NCBI GenBank assembly: GCA_003280225.1
Contig: QCFO01000008.1
Coordinates: 8,637-72,636, forward strand
Source: Prochlorococcus sp. AG-363-K07
Lineage (GTDB): Bacteria > Cyanobacteriota > Cyanobacteriia > PCC-6307 > Cyanobiaceae
DNA: 64,000 nt
Direction of reading: 5' to 3'
Every line of letters starts with the position of its first letter. Positions within the stretch are counted from its first letter, which is position 1. Shown in pieces: positions 1 to 64,000 of this stretch. A program made the translations under genes and the position numbers. The notes under the pieces are model-generated. The model searched no databases and had not been told where the DNA came from. It saw nothing but the letters and a program-made list of their open reading frames with translations.

Positions 1-998
1 TTTGGTCGATTTTGGGTCGCTTACCAATAAGGATCCATGGAAAAGGAGTATTGACAACGCCAAATACCATGCATCTCCTCCAATCTGAGGCATTCGGACG
101 AGTTAAAACTATGAATGTGGATGTTGATATGTGCGTTAAGCAAGGAGACACCCTCGCCACGATTCAACCTGTAAGATTGCAACTAGATGAGAAAAAAACA
201 AAAGAGGAATTAACTAAGCTAATTCAAGATGATCAAAGTGAACATAGATACGCAGATCAGCGTCTTGATTTCCAACGCCGTAAGTTGAATCGTCTAACAA
301 AATTAGCTGACCTAGGTGCCATAAGTCTTCAAGAGCTCGAGCAACTCCAACAGGAAACACAGACACTTGAATCGCAAATAGTAACCGAAAATAATCGCCG
401 TGATCAAAGGATTCAACAACAACAACTGACGTTAGGTCGAATCAGAAAGGAAATTAGTCAAACGGCTATTGTGAAAGCTACCCAAGATGGTTGCATTGTT
501 GGTAGACATGTACAAATTGGGCAATTAGTTCAGCCAGCTACGACTTTGTTTGAACTAAATGCCAGTAACAAAAATGAAGAGTTAAAGAGTTTGGGATTCT
601 TTGTGGCTCAAGATGGAAAACGTTTACGCCTAGGTCAAGCAGTTCGAGTAACTCCTACAACTACTAAACAGCAACGTCATGGTGGTATTCAGGGCGTAAT
701 AACAAAAATCAGCCCATTACCTGTGAGCCAAGCAGCTCTAAAATTAAAATTAGGTGATAATGCCACCGTAACAAGTGTCAGTCAACAAGCAGGAGCCGCA
801 GGTGGGGGATTAATTGAGATAACAACATCACTAAAGAAAGATTCAAAGACAATCAGTGGATATGACTGGGGAGGAGGTAAGGGCCCGAATCTTGTATTGA
901 GTTCAGGTACTACAACTATTATCAGTGTGATAGTTGAAGAGAGAGCTCCAATTAGTTATGTCATTCCCTTACTGAGGGATATGAGCGGCATTTATTAA
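1..998 (+). CDS. HlyD/CvaA-family membrane-fusion (secretion adaptor) protein, 5' end outside the window
   Basis: The frame is open to the window edge with no in-frame stop before nt 12. It has a long coiled-coil stretch (QRLDFQRRKLNRLTKLADLGAISLQELEQLQQETQTLESQI) followed by a beta-rich C-terminus, typical of HlyD-type adaptors. It ends 21 nt before the C39 ABC exporter on the same strand. Confidence 0.8.
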   Translation, partial: WSILGRLPIRIHGKGVLTTPNTMHLLQSEAFGRVKTMNVDVDMCVKQGDTLATIQPVRLQLDEKKTKEELTKLIQDDQSEHRYADQRLDFQRRKLNRLTKLADLGAISLQELEQLQQETQTLESQIVTENNRRDQRIQQQQLTLGRIRKEISQTAIVKATQDGCIVGRHVQIGQLVQPATTLFELNASNKNEELKSLGFFVAQDGKRLRLGQAVRVTPTTTKQQRHGGIQGVITKISPLPVSQAALKLKLGDNATVTSVSQQAGAAGGGLIEITTSLKKDSKTISGYDWGGGKGPNLVLSSGTTTIISVIVEERAPISYVIPLLRDMSGIY

Positions 999-1019
999 TC
1001 AACATTATTCACTAAAACC

Positions 1020-3242
1020 ATGAAACTTTGGAAGGAGATTCAACAAATTTGGATTGCTAGAACTGCCAGGGTAAAAGGGAGTTGGATACGTACACCGACA
1101 GTTCTCCAAATGGAGAACACTGAATGTGGGGCAGCATCACTGAGCATAATTCTGCAGCACTATGGGAAATATGTTCCACTAACTCAATTACGTGAGTTGT
1201 GTGGAGTATCTCGAGATGGAAGTGATGCTGCCAATCTTCTTTTGGCTGGGAAAAAGCTTGGATTAAAAGGTAATGGTTACAAGAAAAGTCTTGAAGCACT
1301 TAGATCAATGAAGTTGCCAGTAATTCTTTTCTGGGAATTTAATCATTTTCTGATTCTTGAAGGATTTGTTGGCGATAAAATCAAGCTCAATGATCCTGCT
1401 GTTGGTCCCCGTTCGGTATCTGAAGAGGATTTTCAGACGAGTTACACCGGAATCACAATTAGCCTTGAACCAGATCATCAATTCCAGACTGGTGGTATCC
1501 GTCCATCAGTTTGGCCGATCGTAAGAAGAAGAATGTTAACAGAACGATTTGGATCACTTTTCGTATTAGTAACAGGACTTTTATTAATTCTCCCACAGTT
1601 GGTAATGCCTATATATGCACAAATTTACTTAGATGAAGTGATTGGTAACCAGCTTGATCAATGGATAAAGCCAATGCTTTGGGCAATGGCAATAACAATT
1701 GTTTTCCAAGCGATTGTTCAGCAACTTCAACTCATTGGCACAAGGTCTCTTGAAAAACGCTTGACTAGACGTTTTGCCGCTCAATTTGAACGTCATGTAT
1801 TATCTCTTCCAGAAAGATTTTTCTCACAACGATTTGCTGGTGATATTGCAGTTAGAGTCCAATACAACAATGCGATCTCTGAATTTATTGCAAGTAGATT
1901 AATTCCTTTAATAGCAGGGTCAGTTCTTTTGATTTTTTATCTCATATTGACTCTCCTATATAGTCCAATACTTGGTCTAATAGTATTCGTAACAACAGGA
2001 CTTAATGCCGTTGCTGTAAGTCTTAACCTCAGGTTCTTAAATGATGCAAGCTTACAAATTAGTAAGGACAGTGCTAAAACAGGAGCTATAATTATTAATG
2101 CTGTTAGAGAAATCGAGTCTATAAAATCAGCTGCGCTTGAAAATGATATTTTCAAGCGCTACACAGGTTATCAAACTCGCCTTCTTAATTTTAATCAAAA
2201 CGTAAGTATGCGAAATACTCGCATGGCAATGATACCAAGTATTCTAACAACAATTAATGAGATTTTAATTCTAAGTGTTGGTTTTATCCTTGTACTTAAA
2301 GGGGAGCTGACGCTTGGAATGCTGTTAGCTGCCCAGACTATTGCTTTGAGCCTTAAAGGTCAAATTGAAAATGTTATTAACTTTGTTCGTGTATTGCCAA
2401 GCTTTGCTTCAAATGTTCTTCGTCTTGAAGATGTTTTAGAGCAACCTATAGACCCTGTCCTTGAATCGAATAGGAATTCAAAGTCTTTCCCAACCGAAAT
2501 AGATCGACTTTCAGGTGCAATTGAGATTCGCGATATGAGCTTTGGCTATGTACCCGTGAAAGCTCCATTAATTAAAGAATTAAACGTCTCTATAAAGCCA
2601 GGTCAGCGTATTGCATTTGTTGGCGGAAGTGGATCGGGTAAAAGTACCATCGCAAAGCTTATTGCAGGTCTCTATCAACCTACTAGTGGCGAAATTCTTT
2701 ATAACGGATTCCCTTTGATCAAAATCCCGAGGTCTATAGCAGTAGCTTCTCTGGGAATGGTTCAACAAGAAATAGCTCTTTATGGCTGCAGTGTTAGAGA
2801 AAATCTAACTATGTGGAACTCTTCAATTCCAGATGGAACACTTATAAAAGCATGTCAAGACGCTCAGATTTTACAAACTATTAGACAATTACCTGAAGGC
2901 TTCCAAACAAAACTGGTAGAAGGCGGCCGCAATCTTTCAGGGGGACAAAGACAAAGACTTGAGATTGCGAGGGTATTAGTGCAAAATCCAGCAATACTGA
3001 TTCTTGATGAGGCGACAGCAGCATTAGATGCAGAAACAGAACGATTAGTTGATGAAGCTTTTCGACGACGAGGTTGCACCCAGATCATTGTGGCTCATCG
3101 GCTTAGTACAATCAGAGACGCTGATGAGATTATTGTTTTAAATAAAGGTGAGGTAGTTCAAAGAGGAACTCATCTTGAAATGTCTAGGTTAGAAGGGAGT
3201 CCTTATCATGCATTATTAAGTGAGGTCGCAGAGAAAAGATAA
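1020..3242 (+). CDS. Bacteriocin/microcin-type ABC exporter with N-terminal C39 double-glycine peptidase domain (peptidase/permease/ATPase)
   Basis: The N-terminus carries C39 signatures: QMENTECGAASL (catalytic Cys), FNHFLILEG (His) and LNDP (Asp). A multi-TM exporter core follows. ATPase motifs are Walker A GGSGSGKST, signature LSGGQRQR, Walker B ILILDEATAALD and H-loop VAHRLST. Confidence 0.9.
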   Translation: MKLWKEIQQIWIARTARVKGSWIRTPTVLQMENTECGAASLSIILQHYGKYVPLTQLRELCGVSRDGSDAANLLLAGKKLGLKGNGYKKSLEALRSMKLPVILFWEFNHFLILEGFVGDKIKLNDPAVGPRSVSEEDFQTSYTGITISLEPDHQFQTGGIRPSVWPIVRRRMLTERFGSLFVLVTGLLLILPQLVMPIYAQIYLDEVIGNQLDQWIKPMLWAMAITIVFQAIVQQLQLIGTRSLEKRLTRRFAAQFERHVLSLPERFFSQRFAGDIAVRVQYNNAISEFIASRLIPLIAGSVLLIFYLILTLLYSPILGLIVFVTTGLNAVAVSLNLRFLNDASLQISKDSAKTGAIIINAVREIESIKSAALENDIFKRYTGYQTRLLNFNQNVSMRNTRMAMIPSILTTINEILILSVGFILVLKGELTLGMLLAAQTIALSLKGQIENVINFVRVLPSFASNVLRLEDVLEQPIDPVLESNRNSKSFPTEIDRLSGAIEIRDMSFGYVPVKAPLIKELNVSIKPGQRIAFVGGSGSGKSTIAKLIAGLYQPTSGEILYNGFPLIKIPRSIAVASLGMVQQEIALYGCSVRENLTMWNSSIPDGTLIKACQDAQILQTIRQLPEGFQTKLVEGGRNLSGGQRQRLEIARVLVQNPAILILDEATAALDAETERLVDEAFRRRGCTQIIVAHRLSTIRDADEIIVLNKGEVVQRGTHLEMSRLEGSPYHALLSEVAEKR

Positions 3243-3390
3243 TTAAATCTAGCTACAAATTATTTAAGGGTTTTGTACTTAATACACAGAAAACAGGGTA
3301 TTATTCAATACAAATTAAAGGTATCATAAATAATATTCTGTAAGATATCTTTCGCTAAGCTGATTCATTTTTAATAATGCTTCTAACTAG

Positions 3391-3435
3391 AAAAAAACTA
3401 GATCATTATGGAATAGTTTATCCACAATGATCTAG
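3391..3435 (-). terminator. Candidate intrinsic terminator downstream of the double-glycine cargo gene
   Basis: A perfect 10-bp inverted repeat CTAGATCATT / AATGATCTAG (3398-3407 and 3426-3435) is followed on the minus strand by a T7 run (A7 at 3391-3397 on plus). The loop is large (18 nt), so confidence is modest. Confidence 0.35.
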
Positions 3436-3528
3436 TTGAAATACAAATTCAGTAAGAATCAGAAGAAACTTATGAGGCTAATCATTAATAATTAAAGAAA
3501 CCTTTGGTAGGAAATCAGGAAAGCTTTC

Positions 3529-4125
3529 CTAAGGGGCAGGAGGCGGAGGAGGATCTATGTCGCCATCAGGTCCGGAGTCGCCACCAAAATCACCCGCTGG
3601 TCCTCCTGGTCCTGAGTAGGCGGTATCTGGCCCACCTCCTGGACCACCCCCTGGTACACCTGGGAGATCACCAGGGCCATTCCCTGGGAAATCACCAGGG
3701 CTATCTCCACCAGCCGCACCTGAAGGAGGCATACCTGGGTCACCACCGGGGTAATCACCAGGAGGCATACCTGGGTCACCACCTGAAGGAGGCATACCTG
3801 GGTCACCACCGGGATAATCACCAGGAGGCATACCTGGGTCACCACCTGGAGGAGGGCCTCCGGCATCAAAGCCTGCCATGCCTCCTGGCATTGTTTCTCC
3901 AGGCATGGGAGGGAGTGGCTGTTCCCCTGGGGCATACATTCCTGGAGGCCTGCCTTCTCCCCCAGGCGCAGGTCCTCCAGGACCGGTCCCTCCTGCTACG
4001 CCAGACAGTTCGTCTAGAGATAAAGCATCAGAATCGTCTTCCGACCCTTTTGTTTTTGGCGACTTATCAACCATGGAAATTTTCGATACACCAACCTTCT
4101 TAGGAAAGTTCTTCAGTTGCGTCAT
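3529..4125 (-). CDS. Double-glycine-leader precursor with Pro/Gly/Asp/Met-rich low-complexity core (putative cargo of the adjacent C39 ABC exporter)
   Basis: The N-terminus MTQLKNFPKKVGVSKISMVDKSPKTKGSEDDSDALSLDELSGVAGG ends in a classic GG-leader pattern. An alternative start is Met18 at nt 4074. The predicted cleavage after G46 puts the leader at 3988-4125. The core is roughly 150 aa of PGG/DPGMPPGDYPGG-type repeats ending PPPPPAP. The other open frames across this G+C-rich stretch give implausible His/Leu-rich products. Confidence 0.7.
   Translation of the reverse strand: MTQLKNFPKKVGVSKISMVDKSPKTKGSEDDSDALSLDELSGVAGGTGPGGPAPGGEGRPPGMYAPGEQPLPPMPGETMPGGMAGFDAGGPPPGGDPGMPPGDYPGGDPGMPPSGGDPGMPPGDYPGGDPGMPPSGAAGGDSPGDFPGNGPGDLPGVPGGGPGGGPDTAYSGPGGPAGDFGGDSGPDGDIDPPPPPAP
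3721..3846. repeat. Tandem 63-bp (21-codon) duplication inside the cargo core
   Basis: Units 3721-3783 and 3784-3846 differ at one position (ggggtaatc vs gggataatc). Each contains the sub-repeat ggaggcatacctgggtcaccacc twice. On the minus strand they encode GGDPGMPPGDYPGGDPGMPPS twice. Confidence 0.9.
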
Positions 4126-4296
4126 CCAAAATGTAAAACAACTTAGTCACTGAAATTATTTAGATCAGCCCCAAAAATTTGGCCCCATCGCACCATTCCT
4201 TGAATACCTTGAGTAATACTGCCTATATATGACCATATAGAAGTCCCTTGTTTTGTAAGTCCAGTTAATATCATTTGTGTTTATTGGTTGTAGATT

Positions 4297-4644
4297 TTGC
4301 TTTATCACTTGCAGGAGAAGAGTGCAGATGTGATTTTGGTAGCTCTTATAATGGCTCATTTTGTTGGTGACTTTGTTCTTCAAAGTGACAGGCTTGCTGT
4401 TGAAAAGTGCCCAGGATCTGATATAACAATTCGTTGGTACTGGTGGATGCTTGGACACGCATCATGCCATGGCATATTAGTATTATTTATCACTGGGTCT
4501 AGTGTATTAGGAATTTTAGAACTGTTATTTCATTTCTTTATTGATTATTTGAAATGTCAATCTAGGATAAATTTTGTCTGCGATCAAATATTGCATTTGA
4601 TAAGTAAGTTTCTTTGGGTCTATCTATTTTTTAAATTGCTTTAA
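4297..4644 (+). CDS. DUF3307-like integral membrane protein
   Basis: It has the HFVGDFVLQ motif and several hydrophobic segments, with a second His-containing segment (LLFHFFIDYL). The start is ambiguous: TTG 4297, GTG 4330 or ATG 4351. It is divergent from the cargo gene. Confidence 0.55.
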   Translation: MLYHLQEKSADVILVALIMAHFVGDFVLQSDRLAVEKCPGSDITIRWYWWMLGHASCHGILVLFITGSSVLGILELLFHFFIDYLKCQSRINFVCDQILHLISKFLWVYLFFKLL

Positions 4645-4831
4645 GGTTAATTAGGATTTGATTTGATAAAACTACAAATCGTTATTGGCTATGATGAATA
4701 GGTTGGAATTCTTTACTAGTAGTTTGATTTGCTACGGAGTTGATTTATAGGGGATAAATTGAATAGCAATAGAGCTAATTCCGATTTAAATGCATCTTAT
4801 TCATTTTAGCTGGCCATATCTATCTTTTTAG

Positions 4832-5044
4832 TCAGATTATCCGACTCACAAGTGCTATTGCTATTTTGTGAATTCTTATTCTAAGCGTCATTAACATATT
4901 CCGGGTCAAACCAAAATATCCAATGGCTCCAATGAATAAGACAAAACTCATTGGGTTCGGAACAAAAACTTCAACAATATTTGAGACATCAAATCCTAGG
5001 AAGGAAATCACAACAAATATCCTTCCCCAGTTAGGTATCTGCAA
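4832..5044 (-). CDS. Hypothetical small membrane protein (70 aa)
   Basis: The ORF has two hydrophobic segments (IFVVISFLGF and FVLFIGAIGYFGL). No recognisable family. Confidence 0.3.
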   Translation of the reverse strand: MQIPNWGRIFVVISFLGFDVSNIVEVFVPNPMSFVLFIGAIGYFGLTRNMLMTLRIRIHKIAIALVSRII

Positions 5045-6413
5045 AATTTATTACCGCTTTGGATAAGCGAAGTAATCCCCTATGGGTTCCTCATGGAATT
5101 GTCCTGATGAGATGCATGTTGAGTTTGCCGATTCATTACTTGATTCTCTGACAAGTGCGAATAAGGAGAAGTCTTTGCCTGAATTTTGAAAGTTGTTTTC
5201 TGTTCTGATATCGAATCTATTAGCAGTTGCAATCCTTTTAATATCAAATTGAACTAAAAATGTTTTCTATAAATTTAAGAAGCCATGAAATAATAACTTG
5301 CGTCAAGGTGAATTGATGCTTTGTGATCGCTTATTTTGAGACTAGAACGCTCTTTCCTGTTAATTAGTTGTTTTTATTGGTATAGGTATTAACGATTTCG
5401 TCATTATTGGTCGCTTGTTTTTCTTTTCTTTTGGTGTTCATTCATCCTTCAACTTATCAACTCAGTAATTCTGCAGTGGCATCTAACCGCAGTTCATTTC
5501 CTTGAATTTTACCTAGTTCTTAGCCATTGAGGCTAGCCCTTTGATTCCAATTTAGATGGAATCCATGTCAATGGAAAATTCTTGAGTTACACACAAGAGA
5601 TTGATTCAATTAATGTTCCACGGGAATAAGTAGGCGTTGAGCTTATAGTGGAATCCAGTAGAAAAATAAAACACCAGAATTATTAGCTATTTCTATGGTA
5701 ACTATGCTTTGAAGAGAGAAGTTATTATTTGCGCTATAACAAGAGGTTTATAAAGAGCAGATGCTCTTTATATCGTCTCTAAAATTAATCATAATCTCTA
5801 TGGTTCTAAGCTTTACTAGCAATGAACGGCTACATTCTGTACATCGAATTGCTGGCCTGAGAGGTCTGCGTTGTCAATGACTATTTTGGAGTTATCCATT
5901 GTTAAATTATCACTCTTGCCCAAATGAAGACTGAATAAGTCTCGATTGATTCTTTAAAAGTCATCTAAGACGAATCTGTAGCGGCCTTTCAGTTTTATAT
6001 CTACTAATATAAGAGCAGAAAAAGCGAAAGCATGATCTTCTCAGAATTTTTGTTTCTACTATAGGACTATAGTTTGGAATGATCTTTGGAACTATGTTTT
6101 CAGAAGTTTTATTTTACTTCAATAAATGGAGCTCTTGTAAGGCAACTTTGTTTATGCTGTTCCAACTTCCTCGCCTTTTTCTTATGGTTACTCTGTTCAT
6201 GGCTACCGGAAGAAGTAACGCAGTTTTGCTTAAAGGTTTTTACTGACAAGTACAAATTCAATAATTTCAACTTGCCTTCATAACCCTTGAACTACGCTCT
6301 TAGAATAATTTTACTAAGATATAAAACATATTGATAACCAATTTTAGGAGGAATTCCGGATCCTATTGAGATAATTTAGGTAGTTAACACTCTTATTTGG
6401 TTGGCATTAAAAA

Positions 6414-7436
6414 TCAGTTCGCAATCCTGCTAACGGCAGCACGTGCCCTGTTCAGAATGTCACCTTTTAAAGGTATATAACCAAGTTCAGGAGCCTTTGC
6501 TTGATATTTATTGCTAAGTAATTCATTTAATGCTTTTTGAATCGCTATGGTTTTAGAGCCATTGCCTCTCTCATAGGCCAAAATCCAGGTAAGCGTTGCA
6601 ATAGGGTAGGCACCACGAGTATTGGGATTTGGATTTTGGCCAGCTAGATTTTGATCTAATTCGATTCCATTGAGGGCCGCTGCCCCAGTTTCTTTAGTTG
6701 GCTTTAGAAATTCACCAGACAGGTTTTGTAGAGCAGCAGCTCTTACATTTCCCCTGATGTACGATTGATTCACGTAACCTATGGCTCCAGGAGTTTGCCT
6801 GATAATTCCAGCGACACCTGCATTTCCTTTGCCACCAACTCCAGTGGGCCATTTCACTGACTTGCCAGTCCCTAATGTCCATTTAGTTGAAAAAGCTTGC
6901 ATTGAGTTAGTAAAAGCCTTTGTGGTACCAGAACCATCTGAGCGATGAACCCAAAGCAATTTCCCGGCAGGACAATTTAGTTGACTCCAATCTGTAATCT
7001 CCCCCATGGCAATCTTTACGGCTTGCCTTTGAGTCAATTTGAGGTCGCAATCTGATTTATTGTAGCCAAAGGCAATTGTGCCTCCAACCATTGGAATCTG
7101 AACTAATCCGCGAGCTACCTTCGCAATATCTTTGGCTTTCATCGGATCATCTGAAGCACCAAAGTCGACTGTTTGGTCTATAAATGCTTTTCTTCCTGAG
7201 CCGGAACCAACTGCTTGGTAGTTGACTCTCGGACCACCATCTTTAGCAAGATCTGAAAACCACCGAGTGTAGATCTTTGCGGGGAAAGTAGCTCCTGCGC
7301 TGCTAAGAGTGTTGTTTGAGGTTGAATCAGAAGAACCGCAGGCGATAGTGCCAGCCCCAAGGGCTAGTAATGATAAATAGGAAAGAGCCTTCTTCGCGAA
7401 GGTCATGACAACCATTGAGCATCGGCTTTCATACAC
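6414..7436 (-). CDS. pstS: Phosphate ABC transporter substrate-binding protein PstS
   Basis: The sequence GATFPAKIYTRWFSDLAKDGGPRVNYQAVGSGSGRKAFIDQTVDFGASDDPM is a typical PstS N-lobe. The lipoprotein-like signal is LALGAGTIAC. The true start is probably Met8 or Met11 (7415 or 7406). Confidence 0.9.
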   Translation of the reverse strand: MYESRCSMVVMTFAKKALSYLSLLALGAGTIACGSSDSTSNNTLSSAGATFPAKIYTRWFSDLAKDGGPRVNYQAVGSGSGRKAFIDQTVDFGASDDPMKAKDIAKVARGLVQIPMVGGTIAFGYNKSDCDLKLTQRQAVKIAMGEITDWSQLNCPAGKLLWVHRSDGSGTTKAFTNSMQAFSTKWTLGTGKSVKWPTGVGGKGNAGVAGIIRQTPGAIGYVNQSYIRGNVRAAALQNLSGEFLKPTKETGAAALNGIELDQNLAGQNPNPNTRGAYPIATLTWILAYERGNGSKTIAIQKALNELLSNKYQAKAPELGYIPLKGDILNRARAAVSRIAN

Positions 7437-7624
7437 TAACCAAAAAGTGTTGACAGGACCTACTAGTGTTTGTTGATATTGTGAAGATGTAGCTTTGAAG
7501 CTTCTTACAATAATTCTATTGAGGCGCTTAATATCATGTTGAGAGGATGTTTAAACTCAAGGTTTATTGTTTTGCATCACAACGCTTACAGCATCCATAA
7601 AATTTAGATAAAACTTGTTAGTCG

Positions 7625-7783
7625 TTAGGTACCAAACAGCCAAGAATCAAAGCATGCCGGAGTGCAATGCTCTTGCCCATCTCGAGACTTATAGCACCTT
7701 TCAATTCCCCACTCCCTCTCAATAATTTTCACCTCCACTGTTTCCTTAGGTACAGGAGGTACCGCTAAATGTGCTCGATCCAT
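7625..7783 (-). CDS. Hypothetical small protein (52 aa), below the ORF-track cutoff
   Basis: Hand translation gives MDRAHLAVPPVPKETVEVKIIEREWGIERCYKSRDGQEHCTPACFDSWLFGT. It is locally G+C-richer than its flanks and has protein-like composition. Confidence 0.3.
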   Translation of the reverse strand: MDRAHLAVPPVPKETVEVKIIEREWGIERCYKSRDGQEHCTPACFDSWLFGT

Positions 7784-7920
7784 ACGAATTTGCAACTATC
7801 CCGTTCTAACGCTTGAGAAGGGTGAGGCAATAAGCAATTTGGCGGTTTCTAGTGAATAGAATCTACACTTTGTTCATAAACTCAAGGCGTTTTTTAGACA
7901 ACTTAGGCTTTAATAAAGAG

Positions 7921-8085
7921 ATGGAACCATTCCTCACTACTAGCACTAAAGCAGACTTGCTATTTGCCCTTGGTGGAGTGGGAATATTGATTGGATCGTG
8001 GTTTTTGGGGCGTTTTATAACGGCTGTCTGGCGTAATAATCCACTGATCTGGAAAGGCGGCAATAATCAACAGGATTTTGAGTGA
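7921..8085 (+). CDS. Hypothetical single-TM protein (54 aa from ATG 7921; ORF opens at 7852)
   Basis: MEPFLTTSTKADLLFALGGVGILIGSWFLGRFITAVW shows one clear TM helix. Confidence 0.3.
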   Translation: MEPFLTTSTKADLLFALGGVGILIGSWFLGRFITAVWRNNPLIWKGGNNQQDFE

Positions 8086-8742
8086 AACCCTGAAGATAAC
8101 AGTGCATGCTGTGAGTGTTTTGTGGAACTTAGGACACGCATTGTTTACTTTTTTAGCTTGAGGGTTTGATCCGGGTAGTTCTACTGCAAATGTCTTAGCG
8201 GTTATTGACACATTTGTCACAGTTGCCGTTTTACTTTTTTTTTCTAAGAAGGGTGATGGGTAGGAGCTTTTTAGGATTGAGATCAGCATCAAGTAAGCTG
8301 TATCCAAAGTCTACATTTTTTAGATTTTTTAGTGTTTAACAACTATATGAGCTTGAAATAAAAGCGTATCATTAGTCACTAAATCTAAGTTCTAAAGGTT
8401 GCTACAACTACGAATCTACGACAATTACAAGCCAGAAAGAACTGATTCTAGAACTCTTTATTTTATTGATGAAATATATATTTACTTCGCTATGTCTCAA
8501 AAGTATGAACTCTTCGGATTGTTGGTTCGTATTGGAATGACTGGAACTTCTCTTCCATTCCAGTATCAGAGTGGATTTCTCAAAGGTTCTTAAGTTGGAT
8601 GGACGAATGACTCGAGAATGTGTTTCATCTTCTTTGAATTCTCAGGGATAGATTTGTCTTTACGGCACGTTTCCGTTATTGCCCTTAATGTAGGCATTGT
8701 TTTGATGTTGCAAAAGAGCAGATTCCCTTTGCTCTTATTTAT

Positions 8743-9180
8743 ATGAAACGTTTTTTCCTTTTTGTACTAACTGCTGGACTTGCTTTCCCAATAGTTTCCT
8801 GTAGTCAAAAAAAAGATACATCTCAAACTGTTGAGCCTGTGGTTGTTGAGACGCTTATTAGTACCACTAAATCATGGAATGGAGATTCCTTTCAGTATCC
8901 AAAGGGTTCAGCGCAAATGACTCTCCAGAAAATAATTGCGCAGCCTGGATTTAAAACCCCACTTCATTTCCATCCTCAACCTGGCATTGTGTACTTAATT
9001 AGAGGGACTCTTTCTTGTGCGACTAGTGATGGAAAGTCATTAGTAGTGGGGCCAGGGGATAGCTTTGCTTCACCTCAGAAGACAGCTCATTACTGTGAAA
9101 ACACTGGTAAAAAAGAAGCCCTGATTTTTGTTACTTCTGCTGGCGTTGAAGGCAAGAACATAACTGTATCCATTAAATAG
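8743..9180 (+). CDS. Cupin-domain protein with lipoprotein-type signal peptide
   Basis: The signal is MKRFFLFVLTAGLAFPIVSC (lipobox). The cupin core is PLHFHPQPGIVYLIRGTL...GPGDSF...AHYCENTG. Confidence 0.75.
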   Translation: MKRFFLFVLTAGLAFPIVSCSQKKDTSQTVEPVVVETLISTTKSWNGDSFQYPKGSAQMTLQKIIAQPGFKTPLHFHPQPGIVYLIRGTLSCATSDGKSLVVGPGDSFASPQKTAHYCENTGKKEALIFVTSAGVEGKNITVSIK

Positions 9181-9217
9181 ATGAAAAAGAGAAGCGAACT
9201 CAAAATCAGATCATCCT

Positions 9218-9394
9218 ATGAAAAAAATTATTGATTGGCACCGATCACTTGTAGAACGTGCTCAAGAGCAACTTGGGTTATCTAACTACGCTTTATATCT
9301 CTCTGGGATTCTTGAAGGTGCTTTCTATATGTGGGTAATTTTAAAAGTGACCCCTTTGATTTTTGGGACGCAGGCGAAGTTTCCTGATTTTTGA
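9218..9394 (+). CDS. Hypothetical small protein (58 aa)
   Basis: Hand translation gives MKKIIDWHRSLVERAQEQLGLSNYALYLSGILEGAFYMWVILKVTPLIFGTQAKFPDF, with a hydrophobic C-terminal half. It lies 38 nt after the cupin gene. Confidence 0.3.
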   Translation: MKKIIDWHRSLVERAQEQLGLSNYALYLSGILEGAFYMWVILKVTPLIFGTQAKFPDF

Positions 9395-9529
9395 AAGTTG
9401 ATAAACTATAAATACACCACATAGACCAAGACCTGAGAGATGTTCTCTCCAGGAATGTAAAGGAAGTTTTGTGGAAGACTTGCTTTGAAGGTAATTAGTC
9501 GAGACGCTAGCTAAGAACGCAATTTCCTG

Positions 9530-9688
9530 ATGAATTGGACGCCTACTAATAAGCAAAAAGATGACGTAGTCACCCCCACTTTCTTGGATATAGTTGAGTC
9601 TTGTAGTCAACTACAAAAACAAGTTGATTGCCCTGATGAATATGTCCAATCGCTTCTAAGAAAAATTGCTGATACATGGGCTGCTTAG
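9530..9688 (+). CDS. Hypothetical small protein (52 aa)
   Basis: Hand translation gives MNWTPTNKQKDDVVTPTFLDIVESCSQLQKQVDCPDEYVQSLLRKIADTWAA. Composition is protein-like. An in-frame stop lies 18 nt upstream of the ATG. Confidence 0.3.
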   Translation: MNWTPTNKQKDDVVTPTFLDIVESCSQLQKQVDCPDEYVQSLLRKIADTWAA

Positions 9689-11920
9689 CCTTCGTTAAGT
9701 AACAGCGCAGCATTTTATGTTCAGGCCTACTTTATAAAACTATTTTGTTCCACGCTTTAGTAGGAAGTCGCAGGTAAAGCTTTCAACAAAAGATACACTG
9801 ATTATCATCATTGCTAGTCCCATTATTTTGAATGAGTCTTCGTGTGATTTAGGGAGATTAAACAAGGCTTTGGATTCTGTCGTCTCAATCTAGATCTATA
9901 GGACCCTATTTTGAACTGGACCACCATATGAGTTCCGAGAATTTCATATCCCCTAACTTGTACTGTTATCCAATGATTGGTTTTCTGCTTTTGAGTTTTC
10001 GTCTTTCGGTAGTTGCAACCAATCACTACTCCATTTAGTAATCGTCATTAATTCAGTCCAGAAAACCCGAAAAAAGATCTCTTTCTTTAAAACAGGGGAT
10101 AGATCTACCCATCTGCTTTTTCCTGTGCCTCCGAACTGTTTTACTTTAAAGTGTCGATAACCTTCTCGCTTGCTAGCAGAAGTCCATGCATGATTAGGTG
10201 GCCATCTTATTTATTTTAAGAAAGGTAGAAGCTTCATCAAAAAATCAGGGAACGAACAAAGAATTAAAAGGATCAGCCTACAAACGATAGCAATAATTGC
10301 AGCATCACTGGGAAAGTCTTTCCATTGTTAGGGCACATTCTCTGACATTTCCCGAAAATAAATTTGCACAGTTGAGACCCCTTGAATTGAGCGTTTGGGT
10401 TGTTTTCATTTAATCAACAGGAATATTTAGAGAGCATTAAGCATTCTCCTTCTTGATGAAGTTAATGTAAAATTTTAATCTAAGTATTCCAATTGAGACT
10501 GAATTCAGTGTCTTTACTGAAATTCGAGTTGCGTATTCTATTATCGACTAAGGTTTCTTTTAAAAGGACATTAGTCGTTTAAGGAATTATTGCTAAATTT
10601 GTAATCATCAACTAAACAACTTTTCTTAATGTTGCCTTGTTGTGTTTGTTTGTTCGGATAGTGAGTTGCTTAAATGACGATATACAAAGACCTCATTGTA
10701 GAATATTTGCAGTTGCTAAATATAAACACTTCTTGATTGAGTAGTCCAGCAATATTCATTACCTTAGCCAAATACGATCAGCAAAGTGGCCAATTGCTTT
10801 TTGTGATGTCTACTATTTGTTGTTTAATAGAATAAATTAACTTCTTTTCATGAGTGACTGGAATAGACAAGCAGAAAGGAAGTGCCCATCATTTCCTTTT
10901 GAAAATGAGGAAGGCTTGTCGACTTTTGATTTAAACCTAATCCATAACCATCGTCAGAGGCATCTTCCTTTCTTGAAGCGAAATGAGAAAATCCCTTGTA
11001 CAAGTAAAGTCAAGTATTTTTAGAGGGTTAGTTAGATTATTGCTACAAGCACATCGCATCCTTATATTATGAGTGAATTGAGATCCAATAATAGTAGTAG
11101 TGGTTTGATCCAATTATTGATGGCATTTTGGATAAGACTTCCTTAACAGGTAAATTGTACTTTTAATCTTTCGACTGTTGATTGCTCGCATGACATTTTT
11201 AAGTACCATTCATGATTACGCAGCTAGAAGAAAGTGAAAACACTGGATGCCTACAGAATTGATAATTGACTGAGGCTTGACTGGTGCGTGGGCTAAGAAC
11301 ATCATTTCATCAGGTCAAAATCTAGTTCAAGTCCTTGCTCTATTAATGAGTGCTAAAAGCAAGTTTCTATTAATTGCACCCCACTCAAATAGCTCATTCT
11401 TCTCTTGCTATAGCTGTGGAGACAACTCTTCTTCTCGGCGTTTGGTTGTAAAGATCGCGATTGGTTGAATTTAAAGAATTAGCAAACGAAGCCTTGACTA
11501 GTTGACATGTACACGCTGTAGCTGCTAGTACAGGTGTACTGCTACTTTTCAACTTGTTCTGATTTCCTTTGTCTATCCAAATTTTATGGGTCTGGCGGGA
11601 TGCTGGTAGCAGCGGAGTCTATTGGAATTCTCAAATGCCTATGTATTCATTTCCGACAGTAGTGCCTCACAAAAGGTATGCAGACGAAGATCAATGGGAA
11701 TACCTCGAAGAAGGTTGCTTCCAAAAACCACGTTTAACTCTTGTTTTGCTGACATGCCAACATTTCTTTTTTTGCACCGAGCAACATTCTCATTCGCTTC
11801 TTAGTTGCCATCTCAAGCAAAGCCTTATTCCGCGTGGTGCACATTTAACTTCATGGTGTCCCTTTTGGACCCAGAAAAGCTCAAAAGTGGCTTTTATATA
11901 TCCTGAGGCGGTGTAAAGCT

Positions 11921-12166
11921 ATGGCTCCTGAAGGCTGGTTAATTGATCCAAAGGCTCAAGTCCTTTTGTTGTTTCATAGAGATCCGATGTCATGTCAACG
12001 TTTTCCAAAGTTTTATATGGACAAATGGACTGCTACCAAAAATGGAACTCCTCATTTGTTTAAGAACCGCAGAAAAGTTGAGTTAGAACCTGCATCAGAG
12101 ACATGGAGTGAACTGATCCAAAATGGTTGGACACAAGTTAATGAACTATTTGGGAATGCCGCATGA
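11921..12166 (+). CDS. Small conserved hypothetical, resembles the picocyanobacterial DUF1651 family (assignment from memory)
   Basis: The sequence is MAPEGWLIDPKAQVLLLFHRD...NRRKVELEPASETWSELIQNGWTQV. Size and Trp-containing motifs fit small Prochlorococcus/Synechococcus-restricted proteins. Confidence 0.45.
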   Translation: MAPEGWLIDPKAQVLLLFHRDPMSCQRFPKFYMDKWTATKNGTPHLFKNRRKVELEPASETWSELIQNGWTQVNELFGNAA

Positions 12167-12267
12167 CTAGAGAAGACCTGACATTACGCATCACTAGAGC
12201 GATGTATAAAGATCGTCGCACCTCCCAGAGTTTTAATACATCTCAAGCTATCAGGAGTTATTTTTAA
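12163..12267 (+). CDS. Possible 34-aa ORF translationally coupled (ATGA overlap) to the preceding gene
   Basis: The ATG at 12163 overlaps the TGA of the upstream ORF. Hand translation gives MTREDLTLRITRAMYKDRRTSQSFNTSQAIRSYF. Confidence 0.2.
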   Translation: MTREDLTLRITRAMYKDRRTSQSFNTSQAIRSYF

Positions 12268-12438
12268 GGTCTTCAAATGGCTGACCTGATAGGTATAGCT
12301 AGTTATACGACATCAGTATTTATGAGTGAGAAGCTGTTAAATGACCGCTAACTAAGCTCTTTATATCTGTACTAAATAGTTATTTATTGACCACAGTCTC
12401 ATGATCTGCTAGGTGTAGGTATAGGAATCCACGACCTA

Positions 12439-12927
12439 ATGTCTCAATTGAAAATCACTGTCAGTGCCAAGGCAGATGCCATGATCGCTCAGCTTCAAAA
12501 AGAAATCTTCAATAGAAGACGTAAGAAAATCACTGCGGAAGGCGTAGTGGAGTCTTTAGTTGAAAGTGGTGCAAAGTCTCAGTCTGACAAGCGTTTTGCT
12601 GCTTCTTGGAGGAACCTCATTAAGGATATTGAGAAGGCAGCCAAGGTATCTGAAGTTCATGGCAACAAGCCCGCGAACATCAGCTCAGAAGAGTGGGCAT
12701 TAATTCTTTCTCATCGAACTCGTAAAGGAACAACCGCTACAAAGACTCCTGCAAAAAAAGCAGTTATTAAAAAGACAACAGTTAAAAAAGCTACAGCTAA
12801 GATACCAGCAGGCAAAAAAACAGTTGCTAGGAAGGCAGCTCCAAAAGCAGCAGCTAAACCAGCTGCAGGAAGGCCAGCCAGACGTGCAAGAAAATCCAAA
12901 AAAGTATCTTCAGCAGCAGCAGCTTGA
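12439..12927 (+). CDS. Protein with C-terminal histone H1-like Lys/Ala/Pro-rich tail (putative DNA-binding)
   Basis: The C-terminal ~65 aa read TKTPAKKAVIKKTTVKKATAKIPAGKKTVARKAAPKAAAKPAAGRPARRARKSKK. The N-terminal ~95 aa are globular-looking with no recognised family. Confidence 0.7.
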   Translation: MSQLKITVSAKADAMIAQLQKEIFNRRRKKITAEGVVESLVESGAKSQSDKRFAASWRNLIKDIEKAAKVSEVHGNKPANISSEEWALILSHRTRKGTTATKTPAKKAVIKKTTVKKATAKIPAGKKTVARKAAPKAAAKPAAGRPARRARKSKKVSSAAAA

Positions 12928-13002
12928 AAATCTTTTAGTCAGATCCGGCCAAGCGGCTTGAAAGGTGCAATGCCTTTCTCTGACTATTTCGACTTACTCC
13001 TA

Positions 13003-13158
13003 ATGAAATATCAGTGTAGAGACTGTGTCTATGCCTACTCTCCCGAGAGAGGCGACCCTGCAAATGAGATACCACCTGGTACTAAATTTGAACAGTTGCC
13101 CGAGGACTGGGTTTGCCCTATCTGTGGGGCGAGGAAAGGGCGATTTAAAAGGATATGA
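13003..13158 (+). CDS. Rubredoxin (soluble, ~51 aa from ATG 13003; ORF opens at TTG 12958)
   Basis: MKYQCRDCVYAYSPERGDP...PEDWVCPICGARKGRF carries the two CxxC pairs and the rubredoxin spacing. Confidence 0.8.
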   Translation: MKYQCRDCVYAYSPERGDPANEIPPGTKFEQLPEDWVCPICGARKGRFKRI

Positions 13159-13219
13159 GCTTTTGTAAGATTGTAAATCTATTTTTAGATTTGATTTCAG
13201 GTTCTTCTATAGGTGCTGA

Positions 13220-14086
13220 CTATTTAGTTGGGAGATTTCGTTTAATTATTTCCCATGCTTCCAAAGCATTATCTGCGTATTGAAAGAGCTTAAGGTGATT
13301 GTCGTCAATTAGGCCGGAATCTGCAAGTAGTTGAAAATTTATCGCTCTGGACCAATATTCTCGTCCGAATAAAATTATAGGAATAACTTTTTTCATGCCT
13401 GTTTGACGAAGTGTGAGAAGTTCAAATAGTTCATCTAGTGTTCCAAATCCACCAGGAAAAAATACAGCTGCAGTAGAACGCATTACAAAGTGGATTTTTC
13501 TCAATGCAAAATAATTAAACTTAAAACAAAGTCCAGGTGTAATAAATGAATTTGGATACTGTTCTTTAGGGATGTTGATATTTAAGCCAATTGATTTGCA
13601 ATCCGCATCAAATGCTCCTCTGTTGGCCGCTTCCATAATACCAGGACCACCTCCAGTGACGATGACATTAGAGCAGTACTCTTGTGTTTGATTCTTTCTA
13701 GAAACAATTCTAGAAAACTCTCTAGCAGAATCATAGTAATGAGACATTGAATTTAATATTTTTAACCTATCTCTTTCCCTTTTTAGTAGAGTAGATCTTG
13801 GTGCTTTTTCTAATTCTCTGAGTGTCTTTTCTAATTTCTTTTTGACAGATACCTTATCTGTAATATTAGAACCTCCGAATACAATAATAGTTGAAATGAT
13901 TTCTTCTTTTTCTAGTATTTGCTCGGGCTTGCTAATCTCAAGAAGCATTCTAACACCTCGCATTTCGCTAGTGTTTAATAATTCTATGTCTTCGTGTGCT
14001 AAGTGATAAGAATTTGAGCTGAGAATTAGTCGCAGATTATTATTTACAAGATCTATATTATCGCTACGATCTTTCTGTTCCACCAT
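13220..14086 (-). CDS. LOG-family / TIGR00730-type nucleotide 5'-monophosphate nucleosidase-like protein
   Basis: It carries the motifs GGGPGIMEAANRGA and PGGFGTLDELFELLTLRQTG. Confidence 0.85.
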   Translation of the reverse strand: MVEQKDRSDNIDLVNNNLRLILSSNSYHLAHEDIELLNTSEMRGVRMLLEISKPEQILEKEEIISTIIVFGGSNITDKVSVKKKLEKTLRELEKAPRSTLLKRERDRLKILNSMSHYYDSAREFSRIVSRKNQTQEYCSNVIVTGGGPGIMEAANRGAFDADCKSIGLNINIPKEQYPNSFITPGLCFKFNYFALRKIHFVMRSTAAVFFPGGFGTLDELFELLTLRQTGMKKVIPIILFGREYWSRAINFQLLADSGLIDDNHLKLFQYADNALEAWEIIKRNLPTK

Positions 14087-14819
14087 AGTCTCCTAATTGC
14101 TCTTTAGAGCTTTTTACTATACTAGAGAGATTTATCCTTGGTATAGGCCTTCCATTAGGGCCTGAAGGCTTTGTTCTGCACAATCTACCTTCATCGACTG
14201 ACTTTTATTATAGGGTTGCTGTTATTATAATTAATGCTAGAGAGAGTGTAACCAAAGATTTGCTTCTCGTAATTGATAAAGGCATCATTGTCTGTATTGT
14301 TATTTTTGGACCACTTGTAAGTGCTGATTTGTAACCCTTTTTAGAATTCCTTTAATTTCTATTGCTGAGAACTCATGATTTGAAGAGCCTTTTAGAATTG
14401 TGTTACCTTTCTTCAGTTAAGAATATCAATTATTTGTTTTTTTCAGAACTTCTTGCCACTGACTGACTTAGCTCAAATATCTAGTTATCTGCGGAAATAA
14501 ATCAACTAAGCCGAAGGACTCTTTGAAGAGTTGATTATTAATGCGTTAAACAGCTTGTATGACTAGTCACGTTCCTATTGAGAATTTGGGAGCAAAGATC
14601 TAGATTTAATTAGCTTCTAGTTAATGTCTGTGCGGGGTCCGACTATGCATTCATTCCTATGTTGGTAATAATGTGCCTGTAGCAACTGATCCACAATTAC
14701 GGTTCTCCTTAATACGTATACCTTATTTTGCTTTCTTAAGAAGACAACAAGTTATTAGACTTTTTTCAGGAGGTTGTCAGCTAAAAGCTAGTACAAGCTA
14801 GCTGCATAGAGTTTGGCGA

Positions 14820-15088
14820 GCCAATAAATACCCCTATGCAGTAAAGATCCTGTTAGCTAAAGAAGAGCAAATGATCCCCATCACCTGGTCGCTACAACGA
14901 GCTTAGTCGCTGTCAAGGAATTTGTCATCGGCAGAAACACGCTATTTGTGGGGTGACTTCTGTAAATCAACAGAAAAAACACTACTTCTAGGGGGTTGAT
15001 TTTAAACGCAATTTCTCTTAGAAAGTAAGTTCCCCATCACCCAGGTCCGACGCATTTCGCAAGGGCCTTTTTTATTGGATCTAGGCCT
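14820..15088. repeat. Left copy of a ~270-bp inverted repeat pair
   Basis: It is the reverse complement of 16215-16484, with about a dozen differences by eye and an identical run at 14903-15029. There is no long ORF. It contains a CCCCATCACC sub-motif twice and ends in GGGCC-T6 at the inner side. Confidence 0.9.
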
Positions 15089-15176
15089 CTTTCTGAGGAA
15101 AAAACGCTGCGCGTAAACCCGCATAATTCATGTTTACAGACTTTGAATAGATAGGTGATCTGCCAACAGTTGAAGT

Positions 15177-15203
15177 CTCCAACTAAGGAATTGGAGTTTT
15201 CTT
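15177..15203 (+). terminator. Hairpin plus U-tract inside the repeat-bracketed segment
   Basis: The sequence is CTCCAA-ctaaggaa-TTGGAG followed by TTTTCTT. Confidence 0.3.
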
Positions 15204-15541
15204 ACGGCTTATGTAAGCTTCACTTCGTACTTGGCTTGGCAGTTCAAGCGATTTTTTTGAACAAAGATGAAAACCCGAATCAGTTATTTTCTACCAGTAG
15301 GTAATCCAAGGGATTGCTTCATGTTTATTCAAGCCAAGTGTTGGCGCTATTTATAAGGGCGCTCCACGCTAGTCAAATAGTTCACCATAGAGACATAGAT
15401 GATTATGAGGATAATAGAAAGCAGCTATGAAGAGGATAGTTCTACCTTTGATTATCTTTAAAGCAGTTGTATCCCCAGCCAAGTATTAGATTTGTAGCTA
15501 AAAGGCAGGCCACTAATGACAAAGATCAGCAAACCACACCA

Positions 15542-15652
15542 ATGAAAAACTTCCTAAAGAAGTTCTTTGAGCTGTGCAAGGCGTACCAACAAGAGATCCC
15601 CCCACACAAGGTGGCAGAAATCCTTAAAGATTATGCGGACAGGTTGGAGTGA
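15542..15652 (+). CDS. Micro-ORF (36 aa from ATG 15542; ORF opens at TTG 15467)
   Basis: The product MKNFLKKFFELCKAYQQEIPPHKVAEILKDYADRLE is helical and soluble-looking. Its stop TGA overlaps the ATG of the next micro-ORF by 1 nt (TGATG). Confidence 0.3.
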   Translation: MKNFLKKFFELCKAYQQEIPPHKVAEILKDYADRLE

Positions 15653-15780
15653 TGAATCCATTTCTAACTTCCATGGCATTGCTAGCTGTTGCTCTTGCAG
15701 CAATCTCTATTTGGTGGATAAACATAACTCTGAAAGAAGGTAGAAAGGCAGTCGAAGAAAGCAAGGCGGATCTAGATTAA
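15652..15780 (+). CDS. Micro-ORF encoding a 42-aa single-TM peptide
   Basis: Hand translation gives MNPFLTSMALLAVALAAISIWWINITLKEGRKAVEESKADLD. It is coupled to the upstream micro-ORF. Confidence 0.35.
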   Translation: MNPFLTSMALLAVALAAISIWWINITLKEGRKAVEESKADLD

Positions 15781-16090
15781 AAGAATGCGAAAGTACTAGT
15801 TATAACCTGACTATCAAGAATATAGTTATATAGCTGGAAGATTACTAACTTCGTGCAGAAAAATCACAGAAAAATTCTTTAATTCTTAGAATTTACTCAT
15901 ACTAGTTAGAGAATGGCGATCATTCCTGTATCGTCCTATTTTTGAGGTGCTTTGGTTTCAAACTGATTAAAAATCTATTCATTTAATCCAAAAAAGTTGT
16001 TCATACTAACTTTTGCAAGTTATAGAAAAGATCACGATTTGTGCAATTCTCAGAAAAAAGCGGCGAGTTATTGGCTGGGCTGGAGACTGG

Positions 16091-16182
16091 ACAAAAGAAA
16101 ACCCGCCGAAGGCGGGCTCTTGGAGACCCAAAGCAAGTGTTTCCTTGTTGCCACTGCTCGAAGGATCTCAACTCCTCACTAA
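16091..16182 (-). ncRNA. Yfr2-family-like sRNA (copy A)
   Basis: The minus strand reads TAGTGAGGAGTTGAG..GAGCAGTGGCAACAAGGAAACACTTGCT..AGAGCCCGCCttcgGCGGGTTTTCTTTTG. A TATAGT -10-like box sits just upstream. There is a 5' GUGAGGAG motif, a stem-loop exposing GGAAAC, and a GC hairpin plus U-tract terminator. It is alignable over its whole length with 26381-26471. Confidence 0.55.
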
Positions 16183-16214
16183 AACTATAGTTACTTATGG
16201 AATAGCTTTTTGCA

Positions 16215-16484
16215 AGGTCTAGATTCAATAAAAAAGGCCCTTGCGAAATGCGTCGGACCTGGGTGATGGGGAGCTTACTTTCTAAGAGAAATTGCGTTTA
16301 AAATCAACCCCCTAGAAGTAGTGTTTTTTCTGTTGATTTACAGAAGTCACCCCACAAATAGCGTGTTTCTGCCGATGACAAATTCCTTGACAGCGACTAA
16401 TCTCTTTGTAACGACTAGGTGATGGGGATCATTTGCTGTTCTTTAGCTAACAGGATCTTTACTGCATAGGGTCTTTTTATTGGC
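16215..16484. repeat. Right copy of the ~270-bp inverted repeat pair
   Basis: It is the reverse complement of 14820-15088. The outer ends of both copies read GCCAATAAA. The inner ends extend through ATCTAG(G/A)CCT. Confidence 0.9.
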
Positions 16485-17181
16485 CAGAAGTGATCTGTTG
16501 AATATCTCGTACCTTGCTGAAGGGAGTACTTCCTGTATTTTAATAAGGTTCTTTTAATATTAAACAAACTTTCATGGGGGTACCATTCAGTTTTTTGGAA
16601 TGTAAGGTCATTTATCTTTCGGGGTTTGTATAGAAAGCTTTTCTGATACTGCTGCATATCTTAATTATTTCAATCCTTAGCGCTAATCAAGCGGTACTTC
16701 ATAGACAAACGTCTTTAAGAAATTTGTAATAGTTAATTCCATTTAGTCAGTGTGGTACACATTATGAATGATGGTTATCCCGGTATTTATTCTAATTGTC
16801 TATTTCCTTTTGAGAGCCCCAAATTGTTGCACCATTGCTCTAAATTTGAATACTTCTGACCATTTTTAGTGGAGATTGATTTTTATCTTTGATTTTATCA
16901 TTGCTAGAAGATTTGATAAAAAGATTAACTCTAAATCATATAAAAAGAGAGCCTAGCTTTTGATATGTTTTAAGGGCCCTCTATTTCCATTGGATCTATT
17001 AATTTAAGAGATGAGCTAATTTCAGCGGAATTGATTGACTATACCAATTCACTTGGATCCTTAGACTTAGTAAGTAATCACCTTTTACTTTAGAGCTGTT
17101 GTCCTGGGCTTACCGCTATTAAATAGAGAGTTATGAATATTACCTCTCCAAAGCCTCTTGTGGAGCTCTAGGGTTGGAGGA

Positions 17182-17493
17182 ATGACCAAGTATCATTGCC
17201 CTTACTGCTCATCCAATTATCAGATTCATCGGGAAGGATCTGATGGCGTCAAGGTTTGTGGCCATTGCGGTGAGCCTTTAATGTCAGTCCCCTTTCTTCC
17301 GTTTACTCGGATCCTTGCCTTAATGGCAGCTGGAATATTCACTACTCCTTTATTATTAACTGGATTTGTTTTTGTTCATGATCAAATCAAGAAAACTCCA
17401 AAGCCATCTTTATTAGAAATTTCAGTCAGTTGTACCAGCAATTCTTTTATAAAAGAAGATATCATTTTCCTCTCTAATTTTAATTATATCTGA
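17182..17493 (+). CDS. Zinc-ribbon membrane protein, hypothetical
   Basis: MTKYHCPYCSSNYQIHREGSDGVKVCGHCGEPL has two CxxC pairs. A TM segment follows (ILALMAAGIFTTPLLLTGFVFV). Confidence 0.45.
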   Translation: MTKYHCPYCSSNYQIHREGSDGVKVCGHCGEPLMSVPFLPFTRILALMAAGIFTTPLLLTGFVFVHDQIKKTPKPSLLEISVSCTSNSFIKEDIIFLSNFNYI

Positions 17494-18109
17494 GTAGATA
17501 TTACTCTTTTGCTCTTACTATTCCTTTATGATTCTATATAAATAGTTTAATTTTACCTATGCTTTATTAATAAGTATTATAAGTAAAAGAATTAATTTGT
17601 TTAAATATGATAATGCGTTGAACGGCGCTTCTTTGAGTTTTATATGGACGTGTATTGAAGTTGATCGATCTGCCGCCTTCCAGATTAATGTCCTACGTTT
17701 TTATAGATTATAAGATTCCCCACTAACGAAGAGTAATAAATAAAAGTAACCAACGTAAGATAGATATAGGAGAAAAGCTAATAATCATTTTTCTTGCTTA
17801 AGCTATTCCTTATAGCCTTTCTAAGTTTTATTTTTCAAGCATGGATAGACTTTTCTGTAGCTGCATTTCAATGAAGCAAAATTCCTAATTGGTTCTTTAA
17901 ATAAATTTACCTGCTCACTTTTGATTTGATATCATGGTTAAGTCTAAATGTTGACTCAATCCTAGAAATTACTACAAAGGAAACATTAATAAGATCATCT
18001 CTTGTCCTTATTGGTCTTATTTTCTTAATCCAAGATTTTGACGATACTAGAAAACTAGAATTAGATAATTCCCAATTCAATAAGTAGATTAATCTCTATT
18101 TTTGTGACT

Positions 18110-18310
18110 TTATCTCCATTTAACTTTTATAGCGATTTTGTCTCTTAATCCTTTTATAGGAATCATCTTTGCTAGCTGACTATCAATTTGCTTGGTGACC
18201 CTTTCTTTGAGTAATGCTATTAGGTAGACAAGTGCGTTAATTGCCAAAAGGAGAAGAATCCATATGTAAAAGTATTGTGTAGGATCAATTGTTATGAAAG
18301 GATGTTCCAT
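18110..18310 (-). CDS. Hypothetical single-TM protein (66 aa)
   Basis: YFYIWILLLLAINALVYLIALL is a TM helix. No family recognised. Confidence 0.3.
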   Translation of the reverse strand: MEHPFITIDPTQYFYIWILLLLAINALVYLIALLKERVTKQIDSQLAKMIPIKGLRDKIAIKVKWR

Positions 18311-18765
18311 ACGTAAAATTTAAATCATTGAAAGTGTATATATCAAAATAGCAAGTCTTCTTACTTTAGCATTTAATAGATCTTGCGGATCTCAGGATGT
18401 TTTTTGCTTAGTTCTTTCTTATGCAACATAATCTCCATAAAATACTTCTCCCAAGTATCTAAACTACTAACCTCAAATGGTTTACTATAACAATGATTTT
18501 ATACTAACAAGTCCCTTCTATTGGGAATTTATGTTTTCATCTACCAATAGAAGTGCAAAACTAGATATTCAGAATAGTCTAAATAAACCTTATCTACTTA
18601 ATGATCACGTCCCAGGCTATATTCCTTAATAGGACTGCATGGCGTGGCTAATATGACCAGCATTTACTGGTGAACATGTACGACCCTTTTTTGAAACCTA
18701 TATAGCTACACCTTTAACGAATAGTTAACAGCGCATACCTAATAAAAGATAGTACATTATTAATC

Positions 18766-19107
18766 TTAAATTAAATAATTGTTCTTATATAACTCGTCAA
18801 ATACTCTTGCACCTCTTGCTTGTGTGCCAATACCTAATGGATTGACCTCATCTAGTACAGCTGCAAAGCAGGTGATCCAGTAACTTCCTTCGCAGACCTT
18901 AGCTTTTTTACAGATGTGAGCAGGAGCAATTTCAGTACATCCTTGCGAACGAGAGATGTTGATACTTGCGATTTGGGATTCCAGCTCAATATCCAACAAC
19001 TCAGCCTCTTCCTTGGTAATCTTTGTTCCTGCAGCATGACATTCAAGTAACATTTGATAGTTCATTTTGTGTGTCACATTACTATTAACTGATTCGTCAG
19101 CAATCAT
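18766..19107 (-). CDS. Hypothetical Cys-containing protein (113 aa; possibly starts at internal MNYQ)
   Basis: The ORF has six Cys residues (ECH, GCT, ICKKAKVCEGSYWITC). No family recognised. Confidence 0.4.
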   Translation of the reverse strand: MIADESVNSNVTHKMNYQMLLECHAAGTKITKEEAELLDIELESQIASINISRSQGCTEIAPAHICKKAKVCEGSYWITCFAAVLDEVNPLGIGTQARGARVFDELYKNNYLI

Positions 19108-19541
19108 TAAAATTCTAATCAGTTTACTAGGCCTTTTTTATTTGGTACCCAGATGATTTTTAGACATCTTTGATTAGTTAGGTGGTTCTTGACGACTATA
19201 AGCAGAGCACAGAATTTGCATCTTCGCCATAAGCTCGTAGGTAGACTATCACCATTATCTAGTATTTCTTGCAATAGTGATTGGTAGTTAGCTATGCTGT
19301 TGATTAAATGATAGGTGAAACCATAGATCTAACTTTTGGATTTTTATTACAAATACTGATCAAGTCTTAGCCATTTGTTTTATATCTGGTTTTTCGAGTC
19401 GTATGTAAAAATATAGTAAATAAACCAAATAATTCCTATTGTTAGAAGGACTACCATTATATTCACTGACCAAACAAACTCATTCTGCATTTGATTATTT
19501 AGTAGTTTTCTTTTTTAATAGAAAGGTTCTATTACTTTTAA

Positions 19542-20186
19542 TCATTCAAGCAAGCTTGCCTGATAGAAGTCAGAACTCAATCCCTTGGATTCTATCGTCC
19601 AACCATCAGAATTCCAACTAATTAGGAACTTTTCTAATGATTTTAATTCCTGCTGATTTCTTATTGATGCTATCCATTCCTCCTCAATGCCATGAGGAAT
19701 GACAACAGGCATCCGCTTATGAAATGGTTTAATCAGCTCATTCGGTTGAGTTGTTAGAATGCAGCAGGTTTCGAGCTCACTACCTTCGTGACTCATCCAT
19801 CGGTTCCATATACCGGCCAGCCAAAAAAGTTGAGAATCTTTTCTTCTTATTAGACGATCTTTTTCGAAAAATCCAGTCGCTGGTAATAGGCATCTTTTAT
19901 GTTTCCAACTGGTACGAAACAATCGATTTGTGTCAATAGTTTCAGACCTCGCATTGAAGGGTTTTGGTCTGGACTCGTGGAAGGGATTTTTACTCCACTC
20001 TGAAATAAATCCCCATAACATAATTGAGGTAGATGTCTTTCCTTCATTCTTCAGAACAATTACGGGATCATTAGGTTTGATTAATGGTTGTTGGGCATAG
20101 TTCAGCGTAAAGCCAGTAGGAGTATTATTTTGGAGAATGTCTGGTAGTTCTTCAAGCTCTGCCCTTAGCTCGTAGCTTCCGCACAT
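19542..20186 (-). CDS. SOS-response-associated peptidase (SRAP / YedK-like abasic-site crosslinking protein)
   Basis: The N-terminus is MCGSY with the catalytic Cys2. It also has NARSETI, RCLLPATGFFE, LAGIWNRW and HKRMPVVI motifs. Confidence 0.9.
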   Translation of the reverse strand: MCGSYELRAELEELPDILQNNTPTGFTLNYAQQPLIKPNDPVIVLKNEGKTSTSIMLWGFISEWSKNPFHESRPKPFNARSETIDTNRLFRTSWKHKRCLLPATGFFEKDRLIRRKDSQLFWLAGIWNRWMSHEGSELETCCILTTQPNELIKPFHKRMPVVIPHGIEEEWIASIRNQQELKSLEKFLISWNSDGWTIESKGLSSDFYQASLLE

Positions 20187-20656
20187 ATATTTACAATAGA
20201 ATCTTTGTACGATAAATGCTAAATGCCAGAAAGAAACAAAATTAACTTAAATTGAATAACTTCACTTGCCATTATGAATTCAATCCCGAGATACTTCTTT
20301 GAATCTTGGCTTGTGGCGCAGGTATTACGTCAAACAGACTGTTGGAGTTCTCCAATTCTGGAATTATTTATCCAAATCTAAGGACAATTTGTTTGTTTTT
20401 TCTGGAGTTCCGATCCTCTGGTTCTAAAGAGGAAATTGTGAAATTCAATCCACATTAAACTGACAGGAATGTTCCTGAATGGGGAAAAGATTTAGACTTG
20501 TCGAACTTGGACATGGTATCGTGGCTTTATGTGTTAACAATGATCAGGTTTGAATCAAGAAGCCGGCTGCTTATAGATTAGAGATTATTTATTGAATATC
20601 TTGATGTATAACCTATTTTGTGTTTTGAGATACTTTGCTATTACAAAGAGAAGAAT

Positions 20657-21274
20657 ATGGACCAACGATTATTCTTTCCAGCAACTCAACGTAATTTCGA
20701 CCCTATAGCCAAAGTCTTTGCGAATATCCTTCCTGAAATGGGCTCAATATTAGAGATTGCTAGCGGCAGCGGAGAACATGGGGTTAGATTTCAAGAACGT
20801 TTTCCAAAGATTAACTGGCAAACGAGTGATCCTAACCCTTTCTATAGAGAAAGTATTAATGCTTGGATTACCTATAAAGGATTAACATCCAAAATGGCCC
20901 AACCTCTTAATTTAGATGTTGAGGCTAGGCCATGGCCAATACCTTTTCAAGTTCGAGAAACTATCCAAGCTATTGTTTGTATAAATATGACTCATATAAC
21001 ACCTTGGAGTGCAACGAAGGCTCTATTAGCAGAAGCTTCAGAGCTTCTACATAAAGATCAATTTCTGATGCTATATGGTCCCTTTCAAAAAGACGGCCAA
21101 CATACGAGTTACAGCAATGAACAATTTGATCAGTCTTTAAAGCTTAATAATCGATCTTGGGGTATTCGTGACCTTACAGAGATTTCTCTAGAAGCAATTA
21201 AACATAGATTCCAAATAAGAGAAGTTATACCAATGCCTGCTAACAACTTTTCAGTTCTTTTGTATTTGAAATAG
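20657..21274 (+). CDS. DUF938 family (class I methyltransferase-like) protein
   Basis: The sequence is FFPATQRNFDPIAKVF...ILEIASGSGEHGVRFQERFPKINWQTSD. The ATG at 20657 is preferred over the TTG at 20618. Confidence 0.8.
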   Translation: MDQRLFFPATQRNFDPIAKVFANILPEMGSILEIASGSGEHGVRFQERFPKINWQTSDPNPFYRESINAWITYKGLTSKMAQPLNLDVEARPWPIPFQVRETIQAIVCINMTHITPWSATKALLAEASELLHKDQFLMLYGPFQKDGQHTSYSNEQFDQSLKLNNRSWGIRDLTEISLEAIKHRFQIREVIPMPANNFSVLLYLK

Positions 21275-21312
21275 GATCTATTGAAGAGACTATTATTCCT
21301 TAAGGTTGGATT

Positions 21313-21975
21313 TTACTTTAACAAATAAGCCCAATTGACATAATGATTAGAATGTCCTAATTGTTTTTGTAGTCTTTTGCTATTTACTTTTATCACCAAA
21401 CCTTCTGCGGGATAATTGTTAAACAAAATTCCATTCTGCCAAAGGTTTAGATATAAGTCGACCTCTGATGTTGTGAATCTTGTGAAGTCTGTCTCAGGGA
21501 TTGAAAAACCTAAGTTCTTTAGCTCTTGAAGTTCTGTATTATGATTTAGATTGCAATTTATAAGTTGGTAACAACAGAAAGACAAGCTCTTCTCATTTGG
21601 AGAAGTAATTCTTATGGTTTCTAATCTGGTTCTTTGAGAATTTAATCTATGTTTATAAAGTTCGCCTCTAACAGCTATTTCTTTTGATATAGGAATCTCA
21701 TTTGGAATAGTTTTAATAATTTGAACCCTATCTAATCCCAGTACTTTCTTATTATGAAATGCTTCTTGAAGAATTCCATTCTTATAGATAAGAATTATTT
21801 GATAACCATTAATTTTTGGCTCAATTATTAAACGCGTATTTGGGAGTAACTGACCATATAGCCACTTTTTATAATTTCCACTTTGGAGTTTTAAAAGTCT
21901 TGTACTTTTTGGATAAGGGCTTTTTTCTTTAATCGGCAATAGGTTTGCTAGAAGGTGATTATAATTTTCGTACAT
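21313..21975 (-). CDS. Stand-alone NAD-dependent DNA ligase (LigA) adenylation/nucleotidyltransferase-domain homolog with divergent motifs
   Basis: It is collinear with E. coli LigA motifs: IIEPKINGYQIILIYKNGIL (KxDG is KING here), IAVRGELY, LSFCCYQL, NLGFSIP and EGLVIKVNSKRLQKQLGHSNHYVNWAYLLK. It ends where the LigA NTase domain ends, with no OB, Zn-finger, HhH or BRCT domain. Confidence 0.75.
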   Translation of the reverse strand: MYENYNHLLANLLPIKEKSPYPKSTRLLKLQSGNYKKWLYGQLLPNTRLIIEPKINGYQIILIYKNGILQEAFHNKKVLGLDRVQIIKTIPNEIPISKEIAVRGELYKHRLNSQRTRLETIRITSPNEKSLSFCCYQLINCNLNHNTELQELKNLGFSIPETDFTRFTTSEVDLYLNLWQNGILFNNYPAEGLVIKVNSKRLQKQLGHSNHYVNWAYLLK

Positions 21976-22019
21976 AATTATAATCGAGGTAGAATAGTGT
22001 TAGATATTTAGCTTATTCT

Positions 22020-22328
22020 TTAAAGATTATCATTGCTAATTGGACCGATGCGTCCAATCGGATTGGAATTATCGCGATGATTCTCTGGTCTAAAAGGAAA
22101 GTCAATATCTGGTCCTAGGAGATTGTCCATAGCTATTTCCTGTTCTCTTTTCACTTTCTCAGTATTTATTTGAGTCTTTGGAATTTCATCCATTACTGGG
22201 AGCGCAGCTTGTACAGTTTCAGTTAACGGCAGAAGGAACACAAATAATGAAAGTACTGTGGAAAAGACTAGATAAACCATTTTATTCTCTGGTATTGGTG
22301 AGGTCATTATCCGCTGTTTTTGTAGCAA
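22020..22328 (-). CDS. Hypothetical secreted protein
   Basis: The signal-like segment is MVYLVFSTVLSLFVFLLPLTETVQA, with a probable start at Met17 (nt 22280). It lies 44 nt upstream of the LigA-like gene on the same strand. Confidence 0.45.
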   Translation of the reverse strand: MLQKQRIMTSPIPENKMVYLVFSTVLSLFVFLLPLTETVQAALPVMDEIPKTQINTEKVKREQEIAMDNLLGPDIDFPFRPENHRDNSNPIGRIGPISNDNL

Positions 22329-22421
22329 ATAATGCCTTTACCATAGATTAAAGAGTAGAAATAATTTCACAGTACTTCCCAAATTTACCATTTTGAATTT
22401 GATTTGAATACTCTTCTTAAC

Positions 22422-22670
22422 TCAAAACTGTTGTGTCTTTTTTACTACGAAACCCTTTTTGGTCATTAGAGCTTCTTCTTTTATCTCTATGCCTTTTACG
22501 ATAGAAATTTCCCCTTTTAGACCAAACGAAGCGAGGTCAGCTGACATTTGTTTGATAACCTCTGCTTCAACGAGATTTTCATCAACCTTGTCGGGTGTTA
22601 CCTTCGCAAATAGCTTGTGCGTTTTGGAGGCCACTACTTCTGTTGAGTTGGTTATTTTGACAAGGATCAT
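22422..22670 (-). CDS. Hypothetical protein (82 aa)
   Basis: Clean ORF with balanced composition (MILVKITNSTEVVASKTHKLFAKVTPDKVDENLVEAEVIKQM...). No family recognised. Confidence 0.45.
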   Translation of the reverse strand: MILVKITNSTEVVASKTHKLFAKVTPDKVDENLVEAEVIKQMSADLASFGLKGEISIVKGIEIKEEALMTKKGFVVKKTQQF

Positions 22671-23142
22671 TGAAAATCATTCACTTGAGATAATTTAATC
22701 AGATTTCAAGAGAATGTTCTTTATAGAAACGTATGCTGCCCCTAATACTCCAATCCAGAACGGTTGGATATTTACTAATCTTAAGATTAATCCATCATGA
22801 TAGAGATTTTTAATATTCTATGACCCATTTTTATAGTGGCTATTCGACTCAGATTTGCTTTTGTGTTGCCTGAACTATTCTGGTTCTTGTAAAATCTATT
22901 TAGCCCCCTAATAAAATTCTTACTGCGAGAATAGCCAAAGAGTATTACGATTAATAATAGAATAACTTCTAATCGCCTTCTTATTGCAAAATGTATGTTA
23001 ATAATTAGAATTTATTTATTTACCTTAGAGCTGTGAGAGTTTGGCATCTCTTTAGATTCAAAGTAGCAGCATCAGAAATTGTCAGGTATATTGACTAATT
23101 ACTTAAAATAATGAAGCGTGAGTTTCTACTTTTTTAATTACT

Positions 23143-23355
23143 ATGTATTATAGCCCTTTTTATTTTTTAAAATGGCTTTTATTCGCGCCATTGTTGACCA
23201 CTAACATAACAAAAGAATACTTCTTAGTATTAGATCCAACACTTAAAGTATTTGTCTCTGTTGTAGCTATTGTTGGACCCGCTTGTGTAGTTGCTTTGAT
23301 TCTTTTCCTAAAACGAATTGAAAAAGATTCGCCTGAACGCATCAGGTGGAAATGA
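23143..23355 (+). CDS. Hypothetical two-TM protein (70 aa)
   Basis: The hydrophobic segments are FLKWLLFAPLL and VFVSVVAIVGPACVVALILFL. Confidence 0.3.
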   Translation: MYYSPFYFLKWLLFAPLLTTNITKEYFLVLDPTLKVFVSVVAIVGPACVVALILFLKRIEKDSPERIRWK

Positions 23356-24519
23356 TTCCTTCTTTGAAATACAGAACCGATTTTAAAGCTATTTTGATTA
23401 ATCAATTAGAATGATACTCATATCGTTAGTCTTCTCTTCTTCCAAGGGTAAAAGGTATTCTTTGTTATAACCTTCATGCTATTATTTTATTTATTACTAA
23501 AACCTACGATTTACATATTCAATTTTTGATATACAGATAGACTCCTTTATCCCTGTCTTTGTATCTACTTATCTTTATAGAGTCTCATATAAATATTAAA
23601 GTTGCTAGTAATACCGAAAATTTAAGCAGATTTTCAATAGATTACTTGATATATTAATTTTAACTTAGGGTAATACTTACTCACTCAAGACTAGCTTATT
23701 AGATGAATTCTAAAATTGGTTTAAAAGAGACGATCTCCTACATAAATTAAAATTCGCTGACATTACTATTGACTGTGTAATGCATTAGGTGATTTTACCT
23801 ACTTAGTTTTTGGTAATTCTGTTGTAACCACCAAGACAATGGATTGCGGATTGTTGGCCTCTTTGAGATTTTTTCGCTAAAAAACAAGGCAGAATGGATT
23901 AAGCCTAAACATTTAAAAAAGTTTCAAGACTTTTCTCCCTTTTGTTGAGGGTGGCTAGTACTTGAGAAGTAGATCAGCAATGATGAACAGTTCTTCAGTC
24001 GGCAAAGCACTGACTTTGTCTCAGAGGTTGTCTAAGGCTCTTTCAAGTTTTGGAAGACTTCTGATGTATCGGTTGCCAGGGCAGGAATGACCACAGATTC
24101 CCAGCTATCTACGAGAACAGATTAATTGTCGTAAGAACGGTAAAAATCCACGCAGCGGCTTTTTTTTGCTTTGCCCCAGCCTGGAATAGTGGTTTGAACG
24201 GATTGAGTTCCATGAGAGATGTTGTAAATCTTGATAAGAGTTTAAATGCTTGATAGGTCTAATTGCTTATAATTCCTATAGATTTTGATTAGAAGATGTT
24301 ATGGACGGGTTAAGTAATTCTTTTCAATTGATAAGTCGTTGCTACTTGCAAAGCCACTGCCTTCCAGTCCCATCCTATGAAAGGACTATCAAGTCTGATT
24401 CTCTTGATAGGAAAAAGTAATTTTCTGATTTTTAGAGAATAATATCTTCTTAAGGTAAATACCCATAAGAGTTGCAAAGGCGTCTAATTACTCATACATC
24501 AATGTAGATAATTCACAGC

Positions 24520-24765
24520 TTAAGGGCCTTCGGATGCTTGGTTTCTATAATGAACAGCCCCATTACATATATTCACTGCTATAGCTTCTCTTCCTGCTTT
24601 CCCTTTTTCTTTAAGACCATGGAGATCGTCTAAGAAACTGGCTGTTGTTTTGATGCATTTATTCCAGATTTTAGATTGATTAGAAATAGGGACAAGCTCG
24701 ATAGAAATTATTGCCAGTAGAAGGGACGCTATCCAAGTAAATACTTTTGGTCTGTAGCTTTCCAT
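24520..24765 (-). CDS. Hypothetical N-terminally anchored protein (81 aa)
   Basis: The TM segment is VFTWIASLLLAIISIELV, followed by a soluble tail. Confidence 0.4.
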   Translation of the reverse strand: MESYRPKVFTWIASLLLAIISIELVPISNQSKIWNKCIKTTASFLDDLHGLKEKGKAGREAIAVNICNGAVHYRNQASEGP

Positions 24766-24849
24766 GAGTCAGGAAAAACATCTCGTTTTATTATCTCTTG
24801 CTTTGAATGTCGATATCTTGTATTGAGATACTGTTTGTTGTTAGTTGTC

Positions 24850-25179
24850 TTAATTTTCTTTGGATTCTTCCATTGGTAGATCTGTTCTCTTGCCTTCTAA
24901 TATGTCAGCTAAGGCTCTGAAGCTTTCTGCGTAATTCCAGAATGTTTCCTTTCTCTGAAAACCATTAAGAAAATGCCTGCTGAAATTTCTTTGCACCCCC
25001 CATCTTTCCTCATTCTTTTGGTATTCGCTGTGACTCATATCAATTAAAAAATGACTAGCTCTTTCGTGCCTTAGACAGTCCTCTTCGGAGTCGAAAAGCT
25101 CTCCATCTTTGGCTTGCCAGACTTGTTTGCCCATTAAACTGAAAATAGAGGATTCATTTCCAATAATAGTAAATAGCAC
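24850..25179 (-). CDS. Hypothetical protein (109 aa)
   Basis: The ORF has soluble, charged composition. No family recognised. Confidence 0.4.
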   Translation of the reverse strand: MLFTIIGNESSIFSLMGKQVWQAKDGELFDSEEDCLRHERASHFLIDMSHSEYQKNEERWGVQRNFSRHFLNGFQRKETFWNYAESFRALADILEGKRTDLPMEESKEN

Positions 25180-25673
25180 GACAGGTGTTAGGCTTTAAAG
25201 GATTTTGAGGATATTTAGGATCATGATTATATAAAAAGAAGCCTCCTTCCTTTTTAAAAGCCTTATAGAACTTCTATTAAATAAAATTTAAACAACGGAT
25301 TCTAATTATTAGCATAAATCAAAACTTCTTCTTAATAACTGTTGGAGTACTCAAGATAAATATTTGAATTCTATTCTGATTTTTTATTGTGCGATACAGG
25401 TATTGACCAATTGACTTGTTCCTTTTCAAGTAGTATATTCTTTAATGATTCAATGTCGTTTTGGGTACATTTGATTTCTTTTTGTATTTCTTTAAGACTC
25501 TCGTTTAATCTTTTCTCGAAATTTTTAGCTCTCATGAAAATTGCTCATATAACTTCTAATCTACATTCTAATACAATTAGGATAATTTTCTATTATTCAT
25601 AGTATTAAGGATAGTAATAAAGAATCAAGATCCCTTTGCTCAGAGGAAATTGTAGTTTTTATTACAAAATTAT

Positions 25674-25702
25674 AAAATAGGAAAATAGGAAAATAGGAAA
25701 AA
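25674..25702. repeat. Short tandem repeat (GAAAATAG)n, about 3.5 units
   Basis: The sequence aaaatag gaaaatag gaaaatag gaaaaag is read directly. Confidence 0.7.
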
Positions 25703-25875
25703 GCTTCAATACTAATCTCTTTTGGAATTAAAGGACTTTGGTGTATTTTGTCAATTCATACCTAAGATTGTTTCTTTCCTTTCGACTTGCCTATTCGATC
25801 ATCCTTCTTTCTCATTGAATTGCAATAAAGTATATTCCCCTAAATTGTTTTATTGAATTATTGACCTATTGTTTC

Positions 25876-26037
25876 ATGAATATCCCTTCCTATCCATATT
25901 ATGAGATGATTTTCAAGCTGAATCCTGTAAGACCATCAAAGAATCAACCATGGCGGATTTGGTTTTTTGTCTTTGTGTTGAATCTTGTCGGATGGATCGG
26001 ATGGTATTTCTTGCATGATATGCCATCGAAATGGTGA
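25876..26037 (+). CDS. Micro-ORF, 53-aa single-TM peptide
   Basis: Hand translation gives MNIPSYPYYEMIFKLNPVRPSKNQPWRIWFFVFVLNLVGWIGWYFLHDMPSKW. Confidence 0.3.
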   Translation: MNIPSYPYYEMIFKLNPVRPSKNQPWRIWFFVFVLNLVGWIGWYFLHDMPSKW

Positions 26038-26066
26038 TTAGGTCCTAATACGAATTATTTTGACTT

Positions 26067-26222
26067 ATGGATGTGTCTTTTTCTCGGGCGTTGGATTTAA
26101 CTGGAATGTCCTCCACTACATCGGCTGTTGTGTGGACTATGATGATTTTCTTATGTGCTCTTTTGATAGGAGCTGCTTTGTACTTTAAGTACCTTTTCGA
26201 CCAGAGGAAGAGGATCGACTAG
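26067..26222 (+). CDS. Micro-ORF, 51-aa single-TM peptide
   Basis: Hand translation gives MDVSFSRALDLTGMSSTTSAVVWTMMIFLCALLIGAALYFKYLFDQRKRID. Confidence 0.3.
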   Translation: MDVSFSRALDLTGMSSTTSAVVWTMMIFLCALLIGAALYFKYLFDQRKRID

Positions 26223-26380
26223 ATAAGACAATTTTTATGAAGTTCTTAACAAGGTCTAGATGAATCCTGGTTTTGAGGGGCCTGTAAAAGTAAATTCAAT
26301 TCCTGTGTGCCAATCTTGTGTGCCAGTTAGATTTGAGCACAATGTCTATTCACTCTCCCTCTTCTTTAGAGATAATGGAT

Positions 26381-26471
26381 TAGTGAGGAGATGAGTTTTC
26401 TTGAGCAGTGGAAACGTGGAAACACTTGCTCGAAATCTCAAAGAAGCCCGCCTTTGGCGGGCTTTCTTATT
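26381..26471 (+). ncRNA. Yfr2-family-like sRNA (copy B)
   Basis: The sequence is TAGTGAGGAGATGAG..GAGCAGTGGAAACGTGGAAACACTTGCTC..AGCCCGCCtttgGCGGGCTTTCTTATT. A GATAAT -10-like box lies at 26371-26376. The stem GAGCA.TG/CA.TGCTC exposes two GGAAAC repeats, and a GC hairpin plus U-tract follows. Confidence 0.55.
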
Positions 26472-26957
26472 GCCATAGTCCTTTAGCTCCTTTTTAGCAA
26501 GGGATTAGGTCTTTGCCGATTGAATACAGAATACAAGAAACTCATCTCTTTCATTTGATAAAAAATCTTCCATTTCTAATCAGATCGTGATTCAGTAGTT
26601 TTGAAGTTTTCAATTCAGCTAACACTAGTAAAATCGGCCTTTGTCTGATCTGAGCTTTTAGCGGCTTTGGTTCCTACAGATTGTTTTACATAACCTAAGT
26701 TGTAAATACCCGAATTTCCAAGTTACAGAGTAGTGTTTTTATAGTCGATGCATATCCCATGAATTTCTTTGCAACTAGTACTGGTTTTTTTGGTGTTTCT
26801 CCATCTACAGATCAGTTAATTGTGCTAAACCTTGCCGCTATTTTGGTAGGTACAACATTTAATGCTCCTCAAAAGGTACTTAAGTGGGGAGGAGTAGTCG
26901 TAGCAGTTATCACCTCGACCTGTGCTATTTGGTGCACCAATCATTAACTTTGTATTT

Positions 26958-29900
26958 TCAACATTCAGTCCTCTTCTGATTATTATCTGAAATTTCTTCT
27001 CCATATCCACCACCACCGGGAGTTTTGATCACAATCGCTTCACCAGTTTTGACTTCAATGCTTGCACATCCTGGTAATTCCTTCCTTTCTCGATTCCTGG
27101 TCTCAATGTAATTCTTTCCAGTTGCTCCGCACCCTCCTCCAGAAAGCCCGAATGGCGCTATACGTCTAGAGCTCGAAAGTATAGAGACAGTCATTGGTTT
27201 TAAAAAACGTATTTTTCTTATCAGCCCATTTCCTCCTTTCCATTTTCCTATGCCACCGCTGTTTCCTCTTATTTGAAAGATTTCTAGACGAACTGGATAG
27301 CGTTGTTCCAAGATCTCTGGATCAGTTAATCGTGAATTGGTCATATGGGTTTGAATTCCATCTGATCCATTAAACCCATTTCCCGCTCCACTACCTCCAG
27401 CAATAGTTTCGTAGTACTGCTTATTTTCATCTCCAAACGTAAGATTATTCATAGTTCCTTGACTAGCTGCTGTAGCATTAAATGCTCCAAGCAGTACGTT
27501 ACATAATGCTTGTGATGTTTCTACATTTCCGGCTACAACTGCAGAGGGAGATAGCGGATTTAATAGACTTCCTTCTGGAACAATAATTTTGAGGGGCTTA
27601 AAGCAACCTGAGTTTAGAGGTATATCATCGTCTAGTAGACAACGAATTACGTATAGCACTGATGATTTTGTTACGGCTAATGGTGCCTGAAAGTTACCGG
27701 TTGTTTGAGCTGAGGTGCTGGTGAAGTCTATAACTAACAAATTATTGCTTTTGTCAACCTTAATTTCTACGCCAATCTTTGCACCATTGTCTAGTTCGAC
27801 TGAGTAATTTCCATCCTCTAGAGTGGTAATTAATTTTTCTACTGATCTAATAGCATTCTTATGTAGATGGTTTATATATGCGTCGACTAAATTTTTACCC
27901 TCTTTCCTGATTAATTGTTGAAGCTCAAGGACTCCTAGCTGATTTGCCGCAACTTGTGCATGTAGATCAGCAATTAATTCCAGTTGATTTCTAGGAGGGT
28001 TTTCCCCTTTTGATAGGAGGTTCTCCCACTCTAAATGATCATATTTGCCATCTATTATAAATGTCTTGTTGCGAAGCAACAAACCTTCTTCTTCGATCCT
28101 TTTGCTAAAAGGAGGCATAGAGCCAGGTGTCACACCACCTATATCGGAATGGTGTCCACGAGAAGCAACATAGTATTGCGGTGACTTTCCCCCTGCAAAA
28201 ATTGGTGTAATTGCAGTGATATCTGGTAGGTGTGTACCCCCATGGAATGGATCGTTAGTTATTACTGTTTCCAATGGTTGAAGCTGTTTCTTTTTGCCGA
28301 TGGCAACTTGGCCAATTAGGTCTATGACTGAGTCGCTCATAGCTCCTAGATGGACAGGTATATGAGGCGCATTCGCAATTAATTCACCTTGAGAGTCAAA
28401 TATTGCGCAAGAAAAATCAAGCCTCTCACGAATATTTATAGAACGACTAGTCTGTCTGAGACGTTCGCCCATTTTCTCTGCTATACCACAAAAACGATGG
28501 TTAAATAGTTCGAGTAAAATTGGATCAGGCCTTTCTGTTGATTTTTTGTTCTGATTGGAGGATCTATATGAACTATTTTGATTTGAGGTTTGAAGTATAA
28601 GATTATTCTCAGAGTCAAGAGTTGCATTCCATCCTGACTCTAGTATTGTTGTACATGTCGAATCTAAAATTAGGGCGGGTCCTTTTAGAAAAGAATTCTC
28701 AGGAATATTTTGTCTCGTAATGCATGGTACCAATTGCCAGCCTGAATTGCTTATATGCATTCGAACCGTTTCTCTTGGAGTATGACGCTGTTTATCAACA
28801 TTCTTGCTAACAGTTTTATCTTTTGATGATGTCACCTCTTTGACTTCGATTTTGAGTCGTTCAATTATCAACAACTCATGATTTTGAGGCTTGTAGCCAA
28901 ATCTTTTTAAATGTTCTTTTTCAAATTGCGATTTTATTTTCTCTATCGTTGAATTATCTTGGAAGGATAATATTAATCCCTGATCTTTAGATTTATATCT
29001 AATCTCTATCCAAGCTTTCTCATTTGTCTGATACTCTTTAGCTGTAACTGTACATTTAGCTTTAGATTTTAAGGATAGTTTGGCTTTTTCAATTTCTTGT
29101 TTTATTAGTATTTGAACTTTCTTTAGTAAATCTTTGGTAAGTGGATGTTGTAGAACTATTGAAGAAAATTCAGTTTGACAAGCAACCCCTATCCCATATG
29201 CTGAAAGTACACCAGCAAAGGGATGAAGTAAGATTTTCTTTATCCCTAAGGCATCAGCTAGACGACATGCATGCCCACCTCCTGCGCCTCCATATGCCAC
29301 TAGTATTCCATTCCTAATATCATTTCCATTCATAATAGAAACTTGCTTGATTGCATTTGCCATGCGCTCCAAAGCAATTGTTAATGCTCCCTCCGCTATT
29401 TCTTCTGGAGTACTTCTTAATTTTTTAGCAAGCTCTTTAAAGGTCGCTACGACAACATGTAGATCAATATGTTGAGTACCGGATGACCCAAATAGTGCGG
29501 GGAAATTTTCTGATTGAAGCCTTCCCAGTAACACATTGGCATCCGTAATAGTTAATGGGCCTCCGTTTCTGTAGCAAGCTGGACCTGGATTTGAGCCCGC
29601 AGACCTTGGTCCTACTCTTAACCTCCCTTCTGTTTCAAAGATGATTGATCCACCTCCGGCAGCTACTGTATGAATTGGTAGCCTTGATGCCAATAATTTA
29701 TGTCCCCCAACCTCTGTTTCGTCCTCACGCTGTAAATTATCTATCTGATCTGGATCAACAAAAAAAACATCTGTTGATGTTCCACCCATGTCAAACCCGA
29801 TTATGGGACCACTACTATGATTTGACTTCTGAACAGCGACGAGCGCTCCTACCATGCCTCCTGCTGGTCCAGAAAGAATAGTATCTTTAGCAAGTAGATT

Positions 29901-30644
29901 ATCAGGGAGTAATAGCGCCCCACTTGAACCCATTATACGAAGTTTAGTAGTATTACCAATCCTATTAGCTACATCACTTAGATAATTATGGAGTATTGGA
30001 GATATAGATGCTTCAGTTAATGTTGTGCGTCCTCTAGGAATTATTCGGGGAAGTGGAGATACTTCGCATGAGCATATGACCGTTGAAAAGCCTTGGTTGA
30101 TAAGCCATTCTTTTAATTGCAATTCATGCGTAGGGTTGATGTATGAGTTTAAAAATGCAATCGCAATCGAAATTGTTTTATCACCTGCGTACCGTTGTAG
30201 TCTATCTTCAACTTCTTTGTCGATTGCTATAGGGACTATTTCAAAACCCTTTGAGTCAATTCTTCCTGAAACCTCCACTACATCATTGAATAGAGGTTTT
30301 GTTTTTTTTATTTCTAAGGAAAATAGATCAGGTCTGTGTTGATCACCAATTATGAGAAGATCTTTTAGGCCAGCATTACAGAAAAGGATAACTGGGTTTC
30401 CTAGATTTTCTAATAGAGTATTTGTCGCAACTGTTGTTCCAAGACGGACTTCTTTAAGGACTCCGAGAGGAATTGGTTTATTTGCTTCAAGTTCAAGAAT
30501 TCTTCGAATAGCATTAATAGAAGGGTCACCCTGTTTGCCAGGTTGTTCTGATAGAACCTTCTGAACTATTTGCTCACCACGCTCATTAGTACCTATTAAA
30601 TCAGTGAAAGTACCTCCTCTATCAATCCAAAACTCCCAAGCCAT
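26958..30644 (-). CDS. Fused hydantoinase A/B family protein, 5-oxoprolinase (ATP-hydrolysing)-like
   Basis: It is 1228 aa. The N-terminus WIDRGGTFTDLIG is typical of the HyuA/oxoprolinase N-domain. The C-terminal HyuB-type half contains DPFHGGTHLPDIT. Confidence 0.9.
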   Translation of the reverse strand: MAWEFWIDRGGTFTDLIGTNERGEQIVQKVLSEQPGKQGDPSINAIRRILELEANKPIPLGVLKEVRLGTTVATNTLLENLGNPVILFCNAGLKDLLIIGDQHRPDLFSLEIKKTKPLFNDVVEVSGRIDSKGFEIVPIAIDKEVEDRLQRYAGDKTISIAIAFLNSYINPTHELQLKEWLINQGFSTVICSCEVSPLPRIIPRGRTTLTEASISPILHNYLSDVANRIGNTTKLRIMGSSGALLLPDNLLAKDTILSGPAGGMVGALVAVQKSNHSSGPIIGFDMGGTSTDVFFVDPDQIDNLQREDETEVGGHKLLASRLPIHTVAAGGGSIIFETEGRLRVGPRSAGSNPGPACYRNGGPLTITDANVLLGRLQSENFPALFGSSGTQHIDLHVVVATFKELAKKLRSTPEEIAEGALTIALERMANAIKQVSIMNGNDIRNGILVAYGGAGGGHACRLADALGIKKILLHPFAGVLSAYGIGVACQTEFSSIVLQHPLTKDLLKKVQILIKQEIEKAKLSLKSKAKCTVTAKEYQTNEKAWIEIRYKSKDQGLILSFQDNSTIEKIKSQFEKEHLKRFGYKPQNHELLIIERLKIEVKEVTSSKDKTVSKNVDKQRHTPRETVRMHISNSGWQLVPCITRQNIPENSFLKGPALILDSTCTTILESGWNATLDSENNLILQTSNQNSSYRSSNQNKKSTERPDPILLELFNHRFCGIAEKMGERLRQTSRSINIRERLDFSCAIFDSQGELIANAPHIPVHLGAMSDSVIDLIGQVAIGKKKQLQPLETVITNDPFHGGTHLPDITAITPIFAGGKSPQYYVASRGHHSDIGGVTPGSMPPFSKRIEEEGLLLRNKTFIIDGKYDHLEWENLLSKGENPPRNQLELIADLHAQVAANQLGVLELQQLIRKEGKNLVDAYINHLHKNAIRSVEKLITTLEDGNYSVELDNGAKIGVEIKVDKSNNLLVIDFTSTSAQTTGNFQAPLAVTKSSVLYVIRCLLDDDIPLNSGCFKPLKIIVPEGSLLNPLSPSAVVAGNVETSQALCNVLLGAFNATAASQGTMNNLTFGDENKQYYETIAGGSGAGNGFNGSDGIQTHMTNSRLTDPEILEQRYPVRLEIFQIRGNSGGIGKWKGGNGLIRKIRFLKPMTVSILSSSRRIAPFGLSGGGCGATGKNYIETRNRERKELPGCASIEVKTGEAIVIKTPGGGGYGEEISDNNQKRTEC

Positions 30645-30859
30645 ACTAGTAGAGGATTTAACTAAACAAAGTTTTGATCGTGGTTTTGACTTTAATTGGA
30701 TGAGCCCTATTTATTTCTTTTTTACTCTAAATGTTATAAAGTTATTTGCGATGAAATATTAAAAGATATAGATCTCAATATTATAAGAATAGATATTGAT
30801 AGTTATTCTTAGTCTATCTTAATGTTTGTGATTCTAGGAGTTTTTGATTTTATACTTGT

Positions 30860-32047
30860 TTATATAGTTCCAGCCGTTTTAAGGTCATTTTGGAAATTGC
30901 TTTCAAAAGAAAGGACTCGAGACCAAGACGGCAATTGCTTCGTGATAGGAGATTTTAAAAACTCATTTGCTGATGGTTTAATTAGACTTGAAAATCTATG
31001 TACGATTAATTCCTCTGCATGGCGATCGTAAGGTATTTCATTTATAGCTGAGTCAATTGCAAATTGCTGAACCCTTTCTTCGCCAATCTGAGTATATAAG
31101 ACTTCTAAAGTAGACAACTGAGACGTGGTTAGTAACTGCGATTGATTTTCCATTAATCCTCTGAGTATTGTTGTGAATATCTCAGAGCACATTCGCTGTA
31201 ACCCCTGATTAGATGAATTTCCTATTGATTGGTGTTTGTGATCAAACAATCCTAGGTCTACTTGAGCAATTTGACTCATTTGAACTTTTCTGTAGACCTC
31301 AGATAAAAGACCTATTTCTAGTTCCCAGTTACATGGAATTCGTAGATTTATTGCCAAGTCCTTTGAGAAGGCAAACTCTCCAGAAAGTGGATATCTAAAG
31401 GCTTGTAGGTATTGAAGGTATGGTCCAGATCCCAAGAGTTTCTCTAGACCGGTAAGTAGAGGGCCAACAAATAATCGAGTTACTCGACCTTGCATTGAAT
31501 TGTTTTCATGTGAAAGCCGACTATAAAAAGCTTTTACATAAGAAAGTCCGTGTGAATTGTCCAGTAAAGGTTGTAAAAGCCTTAGTGGGTAAGAAGGTTT
31601 AAAAGTTTTGATGTCTGCGTCAAATAGGCCAATCACATCAGATGTCTGAGAGGCAATACCAATCCCCTGCCATACAGCCCACCCCTTACCTTGAGGTACT
31701 ACAAGTTCTAGTCCATTTTGTTCTTGAATTTCTAAAAGATCAAGAACAGCAGGGCTATCTGTCCACTGTACATGGACAGGGAAAGGCATATCCTGAAAAA
31801 ATGCTTTTGCCTGTTGTGCTTGGTTTATTGAAGTCGCAGAAAGGGCAATCACCAATTTATTTAGCCCAGCTAACTCTTTAAGGCAATTTTTAATGGTAGT
31901 TAGTGCTGGCTTGCTAAATTCTTCAAAAAGACAGGGGATTAAAATACTTGTTGGCCTTTTATTTAGATTCGCAAGTAGATTCTCCTTAGACCCAGATGTA
32001 ACCCCATATTCGTGGATCGTTGTGATCAGTCCTTGTTGGAAGTCCAT
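30860..32047 (-). CDS. gpgS: Glucosyl-3-phosphoglycerate synthase-like glycosyltransferase (MPGS/GpgS family)
   Basis: It has the motifs GKGWAVWQGIGIA...IGLFDADIKTF (DxD), GRVTRLFVGPLL and LSGEFAF, and is collinear with the mannosyl/glucosyl-3-phosphoglycerate synthases I recall. It is divergent from a MPGP-family phosphatase gene. Confidence 0.7.
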   Translation of the reverse strand: MDFQQGLITTIHEYGVTSGSKENLLANLNKRPTSILIPCLFEEFSKPALTTIKNCLKELAGLNKLVIALSATSINQAQQAKAFFQDMPFPVHVQWTDSPAVLDLLEIQEQNGLELVVPQGKGWAVWQGIGIASQTSDVIGLFDADIKTFKPSYPLRLLQPLLDNSHGLSYVKAFYSRLSHENNSMQGRVTRLFVGPLLTGLEKLLGSGPYLQYLQAFRYPLSGEFAFSKDLAINLRIPCNWELEIGLLSEVYRKVQMSQIAQVDLGLFDHKHQSIGNSSNQGLQRMCSEIFTTILRGLMENQSQLLTTSQLSTLEVLYTQIGEERVQQFAIDSAINEIPYDRHAEELIVHRFSSLIKPSANEFLKSPITKQLPSWSRVLSFESNFQNDLKTAGTI

Positions 32048-32243
32048 TTGATGAGAAAAACAACAAAGTTGAAAGCCTTAATAGCTAAATTTTGGGCATA
32101 CCAAACATTGTGAATGGTATTCAGCTTTGGAAAGACAGCTATATGGGCTGAAGAATTTACTCAGAACTGTCTATAAGCATGTACCTGAGAAGAAAGTTGA
32201 GTTGGCTTTCCAAGAATTACCGCAGATTTTGCCCCATAGTTAG

Positions 32244-32257
32244 GTAAAGACTACTAC
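32244..32257. promoter_or_regulatory. NtcA-box-like palindrome GTA-N8-TAC in the gpgS / gpgP divergent intergenic region
   Basis: The sequence GTAAAGACTACTAC is read directly. The motif is short and expected by chance many times in 64 kb. Confidence 0.15.
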
Positions 32258-32773
32258 GTACTCAAGTTGATCAATTATGAGATTCTTCTATAGCAGTTTT
32301 GATTACTTACGCAGATATTGTTATTAGTGTTGGCCAGCTTTCTATCTGCAATCTATTTTGGAATCAGAAAATGATTTTTATAAATTTGGAATGGCGGGGT
32401 ATCGTAGAGATATAAACCGTCAACGATCTAAAGCAAAAAGTTATTTTGACTTTGGAAAATGCTGAGTCTAAAGTAAGTCAGAAGCTTAGTTTTTATGCCA
32501 CGCAATGTATATTAGGAGTCAAGCGCAAGCCTTTTATCCAGAATCCGTAATGAGTTCTTATAATAGACGCACTGAAAAATTGATTATATTTTCTAGGGGG
32601 CAAGATAGAGAGTCAGTCTACGTAGTTCATAATATTAGTGATTTAATAATTCAATTTCATACAAGATTGCTGAGTAAACTAAATAACCTTCAACAAATTC
32701 TCTTGTTGAAGGATGTGCTGACTAATATCAAATTTATTGATCCATTCTTTGTGTTGAAGCCATATTCTGTTCA

Positions 32774-33598
32774 TTGCTCTTTAAAATGTCTTGCATTATG
32801 AAAAATTCTTCTCATTGGTGGATAGTTACTGATTTAGACGGAACATTGATGGATGATAATTACGAAATCAATGATGCATTAGCTACATTATCTATCCTCA
32901 AATCTTATAATATTCCAGTAATTCCATGTACTAGCAAAACAGCTTCAGAAGTAAGGAACTTTCGTGAGAAGTTTAATCTGACTGACCCTTATATAGTTGA
33001 GAATGGCGCATCTATTTATGGTAATGATCCGGAATCAAATTCAGAGTGGGAGCTATCCCTAGGTAGTTCTTATGACTCTTTGCGAACAATTCTGTCTAAG
33101 CTTGAAGGTGAGTTTGGGCATACATTGATGGCACTAAATGACCTTACTAAATTAGAAATAGTAGAGCTTACAGGATTAGATATGAAGTCAGTTGAACTAT
33201 GTTGTGATAGGTATTGGAGTGTCCCTTTCCTTAACCCTCATGTTGACGCATTGGGTGAATTAAACCGTCTAGCCTCCAAATACGATACAAAGGTTCTTCA
33301 AGGTAATCGGATGAGTCACTTGGTCAGTAAACATACTGATAAAGGTAGGGCTCTTTTGGAACTTAAGCAATTTCTATCGAACCCTACTGTAATTACTATT
33401 GGACTTGGTGATTCGCCTAATGATCTACCACTTCTCGATATCTCTGATATTTCTATTGTTGTCCCAGGTAAGAATGGACCTCACCCTGAAATGCTTACGG
33501 GCATACAAGAGAGACGCTATATTCTTGCTCCGGCTTCTCATTCACTTGGATGGTCTTTGGCTATTAGAAGTTGTTTAGATCAACATATTAAGTTTTAA
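32774..33598 (+). CDS. gpgP: HAD-IIB phosphatase of the mannosyl/glucosyl-3-phosphoglycerate phosphatase family
   Basis: It has WWIVTDLDGTLMDD (the DxDGT nucleophile motif), IPCTSKTASE and GLGDSPNDLPLL. Start choice is among 32774, 32786 and 32798. Confidence 0.7.
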   Translation: MLFKMSCIMKNSSHWWIVTDLDGTLMDDNYEINDALATLSILKSYNIPVIPCTSKTASEVRNFREKFNLTDPYIVENGASIYGNDPESNSEWELSLGSSYDSLRTILSKLEGEFGHTLMALNDLTKLEIVELTGLDMKSVELCCDRYWSVPFLNPHVDALGELNRLASKYDTKVLQGNRMSHLVSKHTDKGRALLELKQFLSNPTVITIGLGDSPNDLPLLDISDISIVVPGKNGPHPEMLTGIQERRYILAPASHSLGWSLAIRSCLDQHIKF

Positions 33599-33604
33599 TT
33601 ATAT

Positions 33605-34609
33605 ATGACTGATAATCAACAATTAAATCTTTTTTCTTTTTATTCACCTTGGTCCGTTCCAGATGAAAATGAAATCGGATTTTCACTTCTTGAGTATGAA
33701 TCTTTATTATACGAATTGGGATATAATGAGCCTCTTAAGTGGGCTAATCAATGGATTGCTTTGGGTGGTTCAAGTTTTAATTCAAATGTTTGGCCCGCAA
33801 GTACAAAATTTGATTGGGTATGGGGAATTGGTTTTCCGCTCTTAACTGATTTAGCAAATCACCTTGCGACCTCAAGCTATCGACACATAATTGGACTTAG
33901 TGGTCTCCCTGGTACTGGTAAGACAAGCCTTGGTAAATGGCTTGAGGCGGCTTCAAAAGCGCTTAATTGTTCTATTTGTGTGATTTCCATTGATGATTTT
34001 TATTTACCCTCTTGTGAACTTGTTAAAGCAATGGAAGGGAATCCATGGAATGTCCCTAGAGGTCTACCTGGAAGTCATGACATCAAGCTCCTAAAAGAAA
34101 CACTAGTTAGGTGGCTTAATACTGGAGAACTTTTATCTCCTCAGTTTGACAAGGCTCTAAGAGGAGGTTGTGGTGATCGTTCTGGATGGAGGAAATTTAA
34201 GCCACAAATACTTGTTATTGAAGGATGGTTTCTTGGTTGCCATGATTTGGTATCACAGAAATCTTCTTTATCTAAAAATTCTTTAATCCCACCGTTAAGT
34301 ACTGCCGAAAAAAGTTACAGAGAGCTTGTACAGATTTCTTTAAGAGAGTATTTGCCAATTTGGGAAATATTTACTCGTATATGGCATTTACGTCCTGAAC
34401 ATTTTCACTATGCTGCATCCTGGAAAGAGCAGCAAGAAAAGCAGATGATGAATGAGAGAGGCGCTGCTTTAAATGGAGCTGACCTTAATGCTTTCATCCG
34501 TATGATTTTTTCGGCTATACCTCAAGAATCAATCATCAATATTCCCGCTAATGTTGTTGTAAATCTCAATGAGGATCGTAGTATCAACTCTATAGGAATT
34601 CCTTCTTAA
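33605..34609 (+). CDS. P-loop D-glycerate 3-kinase (plant/cyanobacterial GLYK type)
   Basis: It has GLSGLPGTGKTSLGKWL (P-loop), ISIDDFYL, FDKALRGGCGDRSGW and LVIEGWFLGC. It starts 6 nt after gpgP. Confidence 0.75.
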   Translation: MTDNQQLNLFSFYSPWSVPDENEIGFSLLEYESLLYELGYNEPLKWANQWIALGGSSFNSNVWPASTKFDWVWGIGFPLLTDLANHLATSSYRHIIGLSGLPGTGKTSLGKWLEAASKALNCSICVISIDDFYLPSCELVKAMEGNPWNVPRGLPGSHDIKLLKETLVRWLNTGELLSPQFDKALRGGCGDRSGWRKFKPQILVIEGWFLGCHDLVSQKSSLSKNSLIPPLSTAEKSYRELVQISLREYLPIWEIFTRIWHLRPEHFHYAASWKEQQEKQMMNERGAALNGADLNAFIRMIFSAIPQESIINIPANVVVNLNEDRSINSIGIPS

Positions 34610-34952
34610 TGATTTAGAAACGAAAATAGTCAGGAGATATTTCTATAATCAGAATATAACTTCTAGTGGAAATACAAAAGGTAAGATATTTTCACTGCTA
34701 TTTCTTGTTCTAGAATCCTTTTCACTTTGTATTAATATAAGTAACCAGTATCTAGCCTTTTGTTTCATGAGAAGTGATTTCCTTGGTATTAAAAAATCTT
34801 CCGCTTCAATTATTCCTACTCGTTCTTGCTCTTTAGTAGGTGTTAGCCTCCATATAATTGGACAGGTTTCCCTTCTTGATTAAAGTAGAAGTTACAGAGG
34901 TATAAATCAATTTAAGGATGCCCACCTCGTTTTGTTTCACCACCCCCTGATT

Positions 34953-35303
34953 ATGTTTAACTTACTTGCACTGGGACCTCTCGCGATTTCGGGCCTCTTA
35001 GTTGGAGGAATTTTGCTAACAGTTTCTGTTTTATATTTACTATTGAAGGATCAAGCTTCTATCAAAGCCTCTGATGGAACAAGTTTTCAAACTGAGGAGG
35101 CGTGTCAAGCCTACGAAGACCTTTTGGATAAAATTAAGATTCTATTTGAGGAGGACTTAACCAAAAGTTCTAAAGCAGAAAATCGCTTAGGGTTCAAGCC
35201 TACATTTTTAAGACGTTTACAAGCGGAGGGTTTTAATGATGCTAAATCACTAATCACTTATAGAGAAGAATTTAAAAAACTCTCAGACTTATTAAGTCTG
35301 TAA
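34953..35303 (+). CDS. Hypothetical N-terminally anchored protein
   Basis: The TM segment is MFNLLALGPLAISGLLVGGILLTVSVLYLLL, followed by a charged helical tail. Confidence 0.5.
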   Translation: MFNLLALGPLAISGLLVGGILLTVSVLYLLLKDQASIKASDGTSFQTEEACQAYEDLLDKIKILFEEDLTKSSKAENRLGFKPTFLRRLQAEGFNDAKSLITYREEFKKLSDLLSL

Positions 35304-35384
35304 TCCTAGAAAAATTTTCCGCTGCTGAATTTCCTACGACTTATCTGAAAGGATAAACAAAATAGTTTATTTAGTATTACTTCA

Positions 35385-35993
35385 TTATCTTCCTGGCATT
35401 GCTGGCTTATAAGATTCCCCCCGATCAGCGCATTCTAGACTTTCCTTTGTTGATATTCCTGTTGTTGGGTTAACCCCTTCAGCAATTTTGCAAAGATTTT
35501 TTTGGTCGTCACTATCTAGTACTGCGAAGGTAAAGTCAGCACCCTCAATTCTCGCTCCAGCAAAACTACTACCAGAAGCAATCATATTTGTTAGAATTGC
35601 GTTACGCAGATCTGTTTTTTGGAAATTGACTCTGTCAGAAAGAGTGTCTTTTAGATTAATTCCTTGAAGATTAGAGCCTTTTAGATCAGAAAGAGTCAGA
35701 ACCGTACCGTGGAGATCCACTCCACTGAAATTTGCATCTCTTGCGACAGCTCCAGCGATTGACGATTTGGAGAGGTCTTGGTCATGAAAGTCAAATCCGG
35801 TTATGTCCGATCGGACATAATTTGGCACCTCTTCACCTTGCTCAAGTCTTGCCTGAACTGGAGAAATGAAGGCAAGAAAAACGATTAATCCAGTCAACAC
35901 AAGTGTTGTTAAAAGGTTCTTTACCTGATCTTCCCTCATGTGCCTTTCTAAAACACCTATATTTTGCCTTGATGAGCTGACTTGAGTAAACAA
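35385..35993 (-). CDS. Pentapeptide-repeat protein with N-terminal TM/signal segment (thylakoid-lumen type)
   Basis: It shows runs of A(D/N)LxX pentapeptides (ANFSGVDLHGTVLTLSDLKGSNLQGINLKDTLSDRVNFQKTDLRNAIL). Confidence 0.8.
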   Translation of the reverse strand: MFTQVSSSRQNIGVLERHMREDQVKNLLTTLVLTGLIVFLAFISPVQARLEQGEEVPNYVRSDITGFDFHDQDLSKSSIAGAVARDANFSGVDLHGTVLTLSDLKGSNLQGINLKDTLSDRVNFQKTDLRNAILTNMIASGSSFAGARIEGADFTFAVLDSDDQKNLCKIAEGVNPTTGISTKESLECADRGESYKPAMPGR

Positions 35994-36266
35994 GATCCAA
36001 ATATAGATAAAACCTTTTACCTACTCTTAGCCTTGATCTCTTTAGATCGTCGTAAATCTCGCCTTTACCCTTTTAACACTCGTCAAGAAAAAATGCCTTA
36101 TGTAAACCCTAGCTGCAGGCTCCTAGATACCTAGATCTACACACAATTCAAGTTTGTAGGAGCAGAAGACACCTTTAAGAACCATTGAGTTATAAAACTG
36201 GTTTAAAATCTTGCTTGACCTGCCATCCCTTGTTACGTAGGATCTTCGTGCTCCTTTAACTGTCGT

Positions 36267-36392
36267 ATGGACTTCAGACTAGTAATAGTTCTAGCACCGA
36301 TAATCGCTTCTGCTGCCTGGACTGCCTTTTGGTTGACTCGTTGGGGGATCTTTACCTGGGATATTCCAGCACTTTTAAAAGGGGATTCCTAG
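36267..36392 (+). CDS. psbY: Photosystem II protein Y-like micro-ORF (41 aa), absent from the ORF track
   Basis: Hand translation gives MDFRLVIVLAPIIASAAWTAFWLTRWGIFTWDIPALLKGDS. The N-terminal MD-RL-V--PI-----W--F pattern matches the PsbY sequences I recall. The C-terminal half is divergent. Confidence 0.45.
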   Translation: MDFRLVIVLAPIIASAAWTAFWLTRWGIFTWDIPALLKGDS

Positions 36393-36663
36393 GAGTTTTA
36401 TCAGTAACTCTCCCAAGCATATAAACCCTTCTCATTACAGAAAGGAAACACTAAATCCTATGAATTTCATTAGGATGGTAGATAATAATGTGAATTTTAT
36501 TGCCTCAAATAAAAAAACACAGCATATTTCGTATGAAAGATCTTTACAATAAATTCACCTGTAAGTTCATATAATTAGCTATTGCAGTATAACCAAAAAT
36601 CCTAAGTTTTTAATTATACTGGAATATGGCCTTGCCTAATTAGGATCTTCTGGAACTTGTCCT

Positions 36664-36909
36664 ATGACTAAAAAGCAGCTTTTTGGCATCTGCTATGTAT
36701 CTGTATGGGTTGTCCTTTGGGGAAGCATAGGATCATTGATTGATTTACCTTTTCTTAATTCAGGTATTTATCAACCTGCTTCAATAGGGCAAGCAACTAC
36801 ATTTACAGTTACAGCTATTATTTCGATCTTGCTAGCGGTTTGGCTCTATCCCAAGGTCCTTTCATTCCCATTCCTTGTAGCTGCACTAGGTCTTGACACT
36901 GAGTCTTAG
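36664..36909 (+). CDS. Hypothetical two-TM membrane protein (81 aa)
   Basis: The TM segments are FGICYVSVWVVLWGSIGSLI and TFTVTAIISILLAVWLY. Confidence 0.5.
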   Translation: MTKKQLFGICYVSVWVVLWGSIGSLIDLPFLNSGIYQPASIGQATTFTVTAIISILLAVWLYPKVLSFPFLVAALGLDTES

Positions 36910-37205
36910 AAACTATTTTTAGTTTGATTATTAAATTGTTAACCGTTAATAATTCTTTGAACTAATAATATTACATGAGGGTTAGATAATGACAATTAAT
37001 AGAATGAGAGATTTTCAATGATTCTATTTTAATTTGTTTCTGCTTAATAGTCATGCAAGCATTTTCGATTCCAATGAAAGATCTTAGGTTATTCTTATTT
37101 TATCGATCTGATTCCATACCACGATCAAAATTATTGTTTATTTGCTATTCCCAAAATTAGCTGTGCCTGCATTAAATAAGCTATAATTAAGAAAAAATCA
37201 AACCT

Positions 37206-37583
37206 TTATTGAAATTGACTAAATATAGGCTCAACCCCAAATTTTATGATTAGACATGAGATAGATATCCAAGAAATTAGTAGTGTTGTGATAAGGGTGC
37301 CTCCTGAGAAGAATGGCCTGAAATCATCTTTTGACTTACCTGTTTCAAGTCGTTTCCTGCACTCCTCTGCTTGACTTTTTGTAAGGCGAAAATAATTAGA
37401 CTGAGGTAGTCGCTTCTCACTATAGTTGCTAACTAGAATTCTTAATATAGATTTGGAATCAGAGGACTTCATTGCAGAAAGTAGTATTCCAGGCTTAAAA
37501 CTCTTCTTTACCTCTTCAATACTTTCTGAACGACCTATATAGTATAGGTCGTTATTTTTGATTAGATAGACATACTCTGCCAT
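37206..37583 (-). CDS. Hypothetical protein with weak GIY-YIG-like N-terminus and C-terminal TM anchor
   Basis: The N-terminus is MAEYVYLIKNNDLYYIGRSESI, and the C-terminal TM is LITTLLISWISISCLII. The GIY-YIG spacing is slightly short and the catalytic Arg/His are not evident. Confidence 0.45.
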   Translation of the reverse strand: MAEYVYLIKNNDLYYIGRSESIEEVKKSFKPGILLSAMKSSDSKSILRILVSNYSEKRLPQSNYFRLTKSQAEECRKRLETGKSKDDFRPFFSGGTLITTLLISWISISCLIIKFGVEPIFSQFQ

Positions 37584-38052
37584 AATCGCTGATGATCTCT
37601 TCTAACTATTAACTTTGTCTAAGTTAACATAGTAATCTAACGATTTGAAATGCATTTAACAAGTATTGTTGGTCTTTTTTCTCTTTTCTGCTTTCTACTT
37701 GTTCTGAGGGTTTTAAAAGTCCTCTACTGTCTGTTTGCTGAATATAATTACCAAATACTTTTGTATTGCGCTTAAGCGAAATTGCTTTTAATATTTTCCT
37801 AAATAAATGTGTTTAGCTAATTAAGCCAGCTTAATTAAATACCCGTACATTTTTCTTTGTTATTTTCTTGAATTCTTACATTGGATCAGCTTCACAGGCC
37901 TACTTGCTTCATAGCGGAATATCTTCGACCTTGTGGTTTAGGTAGGTTTGCTTAATAGGATTCACGGGACGACGAGCTTGATCACACGATGGATTTTAAA
38001 GAAAAATTTAAAGATTGACCGAGACCGCGCCTATTGCCTTAAGATTTTCTTT

Positions 38053-38286
38053 ATGAAGTATATTGATCCATCCGAGAGCGTCTTCCTCCCGGTCATTATC
38101 TCTGTAAGCGCTGATACTGCTCATGTGTTGACTTCAATGGCTAATGAAATGGATACATCTTTAGATGAGCTTCTATCGGCAATTGCGGAGGACTCAGCAA
38201 TTGAATTCTCTGATGATGGGGCTTTCTCTCATGACATAGCAATTCCTGACTCAATCAGTACAGAAGATCTTCTAACATTTCTCTAA
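38053..38286 (+). CDS. Hypothetical acidic protein (77 aa from ATG 38053)
   Basis: The sequence is MKYIDPSESVFLPVIISVSADTAHVLTSMANEMDTSLDELLSAIAEDS... The longer ORF from 37948 has an implausible N-terminus. Confidence 0.35.
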   Translation: MKYIDPSESVFLPVIISVSADTAHVLTSMANEMDTSLDELLSAIAEDSAIEFSDDGAFSHDIAIPDSISTEDLLTFL

Positions 38287-38353
38287 ATCAAATTTATGGC
38301 TGTGAATGGCTAGTGCGATTCATTTCTTCTTGCTTTTGATAGTTTCTCGACTT

Positions 38354-38911
38354 TTATATTCGTCTAAGGACCTGATCTAAGCTTGGTCTATTTATAGGTT
38401 GTAGAGGTTCACCAAATCCAATCCATATAAAACCAATTATTCTTTCATTTATAGGATCAATTTCCAATGCCTTGTATGTGTTATCAGACTTAGTAATCCA
38501 TCCCGTAGACCACTTTGAACCAACTTGATTGGCAGTTAATGATAAGGAAATATTCTGAATAGCGCAGCAACATGCTGCATAGTCCTCTGAAATTCTTTCT
38601 TCATTTTTGGATAAAACTTGAGATGCTACGAGCAGATGTGATGGGGTAAGAATCTTTGTTTGAAATTTTGAGATTTCACTTTCTGTTTGCGAACCTCTTC
38701 TTTTTAATTCGTCTAGAGCATATTTAATTAACTCTTGTCTTTTTATTTTGCTAACGAGCGTAAATCGCCAGGGATATGTTCGATGATGGCAGGGTGCCTG
38801 ATTTCCAGCTTCAACTGCATTTATCACCAACTCTTCTGGAACCATCTTAGGGCCAAATGAATGAGTTGTTCGTCTCAGTTGGATTGCTTCTTGAGTATCC
38901 ACTAGTGACAC
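38354..38911 (-). CDS. Nitroreductase-family oxidoreductase
   Basis: It has RRTTHSFGPKMVPEELV...GNQAPCHHRTYPWRF and a typical nitroreductase fold length. Confidence 0.85.
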   Translation of the reverse strand: MSLVDTQEAIQLRRTTHSFGPKMVPEELVINAVEAGNQAPCHHRTYPWRFTLVSKIKRQELIKYALDELKRRGSQTESEISKFQTKILTPSHLLVASQVLSKNEERISEDYAACCCAIQNISLSLTANQVGSKWSTGWITKSDNTYKALEIDPINERIIGFIWIGFGEPLQPINRPSLDQVLRRI

Positions 38912-39024
38912 CTCTTAATAAGTATTTTACCTTTAAGGGTTACTTGAAAAGTAAAAGTTTGTCTCTACTTTAATTAAAAATCTGTAAAATCATGAGTATG
39001 GTGGAAAATAAGTTTTTGTAGTGA

Positions 39025-39891
39025 GTGAAGAACGAGGTGCTCGCAGCCAGTAATTCATCAGTTGAAGATTCTCAGCTTGATTTACTAGGAGACTTTTTAA
39101 AGGATGAGGCTAAGTCCTCTGAAACTTCTATGGCAGTCAAAAGTCTTGATAGCCCAGCCAACTCAACCTCTTTAACCAATACAACCAGCAGATATTCAGA
39201 ATTATTTCCTGAGACGCTATTAATTATTGATACTGAGACTACAGGGCTTGACGTGAATGAGAATAATTGCCTAGAAATTGGTGCAATTCTTTTTCATGTA
39301 AAAAGCAGATGCGTTCTTGCGCAGCAGTCTTTTTTGTTGCCAGTTGATTCCAATGATGCTCAAAAGATTAATCGCATTCCAGCTCACGTCACTAGGTTGT
39401 CTCAGCCATGGAAAGAGGGGCTTGTTTATTTCGAACATTTGATCGATTGTTGTGATGCAGTAGTTGCTCACAATGCCACTTTCGATAGACAGTGGTTTGG
39501 CAAGGAACCCCTCCCAGCAATAATCAAACCATGGATATGCAGTATGGAGGATATTTCTTGGCCTGAAAATCTCCAATTACGTCCTAGACCCTCTGTAAGG
39601 GATTTGGCACTTTCTTATGAAGTCCCTGTTTGGAATGCTCATCGTGCCTTGACTGACTGCATTTATCTTTCAGAAGTATTTCGTCGTACAGAGAATCTAG
39701 AAACCCTTCTTATTCAAGCTTTAGAGCCTAGAACACTCATGCGAGCAAAAGTCAGTTATGAAAATAGGAATCTGGCTAAAAAGGCTGGATTTGTTTGGAA
39801 TAATCCTGTCCCTGGAGCTTGGGTGAGAAGACTTAGTCAAAGAGAAGCAACGGCACTGAACTTTGATGTGATTCCTGTAGAGCCTGGCTAG
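39025..39891 (+). CDS. DEDDh 3'-5' exonuclease (DnaQ/epsilon-like) with extra N- and C-terminal regions
   Basis: Exo I is IIDTETTGLD, Exo II is VVAHNATFDRQWF and Exo III is HRALTDCIYL. It has a ~60-aa Ser/Thr-rich N-terminus and a C-terminal AKKAGFVWNNPVPGAWVRRL segment. Confidence 0.8.
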   Translation: MKNEVLAASNSSVEDSQLDLLGDFLKDEAKSSETSMAVKSLDSPANSTSLTNTTSRYSELFPETLLIIDTETTGLDVNENNCLEIGAILFHVKSRCVLAQQSFLLPVDSNDAQKINRIPAHVTRLSQPWKEGLVYFEHLIDCCDAVVAHNATFDRQWFGKEPLPAIIKPWICSMEDISWPENLQLRPRPSVRDLALSYEVPVWNAHRALTDCIYLSEVFRRTENLETLLIQALEPRTLMRAKVSYENRNLAKKAGFVWNNPVPGAWVRRLSQREATALNFDVIPVEPG

Positions 39892-39983
39892 CTAGTCTTC
39901 ATATTTAGCCAGATTTTCTTTAGGTCTATGAAGTCAGATAGTTGATTTCGAATTTTTTGCCTTTAAAGGACCATCCTAAATAA

Positions 39984-40295
39984 ATGGACTTAAGTAAAAC
40001 GAGAAAGGACGTAACACATTCTTCACTTGATGACACGCATGGTGATGAGTCTGATTTGGTTAAATTTCGAGTTGGCCAATGGCAGCAAGTTCGCAGTTGG
40101 ACAAGGTTAATTAGGGAAGTTCAAAGGCTTTGGTTTGTCGAAGCCATTGAGTTAAAGAAGCTAGGTGCGATGGAGCTTTCTAGGCTGCTGTCAGAAGTTC
40201 CTCCTTCTCTGCGAAGTAGGGTTAAGAGATTTCTTCAGAATTATTCTTCATTGAAAAATATCAGCTCTTCCTCTCATAACAAGAGAGTGAGCTAA
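39984..40295 (+). CDS. Hypothetical protein (103 aa)
   Basis: ORF only, with charged composition. Confidence 0.35.
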   Translation: MDLSKTRKDVTHSSLDDTHGDESDLVKFRVGQWQQVRSWTRLIREVQRLWFVEAIELKKLGAMELSRLLSEVPPSLRSRVKRFLQNYSSLKNISSSSHNKRVS

Positions 40296-40392
40296 TTCTT
40301 TTTTATTTTTCTTATAAACATTGAAGTTCTAGGTGGAAATTTAATGTTGTAAATAATTACCTTAAATTAATATTGTAATTAATGTAATGGAT

Positions 40393-40465
40393 CGGAGCGG
40401 CGGGATTTGAACCCACGACCCCCACTACCCCAAAGTGGTGCGCTACCAAGCTGCGCCACGCCCCG
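40393..40465 (-). tRNA. tRNA-Pro (anticodon GGG)
   Basis: The minus strand folds by hand into a cloverleaf. The acceptor is CGGGGCG/CGCTCCG and the D arm is GCGC-AGCTTGGTA-GCGC. The anticodon arm is CCACT-TTGGGGT-AGTGG and the T arm is GTGGG-TTCAAAT-CCCGC. CCA is not encoded. Confidence 0.9.
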
Positions 40466-40486
40466 TAAAATTAAACTATCACAATC

Positions 40487-40846
40487 TTAATACGTTTTCC
40501 TTTTTTGTTTTGCAATCCTGTTCTGGTTTTTACGACGCAAATCACTGAATACAAGTTTTTGGAGCCCATTTTTGCTCTCACTAGAGTAGCCAGTGATTTT
40601 CAGTTCATTTGCGATTTTTCTTAAGGAATAGATATTCATAGATTTAATAAGTAACTCAGGACATCTGCTCCAATGGGTAAAGTCTATTTGCGAATTCTGT
40701 TTTCTAGATATTAGTGAAAGAGCTGATGTTGCTATCCATTCTGGAATTAGAATTATAATTATAGCGATTAAGGAGTAGATTAATACCATCTCTTTAGAGA
40801 TAGGCTTTAGTTTTCTATATGACTTCCTTTTAGATAGACTAAGCAC
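40487..40846 (-). CDS. Hypothetical membrane-anchored basic protein
   Basis: It has the TM segment MVLIYSLIAIIIILIPEWIATSALSLI, a SAP/Rho-N-like LRKIANELKITGYSS stretch, and a Lys/Arg-rich tail. Confidence 0.45.
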   Translation of the reverse strand: MLSLSKRKSYRKLKPISKEMVLIYSLIAIIIILIPEWIATSALSLISRKQNSQIDFTHWSRCPELLIKSMNIYSLRKIANELKITGYSSESKNGLQKLVFSDLRRKNQNRIAKQKRKTY

Positions 40847-41056
40847 AATTCTTATTCTTAAATCTGCTCAGAAGGTCCTTCATTGAATTACCATGCTACG
40901 ATTTTATAAACTGACTATTAGTAGGCGCAGAATCTCTCCACTCTATTGAAGGATGAAGCCTTTCTTGACTAGGACGTGTTAGGAAAATTAAACCAAAAAT
41001 CAAGAATATGGTTGCTAAAATAATAATTAGGACAGTTTTATCGGGTAATTGTTCGT

Positions 41057-41776
41057 TCATAGTAAAATAGGACTGTTGTCACTTCGTAGTACACAATGTT
41101 GAATTTCCCAGTCGAAATTCGACCAGACCTTGTCGGAAAGTTTGAAATTTGAACCTGAGAATTTCTCTAAAGGCACATTTGTTGGCATGGCAGAGCAGTA
41201 TGGTCTGCTGCCCGGTTTGGCAAGATATTGTTGGTGATAATCTTCGGCATAAAATAATGTTTGATTTTCTTTAATTTCTGTTGTAATCATTCCAAAACCC
41301 ATCTTAGATAATGATTCTTGATAGCTTTGAAAGCTAGCTTTTACTAGATTTAATTGATTTGAATTGGAAGTATATATTGCTGATCTGTATTGAGTGCCAC
41401 AATCATTACCTTGTCTATTACCTTGCGTTGGATCATGGCTTTCCCAAAAAAGCTTTAAAAGGTCGCTTAGATCAATTTTTGTTTTATCCCAAACAACTCT
41501 AACAACTTCAGTATGACCTGTAGTACCAGAACAAACTTCTCTGTATGTGGGGTTCATTTGTTTGCCCCCTGCATATCCAACTGCTGTTGTTATTACACCT
41601 GGTAATTTCCAAAAGCCTTTCTCTGCTCCCCAGAAACATCCACATCCAAAAAGAATTTCTTCTTGGTGGCTTTCTGGTTGAGAATTTATTGGTGTTCTTA
41701 GAACAGCATGGAGAATCATGTGAGATTTTGAAGGACTCTTTTGCTTGGAAAGGTGATTGAGCAAGAAGCCGAACAT
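41057..41776 (-). CDS. msrA: Peptide-methionine (S)-S-oxide reductase MsrA
   Basis: It has the active-site motif GCGCFWGAEKGFW, plus GHTEVVRVVWD and DYHQQYLAK. Confidence 0.9.
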   Translation of the reverse strand: MFGFLLNHLSKQKSPSKSHMILHAVLRTPINSQPESHQEEILFGCGCFWGAEKGFWKLPGVITTAVGYAGGKQMNPTYREVCSGTTGHTEVVRVVWDKTKIDLSDLLKLFWESHDPTQGNRQGNDCGTQYRSAIYTSNSNQLNLVKASFQSYQESLSKMGFGMITTEIKENQTLFYAEDYHQQYLAKPGSRPYCSAMPTNVPLEKFSGSNFKLSDKVWSNFDWEIQHCVLRSDNSPILL

Positions 41777-41799
41777 CTTTTATTAAAGTCTAAGCAATT

Positions 41800-42051
41800 T
41801 TAGTTAGATTCCTGTGGTTCCAGATGAATATGGTTCAACAATGTTGTGACAAAAGCAAATAGTAGGAAAGGTAGGCTCAGTACGAGAATTAAACCTACTC
41901 CTACAAGAGCAAATACTGGTCTGGAAGAGCCCATTAGTGCTAGACCTGCAGCAAGACTTATAAAAATTACAGCCATCCAAGCTAAGACTTGGAAATAAAT
42001 GTCGCCAAAAGCTAAGTCGCATCTCAACTTATAAGGAATCCCAACGTTCAT
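41800..42051 (-). CDS. Hypothetical two-TM membrane protein (83 aa)
   Basis: The TM segments are VLAWMAVIFISLAAGLALM and FALVGVGLILVLSLPFLLFAFV. Confidence 0.5.
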   Translation of the reverse strand: MNVGIPYKLRCDLAFGDIYFQVLAWMAVIFISLAAGLALMGSSRPVFALVGVGLILVLSLPFLLFAFVTTLLNHIHLEPQESN

Positions 42052-42162
42052 TTGATTAGATGTTGTTATTTTATATAGCTAGCCAAAATATCTTCACTTG
42101 TCCTGAAATTCGTCTCAACTCTTTTAATATTTATTTTTAGATGAGAGCTTGTTCTTATGCAG

Positions 42163-43932
42163 TTATGTAACTGAATCTAGCTTTTCAACAGCTTTTTCCC
42201 TTTCCCAAAGTCTTTTGTAAGTCCCTTCAACTTTGATTAAAACATCGTGCTTGCCCTGTTGGACAAGACGGCCGTTCTCTAGAACCAATATTCTGTCGCA
42301 GGCTGCAGCAGCAGAAAGTTGATGACTGATCATAAGAATTGTTCGGTTTCTTTGTTCTCTAATGGATGCAAGTATCCCTGAAGCAGTCTTGTTATCGACA
42401 CTAGCCAAGGCGTCGTCAAGAACAATGACTGGAGATTTTACTAATAAGGCTCTTCCCAAGGCAGTTCTTTGTCTTTGTCCGCCACTTAGTGTTATCCCTC
42501 TCTCGCCTACTAATGTGTTAAATCCATCAGGAAAAGCACGCACATCGTCCATCAATTTTGCTTGGTTAGCAGAGGTTTCTATGTTCTCAATTGATGCCTT
42601 CGGGTCTCCATATCTAAGGTTTTCTGCCAAGGTACTGGTGAACAAATAACCTTCTTGAGGAACACAAGCAACATTTTTCCTTAAGTCTTCAAGCTTTAAT
42701 TCAACAACGTCATATTCATCAATGAAGAGTTGGCCTTTCGGTACTTCTATCATCCTGCCAAGGGCTCTGGCTAGCGTCGTTTTTCCACACCCTATGGGAC
42801 CTACGACAGCAACAAGTTCTCCTGGTTCTATCGAGAAACTTAATTTGTCTAAAACATTACGTGTGCTGTTTTTATATCTTACTGAAAGATTTCTAGCTTG
42901 AATTCTTCCAAGAACTCTTTTTTTAATTTTGACTGTTTTATTCGCATTCTCAATTCTTGGCCTTCTTGTTAAAATATCTTCTACACGTTTAAGACTTACT
43001 TGGCCTACTTGGAATGTGTTCAGAGTAAATCCTAGTAGAGCAGTAGGAAAAACAAGTCTTTCAACATAAAGTATTAATGCAACTAAGCCTCCTATTGTCA
43101 ATGTTCCTTTCTCTAACTGTCCGCTACCAAGCGCAATTAACAACAAAAGAGATATAGAGGAAATTCCTTGAAGTAGTGGAAATAACGTGCTTGCAGTTCT
43201 TGCTAGTCCAATTGCTGAGTCTCTGTAATTATTATTAAGCTCTTTAAAGGCTCTTCCTTCTGCAGCCTCTTGCCCGTAAATTTTGATAGCACTTATTCCA
43301 GATAGATCTTCTTGGATCAATTCGCTCAGCTTTGCAAGAGATTCTTGCTGACGTCTTCTTTGTTTAACCATGCGTCCACCAAAGAGACTTACTGTTCCCA
43401 GCATTACCGGATATAGAGCAATTGAAGCGAACGTTAACCAGGGATCAATTGCAATCATTGCTGGCAAAGTGAATCCATAAGCGAGAGCAGTATTTGTCAG
43501 GCTAAGTATTGTGAAGCCAAGCAACCTACGAATATTTTCAACGTCACTAGTTGCTCTACTAATTACTTCACCACTGCCAATTTCTTGAACCCACCCAGGT
43601 TCTTGAGTAAGCATATGGTCAAATAAACGTTGCCGTAGATCCACTTCAACTTGCCTGCCAACACCAAAAACAAGTTGTCTAGAAATTAGCCTCACTAAAC
43701 CCATGAGAGTCGCAAGACCAATTATCCAAATAGCTTGTTCTAAAACTTGATTGATTGAGAAACCTGTTTTGAGATCATCGACAATCCTTTTTACTTCCAT
43801 AGGAATTGCCACGCTAAGCATATTGACAAAGACAAGAGCCAGAGCACCTAGGAAGAGATTCCTTTTATGGGGTCGCAAGTACCTGACAATTAGATCGAGC
43901 CGAAATCCATTCATATTTTTTTCGAAATGCAC
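42163..43932 (-). CDS. ABC exporter, fused permease/ATPase (MsbA/MdlB-like)
   Basis: It has a six-TM N-terminal half, Walker A GPIGCGKTT, signature LSGGQRQR, Walker B VIVLDDALASVD and H-loop ISHQLS. Confidence 0.9.
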   Translation of the reverse strand: MHFEKNMNGFRLDLIVRYLRPHKRNLFLGALALVFVNMLSVAIPMEVKRIVDDLKTGFSINQVLEQAIWIIGLATLMGLVRLISRQLVFGVGRQVEVDLRQRLFDHMLTQEPGWVQEIGSGEVISRATSDVENIRRLLGFTILSLTNTALAYGFTLPAMIAIDPWLTFASIALYPVMLGTVSLFGGRMVKQRRRQQESLAKLSELIQEDLSGISAIKIYGQEAAEGRAFKELNNNYRDSAIGLARTASTLFPLLQGISSISLLLLIALGSGQLEKGTLTIGGLVALILYVERLVFPTALLGFTLNTFQVGQVSLKRVEDILTRRPRIENANKTVKIKKRVLGRIQARNLSVRYKNSTRNVLDKLSFSIEPGELVAVVGPIGCGKTTLARALGRMIEVPKGQLFIDEYDVVELKLEDLRKNVACVPQEGYLFTSTLAENLRYGDPKASIENIETSANQAKLMDDVRAFPDGFNTLVGERGITLSGGQRQRTALGRALLVKSPVIVLDDALASVDNKTASGILASIREQRNRTILMISHQLSAAAACDRILVLENGRLVQQGKHDVLIKVEGTYKRLWEREKAVEKLDSVT

Positions 43933-43998
43933 GCACTTGTGCTGAAATTTATTGAGAATGGCACCATTCTGGATGATTCAACGCACTATCACGAGGAA

Positions 43999-44304
43999 AT
44001 GAAGGAACAAAATCATCCTCTTCACATTGTTGACCGCGATCATATTGATAGGTTGCTAGCGAAAGACATTCCAGATGAAGGGGATTTAGTGGAATTAGCT
44101 AGATTATTTTTAAGGTATGAGGATTTCCCAGGAGCGTTTGACTTAAAGGAAGATATGAAGAAGATTTTGAATGCTTGGGGCCAGACAAGAGAATCTTTAA
44201 ATGAGAAGACTCGTAATATTTGGGAATCGGGATATAGGCCTGGAGTTAATCGTGATAACACAGTGGGATCAGGCTTTGATACCTCAGATTCTGATGCAAG
44301 CTAA
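43999..44304 (+). CDS. DUF3288-family protein
   Basis: The sequence is HPLHIVDRDHIDRLLAK...DLVELARLFLRYEDFPGAFDLKEDMKKILNAWG. The ATG at 43999 is preferred; the ORF opens at 43927, overlapping the ABC gene start. Confidence 0.65.
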   Translation: MKEQNHPLHIVDRDHIDRLLAKDIPDEGDLVELARLFLRYEDFPGAFDLKEDMKKILNAWGQTRESLNEKTRNIWESGYRPGVNRDNTVGSGFDTSDSDAS

Positions 44305-44396
44305 GTTGCCTAAACTTAGACACTTTTTGTTTTTTAGGGGATATTAGGGCTATCTCTGGAAAATCCCGGCTTCTTAATTCGGGTCTTTTTTAATCA

Positions 44397-45440
44397 ATGT
44401 CTTTTATTCATGTGAACTGGTCTGAGCTCCTGGAAACGCTTCTGGAGGGAAAAGATTTATCTACTCCACAAGCAAGTTCTTTGATGAATGCGTGGCTTGA
44501 GGAACAGCTTCAACCAGCGCAAACAGGAGCTTTCTTATCTGCTTTGAGATGCAAGGGATTGACAGGCGAAGAATTGGCATCTATGGCAAATGTCTTAAGA
44601 GAAGCTTGCCCTTTGCCATGCGAAATACCGACAAAGTTAATGGTTGATACATGTGGTACTGGAGGAGATGGGGCAGATACTTTCAATATTTCAACTGCTG
44701 TGGCATTTACTACTTCAGCTTGTGGTGCGATTGTGGCAAAACACGGGAACAGAAGTGCTAGTGGAAAGGTTGGATCTGCAGATGTACTTGAAGGTTTAGG
44801 TCTTGCTCTTAATGCTCCGCTTGAAACCGTTGTGGCCGCAATTGAAAAGGTAGGGATCTCTTTTCTTTTTGCACCAGCCTGGCATCCTGCTTTGGTCAAC
44901 CTTGCTCCTATAAGAAAAAGTCTTGGAGTACGGACCGCTTTTAATCTTCTCGGTCCATTAGTAAATCCTTTACGACCTAAAGCTCAGGTATTAGGGGTTG
45001 CTAAGTCTGAGCTGCTTAACCCTATGGCTGAAGCATTGCAAAAGCTCGGCCTACAAAGGGCAGTTGTCGTTTACGGGTCTGGAGGGCTAGATGAAGCGTC
45101 ACTTTCTGGACCCAATCATCTTCGACTATTAGCTAATGGTGAATTAACTGCCGAGATAATTGATCCCTTACAGATGGGTCTTACAACTTGTTCTAATGAA
45201 GTTCTTAAGGGAGGCGACCTTGCTATGAATAAAGAAATTCTGCTATCTGTTCTACAAGGTAAAGGCTCTAATGCACAGCGTGATGTCGTGGCATTGAATA
45301 GTGCTTTGGTTTTGTGGGCGTCAGGGATAGAGAATAATTTCCAGTCAGGATTAGACTGCGCTTTTAAATGTTTGAATCAAGGTCTTCCATGGTTAAAGTT
45401 TTTGGAATTGAAGGAATTTCTAGAAACAAAAAATCAATAA
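44397..45440 (+). CDS. trpD: Anthranilate phosphoribosyltransferase
   Basis: It has the motifs [36 protein letters not shown] and NLLGPLVNP. Confidence 0.95.
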
Positions 45441-45471
45441 AAATGTTTGAAATTTTTACTTTTATCACAGC

Positions 45472-46626
45472 ATGACTTTATTAAATTCTAATTCAGCATT
45501 TTTAGTACTTTCTGATGGAACTGTCTTTGAAGGTATTCCTTTTGGTCATAATGGAACTGTTATTGGGGAAGTTGTTTTCAATACAGGAATGACTGGTTAT
45601 CAGGAGGTTTTGACAGACCCTAGCTACTTTGGTCAACTTGTTACCTTTACGTATCCTGAAATTGGCAATACAGGAATTAATCCCTTTGACAGTGAAGGTT
45701 CTCATCCTTCTGTTAAAGGAATAATTGTACGAGGATTTTCAAATATCCCTAGTAGTTGGAGAAGTGAAAAGTCATTTGAGGCTTGGTTAAAAGAAGAAGA
45801 AGTTGTCGGCATTTCTGGGGTAGATACGAGAGCTCTTGTTCGACATATTCGTAGCTTTGGCGCCATGAATGGTGCACTGAGCAGTGATCTTTCCTTTAGT
45901 CCAAGTCAATTACTTCAAAAATTAAAGGAAACTTCTACTATGGAAGGATTGGATCTGGCTAGTAACGTCTCGACTAATAAAATATATTCTTGGAATTCCT
46001 TTTGTGAGGTTGATTTTGACCAAAGAATCAACATTCATAAAGGACCTCCATATAAAGTTGTGGCAGTAGATTTTGGAATTAAGAAATCGATTCTTGAGAG
46101 ATTGGTAGCTTATGGATGCGAAGTTAATGTTGTTCCCTGTGATTCAAATATTTCGAATATTTTAGAGGCTTCTCCAGAAGGGGTTTTTCTTTCAAATGGA
46201 CCGGGCGACCCTGCCGCTGTTAAAGGAGGAATCAAGTTAACCAAGAAATTAATTGACGAAACTAGGCTCCCAATTTTTGGAATTTGTTTGGGGCATCAAA
46301 TTATCGGTTTGGCGATTGGTGGAACTACTTTCAAATTGGGCTATGGACACAGGGGGTTAAATCATCCCTGCGGAACTACTGGCCAATTGGAGATTACAAG
46401 TCAAAATCATGGTTTTGCTCTTGATCCTCAATCACTCCCTGATGACTTGGTAGAAATTACTCATTTAAACCTTAATGACAAAACTGTTGCAGGAATTTCT
46501 TTGAAAAATCGACCAATTTTTGGGGTTCAATATCACCCTGAAGCCAGTCCTGGCCCGCATGATGCAGATCATCATTTCCAACGATTCATATCTTTGATGG
46601 AAGATCGCCGTAAATGCGTGGTTTAG
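45472..46626 (+). CDS. carA: Carbamoyl-phosphate synthase small (glutaminase) subunit
   Basis: It has [17 protein letters not shown] and the GATase triad context GICLGHQ...[12 protein letters not shown]. Confidence 0.95.
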
Positions 46627-46687
46627 TTCGTTTTTAATCACTACACTTCATGCGTTCGCGTTCCGGGGGACTAAGCCCATAACCGAA

Positions 46688-47044
46688 TTGCAACGATTAA
46701 CAGTTTCTTTAAGGGGTGGTTTTGAACAACGTCAGGGTTGTCTGGTGTTCCACTTCACAGGCCAACTGGATGCTTACTCTGAAAAACAGTTCAAAAACTA
46801 CGTGGATGATGTGCTTCAGGCCAATCTTTCCTCTGTAGTCATTGACCTTTCAAATATTGACTTCCTCGATTCTTCTGGGTTAGGCGCCTTGGTGCAGGTA
46901 GCAAAGCATTGTATTGACTCTAAGAGAGCCTTTTCTCTTGTTGGGAATGCAAGGGTTGTTCAAACCATTAAATTGGTAAGGCTTGAAGAATTTCTTCATC
47001 TAGTTCCTGACCTCAATACTGCTCTTGCTCAGCTTGCTGCTTGA
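46688..47044 (+). CDS. STAS-domain anti-sigma-factor antagonist
   Basis: It has VIDLSNIDFLDSSGLGALV with the conserved phosphorylatable Ser context, at a length of about 118 aa. Confidence 0.8.
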   Translation: MQRLTVSLRGGFEQRQGCLVFHFTGQLDAYSEKQFKNYVDDVLQANLSSVVIDLSNIDFLDSSGLGALVQVAKHCIDSKRAFSLVGNARVVQTIKLVRLEEFLHLVPDLNTALAQLAA

Positions 47045-47448
47045 CTGATTGGATTCGATTACAAGAACCATCTAGCTCTCTTGATCAGCTAGGCCCTCAG
47101 CAATTAGCATGGTTGGGGGATGCTGTTTGGGAGCTTCACCACCGCTTACGACTTTGTATCAAACCTGCTAAATCTCGCGACCTTCATATTGCTGCTGTTG
47201 CTGAAGTCAAGGCAACATCTCAAGCAAAAGCCCTTTCTGCCTTGTCGTCTCATCTCTCAGATATAGAGAAGGATCTTGTCCGTAGAGGACGGAACAAAGC
47301 TGGTAGGGGTCCAAAGAATGGAGATCCATCTATATATGGCAAAGCCACAGGTTTTGAGACAATGATTGGGTGGCTCTTTTTAAATAATCCCTCCCGTCTA
47401 GCAGATCTATTGGACCGATTGGAGGAGAGCGAATCTGACCTTCACTAG
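47041..47448 (+). CDS. mrnC: Mini-ribonuclease 3
   Basis: It has the LAWLGDAVWELHHR RNase III signature in a ~135-aa protein. It overlaps the STAS gene stop by 4 nt. Confidence 0.8.
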   Translation: MTDWIRLQEPSSSLDQLGPQQLAWLGDAVWELHHRLRLCIKPAKSRDLHIAAVAEVKATSQAKALSALSSHLSDIEKDLVRRGRNKAGRGPKNGDPSIYGKATGFETMIGWLFLNNPSRLADLLDRLEESESDLH

Positions 47449-47459
47449 CTTTGAAACAA

Positions 47460-48911
47460 ATGAGTTATCGCTCTGACCGTCGCGCCAACAAATCATCTCG
47501 TTCTAGCCGCCCTGGTGACAGAAGAAGCTCGAATGATCGAAATTCTCCTGATCGTCGATCTAGAAGAAAAGGGGAGTCTTCTTTTGAACAAACTTCTGGG
47601 GCCTATGGCAAAAAACGTGAAAGTTGGAAAGATGATCAAGAACGTTTTGATCGAAATACTGGCGAACGAAGAAGGTTTCGGGGGGTACCTCAAGAAAATA
47701 AATACGGTCGAATGAGTGGTGGTTCAGTTAAGCAAAATTCAAAATCAAGCCGATTCCCTCGAAGAGAAAACAGCAAAGGTTCTTTTTCAAGACAAAAAGA
47801 TAGAAGAGTCGAAGACTCTTCATTTGCCAGAGAAAATAGCCACGTTAAACAAAGCCCATCTCGCAGTTACTTTTCAGCGGGACGAGATGAATTAGCTCCA
47901 AAAAATAGTAATGAATATACTTCTGAACCTGCATCTACAGATATTTTATGGGGCAGGCATTCTACTAAAGCAGCCCTTGAATCTGGAAGACCAGTCCATA
48001 GAATTTGGTGTACTCCAGAACTTAGAAGTTCTCATAGTTTTCTTCAGTTGCTTAGAGACGCGAAATCATCAGGAGTTCTAGTAGAAGAAGTTACTTGGGC
48101 AAGGCTTGGTCAGTTGACTAATGGAGCGATTCATCAGGGCATAGCGATACAGACAGCAGCCGCTGAAACTTTGCAGTTGAAATCACTTATTGAAGCTTGT
48201 AGCAAGTTGGAAGAACCTCCCCTTTTGTTGGCCCTTGATGGATTGACAGATCCTCAAAATTTAGGAGCGATTGTTCGCTCTGCTGAAGCCTTTGGGGCTC
48301 ATGGCTTAGTCCTTCCACAAAGAAGGAGTGCAGGATTGACAGGTTCTGTTGCAAAGGTTGCGGCAGGCGCTTTAGAGCATCTGCCTGTGGCTCGGGTAAT
48401 TAATCTCAATAGATCTCTAGAGGCTCTTAAGGATTCTGGATATACAGTTGTTGGACTAGCAGAAGAAGGTAATAAGACTCTCCCAGAAGTTGATTTAGAA
48501 GGTCCACTGGTTGTTGTGACTGGCTCTGAGGGGAAAGGCATCTCCCTTGTTACAAGAAGACATTGTGATTACCTTGTCAGGATTCCATTAAGGGGAGTAA
48601 CCCCTAGCCTTAACGCCTCAGCTGCTACTGCTGTATTTCTTTATGAGGTAGCAAGAAAAGGATGGATGAAAGGCCTATCTGGACAAGCACCTTCACCAAG
48701 GATGATTCGAGCTAAATTTGCTACCACTTCAATTGAAAATAACGATTCTGAAATTGATATTGATGCAAGACCATCAGAATTAGTAAATATCAAAGAAGAA
48801 AATCCTCAGATTGAAATTAGTTCTGCAGGAGAAGAAAATGATAAAACCACCTCTACTCAATTACTCTCAGATGCTAGTAAGGACCTTTTTAAGGAGAGTG
48901 TTCAGCTTTAA
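47460..48911 (+). CDS. rlmB: SpoU/TrmH-family 23S rRNA 2'-O-methyltransferase (RlmB-like) with long Arg/Ser-rich N-terminal extension
   Basis: The SPOUT core has LDGLTDPQNLGAIVRSAEAFG, VVTGSEGKGIS and IPLRGVTPSLNASAATAV. The first ~160 aa are RS/K/E-rich low complexity. Confidence 0.8.
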   Translation: MSYRSDRRANKSSRSSRPGDRRSSNDRNSPDRRSRRKGESSFEQTSGAYGKKRESWKDDQERFDRNTGERRRFRGVPQENKYGRMSGGSVKQNSKSSRFPRRENSKGSFSRQKDRRVEDSSFARENSHVKQSPSRSYFSAGRDELAPKNSNEYTSEPASTDILWGRHSTKAALESGRPVHRIWCTPELRSSHSFLQLLRDAKSSGVLVEEVTWARLGQLTNGAIHQGIAIQTAAAETLQLKSLIEACSKLEEPPLLLALDGLTDPQNLGAIVRSAEAFGAHGLVLPQRRSAGLTGSVAKVAAGALEHLPVARVINLNRSLEALKDSGYTVVGLAEEGNKTLPEVDLEGPLVVVTGSEGKGISLVTRRHCDYLVRIPLRGVTPSLNASAATAVFLYEVARKGWMKGLSGQAPSPRMIRAKFATTSIENNDSEIDIDARPSELVNIKEENPQIEISSAGEENDKTTSTQLLSDASKDLFKESVQL

Positions 48912-48974
48912 ACAGCTTCCCATACGTCAGGGAACTCAATCCTTTCAGTATCCAAACATACTTTAGAAGGCAGA

Positions 48975-49229
48975 ATGGCTAAACATGCTTTAGTTCTTAT
49001 GAGTCCAATTAAGGGGCTTCGTAATTTCGGCAATACTCTTGGGGTAGCCTGGTGGGCGAAAGTTGAGACCAATAAACCTAATGTGACTTATTGGTTTGGA
49101 CCTTTTCTTACACGAAGGAGTTTAAAGCTAAACCTCTCAGACTTTGAACAAGATCTTTCTATTGAGGGCTCTAATTCTGTCAGGCACACATTTGTTAGAG
49201 GTAGACGAAAGGAACCTTTGACTATTTAA
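48975..49229 (+). CDS. DUF1816-family protein
   Basis: The sequence is WWAKVETNKPNVTYWFGPFLTRRSLKLNLSDFEQDL. The family assignment is from memory. Confidence 0.6.
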   Translation: MAKHALVLMSPIKGLRNFGNTLGVAWWAKVETNKPNVTYWFGPFLTRRSLKLNLSDFEQDLSIEGSNSVRHTFVRGRRKEPLTI

Positions 49230-49283
49230 GAAACTCGTCATTTGCGCCTGATGGCGTCAGAATTAAACAAAGCTACTAATTAG

Positions 49284-50744
49284 ATGTCAATAGCAGAATG
49301 GCGTCAGCAGCTCAAACTTGGCAAGGTCTCTTCGTTAGAACTTGTCGAAGAGAAGTTAGCACGCATTAAAAAGGTAGATGGCAAGTTACACGCCTTTTTA
49401 GAAGTTACTTCAGATAGAGCAAGAGCTGATGCTAAAAGAATTGATGAAGCAAGGGCCAAAGGACAAGAATTGCCTCCTTTAGCGGGTATCCCCTTTGCTA
49501 TTAAAGATAATCTTTGTACCAAGGGAGTTTTAACTACATGTTCAAGCAAAATGCTTGAACAATTCGTTCCTCCATATGAGTCCACCGTTACAGAAAGACT
49601 TTGGAATTCAGGTGCTGTTCTTTTGGGTAAAACAAATCTCGATGAGTTTGCTATGGGAAGCTCAACTGAAACGTCCGCTTTTGGAGCCACGGCAAACCCT
49701 TGGAATTTAGCGAGAGTACCTGGAGGTAGCTCAGGAGGAAGTGCTGCTGCAGTTGCATCCGGAGAATGTATAGCTTCACTTGGCTCTGATACAGGAGGTT
49801 CAATACGACAACCTGCTTCATTTTGTGGAGTGGTTGGTTTGAAACCAACTTATGGAAGAGTTAGTCGATGGGGCTTAGTTGCTTTCGCAAGTTCTTTAGA
49901 TCAGGTTGGGCCTTTTACTACTACTGTTGCAGATTCTGCTGAGATTTTGCAGGTAATTGCTGGTCGGGATAGCCGTGATTCGACCTGTTTAGAGGTGGCT
50001 GTTCCTAATTATTCAGAAACTTTGAACAATTCGATTTCAGGAATGCGTGTTGGATTAATTAAGGAATGTTTTGAGCAAAATGGTTTGTCCGATGAAGTAA
50101 AGAAATCAGTCCTTGAATCTGCTCAAAAGCTACAACTTCTTGGAGCAGAGTTAAAAGAAGTTAGTTGCCCTCGGTTTAATGATGGGATCGCAACTTATTA
50201 CGTCATTGCTCCATCAGAAGCCTCGGCAAATCTTGCTAGATACGACGGGGTTAAATATGGATATAGGTCAATGTCGACCGACAACTTGTCTTCAATGACT
50301 ACGGCTAGTCGGACAGAGGGATTTGGGAGCGAGGTTAAGCGTCGTATTTTGGTAGGAACCTACGCTCTTTCTGCAGGATATGTAGATGCCTATTACAAGA
50401 AAGCTCAGAAAGTACGAACACTTATTAGAAATGATTTTGATAATGCTTTTAAACAAGTAGATGTGTTGCTAACACCGACGGCACCAACTACAGCCTTTAA
50501 GGTTGGTACTCATTCGGCAGACCCAGTGTCAATGTATCTTTCTGATTTACTGACAATCCCGGCAAACCTGGCAGGCTTACCTGCAATAAGTCTCCCTTGT
50601 GGATTTGACGAAGCAGGATTGCCAATTGGAATGCAGTTAATTGGCAATGTTTTAGAAGAGTCTCGTTTATTAAATGTGGCACATCAATATGAACTTGAGG
50701 CCGGAGTGATGTCTGGCTCTCCAGCAGGTGAGCTAATTGTTTAA
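49284..50744 (+). CDS. gatA: Glutamyl-tRNA(Gln) amidotransferase subunit A
   Basis: It has the amidase signature [14 protein letters not shown]...[16 protein letters not shown]. Confidence 0.95.
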
Positions 50745-50820
50745 AAATGCTGAGGTACCATATCTGGTGTCCTTTTACTGATTAAAACCTCTTATCTTGT
50801 GTCCGAGAGCAACTTGTTTG

Positions 50821-53800
50821 ATGGGATTTGTTCCTTTACATAACCATAGTGACTACAGCCTTCTCGATGGGGCTAGTCAGCTACCAAAGATGGTTGAAAG
50901 GGCCAAAGAACTCGGAATTAGTGCTCTTGCTTTGACGGATCATGGAGTGATGTACGGAGCTATTGAGCTTCTAAAACTTTGCAAGGCTGAAGGTATTAAG
51001 CCGATAATTGGTAATGAAATGTACATAATTAATGGATCAATCGATGATCCTCAGCCTAAAAAAGAACGGCGATACCATCTTGTTGTCCTTGCTAAGAATT
51101 CTCAAGGATATAAGAATCTGGTCAAGCTTACGAGCATCAGTCATCTTCGCGGAATGAGAGGTCGAGGGATTTTTTCTAGACCTTGTATTGATAAGCACTT
51201 GTTGAAAAAATACAGTGAGGGACTGATTATTTCTACAGCTTGTCTTGGAGGAGAGATCCCTCAGGCAATCTTGCGTGGCCGTCATGAAGTAGCAAAAGAT
51301 GTTGCTGCTTGGTATAAAGAAATTTTTGGGGATGACTTTTATTTAGAAATCCAAGATCATGGCTCCTATGAAGATCGAATCGTCAATGTTGTAATTAAAG
51401 AAATTTCGGATAAACTGAAGATTAAGTTAATAGCAACGAACGACGCTCATTATCTCACCAAGAATGATGTAGAAGCGCATGACGCCTTGTTATGTGTTCT
51501 TACAGGAAAGCTAATTACAGATGAGAAACGTCTTCGTTATACAGGAACAGAATATATAAAGTCAGAAGAAGAAATGAATAGGCTATATGCTGATCATCTC
51601 GAACCATCGACTGTTCACCAAGCTATTAATAACACAGTAGAAGTAGCATCAAAGGTTGAGGATTACGATATATTAGGAACTTATAAAATGCCCAGATTCC
51701 CAATTCCTAAAGGGTATACACCTATTAGTTATTTAAGAGAAGTTTCTGAAGATGGTTTAAAGAAAAGATTTAAACAAGTTGGACTGGAGAACATAGATGA
51801 GGAATACATAATTCGTCTTTCGTATGAAATAGATGTTATAGAACAAATGGGATTTCCTACATACTTTCTTGTCGTTTGGGACTATATTCGTTTTGCTAGA
51901 GAAAAAGGTATAGCTGTTGGACCTGGTAGAGGATCTGCAGCTGGATCTTTAGTGGCTTTCGCTTTGGGAATTACAAATATTGACCCTGTTGAGAATGGGT
52001 TGCTTTTCGAGAGATTTTTGAATCCTGAACGCAAGTCTATGCCTGATATTGATACTGACTTTTGTATTGAAAGGAGAGGTGAGGTGATTGATTATGTCAC
52101 TTCTAGATATGGTGAAAATAAAGTTGCTCAAATTATTACTTTTAACAGGATGACTTCTAAAGCAGTTTTAAAGGATGTTGCAAGAGTGTTGGATATACCT
52201 TATGGAGAGGCAGATCGATTGGCAAAGCTAATTCCAGTTGTGCGAGGTAAACCAGCTAAGTTGTTATCCATGATAGGAGATCAATCTCCAAATCCTGATT
52301 TCCGAGAAAAATATAAGAATGATCCAGTAGTTACTAAATGGGTCGATATGGCAATTAGAATAGAAGGAACAAACAAAACTTTTGGTGTTCATGCCGCAGG
52401 GGTTGTTATAGCTGCTGATCCATTAGACAATTTAGTCCCTTTACAACGTAATAACGAAGGACAAATAATTACGCAATATTTTATGGAGGATGTTGAATCT
52501 ATGGGACTTTTGAAAATGGATTTTTTAGGTTTGAAAAATCTTACTATGATTGAGAAAACTATAGATTTAGTCGAACAAAGTATTGGTATGAGATTGGACC
52601 CTTCATCACTTTCATATGAAGACAAAAAAACTTATCAGTTACTATCAAGAGGAGATCTAGAGGGAATATTTCAGCTTGAATCAAGTGGAATGAGGCAAAT
52701 AGTTCGCGATTTAAGACCATCATCCCTTGAAGATATTTCGTCAATTCTTGCTTTGTATCGTCCAGGCCCACTAGATGCTGGACTGATACCAAAGTTTATT
52801 AATCGCAAGCATGGTCGAGAAGTTATTGATTTTGCACACGCATCTTTAGAGCCAATCCTAAAGGAAACATATGGAATCATGGTTTATCAGGAGCAGATTA
52901 TGAAAATTGCTCAAGATTTGGCTGGCTATACCCTTGGTCAGGCAGATCTTTTGCGCAGGGCAATGGGCAAAAAAAAGGTATCAGAGATGCAAAAACATAG
53001 AGATGTATTTGTTAAGGGCGCTAGCTCAAAGGGAGTCGAATTGACACTTGCTAATCAATTATTTGATCAAATGGTTTTGTTTGCAGAATATTGTTTTAAT
53101 AAAAGTCATTCAACAGCTTATGGGGCAGTTACTTATCAAACAGCATATTTAAAGGCACATTATCCTGTTGCTTATATGGCAGCACTCTTAACTGTAAATT
53201 CAGGATCTACAGAAAAGGTTCAACGTTATATCTCAAACTGCAATTCTATGGGTATTGAGGTTATGTCTCCCGATGTAAATGCTTCAGGAATTGATTTTAC
53301 TCCTCTTGATAATAAAATTCTTTTTGGATTATCAGCTGTAAGAAATTTAGGAGATGGATCTATTAGGCAGCTCATAAATAACCGTGAGAAGTTTGGTCCA
53401 TTTAAGTCATTACCCGATATCTGTGATCGCCTCCCAGTATCAATATTGAATAGAAGATCATTGGAGGCACTAATTCATTGTGGTGCTCTCGATGCCTTGC
53501 AAGTTGATGCTAATCGGGCCCAACTTATAAAGGATTTGGACTTGCTTATTGATTGGGCTAATTCTAGAGCCAAAGATCGAGAAAGAGGGCAGGGCAATCT
53601 TTTTGACTTTGTTGTTGCAGAAGAAACCGCAATTTCCACCACTATTCCAACATCACCTTCAGTCCCAGACTACTTGCCCATTGAAAAATTAAGGCTCGAA
53701 AAAGAATTGGTAGGTTTTTATTTGTCTGATCATCCTTTAAAGCAACTTTCTCCTCCATCAAAGTTGGTAGCCCCTATTGGCTTAGTAACACTGGAGGAGC

Positions 53801-54330
53801 AAAAAGATAAGTCCAAGATTTCAGCGATTGTGATGATCTCCGAAATGCGTCAGGTGACTACTCGTAAGGGAGACAGAATGGCCATCCTTCAACTTGAGGA
53901 TCTTACTGGTTCTTGTGAAGCTGTTGTCTTTCCTAAGACTTATGTACGATTATCAGATTTCTTGATGCTAGAAGCTCGTTTACTTATGTGGGCATCTGTA
54001 GATAGACGTGATGAGAAGGTTCAATTAATTGTTGATGATTGTAGAAGTATTGACGATCTGAGACTTTTGTTAGTTGATCTGCAACCAGAGGAAGCTAACG
54101 ATATTGAAGTTCAACATCGTTTAAGGGAGTGTCTATTTAAACATCGACCAGGTAAGGAGGAATTTGGTGCAAGAGTACCTGTTGTAGCAACAATTAGAGA
54201 CGGTCAATCCGTACGTTATGTAAGGCTAGGACATCAATTTTGTGTTGCTAATGTAAATGATGCAATTAAATCTTTGAGGGCAAAGTCTTTTCAAGCAAGA
54301 TTTAGTGAAAATCTAGTTAGGATTAATTAA
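50821..54330 (+). CDS. dnaE: DNA polymerase III alpha subunit
   Basis: It has the PHP-domain N-terminus [15 protein letters not shown], a polymerase core and a C-terminal OB region. The ATG at 50821 is preferred over the TTG at 50797. Confidence 0.95.
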
Positions 54331-54763
54331 CTTTTTTTACCTCTTGATTTTTTGTTTCGTTTAAGGCGCTAAATGCGGCTTTCATTCTTGATATGTTCGG
54401 TTTAATATTCTCAAATCCTAAAAGCGATCCTTTAGAGCTTTCCCAGCTACAAGAGAGTATTCCGAAACTTAGTCCTAAAAGTCCTAGAAGAAAGCATGAT
54501 GCAGAGATAAGCAAAGTTAATGCTGGAGGTACATCGGCAATCCCTTTGGTGATTAATAGATAACTGATAACGAATACTGCCATTCCACTAAATGTAGGAA
54601 TACCTGTTGTTACAGCTATTCTTCTTGCCATTCTATTGGCTACATTTTTAGGGATTCCAGAGCTTTTTTTTGACTTGGTTTTCGCGCTTTTTCTACCCCT
54701 TTTTTGGGGGGATGGTTGTGCTCCTTCAACTTGAAAGGCTTTGGGCTTAGGTGGTTCGGCCAT
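54323..54763 (-). CDS. PAM68-like (DUF3464) thylakoid membrane protein
   Basis: It has a basic N-terminus, then [34 protein letters not shown], and two TM helices. Confidence 0.7.
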
Positions 54764-54801
54764 TTTTTTTTAAGGTGAGAGAGCTCGAAGCGCCTTTCTT
54801 A

Positions 54802-55071
54802 TCAACCTCTAATCCCAAGTTTCCCTACAAGATCTGTAAATCGCTTCTCACTCTTTTCTCGAACATAGGTAAGAAGACGCTTCCGTTGACCAATCATTTT
54901 GAGAAGGCCTTTTCTGGATGAATAATCATGACTGTTCTTTTGTAGGTGCCCACTTAGTTTTGAAATCCTTTCCGAGAGCATCGCTACTTGGACTTCTGCT
55001 GACCCAGTATCTGTTCCATGGTTTTGATAACTGTTGATTAGTTTTTGTTTTTCTGCTGTATCGAGCGACAT
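54802..55071 (-). CDS. rpsO: 30S ribosomal protein S15
   Basis: It has [48 protein letters not shown]. Confidence 0.95.
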
Positions 55072-55127
55072 GTTTTCAGAAGAGGTACTTGATCCTACTA
55101 AAACACTAATTTAGCGCCTAGAGCTCC

Positions 55128-55808
55128 TTATTTGCCTGATTCCTTGCTGAGCCATATAAGACAAGCCTTGAGAAAGGTCTCTATCTCTTCTCTGGTTGTT
55201 TCTCCTGTGGCTGCTTCCTGTTTCTTGTTTACTTGGTAATCCCCAATGCTTGCCATTAGGGCTTGTTCTATTTCAACCTCTTCATAGCCTAGTTCTTCCA
55301 AGGTCTGTGTGATTTCTGCAATGTCAGAGTTTGTGAAGGGAGGTAACCTTTTGTCAGCAATTACATTGGATGCCTTTATTTCTTGAGCTGAGTCGAATCG
55401 TTCAAGTTTGTGCCTTAATTCAATGGATAATCTCTCAGCTGTTCGTTTTCCTATTCCTTGTGCCTGTGTCAGGGTCTTTAAGTCTTTATTCACAATGGCA
55501 TCAATAAGTTGATTTATTTCTATTTCTTCTAAGAGTGCCATGGCAATTTGAGGGCCAATTCCACTCACACTGATTAATAAACGAAATAGATCTCGCTCTC
55601 CTTTCTCTTCAAAACCATAGAGGTAATCTCCATCCTCCCTTGTTATCTGATGAATCCAGACTTTTACAATTCCATCCGATTCAACCAATGCTTTATGACG
55701 CGATAGCAAATGGATTTCGTATCCGATACCAGAGCAAGCCAAGATAATGCCCTGCTTCAAAGCTTGTTCCCAAATGTCTATTTTTTGTCCTTTCAGCCAG
55801 CCAATCAT
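55128..55808 (-). CDS. ruvA: Holliday junction helicase subunit RuvA
   Basis: It has MIGWLKG at the N-terminus and the HhH motifs LISVSGIGPQIAMALL and AQGIGKRTAERL. Confidence 0.9.
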   Translation of the reverse strand: MIGWLKGQKIDIWEQALKQGIILACSGIGYEIHLLSRHKALVESDGIVKVWIHQITREDGDYLYGFEEKGERDLFRLLISVSGIGPQIAMALLEEIEINQLIDAIVNKDLKTLTQAQGIGKRTAERLSIELRHKLERFDSAQEIKASNVIADKRLPPFTNSDIAEITQTLEELGYEEVEIEQALMASIGDYQVNKKQEAATGETTREEIETFLKACLIWLSKESGK

Positions 55809-55870
55809 GTGATTGCTCTTCTTTTATTCATGTTGCCTGAACTGACCATCCTGGTTCTTTCCACTCTGAA

Positions 55871-56308
55871 ATGTCCTTTTATCTAAAAAAAATCTTAGCT
55901 TTTTCATTGGTAATTTTAATTTCTCTAACTCAATATGGCTTTTCATTTCTTGGCTCTCAGAGACCATCGAAATCCGTAATCAAAGATGCTATAGGTCTGC
56001 AAATACATCTAGCAGAAGGATCACTTCGTCAGTCTTTAGAGCTAAATTCTGAGCAGGGGCTTGAAGAAGTCCTTTCTCTTAATGTCGATTCAATTGAATT
56101 TCTTGACATTCCCAACAGAACGATTTTTGTAGTAAAAGGTTACTGTGATTGGGGAATTCCAAATAAAAAAGAGAAAATCCTTAGCTATTTCAAAGTGCTA
56201 TTAGAACAAGGTGAAATGGTGGAAAGTTGGAGATTAGCTTTGGCTATCCCAAAATCTATTGACTCAAAAGAGGAGTTTGTTACTTACCCTCTTCCTATTA
56301 AAAATTAG
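55871..56308 (+). CDS. Hypothetical protein with N-terminal signal/anchor
   Basis: The signal/anchor is LKKILAFSLVILISLTQYGFSFLG. No family recognised. Confidence 0.5.
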   Translation: MSFYLKKILAFSLVILISLTQYGFSFLGSQRPSKSVIKDAIGLQIHLAEGSLRQSLELNSEQGLEEVLSLNVDSIEFLDIPNRTIFVVKGYCDWGIPNKKEKILSYFKVLLEQGEMVESWRLALAIPKSIDSKEEFVTYPLPIKN

Positions 56309-56414
56309 TTAATTTATAAATTTATTTAAACTTGTAGATAATGACGAATGTTCTTTTTTATAGCCAGTTTTTGTTTCCAATGTCTTGATTATTAGTCAAA
56401 AATTCATTGGTTAA

Positions 56415-56822
56415 CTAGCCTCCATCAATTTGACAACCAAGCATTGCGCCTGCAGCTCCACCTGCTGGAATTGCCCACCATCTATCTTTTCCTCTGGATC
56501 CAGTGGTAGCCAACCCAGCTCCGAGTAATCCACCTATAAGAGTGCCTTCGCTGCAGTCGTTTGTATCTACTTTTTGGGGCTGTGATGGCTGTGGCTGTGC
56601 AGGCCTTACAGTTGAAAATGCTCTTGAATTGCAAGGTACTTCCACGGTTTCTGTCCAGTTACGTACATAACCTGGGGAGTTTTGGGTTCCAGGTACGTAC
56701 TCTTCCCTGTATTCATTTCTTGTACAGGTTCTTGAAGATGAATATCCTGGCTGGAATTCTCCTCTCGCTAAAGCTGGTGTTACTGAACTGAGGCTAATTA
56801 GCGCGGCAAGTACTAGCTTCAT
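56415..56822 (-). CDS. Secreted glycine-zipper protein
   Basis: The signal peptide is MKLVLAALISLSSVTPALA. The C-terminal glycine zipper is IGGLLGAGLATTGSRGKDRWWAIPAGGAAGAMLG. Confidence 0.55.
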   Translation of the reverse strand: MKLVLAALISLSSVTPALARGEFQPGYSSSRTCTRNEYREEYVPGTQNSPGYVRNWTETVEVPCNSRAFSTVRPAQPQPSQPQKVDTNDCSEGTLIGGLLGAGLATTGSRGKDRWWAIPAGGAAGAMLGCQIDGG

Positions 56823-57003
56823 TGCTTTATGGGGTTGCAGGGGGAGGTGTGGAAGGAGATTGAACGTTTTGATATATCCCTATTCTGACTCTAGTGGCTT
56901 TCTCAAGGCAAGTGGTATTTAACCTTAAAAATAATTCACCGTTAAACTTCTAGTCTTGGAATGATGCCTTTTGAGCATTACTCCGATATTAGTAGTATTT
57001 TTC

Positions 57004-57903
57004 TCATATCTTGCGTTTTAATGTTTGATGGATATCTCTCTTTATACACAACAATGTAGAGAAGAATACCAGTAAAGCACCACCTGAAGCGGACAAGCTA
57101 ATTCTCTCATCGAAGAAAATAAATCCCAACATTGCAGAGAAAACTACTTGTATATAATTTATTGAGGTTGCATTTGCAGCAGGCAGGAGTGTTAGACCTT
57201 CTGTTATGCACATTTGACCTATTTGTGTTAGAAGACCAACCCCTAATAACCATAACCATTCGAAACCAATAGGTAAAATTCCTGTATTGGCACAGAAAGG
57301 AAATATAACTACTGTTGATACCAAAGGGAAGTAGTTAATTATAACTAGAGGATGTTCCGTTTTTGATAACTTGCGAACACATACATACGCTAATGCTGTT
57401 AGGAATGCCCCTGCTAGTGCTATCAAAATAGAACTAGATAGAAGTATATCCTTAGTTGCTATTGTTATGTTCTCGTTCGCCACCATACTTATTCCTATCC
57501 AGCCAAGTATCACTGCTAATACAATACGAAAACCTATAGGTTCTTTTAATAAGATCCATGCTGCAATAGCTGTAAAAGTTGGATATGCATATTGAACCGT
57601 TGTAGCAGAAGCTAATGGTAGTTTAGTAATAGAGATAAAAAAACAAAATAGTGCCGAAGTACCTAGCAAACCCCTTAAAATTAGAAGTTGTTTATTTTTT
57701 CCCCAAGGGGATATACCTGCTTTAGCTATCATTAAGTTTGTAATGACCAAACTTATAAGAGATCTTCCTAAAACGATTTCTGCGACGGGAATTCGACCCC
57801 CTAGCTTTTTAACACATACGCTCATCAGGCTGAAGGCTAATGCACTTCCAATTAGAGCAAGGTACCCTTTGACATTATTTTGACTCTTATAGTGAACTAC
57901 CAT
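57004..57903 (-). CDS. DMT-superfamily (EamA-like) transporter
   Basis: It has ten predicted TM segments in two EamA-type halves and is 299 aa. Confidence 0.85.
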   Translation of the reverse strand: MVVHYKSQNNVKGYLALIGSALAFSLMSVCVKKLGGRIPVAEIVLGRSLISLVITNLMIAKAGISPWGKNKQLLILRGLLGTSALFCFFISITKLPLASATTVQYAYPTFTAIAAWILLKEPIGFRIVLAVILGWIGISMVANENITIATKDILLSSSILIALAGAFLTALAYVCVRKLSKTEHPLVIINYFPLVSTVVIFPFCANTGILPIGFEWLWLLGVGLLTQIGQMCITEGLTLLPAANATSINYIQVVFSAMLGFIFFDERISLSASGGALLVFFSTLLCIKRDIHQTLKRKI

Positions 57904-58027
57904 TTGTTTTGTTTTCTGCAGTTTTATTGAGAATTTCTTGTTCTAACTACAATTCCTAACCAACGTTCTTTTCCTAGTGCTATGAACAGTTCCATATCGA
58001 TACACCTTTTCTAGTTTCGTCGTTTTA

Positions 58028-60082
58028 ATGATCAGCCCACGTCTTCACCCACGAACTATTGAGGCGGTTAAGGAGCGCGCTGACATTGTTGATGTAGTGG
58101 GAGAACACGTAGTTTTAAAGAAAAAAGGTCGTGAATTTGTAGGTATTTGCCCTTTTCATGACGATAGTAAGCCATCTATGACTGTTTCCCCAGCAAAGCA
58201 GTTTTATTACTGCTTTTCTTGTGGTGCAGGAGGCAATTCCATTAAATTCCTAATGGAATATCAGAGGCAAAGTTTTGCAGATGTAGTTCTTGAGCTTGCC
58301 AGAAAATATCAATTGCCTGTTGAGACCATTGATAGTTCGCAACAGGAACGTATTCGCAAACAGTTCTCTCGGAGAGACCAGTTACATCGTGCATTATCTC
58401 TTGCCGCAAATTGGTTTTCTAGTCAACTACTAGCTGCAGATGCAGTTCAAGCCCTCGACTATTTAACTAAAAGTCGAAGCCTTAGTGAAGCCACCCTAGA
58501 AGAATTTGGTTTGGGCTACGCCCCTGATAAATGGGATGCTTTATTGAATCACCTGAAGCAGGTTGAAGGATTATCTTCAGAATTACTCGAGGCGGCGGGT
58601 CTTGTTGTTGCTCGAAAAGGGGGAGGGGGATTTTATGATCGCTTTCGAAACAGAATCATAGTTCCAATTCGCGACCGACAAGGACGAGTTGTGGGTTTTG
58701 GAGGAAGGAGCTTAGATGGATCTGAACCAAAATATTTGAATTCTCCGGAAACAGAAGTCTTCGAAAAAGGTCAAATCTTATATGGGTTAGATAAAGCTGC
58801 AAGTCATATTCGAAAGAGTGATAGAGCTGTAGTAGTTGAAGGATATTTTGATGTTATTGCTTTGCATTCGGTAGGTATTTGTAACTCCGTTGCATCATTA
58901 GGAACAGCCTTAAGTAGTAAGCAAATTACTCAGTTATGTCGTTGTAGCGAAAGTAAGCGGATAGTTTTGAATTTTGATGCAGATCGTGCAGGAGTTAAAG
59001 CAGCTAATAGGGCTATTGGAGAAGTTGAAAGTCTAGCCTTGCAAGGACAACTAGATTTGCGAGTACTTCACCTACCTTCAGGTAAGGACCCTGATGAATA
59101 TCTTCTTGAACATAGCTCTGGAGAATATAGATCTCTGCTAGACCAGGCTCCCCTCTGGCTTGATTGGCAAATTGATCAGGCTCTACGTGATCTGGATTTA
59201 ACAAAGGCAGATCAGTTCCAGTTAGCAGTTAGCGGAGTTGTCCAACTTTTGGGCAAATTACCTCAGTCCGCTATACGTACTCATTATCTTCAAAAGGTAG
59301 CCGAGAGACTTAGCGGTGGTCAAGCTAGGTTGGCGTTACAGCTTGAAAATGATCTTCGCAAGCAAGTCAAAGGCCAACGTTGGCATGGACGCTCCTTACG
59401 TTCCGAACAATTATCTGAACGTAGTCAGCGTGAGCGAAGTGAGGCCGAAATTCTTCGCTTATATCTTCATTGTGCGGAGCATAGAGCTGTAATTCGTCGG
59501 GAGCTTCGTTCCAGGGAACTCGAAGATTTCGCTTTGCACCATCACCGTTTGATTTGGTCCCATATTGCGGATTTGGAAGAAACTAATCTTGGAAGTGGTC
59601 GTCTTGAATCAATCACTAGGGGTAGTGAATCAGGCGATGATTTGGCGAGGATTGACCTGTCTAGGTTACTTTCTGATCAGTTAACGGTTGATGATAGTGA
59701 CCTTCTGACTTTTTTGACTCCTCTTTTGGAATTAGATGAAGTGCAGAAAGCCGCATTCGAACAACCAATGCTTCATCTTCGTGGTACAGCAGCAGCCTTA
59801 GAACGCCAAAGGTCACTTAAGCGTTGTAGACACCTTTTAGAAGCTTGGAGTGGACAGCGACTTGAGACTTTAGAAAGATGTATAGCTACTCTTATTGAAG
59901 AAGAACGAAATAAGCCTGAGCAGGTATTTGATATGGAACATCGTATTGATGAGATGTTCCAAAATTTAAATAGTGATGCTTTGCACTTTCAAGATCTTTA
60001 TTACAGTGAACGAAAGCATATTTCCTATTTGGACCAGCAAAGGTGTTCAGGTTATGGAGATTCTCAACTTGTATCAGCATAG
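58028..60082 (+). CDS. dnaG: DNA primase
   Basis: It has the Zn-ribbon CPFHDDSKPSMTVSPAKQFYYCFSCGAGGN, the TOPRIM motif VVVEGYFDVIAL and NFDADRAG. Confidence 0.95.
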   Translation: MISPRLHPRTIEAVKERADIVDVVGEHVVLKKKGREFVGICPFHDDSKPSMTVSPAKQFYYCFSCGAGGNSIKFLMEYQRQSFADVVLELARKYQLPVETIDSSQQERIRKQFSRRDQLHRALSLAANWFSSQLLAADAVQALDYLTKSRSLSEATLEEFGLGYAPDKWDALLNHLKQVEGLSSELLEAAGLVVARKGGGGFYDRFRNRIIVPIRDRQGRVVGFGGRSLDGSEPKYLNSPETEVFEKGQILYGLDKAASHIRKSDRAVVVEGYFDVIALHSVGICNSVASLGTALSSKQITQLCRCSESKRIVLNFDADRAGVKAANRAIGEVESLALQGQLDLRVLHLPSGKDPDEYLLEHSSGEYRSLLDQAPLWLDWQIDQALRDLDLTKADQFQLAVSGVVQLLGKLPQSAIRTHYLQKVAERLSGGQARLALQLENDLRKQVKGQRWHGRSLRSEQLSERSQRERSEAEILRLYLHCAEHRAVIRRELRSRELEDFALHHHRLIWSHIADLEETNLGSGRLESITRGSESGDDLARIDLSRLLSDQLTVDDSDLLTFLTPLLELDEVQKAAFEQPMLHLRGTAAALERQRSLKRCRHLLEAWSGQRLETLERCIATLIEEERNKPEQVFDMEHRIDEMFQNLNSDALHFQDLYYSERKHISYLDQQRCSGYGDSQLVSA

Positions 60083-60144
60083 TAACTGTCTTGCCATGAT
60101 TTTTCTGACTTTTACTTGTTCTTTACCTACTTCACTATAATTAT

Positions 60145-60450
60145 ATGACTAATAGCCTTTTTGTAGATTTTTCAGAATGGGATCATGTGAATTCTCTTTG
60201 GCCAGGTTTTATCCATAGGTTAGGTTTAGAAAGGGCACAGCAAGCTGTTCGGCAAGCACTTGATTTGCAGCTCATGAATGGAAATTCTGATACTCTTCCT
60301 GTTTTGTTTTTTGAGACATGTGGACTTGCTTTGGTCAATGTTGATCTTATTTCTCAACAAACAGGTCTCTCATTTCATGATAATAATTTGATTTTAATTA
60401 TAAGTAAAAAAGAAAGACGTTTGCAGCTTCTAAAAGAATTTGTAAAATAG
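60145..60450 (+). CDS. Hypothetical protein (101 aa)
   Basis: ORF immediately downstream of dnaG. No family recognised. Confidence 0.45.
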   Translation: MTNSLFVDFSEWDHVNSLWPGFIHRLGLERAQQAVRQALDLQLMNGNSDTLPVLFFETCGLALVNVDLISQQTGLSFHDNNLILIISKKERRLQLLKEFVK

Positions 60451-60455
60451 ATAGC

Positions 60456-60929
60456 TTAGAAGCAATATTTTTTGAGGGCCTTTATTACTTCATTTGGCCG
60501 ATCTTCTAAATAATAAGCCTCTAATTCTTTCTCTTGATTTGTATTTGAAATCTTCGTTGAATTTCTGATAGCAGCTTTTTTATACCATTCATACATCTTC
60601 TTCCTTGCTTTATCTGCATTCATTGGATTTCCATTATTGCATGCCTGAGCTACGTGTGTCGCCTCATGTCTTACAGCCTTTCTAATTGAAATTGCTGTTC
60701 CATTATCGTCATCATTGCGACCTATTCTTGGATAAGAATACCCATTTATTTCTTTTATATTTTCTGTACAGATCACCAGTCTTTTTTGTCTTTTCTTGAT
60801 GAAACCTACGTATTTACTTCCTATAAAACATAAAGGAGTATTCTCTTCAGATAAGAACCCTGCTTTGTGAACTAGATCGAGTATTTCTTTTTCCTTAGAT
60901 GTGAGAAATAGCAAGAACTCCATGGCCAT
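60456..60929 (-). CDS. Hypothetical HExxH (putative zinc metallopeptidase-like) protein encoded directly after umuC
   Basis: It has AVRHEATHVAQ (HExxH) with a downstream acidic candidate ligand (EKELEAYYLED). It lies 25 nt downstream of the umuC stop on the same strand. Confidence 0.5.
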   Translation of the reverse strand: MAMEFLLFLTSKEKEILDLVHKAGFLSEENTPLCFIGSKYVGFIKKRQKRLVICTENIKEINGYSYPRIGRNDDDNGTAISIRKAVRHEATHVAQACNNGNPMNADKARKKMYEWYKKAAIRNSTKISNTNQEKELEAYYLEDRPNEVIKALKKYCF

Positions 60930-60954
60930 CCTTTGTGCATTTACCCCCTATTGT

Positions 60955-62229
60955 CTATGAATAGACAATAGGGATTTCTTCTAGTCTTGTTGTTGTTGCG
61001 CAGCTTAGCTGTTCACGACGCATTTCCCAACTTGCTTTTGATCTGCATATTGCCCAAGTTATAGTCCCTTTCCCAAAGCGAGTATTAAGTCTGTCAATCG
61101 TTTTCATTAGCCGTTGACTTCGCTGAAGATGCTCTATTGCCTCGTTGTTTAGCAGATTGGTTTGCAGGTATTTTGATGTTTGAAGACTATGCATTTTGAC
61201 TCCTGCTTTTATTAGTAGTCGATAAGGTCGGAATATCTTTTCTATTAATGGGCGAGCTGCTGTAAGTAAAACAGTAGTATCGTTGCTTGGAGTCTCTAGT
61301 TGTGTGGTTGCTTTTTGACTGTAAAAAGGTTGGCGAAAAGGACTTGTGTGAGTGAATACTGTGATAGCACCAGCTAGTTGGTTTTGGTTGCGTAATTTCT
61401 GACCAGCACAAATTAAATGTGTGCTTATGGCCTGCCTCAGTTCTTCTATCTTTGTGATGGGTCGGCTAAAACTTCTGCTGACACATGTTTCTTTTTTTGG
61501 TGAAGGTTTGACTTTAAGTTTCATGCAGGAATTTCCTTTTAGTTCTTCCTGTAGTCGTATTCCTACGACTCCACATTTGGCGTGTAGCTCTGAACTTGGC
61601 ATGTCACGAAGTTGAAGAGCTGTTGTGATACCTCTTTCTCGACACCATTTTGAAAGCTTTTTGCCTATTCCCCATATGTTTTCTATTTCAATGCTTTCTA
61701 GCCACCAGTCTTGATCTTTTGTTGTACGGAAGTCAAATATTCCAGCATGATTGGATATCGTTTTGGCTAGATGATTTGCAATTTTGGCTTGTACTTTGCT
61801 TGCACCGATGCCAATTGAAATAGGTATACCCAGGTTTTGATGAGCTTGCTCACGTAGTCGTCTTGCCCACGGATAAAAATCCTTCGTAGAGGATAGATTG
61901 ATTTGAGCAAAGGCTTCATCAATTGAATAAATCTCCACTTCATTACAATGTTCGTTTAATAACAGCATTAGCCGGTGGCTGATGTCGCCATAGAGAGAGT
62001 AATTTGAACTACGTACTATGATTCCTAATCTTTCAAGTTTATGGCGAATTTTAAAGTATGGCTGCCCCATTGAAATACCCAGATCTCGGGCTTCTGGGCT
62101 GCGAGCGATAATGCAACCATCGTTGTTGGATAGAACGACTACTGGATGATTGGCAAGTGATGGGTTAAAGCTTTGTTCGCAAGCGGCGTAAAAGTTATTG
62201 CCATCGATTAATGCAATACCTTGAATCAT
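60955..62229 (-). CDS. umuC: Y-family translesion DNA polymerase V catalytic subunit UmuC
   Basis: The sequence is IALIDGNNFYAACEQSFNPSL...VVVLSNNDGCIIARS...YSIDEAF. Confidence 0.9.
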   Translation of the reverse strand: MIQGIALIDGNNFYAACEQSFNPSLANHPVVVLSNNDGCIIARSPEARDLGISMGQPYFKIRHKLERLGIIVRSSNYSLYGDISHRLMLLLNEHCNEVEIYSIDEAFAQINLSSTKDFYPWARRLREQAHQNLGIPISIGIGASKVQAKIANHLAKTISNHAGIFDFRTTKDQDWWLESIEIENIWGIGKKLSKWCRERGITTALQLRDMPSSELHAKCGVVGIRLQEELKGNSCMKLKVKPSPKKETCVSRSFSRPITKIEELRQAISTHLICAGQKLRNQNQLAGAITVFTHTSPFRQPFYSQKATTQLETPSNDTTVLLTAARPLIEKIFRPYRLLIKAGVKMHSLQTSKYLQTNLLNNEAIEHLQRSQRLMKTIDRLNTRFGKGTITWAICRSKASWEMRREQLSCATTTRLEEIPIVYS

Positions 62230-62678
62230 TTTGAGTATGTATTTTTATTTAGGTTGTGGATTGAATAAATTGCTACACCCCAGATATGAACATCACTATA
62301 TTGGCTGAGATCAATTGGCGGATATTTCGGGTTTCCTGCTTCGAGGTAAATTCTTCCTTGTGTAAGTACAAGTCGTTTCAATGTAAATGCTCCATTGAGG
62401 ATTGCTATTACAATGTCTCCTGGGGCTGGAGTTAAGCTACGATCGACAATTATTAGGTCGTTATTTTGTATCCCTGAATTAGTCATAGAATCACCAGAGA
62501 CATTCAAAAAGAAGGTGCTTGCTGGGTTGTGAATTAGATGTTCGTTCAGGTCAATGCCAATATCCATATAATCATCAGCTGGCGAAGGAAATCCTGCTGG
62601 CACTGGCTTCCTTTTTATTGGAATATTTAGGATTAATCGCTTAGACCTTAGTGATATAGGCCTTGGAAGAAATCTCAT
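62226..62678 (-). CDS. umuD: UmuD / LexA-like S24 peptidase
   Basis: It has PAGFPSPADDY, the Ser nucleophile context SGDSM and the Lys context FTLKRL. It overlaps umuC by 4 nt. Confidence 0.85.
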   Translation of the reverse strand: MRFLPRPISLRSKRLILNIPIKRKPVPAGFPSPADDYMDIGIDLNEHLIHNPASTFFLNVSGDSMTNSGIQNNDLIIVDRSLTPAPGDIVIAILNGAFTLKRLVLTQGRIYLEAGNPKYPPIDLSQYSDVHIWGVAIYSIHNLNKNTYSK

Positions 62679-62681
62679 TTA

Positions 62682-62729
62682 AGCCAACTATTACTAGTAG
62701 TACTAATATACCACTAGTAATAGTTGGCT
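62682..62729. promoter_or_regulatory. Perfect 17-bp-arm palindrome with LexA-box-like loop, abutting the umuD start codon
   Basis: The sequence is AGCCAACTATTACTAGT (62682-62698), loop AGTACTAATATACC, then ACTAGTAATAGTTGGCT (62713-62729). The loop plus flanks reads TAGTACTAATATACCA, one mismatch from the cyanobacterial RGTACNNNDGTWCB consensus as I recall it. Confidence 0.5.
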
Positions 62730-62794
62730 TTTGAGGAGGCATGAATTCCATGAGGCCACTGCTCGTATGCTTGCTCTGATGAGAGTTCTTATTT

Positions 62795-63229
62795 TTAGCG
62801 GTGGTAAGGAGCATTTTGAGAAATACTGATAGCTCTATAGATTTGTTCGACAAGTAGTAACCGAGCAAGGTCATGAGGGAAGGTCATAGGAGAGAGACTT
62901 AATAGAAGGTCTGCTGATGTTTTGATTGTGGAGTCGAGTCCTTCAGTGCCGCCAATGATAAAGGCAAGATTCTTTAGGCCAAATTCCTTTAAGCGCTCGC
63001 TTAAGAGTATGGATGATATTGGTTTTCCTTCCTCAGAAAGAGCTACGAGCAGCTCGTTGCGTTTGAGTTTGGCTCGAATTGCTTCGGCCTCTTTTTTGGG
63101 ATTGGATTCACGTACTTCAGTGATAGTCAGGCCAGGAAGTCGTTTGAGGTACATTTCAATTCCCTCTTTGATCCAGTCTTTGCGCAATTTGCCGATGGCC
63201 AAGATGCGGTAATGGGATGAGATTAACAA
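62795..63229 (-). CDS. rlmH: 23S rRNA (pseudouridine1915-N3)-methyltransferase RlmH
   Basis: It has YRILAIGKLRKDWIKEGIEMYLKRL at the N-terminus and FIIGGTEGL...LSLSPMTFPHDLARLLLVEQIYRA at the C-terminus. The ORF is open to 63319 but would overlap the upstream gene. A TTG at 63229 gives a typical ~144-aa RlmH; the start is uncertain. Confidence 0.8.
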   Translation of the reverse strand: MLISSHYRILAIGKLRKDWIKEGIEMYLKRLPGLTITEVRESNPKKEAEAIRAKLKRNELLVALSEEGKPISSILLSERLKEFGLKNLAFIIGGTEGLDSTIKTSADLLLSLSPMTFPHDLARLLLVEQIYRAISISQNAPYHR

Positions 63230-63254
63230 GATAAGAAGGAAATGTTGAGAAGTT

Positions 63255-63638
63255 TTACTCTTCTTCAGAGAGGAATCTAGCAAATGTTGTGTATTGCAGC
63301 TCTTCTTCTTTCTGCTCAATTGATTTTCTTTTAGGAATTGATTTGTCTTGACTATTTTGATTTTTAGCTCTAGGGGTTGAATGTGCTTGGATCCTCATTA
63401 GTTGAGTCGCTTCTAGTTCTTTAAGCCTTGCAATTAAATGAGCTGGTATATGTCCATCAGGACTTGCCTTGATTAATTCTTTAAATAAAGTATTAGGGTC
63501 TTCTTCTGTTTGTATTGGATGTCTAGGGGAGTTTATTTTTTGATTTTCTTTTTGCAATGATACGGGCTTGGTTATTTCTTTGGGTAATTGACGACCTAGT
63601 TCTTTAAGTCGTAAAAGACTTTGAGGATCTAACGTCAT
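63255..63638 (-). CDS. Hypothetical charged protein (127 aa)
   Basis: Clean ORF that overlaps the upstream ORF by 4 nt. No family recognised. Confidence 0.5.
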   Translation of the reverse strand: MTLDPQSLLRLKELGRQLPKEITKPVSLQKENQKINSPRHPIQTEEDPNTLFKELIKASPDGHIPAHLIARLKELEATQLMRIQAHSTPRAKNQNSQDKSIPKRKSIEQKEEELQYTTFARFLSEEE

Positions 63639-63904
63639 CGGATTAAAAAATTATATCTTTTTGTTGAGCGAGGACTAATCCCTTTTTTAGGTCCGTACTC
63701 GACTTCTTCACGTAAGGCTTGTCTGAGTTGTTCAAATGGTAGATCGCCAAAGCTGTCATCGTCAGAAAGGGCCGCTGGTAAATCTAAGTCGTTGAGACTT
63801 TTACTTGAGGAAGTGTTGTTAGTAGCTGTTAAGCCTGGTTGCAATGGTAAGAAAAAGATAATGCTAGCAACGGTTAAGGCTATTAGGTGTGCATGCATCT
63901 TCAT
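63635..63904 (-). CDS. Hypothetical secreted protein (89 aa)
   Basis: The signal peptide is MKMHAHLIALTVASIIFFLPLQPGLTA. Confidence 0.5.
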   Translation of the reverse strand: MKMHAHLIALTVASIIFFLPLQPGLTATNNTSSSKSLNDLDLPAALSDDDSFGDLPFEQLRQALREEVEYGPKKGISPRSTKRYNFLIR

Positions 63905-64000
63905 TGAATTAATTGGGAACCTTAGATCGCGTTGGACAGGTTAATAATAAATAAACATATTCATTTAGAAATTCAGGAGAGGGAGTTTCTTTAGGCGAAG

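Follow-up and report, generated by a model that had tools for sequence, protein, structure and literature searches.

Genes and features at the locus

The window, the whole 64 kb stretch of Prochlorococcus DNA that was analysed, opens with part of an export cassette, and a gene encoding a predicted cargo protein lies downstream on the opposite strand. The features identified were:

1-998, (+): HlyD-type periplasmic adaptor, 3' part (from about residue 47), running off the window start
1020-3242, (+): ABC1, peptidase-containing ABC exporter with C39, transmembrane and ATPase domains (Pfam, TIGR03796)
3396-3437, (-): hairpin of an intrinsic terminator (stem of 17 pairs, then a T-run), ~90 nt past the cargo stop codon
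3529-4074, (-): cargo gene; the CDS is probably 181 aa and a stop codon, inside a longest ORF that reaches an ATG at 4125
3553-3690, (-): conserved C-terminal block FPGNGPGDLPGVPGGGPGGGPDTAYSGPGGPAGDFGGDSGPDGDID, then a PPPPPAP tail (tblastn to L002 and L084)
3686-3855, (-): tandem-repeat region, 2.7 copies of a 63-nt (21-aa) unit with four GGDPGMPP motifs (repeat analysis)
3856-3951, (-): conserved N-terminal block of the mature protein, RPPGMYAPGEQPLPPMPGETMPGGMAGFDAGG, kept in every family member
3988-4026, (-): predicted C39 recognition element, the last 13 leader residues (likeness to ProcA2.8)
3988-4074, (-): acidic double-glycine leader of 29 aa, MVDKSPKTKGSEDDSDALSLDELSGVAGG, with predicted cleavage after GG
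4117-4146, (-): conserved upstream element CTAAGTTG...TGACGCAA, 45-70 nt 5' of the start codon
4297-4644, (+), same strand as the exporter: DUF3307 small membrane protein (PF11750, E 2.3e-12)

HMM searches, proposed as a check in the initial annotation, found Pfam C39, ABC_membrane and ABC_tran domains in ABC1, which scored 959 bits against TIGR03796 (cut-off 853) and 327 bits, under the cut-off of 524, against the generic bacteriocin_ABC model TIGR01193. The adaptor at the window edge was also correctly predicted, as its frame is open from nt 3, aligns from residue ~47 onward of a 376-aa full-length orthologue in L002, and scored 187 bits against TIGR03794 (NHLM_micro_HlyD; cut-off 156). The full cassette in relatives comprises a cyclic-nucleotide-binding regulator (TIGR03896), ABC2, HlyD and ABC1. 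On these family matches the exporter is a four-gene NHLM/NHLP-type cassette and not a CvaAB-type microcin module, and the earlier label 'microcin-type' was dropped.

The C39 domain of ABC1 is 45.5% identical to LahT147 (PDB 6mpz; E 1.2e-35), and Q30, C36, H109 and D125 align with Gln21, Cys27, His101 and Asp117 of LahT, the roles of which are described in PMC6363468. By this alignment the catalytic residues are intact, in agreement with the first reading of the Cys, His and Asp positions. The cargo gene and ABC1 are convergent with 286 nt from stop to stop, the distance originally reported. A DUF3307 orthologue (52% identical) in L089 begins 25 nt past ABC1 with no Pro/Gly-rich cargo between, and DUF3307 probably belongs with the exporter cassette and not with the cargo. 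The ten largest ORFs in the window are all housekeeping genes and include neither a LanM nor another RiPP enzyme, in line with the initial annotation, which saw no LanM, cyclodehydratase or radical-SAM enzyme; no GNAT or DUF7005 gene is present in the window.

The cargo gene and its product

The ORF at 3529-4125 (-) encodes 198 aa, begins MTQLKNFPKKVGVSKISMVDK... and includes LSLDELSGVAGG. All homologues start with M(V/S)DK at the position of ATG 4074 and, in the closest relative (L002), a stop codon is present before this start. From this comparison the start is almost certainly ATG 4074 (M18 of the longest ORF), 17 codons downstream of the ATG at 4125 that was originally chosen. This gives a leader of 29 aa with predicted cleavage after G29, which keeps the position of the site first predicted as G46 of the longest ORF and alters only its number.

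When codons were compared with those of L002, the leader included 17 identical, 10 synonymous and 6 non-synonymous codons, and the C-terminal block 21, 19 and 4, respectively. The frame of an ORF on the + strand (3504-4103) gave 0-1 synonymous and 22-24 non-synonymous differences. This pattern of purifying selection, confined to the cargo frame, indicates that the ORF is a real gene. The G+C content of the locus is 60% (38% for the window), a skew due to Gly and Pro codons rather than foreign origin; codon usage is native, with a GC3 of 0.32 similar to that of adjoining genes. Hairpins were also read 3' of the cargo homologues in L083 and L001, and the upstream element, recovered by aligning the sequences 5' of the cargo gene in the window, L002, L001 and L082, is a candidate promoter or 5'-UTR signal. 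The gene was absent from the protein collection under every start and strand tried, and is apparently without annotation in the source record.

The leader end, ALSLDELSGVAGG, is identical at 10 of 13 positions to NLSDDELEGVAGG of prochlorosin ProcA2.8, and the leader includes V-4, L-7, L-12 and GG, the experimentally defined recognition residues for LahT (PMC6363468); V-4, L-7 and L-12 are kept in all cargo homologues. LahT150 cleaved a synthetic substrate bearing just the last 13 ProcA2.8 leader residues (PMC6363468). AlphaFold predicts a helix at leader residues 20-23. The Nif11/NHLP leader models named in the initial annotation gave no match in NCBIfam, where only a weak match to the CCRG-2 leader (E 0.018) was seen. 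As six-frame scans of all 64 kb identified a double-glycine leader in the cargo alone, the resemblance is not due to chance.

Cleavage after GG would leave a new N-terminus, TGPGGPAPGG..., and a 152-aa core of 13.7 kDa. The core is 32.9% G, 28.9% P, 10.5% D, 5.9% A and 5.3% M (together 83%), and includes no Cys, 8 Ser/Thr and 19 acidic residues with 1 basic residue (pI about 4.05). It is without a hydrophobic segment, the maximum Kyte-Doolittle mean over 15 residues being -0.03. The ORF, leader pattern and core composition are thus as first described. The core is predicted to be disordered, as had also been proposed, with a mean AlphaFold pLDDT of 54 and no predicted secondary structure. The N-terminal block has the highest pLDDT within the core (about 70) and accounts for the greater part of a short form in L083, whose core is 47 aa. 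The GGDxGMPP motif was found again in P0001, P0002, L082 and L085, while the repeats in L002 differ, with units of 21 and 33 nt (PGGGYGGPDGG). The C-terminal block is 83% identical in L002 and 70% identical in L084 (tblastn), and substitutions in it are mostly synonymous.

Homologues of the cargo are very rare. Only a few marine sequences, from metagenomes or single cells, contain one, and this rarity speaks against a central role in physiology. The gene is downstream of ABC1 and convergent with it in the window, L002, L084, L001 and, one gene further, L085. These are all five of the independent loci with an ABC1 at least 79% identical and with downstream sequence, and the co-occurrence of Pro/Gly-rich double-glycine ORFs with the exporter, which a survey of related genomes had been suggested to look for, was therefore found in 5 of 5. 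More distant exporter orthologues have other double-glycine cargos at or near this position, including a 614-aa double-glycine-leader ALTTAQ-repeat protein in L089, and the exporter clade therefore handles real proteins and not only peptides. The linkage is not universal, as the L083 short form does not adjoin an exporter, and only upstream aroA is visible beside the homologue in L082, where DUF3307 is missing. In L002, the cargo gene is frameshifted inside the repeats and the adjoining DUF3307 gene is disrupted, and the cargo gene may be dispensable there. In profile and literature searches, neither a family model nor a publication on a Pro/Gly-rich cargo of this kind was found, consistent with the earlier statement that no function had been described for one.

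Export and possible roles of the product

The cargo is very probably cut and secreted, because it carries a double-glycine tag of the bacteriocin type and a matching peptidase-pump is encoded alongside. Translation from ATG 4074, the start common to the homologues, would yield a 181-aa precursor with an acidic leader that would form a helix, with L-12, L-7 and V-4 entering a hydrophobic groove of the ABC1 C39 domain, and Cys36 would cleave after Gly-Gly. The core, already unfolded, would leave through the NHLM cassette via ABC1 and the HlyD adaptor. By analogy with relatives, the ABC2 partner and the cyclic-nucleotide-binding regulator would be encoded upstream of the window, and an outer-membrane channel would be encoded elsewhere. 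With no Cys, few Ser/Thr and no tailoring enzyme seen nearby, the product would be unmodified, although a LanM or another enzyme, as well as additional cargos, may be encoded beyond the window. The weakest step is that outside the cell, where an acidic disordered Pro/Gly polymer, in which a GGDxGMPP repeat spacer that evolves fast separates two conserved blocks, the C-terminal one rich in Asp, may serve as a surface or matrix coat or bind cations; a specific function read from composition is a guess. The preferred reading, with a probability of about 60%, is that this lineage-restricted gene encodes the precursor of a leader-cleaved, unmodified, NHLM-exported disordered protein with a non-lytic extracellular role.

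It is also conceivable, if rather unlikely, that the product is an unmodified bacteriocin, for example of a class II microcin-like kind, which is exported by the cassette and directed against competing picocyanobacteria. In that case the N-terminal block would bind a receptor or carry the activity, and the repeats would form a variable spacer. The leader with a dedicated peptidase-ABC/HlyD pair is the classic architecture for bacteriocin export, the L083 short form (47 aa) is microcin-sized, and the cargo differences at or near the locus among close relatives, together with hypervariable repeats, are also what is typically seen in antagonistic systems. The small membrane protein DUF3307 adjoins the cargo, a frequent place for immunity genes, but it is found directly behind ABC1 without the cargo in L089 and is absent beside the L082 cargo, and hence does not behave as the cargo's immunity gene. 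Known pore-forming class II microcins also differ from an acidic, disordered core of 29% Pro without a hydrophobic or amphipathic segment. Moreover, the mature product exceeds the limit of <10 kDa stated for microcins in a passage of PMC13188072. A surface, matrix or cation-binding polymer is more likely than a pore-forming microcin.

Modification of the core (for example by hydroxylation, glycosylation, acylation or cross-linking) by enzymes encoded outside the window would make the ORF a RiPP precursor, which is improbable. RiPP precursors are the usual clients of NHLM cassettes, and there is a parallel in the prochlorosins, whose precursors are substrates of a trans-encoded LanM. In 80 other NHLM loci sampled, the cargos were mainly long-leader precursors with cores of 8-30 aa; the last 13 leader residues here are ProcA-like, and some related cassettes have beside them a GNAT acetyltransferase gene (L086, L087 and L090) or a DUF7005 gene with an HExxH motif (L085 and L088). 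However, the leader is short and matches no NHLP/Nif11 model, and the N-terminal part usually bound by tailoring enzymes is therefore missing. The absence of Cys makes lanthionine or thiazole chemistry impossible, the ORFs screened in the window include no candidate tailoring enzyme, and we know of no RiPP core that resembles a 152-aa repeat polymer.

More doubtful still is that the N-terminal block is a secreted, pheromone-like signalling peptide sensed by a surface receptor, with the Pro/Gly repeats as an accessory tail. ComC is a pheromone-type cargo of ComAB, and this block is the sole part common to all members of the family. The cassette includes the TIGR03896 regulator, and CHASE2 sensor-cyclase genes are beside related cassettes in L088 and L090, but no receptor kinase or CHASE2 gene was found near the cargo, where the window ORFs screened are housekeeping or of unknown function. 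This reading also leaves the long conserved C-terminal block unexplained. That the ORF is a gene remnant in decay, or that it encodes a low-complexity protein which stays in the cytoplasm and resembles a leader peptide at its start by chance, might fit the L002 frameshift, the missing annotation and the rarity of the family, but is highly improbable given the strong synonymous bias in both conserved blocks, the intact ORF with its own terminator, the fit of the leader to the defined recognition sequence at all critical positions and the repeated linkage to the exporter.

Comparison with known systems

Class II microcins such as colicin V (CvaAB/TolC) share with the cargo a short leader of the double-glycine type, a Gly-rich gene-encoded product (predicted to be unmodified here), a dedicated C39-ABC with a HlyD-type adaptor and a Gram-negative envelope. 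In contrast, the product here is >10 kDa when mature, strongly acidic, Pro-rich and without a hydrophobic segment, its exporter is of the NHLM family, and no cargo-linked immunity gene was found. Substrates of RTX type I systems likewise have repeats rich in Gly and Asp, and they leave the cell unfolded through an ABC protein, a HlyD-type adaptor and an outer-membrane channel, the kind of route proposed for the cargo. RTX secretion signals are C-terminal and uncleaved, whereas that predicted here is at the N-terminus and would be cleaved off. The sequence GGDPGMPPx is not of the GGxGxDxUx nonapeptide type, and a Pfam search found no HemolysinCabind match.

The ProcA/NHLM systems of marine picocyanobacteria are alike in exporter family (TIGR03796 and TIGR03794), in the ABC2 and cNMP-binding proteins of relatives, in organism group and in the nearly equal last 13 leader residues. 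Prochlorosin precursors have short Cys/Ser/Thr-rich core peptides, whereas the cargo here has a Pro/Gly/Asp/Met repeat polymer, no Nif11/NHLP leader domain and no LanM found in the window, and its gene is in cis, tail-to-tail with that of the exporter. A three-gene NHLM/NHLP export cassette is attributed to Haft 2010 in a passage of PMC3140520. Wang et al. 2011 (PMC3140520) list Prochlorococcus group V clusters only for MIT9313 and MIT9303, while the window here is about 38% G+C. LahT, PCAT1 and ComA (PDB 6mpz, 4ry2 and 8hf4; PMC6363468) share the C39 fold, the catalytic residues, leader recognition via V-4, L-7, L-12 and GG, and tolerance of very diverse cores. Peptides or small folded proteins are the cargos known for these transporters, and no similar low-complexity cargo was found among the 80 other NHLM loci scanned or in literature searches; by analogy with relatives, the cassette here also takes in a second ABC protein and a cNMP-binding protein.

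In Synechococcus elongatus PCC 7942, the biofilm matrix is built by the EbfG1-4 proteins, which PteB can secrete only with its C39 Cys (PMC4997328, PMC9981879). They have no sequence relationship to the cargo, EbfG1-3 form amyloids via hydrophobic hot-spots, which a 29%-Pro polymer cannot do, and Prochlorococcus is planktonic. Nevertheless, both are cyanobacterial double-glycine-leader proteins with no modification enzymes, and EbfG proteins are extracellular matrix or surface components, not antibiotics. An extracellular role for the cargo would be analogous in logic to that of the EbfG/PteB matrix proteins and unlike that of a membrane-inserting microcin. EbfG1-4 thus provide a precedent in cyanobacteria for unmodified double-glycine cargos with a structural role and, on the best reading, the protein would add a new type of cargo to those of an export system that is already known.

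The cargo gene and its leader

Features at the start of the window
1..998 (+), gene for a HlyD-type adaptor, cut by the window start
1020-3242 (+), ABC1, a C39-peptidase ABC exporter
3529-4074 (-), probable coding sequence of the cargo, a Pro/Gly-rich double-glycine-leader protein of 181 aa (29-aa leader, 152-aa core)
4117-4146 (-), element CTAAGT(T/G)...TGACG(A/C)AA, 45-75 nt before the cargo start codon
4297-4644 (+), DUF3307, gene for a small membrane protein

The open reading frame with a double-glycine leader and a Pro/Gly/Asp/Met core (3529-4125, minus strand) was found in the sequence as the initial annotation described it, with a revised start. All cargo relatives begin with M(V/S)DK, and in the relative from Prochlorococcus single-cell genome AG-410-A05 (locus L002) this Met is preceded by a stop codon; ATG 4125 was therefore dropped and replaced by ATG 4074, which is M18 in the numbering of the initial annotation. 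When the cargo frame was compared with that of L002, 17 codons of the leader were identical, 10 synonymous and 6 non-synonymous, and the C-terminal block gave 21 identical, 19 synonymous and 4 non-synonymous codons, which indicates that the cargo is a real coding gene in the minus-strand frame. An overlapping plus-strand ORF (3504-4103; 199 aa, His/Gln-rich) was rejected as a gene as its changes were nearly all non-synonymous (C-terminal block: ~20 identical, 0-1 synonymous and 22-24 non-synonymous codons), and it is open because the antisense of GGN/CCN codons gives no stops. Whichever start or strand was tried, the cargo was absent from the protein collection, and it thus appears to be unannotated in the source record. 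As the open antisense frames of Gly/Pro-rich genes invite mis-calls, similar cargos may be missed systematically.

The core consists of the 152 residues following ...LSLDELSGVAGG and is 32.9% Gly, 28.9% Pro, 10.5% Asp, 5.9% Ala and 5.3% Met, with no Cys, 8 Ser/Thr, 19 acidic residues against 1 basic residue and a pI of ~4. The calculated mass of the mature cargo is 13.7 kDa, and in no 15-residue stretch was the mean hydropathy positive (maximum -0.03). At the centre of the gene is a tandem array (63-nt unit, 2.7 copies) that includes four GGDPGMPP motifs, and the minus strand has a 17-pair hairpin with a T-run 3' of the stop codon. AlphaFold, run on a four-sequence alignment, returned a mean pLDDT of 54 with a helix turn in the leader as the sole secondary structure, in agreement with the disordered core proposed earlier. 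The G+C content of the cargo region is 60%, against 38% for the window. However, GC1/GC2/GC3 were 0.79/0.69/0.32 and synonymous codon choice was the same as in neighbouring genes, so that the high G+C reflects the amino acids encoded and not a foreign origin; no relative was found among IMG/VR or GenBank phages. The sole tRNA gene of the window encodes tRNA-Pro(GGG) (40392-40465, minus strand); a link with the cargo, in which Pro codons are mainly CCT and CCA, is improbable.

The cleavage region reads ...SGVAGG/TGPGG (slash, predicted cut site), in which the GG at -2/-1 is invariant across all homologues. The leader also retains V-4, L-7 and L-12, which are conserved in the homologues, and the AlphaFold helix is located at residues 20-23. 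For the C39 protease LahT, the last 13-14 leader residues are sufficient for cleavage, and recognition requires that positions -4, -7 and -12 be hydrophobic and lie on a short helix (PMC6363468). The end of the window leader, ALSLDELSGVAGG, is identical at 10 of 13 positions to the 13-mer of the prochlorosin precursor ProcA2.8, with all critical positions retained; the inhibitor derived from ProcA2.8 has the sequence NLSDDELEGVAGG (PMC6363468). The NHLP/Nif11 leader models of NCBIfam and Pfam did not match the cargo leader, and a 12-residue match to the CCRG-2 leader was weak (E 0.018) and below the cut-off. The 64 kb were scanned twice by regex in all six frames, and a second double-glycine leader was not found; these regexes overlook -8/-4 variants, and the cargos of loci L086, L090 and L089 came to light by visual inspection or tblastn. 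Judged from sequence, the leader is canonical for a PCAT cargo, and the protease-exporter beside it is intact and of the cognate type.

The exporter cassette and the cargos beside it

The C39-ABC exporter and HlyD-type adaptor recognised in the initial annotation both matched NHLM models above the cut-off (ABC1 to TIGR03796, 959 bits, cut-off 853; the HlyD-type ORF to TIGR03794, 187 bits, cut-off 156). The best solved relative of the C39 domain is LahT147 (6mpz; E 1.2e-35, 45.5% identity), and Q30, C36, H109 and D125 of ABC1 align to LahT Gln21, Cys27, His101 and Asp117, the roles of which have been described (PMC6363468). The Cys, His and Asp earlier called intact are thus in place.

In relatives, the cassette includes four genes, encoding a cNMP-binding protein (TIGR03896), ABC2, HlyD and ABC1, and every relative examined with enough upstream sequence had the ABC2 and cNMP-binding genes. 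In L002, the cNMP-binding protein scored 288 bits (cut-off 161), and the best match of ABC2 was to TIGR03797 at 631 bits, below the cut-off of 709. By analogy, the corresponding genes would precede nt 1 of the window. DUF3307 is a possible fifth member of the cassette. In L089, where the cargo is absent, it begins 25 nt after ABC1 (L089:3844-4191, plus strand), whereas in the window the ~1-kb cargo gene and its flanks lie between the two; in locus L082, DUF3307 is missing beside the cargo. The arrangement in L089 suggests that the cargo was inserted between two cassette genes, or that L089 has lost it by deletion. The ~1.75 kb between DUF3307 and pstS (4645-6413; 30-35% G+C) included no ORF >70 aa, no tRNA and no Rfam match, which seems long for a compact picocyanobacterial genome, and no Rfam match was found in the first 12 kb of the window.

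The window cargo lies 286 nt from ABC1, and loci carrying ABC1 orthologues at falling identity to that of the window were sampled.

Content of loci sampled by identity of their ABC1 to that of the window
L002, L084: ABC1 88% identical; Pro/Gly-rich cargo, tail-to-tail
L001: ABC1 81% identical; Pro/Gly-rich cargo, tail-to-tail
L085: ABC1 79% identical; DUF7005, then cargo C-terminus at contig end
L088: ABC1 77% identical; DUF7005, no cargo within 5 kb downstream
L089 (Prochlorococcus single-cell genome GCA_902588205.1): ABC1 76% identical; DUF3307 25 nt after ABC1, followed by the gene of a 614-aa protein in convergent orientation
L086, L087: ABC1 74% identical; cargo with a basic 30-aa core
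L090, L091 (picocyanobacterial, 64% G+C): ABC1 67% identical; short acidic leader and poly-Pro core, upstream of the cassette

Genes found at these loci (slash, predicted cut site)
L089, 4236-6080 (-), 614-aa protein with double-glycine leader LSLDQLGKAVGG, cut ...TPLSLDQLGKAVGG/CGIGDG
L090 (same in L091), 2820-3017 (+), ORF upstream of the cNMP-binding gene, reading MVDSPDDDHDDEELSSEVLSAVSGG/KGGPPPPPPPPPRPPASWMMGPPGGNLTTVAPLTTVAPFR
L086, 11771-12110 (+), cargo 1.5 kb downstream of ABC1, ...DEATLAAVSGG/NSFAMQSARRLKKRLDAGGGRLVWGKRNRK, basic core
L085, 8016-8975 (-), and L088, 8225-9181 (-), DUF7005, ~319 aa, tail-to-tail with ABC1, HELTH (HExxH) motif

Where ABC1 was at least 79% identical, a Pro/Gly-rich cargo was located downstream of the exporter in convergent orientation at all five loci, the window included, bearing out the co-occurrence for which the initial annotation proposed a survey of related genomes. 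Below 79%, the same region carries other double-glycine cargos. Among 80 NHLM loci from other phyla, cargos were mostly ~78-aa leaders with 8-30-aa cores, and none (0/80) was Pro/Gly-rich.

The 614-aa protein of L089 includes ALTTAQ repeats (PF20080, E 6e-14), and carries GMAGFDSG ~30 residues past the cut site, with GMAGFDAG at a similar distance in the window cargo. It was rejected as a cargo homologue, having no more than the leader and the GMAGFD motif in common with the cargo and no significant match to it, though its sequence suggests that this exporter clade secretes large repeat proteins. The Pro-rich cargo of L090 scored a borderline 18 bits against the cargo family profile and was not significant by BLASTP, and is possibly a distant member of the family. 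In L086 the cargo is split into two overlapping ORFs, and the gene immediately after ABC1 encodes a 339-aa GNAT acetyltransferase. DUF7005 could be a metallopeptidase, given its HExxH motif. L088 also carries, close by, a gene for a CHASE2-guanylate cyclase and a remnant resembling an integrase, and in L090 the genes flanking the cassette include CHASE2 and FecR.

Relatives and build of the cargo family

Relatives were sought in 5.8 billion protein clusters and 1.84 billion representatives. The full-length query was saturated by low-complexity candidates, and the N-terminal 73 aa were used in its place. Only five protein relatives were found, four from marine metagenomes (P0001-P0003 and P0010) and one (P0014) from AG-410-A05, and further cargo loci (L082, L084 and L085) came from DNA scans and locus look-ups. 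The family is thus rare in public data.

Members share a conserved leader and a conserved N-terminal core block (PPxxYAPGxQPLPPMPGxxMPGxGMxGF[DE]xG), followed by a repeat region that varies by lineage in length and unit (GGDxGMPP in most, PGGGYGGPDGG in L002) and, conserved within the low-GC lineage, an Asp-rich C-terminal block. A short form of 76 aa (L083:88-318, plus strand) has a 47-aa core that stops right past the N-terminal block, ends in MDGMGGMGF, an MxxMxxM pattern, and has its own terminator; an unrelated convergent gene without a Pfam match follows, and no exporter adjoins it on the 816-bp contig. In AG-410-A05, the cargo gene (L002:7814-8358, minus strand) has a frameshift inside the repeats, with the C-terminal block carrying on in another frame, and DUF3307 (L002:8400-8961, plus strand) has an in-frame stop and a frameshift, while the four large cassette genes are intact. 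These disruptions represent either real decay of both genes or single-cell assembly errors.

The higher-GC form of the cargo in L001 adjoins an ABC1 gene of only 42% G+C. A near-identical cargo in L082 has aroA and a gene for a methyltransferase on its flanks, at 53% G+C. These values hint that cassette and cargo lie in a low-GC island or have been transferred between picocyanobacterial lineages. The element upstream of the cargo start codon, a candidate promoter or regulatory site, was also found in L002, L001 and L082, so that low-GC lineages share it with higher-GC ones.

Export, function and comparison with known systems

The precursor would be cleaved after G29, and the unfolded 13.7-kDa core would then be exported via ABC1(/ABC2), HlyD and an outer-membrane channel and left without modification. 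Double-glycine leaders and peptidase-ABC exporters are normally taken as signs of a bacteriocin or RiPP. Here, a prochlorosin-type recognition element is found on an unmodifiable, disordered Pro/Gly polymer of ~150 residues, and a similar leader on a 614-aa repeat protein in a sister lineage (L089). In the phototrophs most abundant in the sea, these pumps may therefore have ordinary proteins, and even polymer-like ones, among their substrates. What is new is the type of cargo, of which no description was found in the literature, Pfam or NCBIfam; the logic of its export is fully known. As the N-terminus (TGPGGPAPGG) and mass of the product are defined, a direct test of export by mass spectrometry is possible. 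The cargo is clear, testable and unusual, and belongs to an important group of organisms, though rare in public data; with so rare a family, its ecological weight is uncertain.

The weakest step of the proposal is what the product does. One reading is that the picocyanobacterial NHLM cassette is a general leader-dependent secretion system with exchangeable cargos, and that this cargo is an extracellular disordered polypeptide that buffers cations (Cu(I), Ca2+) or coats the cell; as a whole it is unlikely, with a probability of roughly one in eight. Under general secretion by the cassette, the repeats (GGDxGMPP, in some lineages GGDMGMPPP) and the Asp-rich block (...DGDID, in L002 ...DGDIDG, which fits the DxDxDG calcium-binding motif by sequence match) would be the cation-buffering or hydrated-coat parts, and the repeat chemistry suggests simple metal-binding tests. 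Marine cyanobacteria release chemically unidentified copper-complexing ligands, for which the cargo, if it binds copper, would be a gene-encoded candidate. In one study, Prochlorococcus was the picophytoplankton group most sensitive to Cu (PMC13374865).

The main rival, an antagonistic peptide, draws on the turnover of cargos at the exporter locus among close relatives and on the hypervariable cargo repeats, but in the form of a membrane-active microcin it is opposed both by the core, which is strongly acidic, 29% Pro and without a hydrophobic segment, and by DUF3307, which goes with the exporter and not with the cargo. Class II microcins have a hydrophobic or membrane-active region. The window cargo (13.7 kDa, maximum hydropathy -0.03) differs from them in size and hydrophobicity, and no cargo-linked immunity gene was found; PMC13188072 places the mature product of a microcin at <10 kDa, and the 47-aa short form of L083 agrees with them in size only.

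The window cargo agrees with PCAT/AMS cargos in the GG at -2/-1, the hydrophobic residues at -4, -7 and -12 and the neighbouring intact C39-ABC, and the window agrees with the NHLM cassette in ABC1 and HlyD, the latter gene being incomplete at the window edge. Three-gene-cassette (group V) clusters were reported in Prochlorococcus only for MIT9313 and MIT9303 (Wang et al. 2011, PMC3140520). Unlike NHLP/Nif11 RiPP precursors, prochlorosins included, the cargo has no long leader domain related to nitrile hydratase alpha or Nif11, and no Cys/Ser/Thr-rich core with a tailoring enzyme; in line with the initial annotation, which saw no such enzyme, no LanM, cyclodehydratase or radical SAM was found among the ten largest ORFs of the window. 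RTX proteins have GGxGxDxUx nonapeptides (PF00353) and a C-terminal signal, whereas the window cargo has the repeat GGDPGMPPx with three Pro and an N-terminal signal. The cargo matched no Pfam entry at E<=1, RTX, collagen and other repeat families included, and no Pfam or NCBIfam family describes its type. The EbfG proteins are amyloid formers, which the Pro/Gly polymer cannot be. Nevertheless, EbfG1-4/PteB, unmodified double-glycine proteins that build the biofilm matrix of S. elongatus (PMC4997328, PMC9981879), are the closest functional precedent for the window cargo and, together with the evidence against a microcin, favour an extracellular structural or cation-binding polymer.

What the first reader, a model, noticed from the sequence alone, without database searches (positions are those of the whole stretch)
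14820..16484. Two ~270-bp near-identical inverted repeats bracketing a 1.1-kb segment: possible invertible cassette, MITE-like element pair or unknown structured-RNA paralogs
Seen:
- 14820-15088 is the reverse complement of 16215-16484.
- By eye there are about a dozen differences. They cluster in a 16-nt patch (14887-14902) and at the ends, while 14903-15029 is identical.
- Neither copy has a meaningful ORF.
- Each copy has self-complementary ends (CCAATAAA ... TTTATTGG).
- Each carries CCCCATCACC-(N2-3)-GGTC twice.
- Each ends on its inner side with GGGCC followed by T6, so both could be transcribed convergently toward the centre.
- I could not match them to tRNA, tmRNA, RNase P, SRP, 6S or any riboswitch consensus I know.
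- The 1126-bp spacer carries two coupled micro-ORFs, a hairpin terminator and a Yfr2-like sRNA.

Inference, three readings:
(a) Repeats this long and this similar are substrates for RecA-mediated inversion, which would flip the cassette relative to the flanking promoters.
(b) They are two insertions of a non-autonomous mobile element.
(c) They are duplicated genes for a ~260-nt structured RNA maintained by gene conversion.
Basis: seen in the sequence. Interest (0 to 1): 0.75.

Follow-up and report, generated by a model that had tools for sequence, protein, structure and literature searches.

The report
Duplicated small-RNA locus in Prochlorococcus island
The two inverted 270-bp repeats are a recent duplicate pair of a small non-coding-RNA locus that is conserved across marine Prochlorococcus and Synechococcus but absent from RNA databases; it is neither a jumping element nor a demonstrated DNA switch.

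Summary
The inverted repeat is real: about 270 bp per arm, 96-97% identical, 1126 bp apart, and only two copies in the window.

It is not an isolated oddity. About 50 homologous elements turned up in Prochlorococcus single-cell genomes, strain MIT 0916, marine Synechococcus and ocean metagenomes. Every other locus examined holds one copy; only this window has an inverted pair.

Comparison suggests each arm holds two back-to-back transcription units rather than one 260-nt RNA.
- **G-loop sRNA, well supported.** It has a conserved TAnnnT -10 box, a covarying 5' hairpin with loop GGUGAUGGGGAU, and its own terminator.
- **C-box unit, weaker.** It carries the complementary box AUCCCCAUCACC(C).

The likely function is a base-pairing sRNA and partner-RNA pair. 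This is inferred, not shown.

The window copies look partly decayed. The right arm keeps the ancestral position next to Yfr2, so the left arm is probably the derived copy.

There is no Rfam match, and the element is not Yfr6. I found no recombinase, no target-site duplication, no multi-copy spread and no conserved ORF.

The parts
14820..15091 (+). Left arm: one copy of the conserved locus. Orientation is given as that of the C-box unit.
   Evidence: Family profile hit at 14822-15094, E = 8e-62.
16212..16484 (-). Right arm: second copy, inverted. Probably the ancestral one, because it keeps the element-then-Yfr2 arrangement.
   Evidence: The same element-then-Yfr2 order occurs in L095 and L142.
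14822..14893 (-). Predicted G-loop sRNA gene of the left arm (start about 14893, end in the degenerate U-run at 14821-14830).
   Evidence: Start inferred from the conserved -10 box. The window copy folds poorly (z = +0.58), and its terminator hairpin stem is lost.
16410..16481 (+). Predicted G-loop sRNA gene of the right arm.
   Evidence: z = -1.48. Only a weak 4-bp terminator stem remains, followed by UUUUUAUU.
14900..14905 (-). -10 box TAAGCT of the left-arm G-loop sRNA. The -35-like ATGACA lies at 14923-14928 with a 17-nt spacer.
   Evidence: TAnnnT sits at this position in 41 of 42 distinct family members. T1, A2 and T6 never change while the middle bases vary.
16398..16403 (+). -10 box TAATCT of the right-arm G-loop sRNA. 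The -35-like ATGACA lies at 16375-16380.
   Evidence: The arms differ inside the hexamer (C versus A), but the T1, A2 and T6 positions are kept.
14865..14890 (-). Hairpin H1 of the left arm. Its loop is GGUGAUGGGGAU, the complement of box 1 at 14874-14885.
   Evidence: Covariation in alignment A5. The left arm keeps 4 of 5 outer pairs (read from the sequence).
16413..16438 (+). Hairpin H1 of the right arm (box 1 at 16418-16429).
   Evidence: Only 3 of 5 outer pairs remain.
14912..14940 (.). Conserved block GTCAAGnnnTTTGTCATCGGCAGAAACAC between the two units (mirror at 16363-16391). Probably a shared promoter or regulatory region.
   Evidence: Nearly invariant in the window-like subfamily. Used as a box-independent search pattern.
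14948..14965 (+). Small hairpin UUCUGU/ACAGAA (mirror at 16338-16355), a candidate 5' hairpin of the C-box unit.
   Evidence: Hairpins with different stem sequences sit at the same place in relatives: CUUAUA/UAUAAG, UGCAU/AUGCA.
14991..15003 (+). G-run GGGGGTTGATTTT (mirror at 16300-16312).
   Evidence: GGG-TTG is nearly invariant across the family. It can pair with the C-run of box 2 in folds of relatives.
15030..15041 (+). Box 2, TTCCCCATCACC (mirror at 16262-16273). Complementary to the H1 loop.
   Evidence: Conserved in 8 of 9 contigs that were found without using the box.
15043..15073 (+). Intrinsic terminator of the C-box unit: stem AGGTCC...GGGCCT followed by T6, then ATTGG (mirror at 16230-16260).
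   Evidence: Helix with G-U and U-G pairs on this strand, followed by a T-run.
16118..16185 (-). Yfr2-family sRNA (Rfam Cyano-1), with its terminator at 16098-16120, directly downstream of the right arm.
15542..15780 (+). Two overlapping micro-ORFs in the spacer (36/61 aa and 43 aa). The second encodes a hydrophobic peptide.
   Evidence: Part of the second ORF is 78% identical to a stretch 2 kb downstream of the element in L025. No exact database record for either.

Best explanation
Each arm is one copy of a conserved, un-annotated non-coding locus of marine picocyanobacteria. The window's lineage duplicated it recently, in inverted orientation.

The locus appears to hold two small transcription units placed back to back.

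It is a ~55-75 nt sRNA gene with a sigma-70-type promoter (TAnnnT, with a -35-like hexamer 17 nt upstream). Its 5' hairpin presents GGUGAUGGGGAU, with GGGG at the tip, and it ends in a short intrinsic terminator.

It ends at the GGGCC-T6 terminator and carries the box (G)AUCCCCAUCACCC just in front of that terminator, where the box overlaps the first bases of the stem.

Because the two boxes are direct repeats read from opposite strands, the loop of unit 1 is perfectly complementary to box 2 of unit 2 over 14-17 nt. The most likely mechanism is therefore RNA-RNA pairing between the two products. This could be a sponge or antagonist relationship, or control of the box-2 terminator. The G-loop sRNA may also act on other C-box RNAs.

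What is shown: homology, promoter and terminator signatures, helix covariation and strand polarity. What is inferred: that both units are transcribed, that they pair, and what that does.

In this window both copies have lost the terminator hairpin of unit 1, have a weakened 5' hairpin, and lack the candidate -10 box of unit 2. They may be partly decayed.
For: Family and distribution:
- A pattern scan plus profile search found 41 homologues. All are in Prochlorococcus or marine Synechococcus, including complete genomes MIT 0916 (two diverged paralogues) and WH 8017.
- Nine more came from metagenomes using a pattern that does not include the boxes. Box 1 was exact in 9 of 9 and box 2 in 8 of 9.

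Unit 1, the G-loop sRNA:
- TAnnnT lies 17-22 nt upstream of GGTGATGGGG in 41 of 42 distinct members, with variable middle bases. These correspond to the family-wide invariant columns A89, T93 and A94.
- Hairpin H1 pairs in 88.9% of cells, 4 pairs change on both sides, and 0 of 500 shuffles reach the covariation score. Sliding the partner columns drops pairing to 22-47%.
- Folding energy favours the opposite strand for H1 in 47 of 47 members and for the outer hairpin in 24 of 25.
- Predicted sRNAs from four relatives fold as two-hairpin RNAs with z = -2.3 to -4.2.

Unit 2, the C-box unit:
- TATRGT sits 83-84 nt before box 2 in 16 of 20 subfamily members, and AATAGT sits at -85 in Synechococcus.

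Duplication:
- The arms are 96% identical to each other but only about 80% identical to the nearest relatives.
- The right arm shares the element-then-Yfr2 order with L095 and L142.
Against: - No expression data were available for either unit.
- Unit 2 is weak. Its start is uncertain, its folds are near background (z = -0.6 to -1.8), and its terminator shows no strand preference in folding energy.
- The invariance of the boxes in the 41 genome-derived members is partly built in, because the search pattern required both boxes.
- The G-rich strand tends to fold better in general, which inflates the energy asymmetry.
- The window copies fold poorly as unit 1 (z = +0.58 and -1.48), so the locus may not be functional here.
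- One or both RNAs may already carry a Yfr number from transcriptome studies whose sequences I could not obtain.
Confidence: 0.55

Rival explanations
1. One ~250-nt structured RNA per arm on the reader's strand. It would run from the CCAATAAA end to the T6 terminator, with the two copies transcribed convergently.
For: There is a terminator on that strand. The ends can pair (CCAAUAAA with UUUAUUGG in the minimum-energy fold). Both ends change together in some relatives (L077 and L025).
Against: - Fold energy is at background (z = -0.9).
- No consistent promoter lies upstream of box 1, especially in Synechococcus (sequence inspection).
- The 5' hairpins carry G-U pairs that work only on the other strand.
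- An invariant -10 box points the other way.
Confidence: 0.13
2. A fully or largely overlapping sense/antisense pair, of the kind reported for Prochlorococcus MED4 (Yfr6/Yfr14 and Yfr8/Yfr9). It could be a type I toxin-antitoxin system with a short peptide on one strand.
For: Outward-facing terminators sit on both strands. A 33-aa frame is open on the opposite strand in the window and several relatives. Such pairs were described as toxin-antitoxin candidates in MED4 (PMC2518516).
Against: - The frame is not conserved. There is a stop in L146 and frameshifts in L142, L147, L141 and L143, and no frame at all in the LLI or Synechococcus members.
- Differences are equal at all three codon positions (0.46, 0.50, 0.47).
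- Box-to-box spacing takes all three values modulo 3.
- A peptide profile finds only 3 database proteins.
- The published Yfr6 sequence and peptide are unrelated.
Confidence: 0.08
3. The boxes are DNA sites for a protein, and the conservation reflects an operator or similar element rather than RNA. Two direct 12-14 bp boxes lie about 157 bp apart, and each is partly palindromic (TGAT-CCCC-ATCA).
For: Box-to-box spacing is fairly constant at 145-159 bp. Each box contains a short inverted repeat. A block between the boxes is conserved at the DNA level.
Against: - The stems flanking box 1 covary and include G-U pairs, which is an RNA signature.
- The asymmetric CCCC core always has the same orientation.
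- Terminators and a -10 box frame the boxes as parts of transcripts.
Confidence: 0.08
4. A functional invertible cassette. Recombination between the arms would flip the 1.1-kb segment carrying Yfr2 and the micro-ORFs relative to outside promoters.
For: The inverted arms contain 127 bp of perfect identity, enough for homologous recombination by general knowledge of RecA.
Against: - There is no invertase or recombinase gene within about 7 kb.
- The pair exists only in this genome; all 50 other loci are single copy.
- The spacer content matches what lies downstream of the single-copy element in relatives, namely Yfr2 and a micro-ORF homologue.
- The junction was not found in metagenomes, so orientation variants could not be examined.
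Confidence: 0.07
5. Two insertions of a non-autonomous mobile element (MITE-like).
For: The ends are imperfect A/T-rich inverted repeats, CCAATAAAAAA and TTTTTTATTGG. The duplicated unit has sharp boundaries.
Against: - There is no target-site duplication at either arm (sequence).
- Genomes carry one or two copies.
- Type A and type B copies sit at conserved syntenic sites across LLI genomes and a 31% GC genome.
- Homologues exist in 60% GC Synechococcus with only the functional motifs kept.
- There is no match among phage records.
- The inverted ends are explained by outward-facing terminators.
Confidence: 0.04

Closest known systems
Yfr1 / Yfr2 (Rfam Cyano-1) sRNAs of cyanobacteria
   Same: These are short sRNAs of marine picocyanobacteria with their own promoter and intrinsic terminator, often in genomic islands. 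Yfr1 and Yfr2 carry nearly complementary conserved motifs that suggest crosstalk (PMC6778093 abstract). A Yfr2 gene sits directly downstream of the right arm.
   Different: The sequence motifs differ: GGUGAUGGGGAU and AUCCCCAUCACC here, against ACUCCUCACAC and GUGAGGAG. The arms do not match Cyano-1 or any other Rfam model. Here the two complementary partners are encoded side by side.
Yfr6/Yfr14 and Yfr8/Yfr9 overlapping ncRNA pairs of Prochlorococcus MED4
   Same: Both involve paired transcripts from opposite strands of one ~250-330 bp island locus. The MED4 pairs were proposed as toxin-antitoxin-like (PMC2518516). A truncated NAD-ligase gene lies nearby both in MED4 and in this window.
   Different: The published Yfr6 5' sequence (CGTTCACC...GGAACGGGGAC) and its LTYRG peptide are unrelated to the arms. 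No conserved peptide exists here. The units here look divergent rather than extensively overlapping.
Antisense-RNA pairs that use direct repeats read from opposite strands (par/Fst RNA I-RNA II of pAD1; divergent tisB/istR-1 and zor/orz loci)
   Same: In these systems, complementarity between neighbouring transcripts arises from short repeated sequences, and initial contact is between hairpin loops. This comparison is from my own knowledge and was not tested here.
   Different: No toxin ORF is present. In this element the complementary box sits at the 3' terminator of the partner, not in a 5' UTR. No functional data exist.
Miniature inverted-repeat transposable elements (MITEs)
   Same: Size of about 270 bp, no coding capacity, and short inverted ends.
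   Different: Low copy number, no target-site duplication, vertical and syntenic conservation across genera, and internal promoter, hairpin and terminator signatures.

Membership tests
Rfam families (all 4227, including Cyano-1/Yfr2, Cyano-2, 6S, tmRNA, RNase P, riboswitches) | Score at or above the family's gathering threshold against the covariance model. | tested here: not met
   No hit on either arm at the gathering threshold or at E <= 10. None on 29 homologous loci or on a Synechococcus member at E <= 10.
Yfr6 (Prochlorococcus MED4/SS120) | A 5' region CGTTCACC...GGAACGGGGAC followed by a 33-aa LTYRG-repeat peptide. | tested here: not met
   Published alignment read. The arms contain neither motif, and Rfam Glutamine-II (the same motif class) does not hit the window. 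The 33-aa frame in the arms encodes an unrelated, unconserved peptide.
Yfr106-108 (NATL2A sRNAs) | Sequence identity to the published probe sequences. | tested here: not met
   The probe and primer sequences share no similarity with the element, and the box is absent from all 11 supplementary files.
Other numbered Yfr RNAs (e.g. Yfr13; MIT9313 Yfr1xx) | Sequence identity to the mapped transcript. | not testable with these tools
   The sequences are not in the papers held, and Voigt 2014 is not held. The box is absent from the Steglich 2008 supplements.
Bacterial trans-acting sRNA gene | Own sigma-70-type promoter. | tested here: met
   TAnnnT in 41 of 42 members at a fixed distance. -35-like ATGACA, TTGCCT or TTGCGT lies 17 nt upstream (sequence inspection). 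This is a consensus match only; no start site has been mapped.
Bacterial trans-acting sRNA gene | Intrinsic terminator: GC hairpin followed by a U-run. | tested here: met
Present in most family members on both outward-facing sides.
Bacterial trans-acting sRNA gene | Conserved structure with covariation. | tested here: met
   H1 helix: 4 of 9 pairs change on both sides, and 0 of 500 shuffles reach the score. The rest of the element is inconclusive.
Bacterial trans-acting sRNA gene | Detected transcript. | not testable with these tools
   No expression data are available here.
MITE / non-autonomous transposon | Terminal inverted repeats. | tested here: inconclusive
   There are 8-11 nt A/T-rich imperfect inverted ends, but these are equally explained by outward-facing terminators.
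MITE / non-autonomous transposon | Target-site duplication. | tested here: not met
   The flanks of both arms share no direct repeat.
MITE / non-autonomous transposon | Many dispersed, near-identical copies. | tested here: not met
   Two copies in the window. Every other locus is single copy, with one or two diverged paralogues per genome.
Site-specific invertible DNA switch | Adjacent invertase or recombinase gene. | tested here: not met
   Pfam scan of ten ORFs between 11.5 and 22 kb found none.
Site-specific invertible DNA switch | Both orientations observed. | tested here: inconclusive
   The junction search in metagenomes returned nothing, and exact-protein look-ups found no other assembly.
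Type I toxin-antitoxin | Conserved short hydrophobic toxin ORF. | tested here: not met

The most novel reading that the evidence does not exclude
A previously undescribed pair of mutually complementary small RNAs, conserved from marine Synechococcus to high- and low-light Prochlorococcus. The two are encoded back to back as a single ~270-bp module. One is a ~60-nt sRNA whose hairpin presents a GGGG-tipped loop. The other is a partner RNA with a CCCC box abutting its terminator. Together they would form a self-contained sRNA/anti-sRNA or sRNA-controlled-terminator circuit in genomes that have very few protein regulators.
Probability: 0.3. Interest if true: 0.65.

Novelty: new member of a known kind. 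Interest (0 to 1): 0.45.

Why it matters
Prochlorococcus and marine Synechococcus have few regulatory proteins and rely heavily on small RNAs, yet only Yfr1 and the Yfr2 family are regarded as broadly conserved. If confirmed, a further sRNA locus shared across both genera would add a regulator to these globally important phototrophs, especially one with a built-in complementary partner that sits in genomic islands next to Yfr2, hli and PTOX genes. It would also give a simple system for studying sRNA antagonism.

For this window specifically, the result turns an apparent mobile or invertible element into an ordinary recent gene duplication.

Tried and rejected
- **Rfam.** Searched at gathering and permissive thresholds on the window and 30 homologous loci. 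Only Cyano-1, tRNA and Glutamine-II hits outside the arms.
- **tRNA/tmRNA.** ARAGORN found nothing in the arms.
- **Phage records.** No match by BLAST. The one IMG/VR hit (L005) is an ordinary LLI type-A host locus.
- **Literature search for the box sequence.** Only unrelated papers turned up. The box is absent from the supplements of three Prochlorococcus sRNA papers.
- **Yfr6 identity.** I suspected this because of the 244-nt length, the 33-aa ORF and a nearby ligase fragment. I rejected it after reading the published alignment.
- **Small-protein hypothesis.** Rejected.
- **Whole-element consensus structure.** RNAalifold recovered only the terminator across the whole family, because the middle region does not align between subfamilies. 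A long-range box 1 to G-run helix predicted within the subfamily has no variation to test it.
- **A second -10 box inside the right-hand terminator.** Seen in LLI types but not conserved elsewhere, so dropped.
Full report
**1. The observation**

The inverted repeat exists as described.
- The repeat finder reports arms 14832-15088 and 16215-16471: 257 nt, 97% complementary, 1126 nt apart.
- BLAST and nhmmer extend the similarity to 14820-15095 versus 16484-16215, 95.9% over 270 nt, and find no third copy in the window.
- The pairwise alignment confirms that the differences cluster at 14887-14902 and at the ends, while 14903-15029 is identical.
- The spacer carries a Yfr2-family sRNA (Rfam Cyano-1, 16118-16185 minus strand), its terminator and two overlapping micro-ORFs.

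The window is low in GC (about 38%) and gene-poor between 4 and 26 kb. It looks like a Prochlorococcus genomic island. Genes for DUF1651, rubredoxin, a LOG-family protein, an SRAP peptidase and a truncated NAD-ligase surround the repeat, and no recombinase is present.

**2. The arms belong to a conserved family**

The motif TCCCCATCACC occurs twice per arm, 157 nt apart. Scanning one genome per species for two such motifs 130-160 nt apart returned 118 loci.
- A profile built from the arms matched 41 of them. All are Prochlorococcus or marine Synechococcus.
- They include the complete genomes MIT 0916, with two diverged paralogues about 16 kb apart, and Synechococcus WH 8017.
- The remaining loci were chance or unrelated matches.

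The family has several subfamilies.
- A "window-like" group is about 70-80% identical to the arms (L053, L133, L025, L050, L077, L095, L067, L128, L023).
- Types A and B occur in low-light clade I (LLI) genomes. Each sits at a conserved syntenic site among hli, PTOX, histone-like, SRAP and nuclease genes.
- Type A is also present in a 31% GC single-cell genome, probably high-light adapted.
- Synechococcus members have 60% GC.

Every locus outside the window holds a single copy.

Because the first scan required both boxes, I ran a second scan on metagenomes with a pattern taken from the middle of the element. It gave nine contigs. Box 1 was exact in all nine and box 2 in eight, so box conservation is not just an effect of how the sequences were collected.

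**3. Anatomy**

- CAAT, an A-run of 6-7, and a GC hairpin.
- About 12 nt of linker.
- A stem enclosing box 1, (G)ATCCCCATCAC.
- About 15-20 nt, then three invariant bases in the pattern A...TA.
- A region conserved only within subfamilies.
- A short variable hairpin and a G-run (GGGGTTG).
- TTAGAAATAAG.
- Box 2, TCCCCATCACCC.
- A GC hairpin, T6 and ATTG.

The two ends mirror each other because each is a hairpin with a U-run facing outward.

**4. A small RNA on the other strand**

- It lies 17-22 nt upstream of GGTGATGGGG in 41 of 42 distinct members.
- The three middle bases vary freely (TAGTAT, TATTAT, TAGTGT, TATGGT, TATCGT, TACTCT and others).
- A -35-like hexamer (ATGACA, TTGCCT or TTGCGT) sits 17 nt further upstream in Prochlorococcus (sequence inspection).

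Downstream of this promoter comes a hairpin, H1.
- Its outer stem covaries: CCGG/CCGG, UCGG/CCGA, ACUG/CAGU, GCUG/CAGC.
- On an ungapped 35-sequence alignment, 88.9% of cells pair, 4 of 9 pairs change on both sides, and no shuffle out of 500 reaches the covariation score. Sliding the partner columns drops pairing to 22-47%.
- One pair is G-U in 15 sequences, A-U in 10 and G-C in 9.
- Folding energies favour the opposite strand for H1 in 47 of 47 members and for the outer hairpin in 24 of 25. G-rich strands fold somewhat better in general, so this measure is supportive rather than decisive.

The predicted ~56-68 nt RNAs from four relatives fold into a classic two-hairpin sRNA with z-scores of -2.3 to -4.2. 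I call this unit the G-loop sRNA. Its hairpin presents GGUGAUGGGGAU, with GGGG at the tip of a UGAU/AUCA stem.

**5.

Its helix has G-U and U-G pairs on that strand and is followed by a T-run, although folding energy shows no strand preference.

Box 2 lies immediately before this terminator and overlaps the first bases of its stem.

A -10-like hexamer recurs 83-85 nt before box 2: TATRGT in 16 of 20 window-like members, TAGATT or TATGTT in others, and AATAGT in Synechococcus. A small hairpin with differing stem sequences follows it. This suggests a ~105-135 nt RNA, but its folds are near background (z = -0.6 to -1.8) and its start is unproven.

The block GTCAAGnnATTTGTCATCGGTAGAWACAC lies between the two putative promoters. 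It is conserved at the DNA level without any sign of structure, as a shared regulatory region would be.

**6. How it probably works**

The two boxes are direct repeats, but they are read from opposite strands. The G-loop sRNA is therefore perfectly complementary to box 2 of the neighbouring unit. The match is 17 nt in LLI type A (AGAUCCCCAUCACCCAG), 16 nt in Synechococcus and 14 nt in the window-like group (sequence comparison).

The most economical reading is an RNA-RNA partnership.
- Contact would begin between the GGGG loop and the CCCC box and extend into a duplex.
- This would either neutralise one partner or interfere with the terminator that box 2 abuts.
- In folds of relatives, the G-run inside the C-box unit can pair with box 2. 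That would make box 2 conditionally available.

Some relatives carry an extra, separate copy of a G-loop-type hairpin plus terminator nearby (AGTGATCCCCATCACT; L077, L133, L144, L147, L149). This suggests the module is reused. All of the mechanism is inference; no expression or binding data were available.

**7. What the window copies look like**

Both arms keep the boxes, the -35/-10 of the G-loop sRNA (TAAGCT and TAATCT, with T1, A2 and T6 intact) and the inner terminator.

Several elements are damaged in both arms:
- The outer hairpin stem is destroyed (GATCC where relatives have GAGGC).
- H1 is weakened, with 4 of 5 outer pairs left in the left arm and 3 of 5 in the right.
- The candidate -10 of the C-box unit reads TGTGGG.

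The predicted G-loop sRNAs fold at z = +0.58 and -1.48.

The arms are far more similar to each other (96%) than to any relative (about 80% or less). The pair therefore arose recently, or the copies are kept alike by gene conversion.

The right arm is followed by Yfr2 in the same orientation, as in L095 and L142. A micro-ORF homologue lies downstream of the single-copy element in L025. The right arm and the spacer thus represent the ancestral arrangement, and the left arm is the added copy.

**8. Alternatives**

- **MITE.** Excluded by low copy number, absence of target-site duplications, synteny, and conservation across genera.
- **Conserved peptide.** Excluded. The 33-aa frame on the opposite strand is broken by a stop or frameshifts in five of nine new members and is absent from other subfamilies. 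Codon positions vary equally, box spacing is not a multiple of three, and a peptide profile finds only three database entries.
- **Yfr6.** This looked possible from its length, its 33-aa ORF and a neighbouring ligase fragment. The published Yfr6 alignment shows a glutamine-riboswitch-like leader and an LTYRG peptide, both unrelated to the arms.
- **Functional invertible switch.** No support: no recombinase, and the pair is unique to this genome. It could not be tested directly, because a metagenome search for the left junction returned nothing.
- **Protein-binding DNA sites.** Cannot be excluded, but G-U-containing covarying stems point to RNA.

**9. Novelty**

No Rfam family matches the arms. 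I found no description in the literature available here.

I could not compare the element with every numbered Yfr RNA from transcriptome papers. The conservative label is therefore a new member of a known kind, bacterial sRNA genes. There remains a possibility that the adjacent complementary pair is a new arrangement.

Noticed in passing
window 26377-26444 (+): A second Yfr2-family sRNA (Rfam Cyano-1, 43.3 bits), about 10 kb from the one in the spacer.
   Followed up: partly
window 21316-21975 (-): A 220-aa ORF with only the adenylation domain of NAD-dependent DNA ligase. Similar ~228-aa fragments recur in related island regions (P0005-P0021), and one lies 3.2 kb from the element in L139. MED4 has a comparable ligase fragment next to yfr6.
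   Followed up: partly
L077:12-22, L133:1113-1123, L144:910-920, L147:200-210, L149:553-563: A separate conserved unit near the element in some relatives: a hairpin AGTGAT-CCCC-ATCACT next to an A-run plus GC hairpin. Read on the other strand, it is a G-loop hairpin followed by a terminator, so it looks like a solo paralogue of the G-loop sRNA. None is present in the window.
   Followed up: partly
L093:216-274 (-) and L101:7166-7228 (-): Glutamine-II riboswitch aptamers. The one in the L093 Synechococcus locus lies about 100 nt from the outer end of the element.
   Followed up: no
window 15649-15780 (+): A 43-aa hydrophobic micro-ORF (MMNPFLTSMALLAVALAAISIWWINITLKEGRK...) overlapping the stop of the preceding micro-ORF. 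Part of it is 78% identical at the DNA level to L025:3344-3436.
   Followed up: partly
window 4000-26000: A long stretch with few ORFs over 100 aa and several sRNA genes, typical of a picocyanobacterial genomic island. tRNA-Pro (GGG) lies at 40392-40465.
   Followed up: no
L042, L070, L064, L112 (Okeania) and L045, L065, L068: The two-box search pattern also hit arrays with a strict 157-158 nt period in Okeania and in some uncultured bacteria. These are unrelated to the family by profile and may be CRISPR-like or tandem arrays.
   Followed up: no
Lott et al. 2020 supplementary table: Unnamed NATL2A candidate sRNAs are listed at 1591379-1591508 (+, 129 nt, 78 reads) and 1591440-1591503 (-, 63 nt). 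Their sizes resemble the two predicted units, but the coordinates overlap, and I could not check the NATL2A sequence.
   Followed up: no
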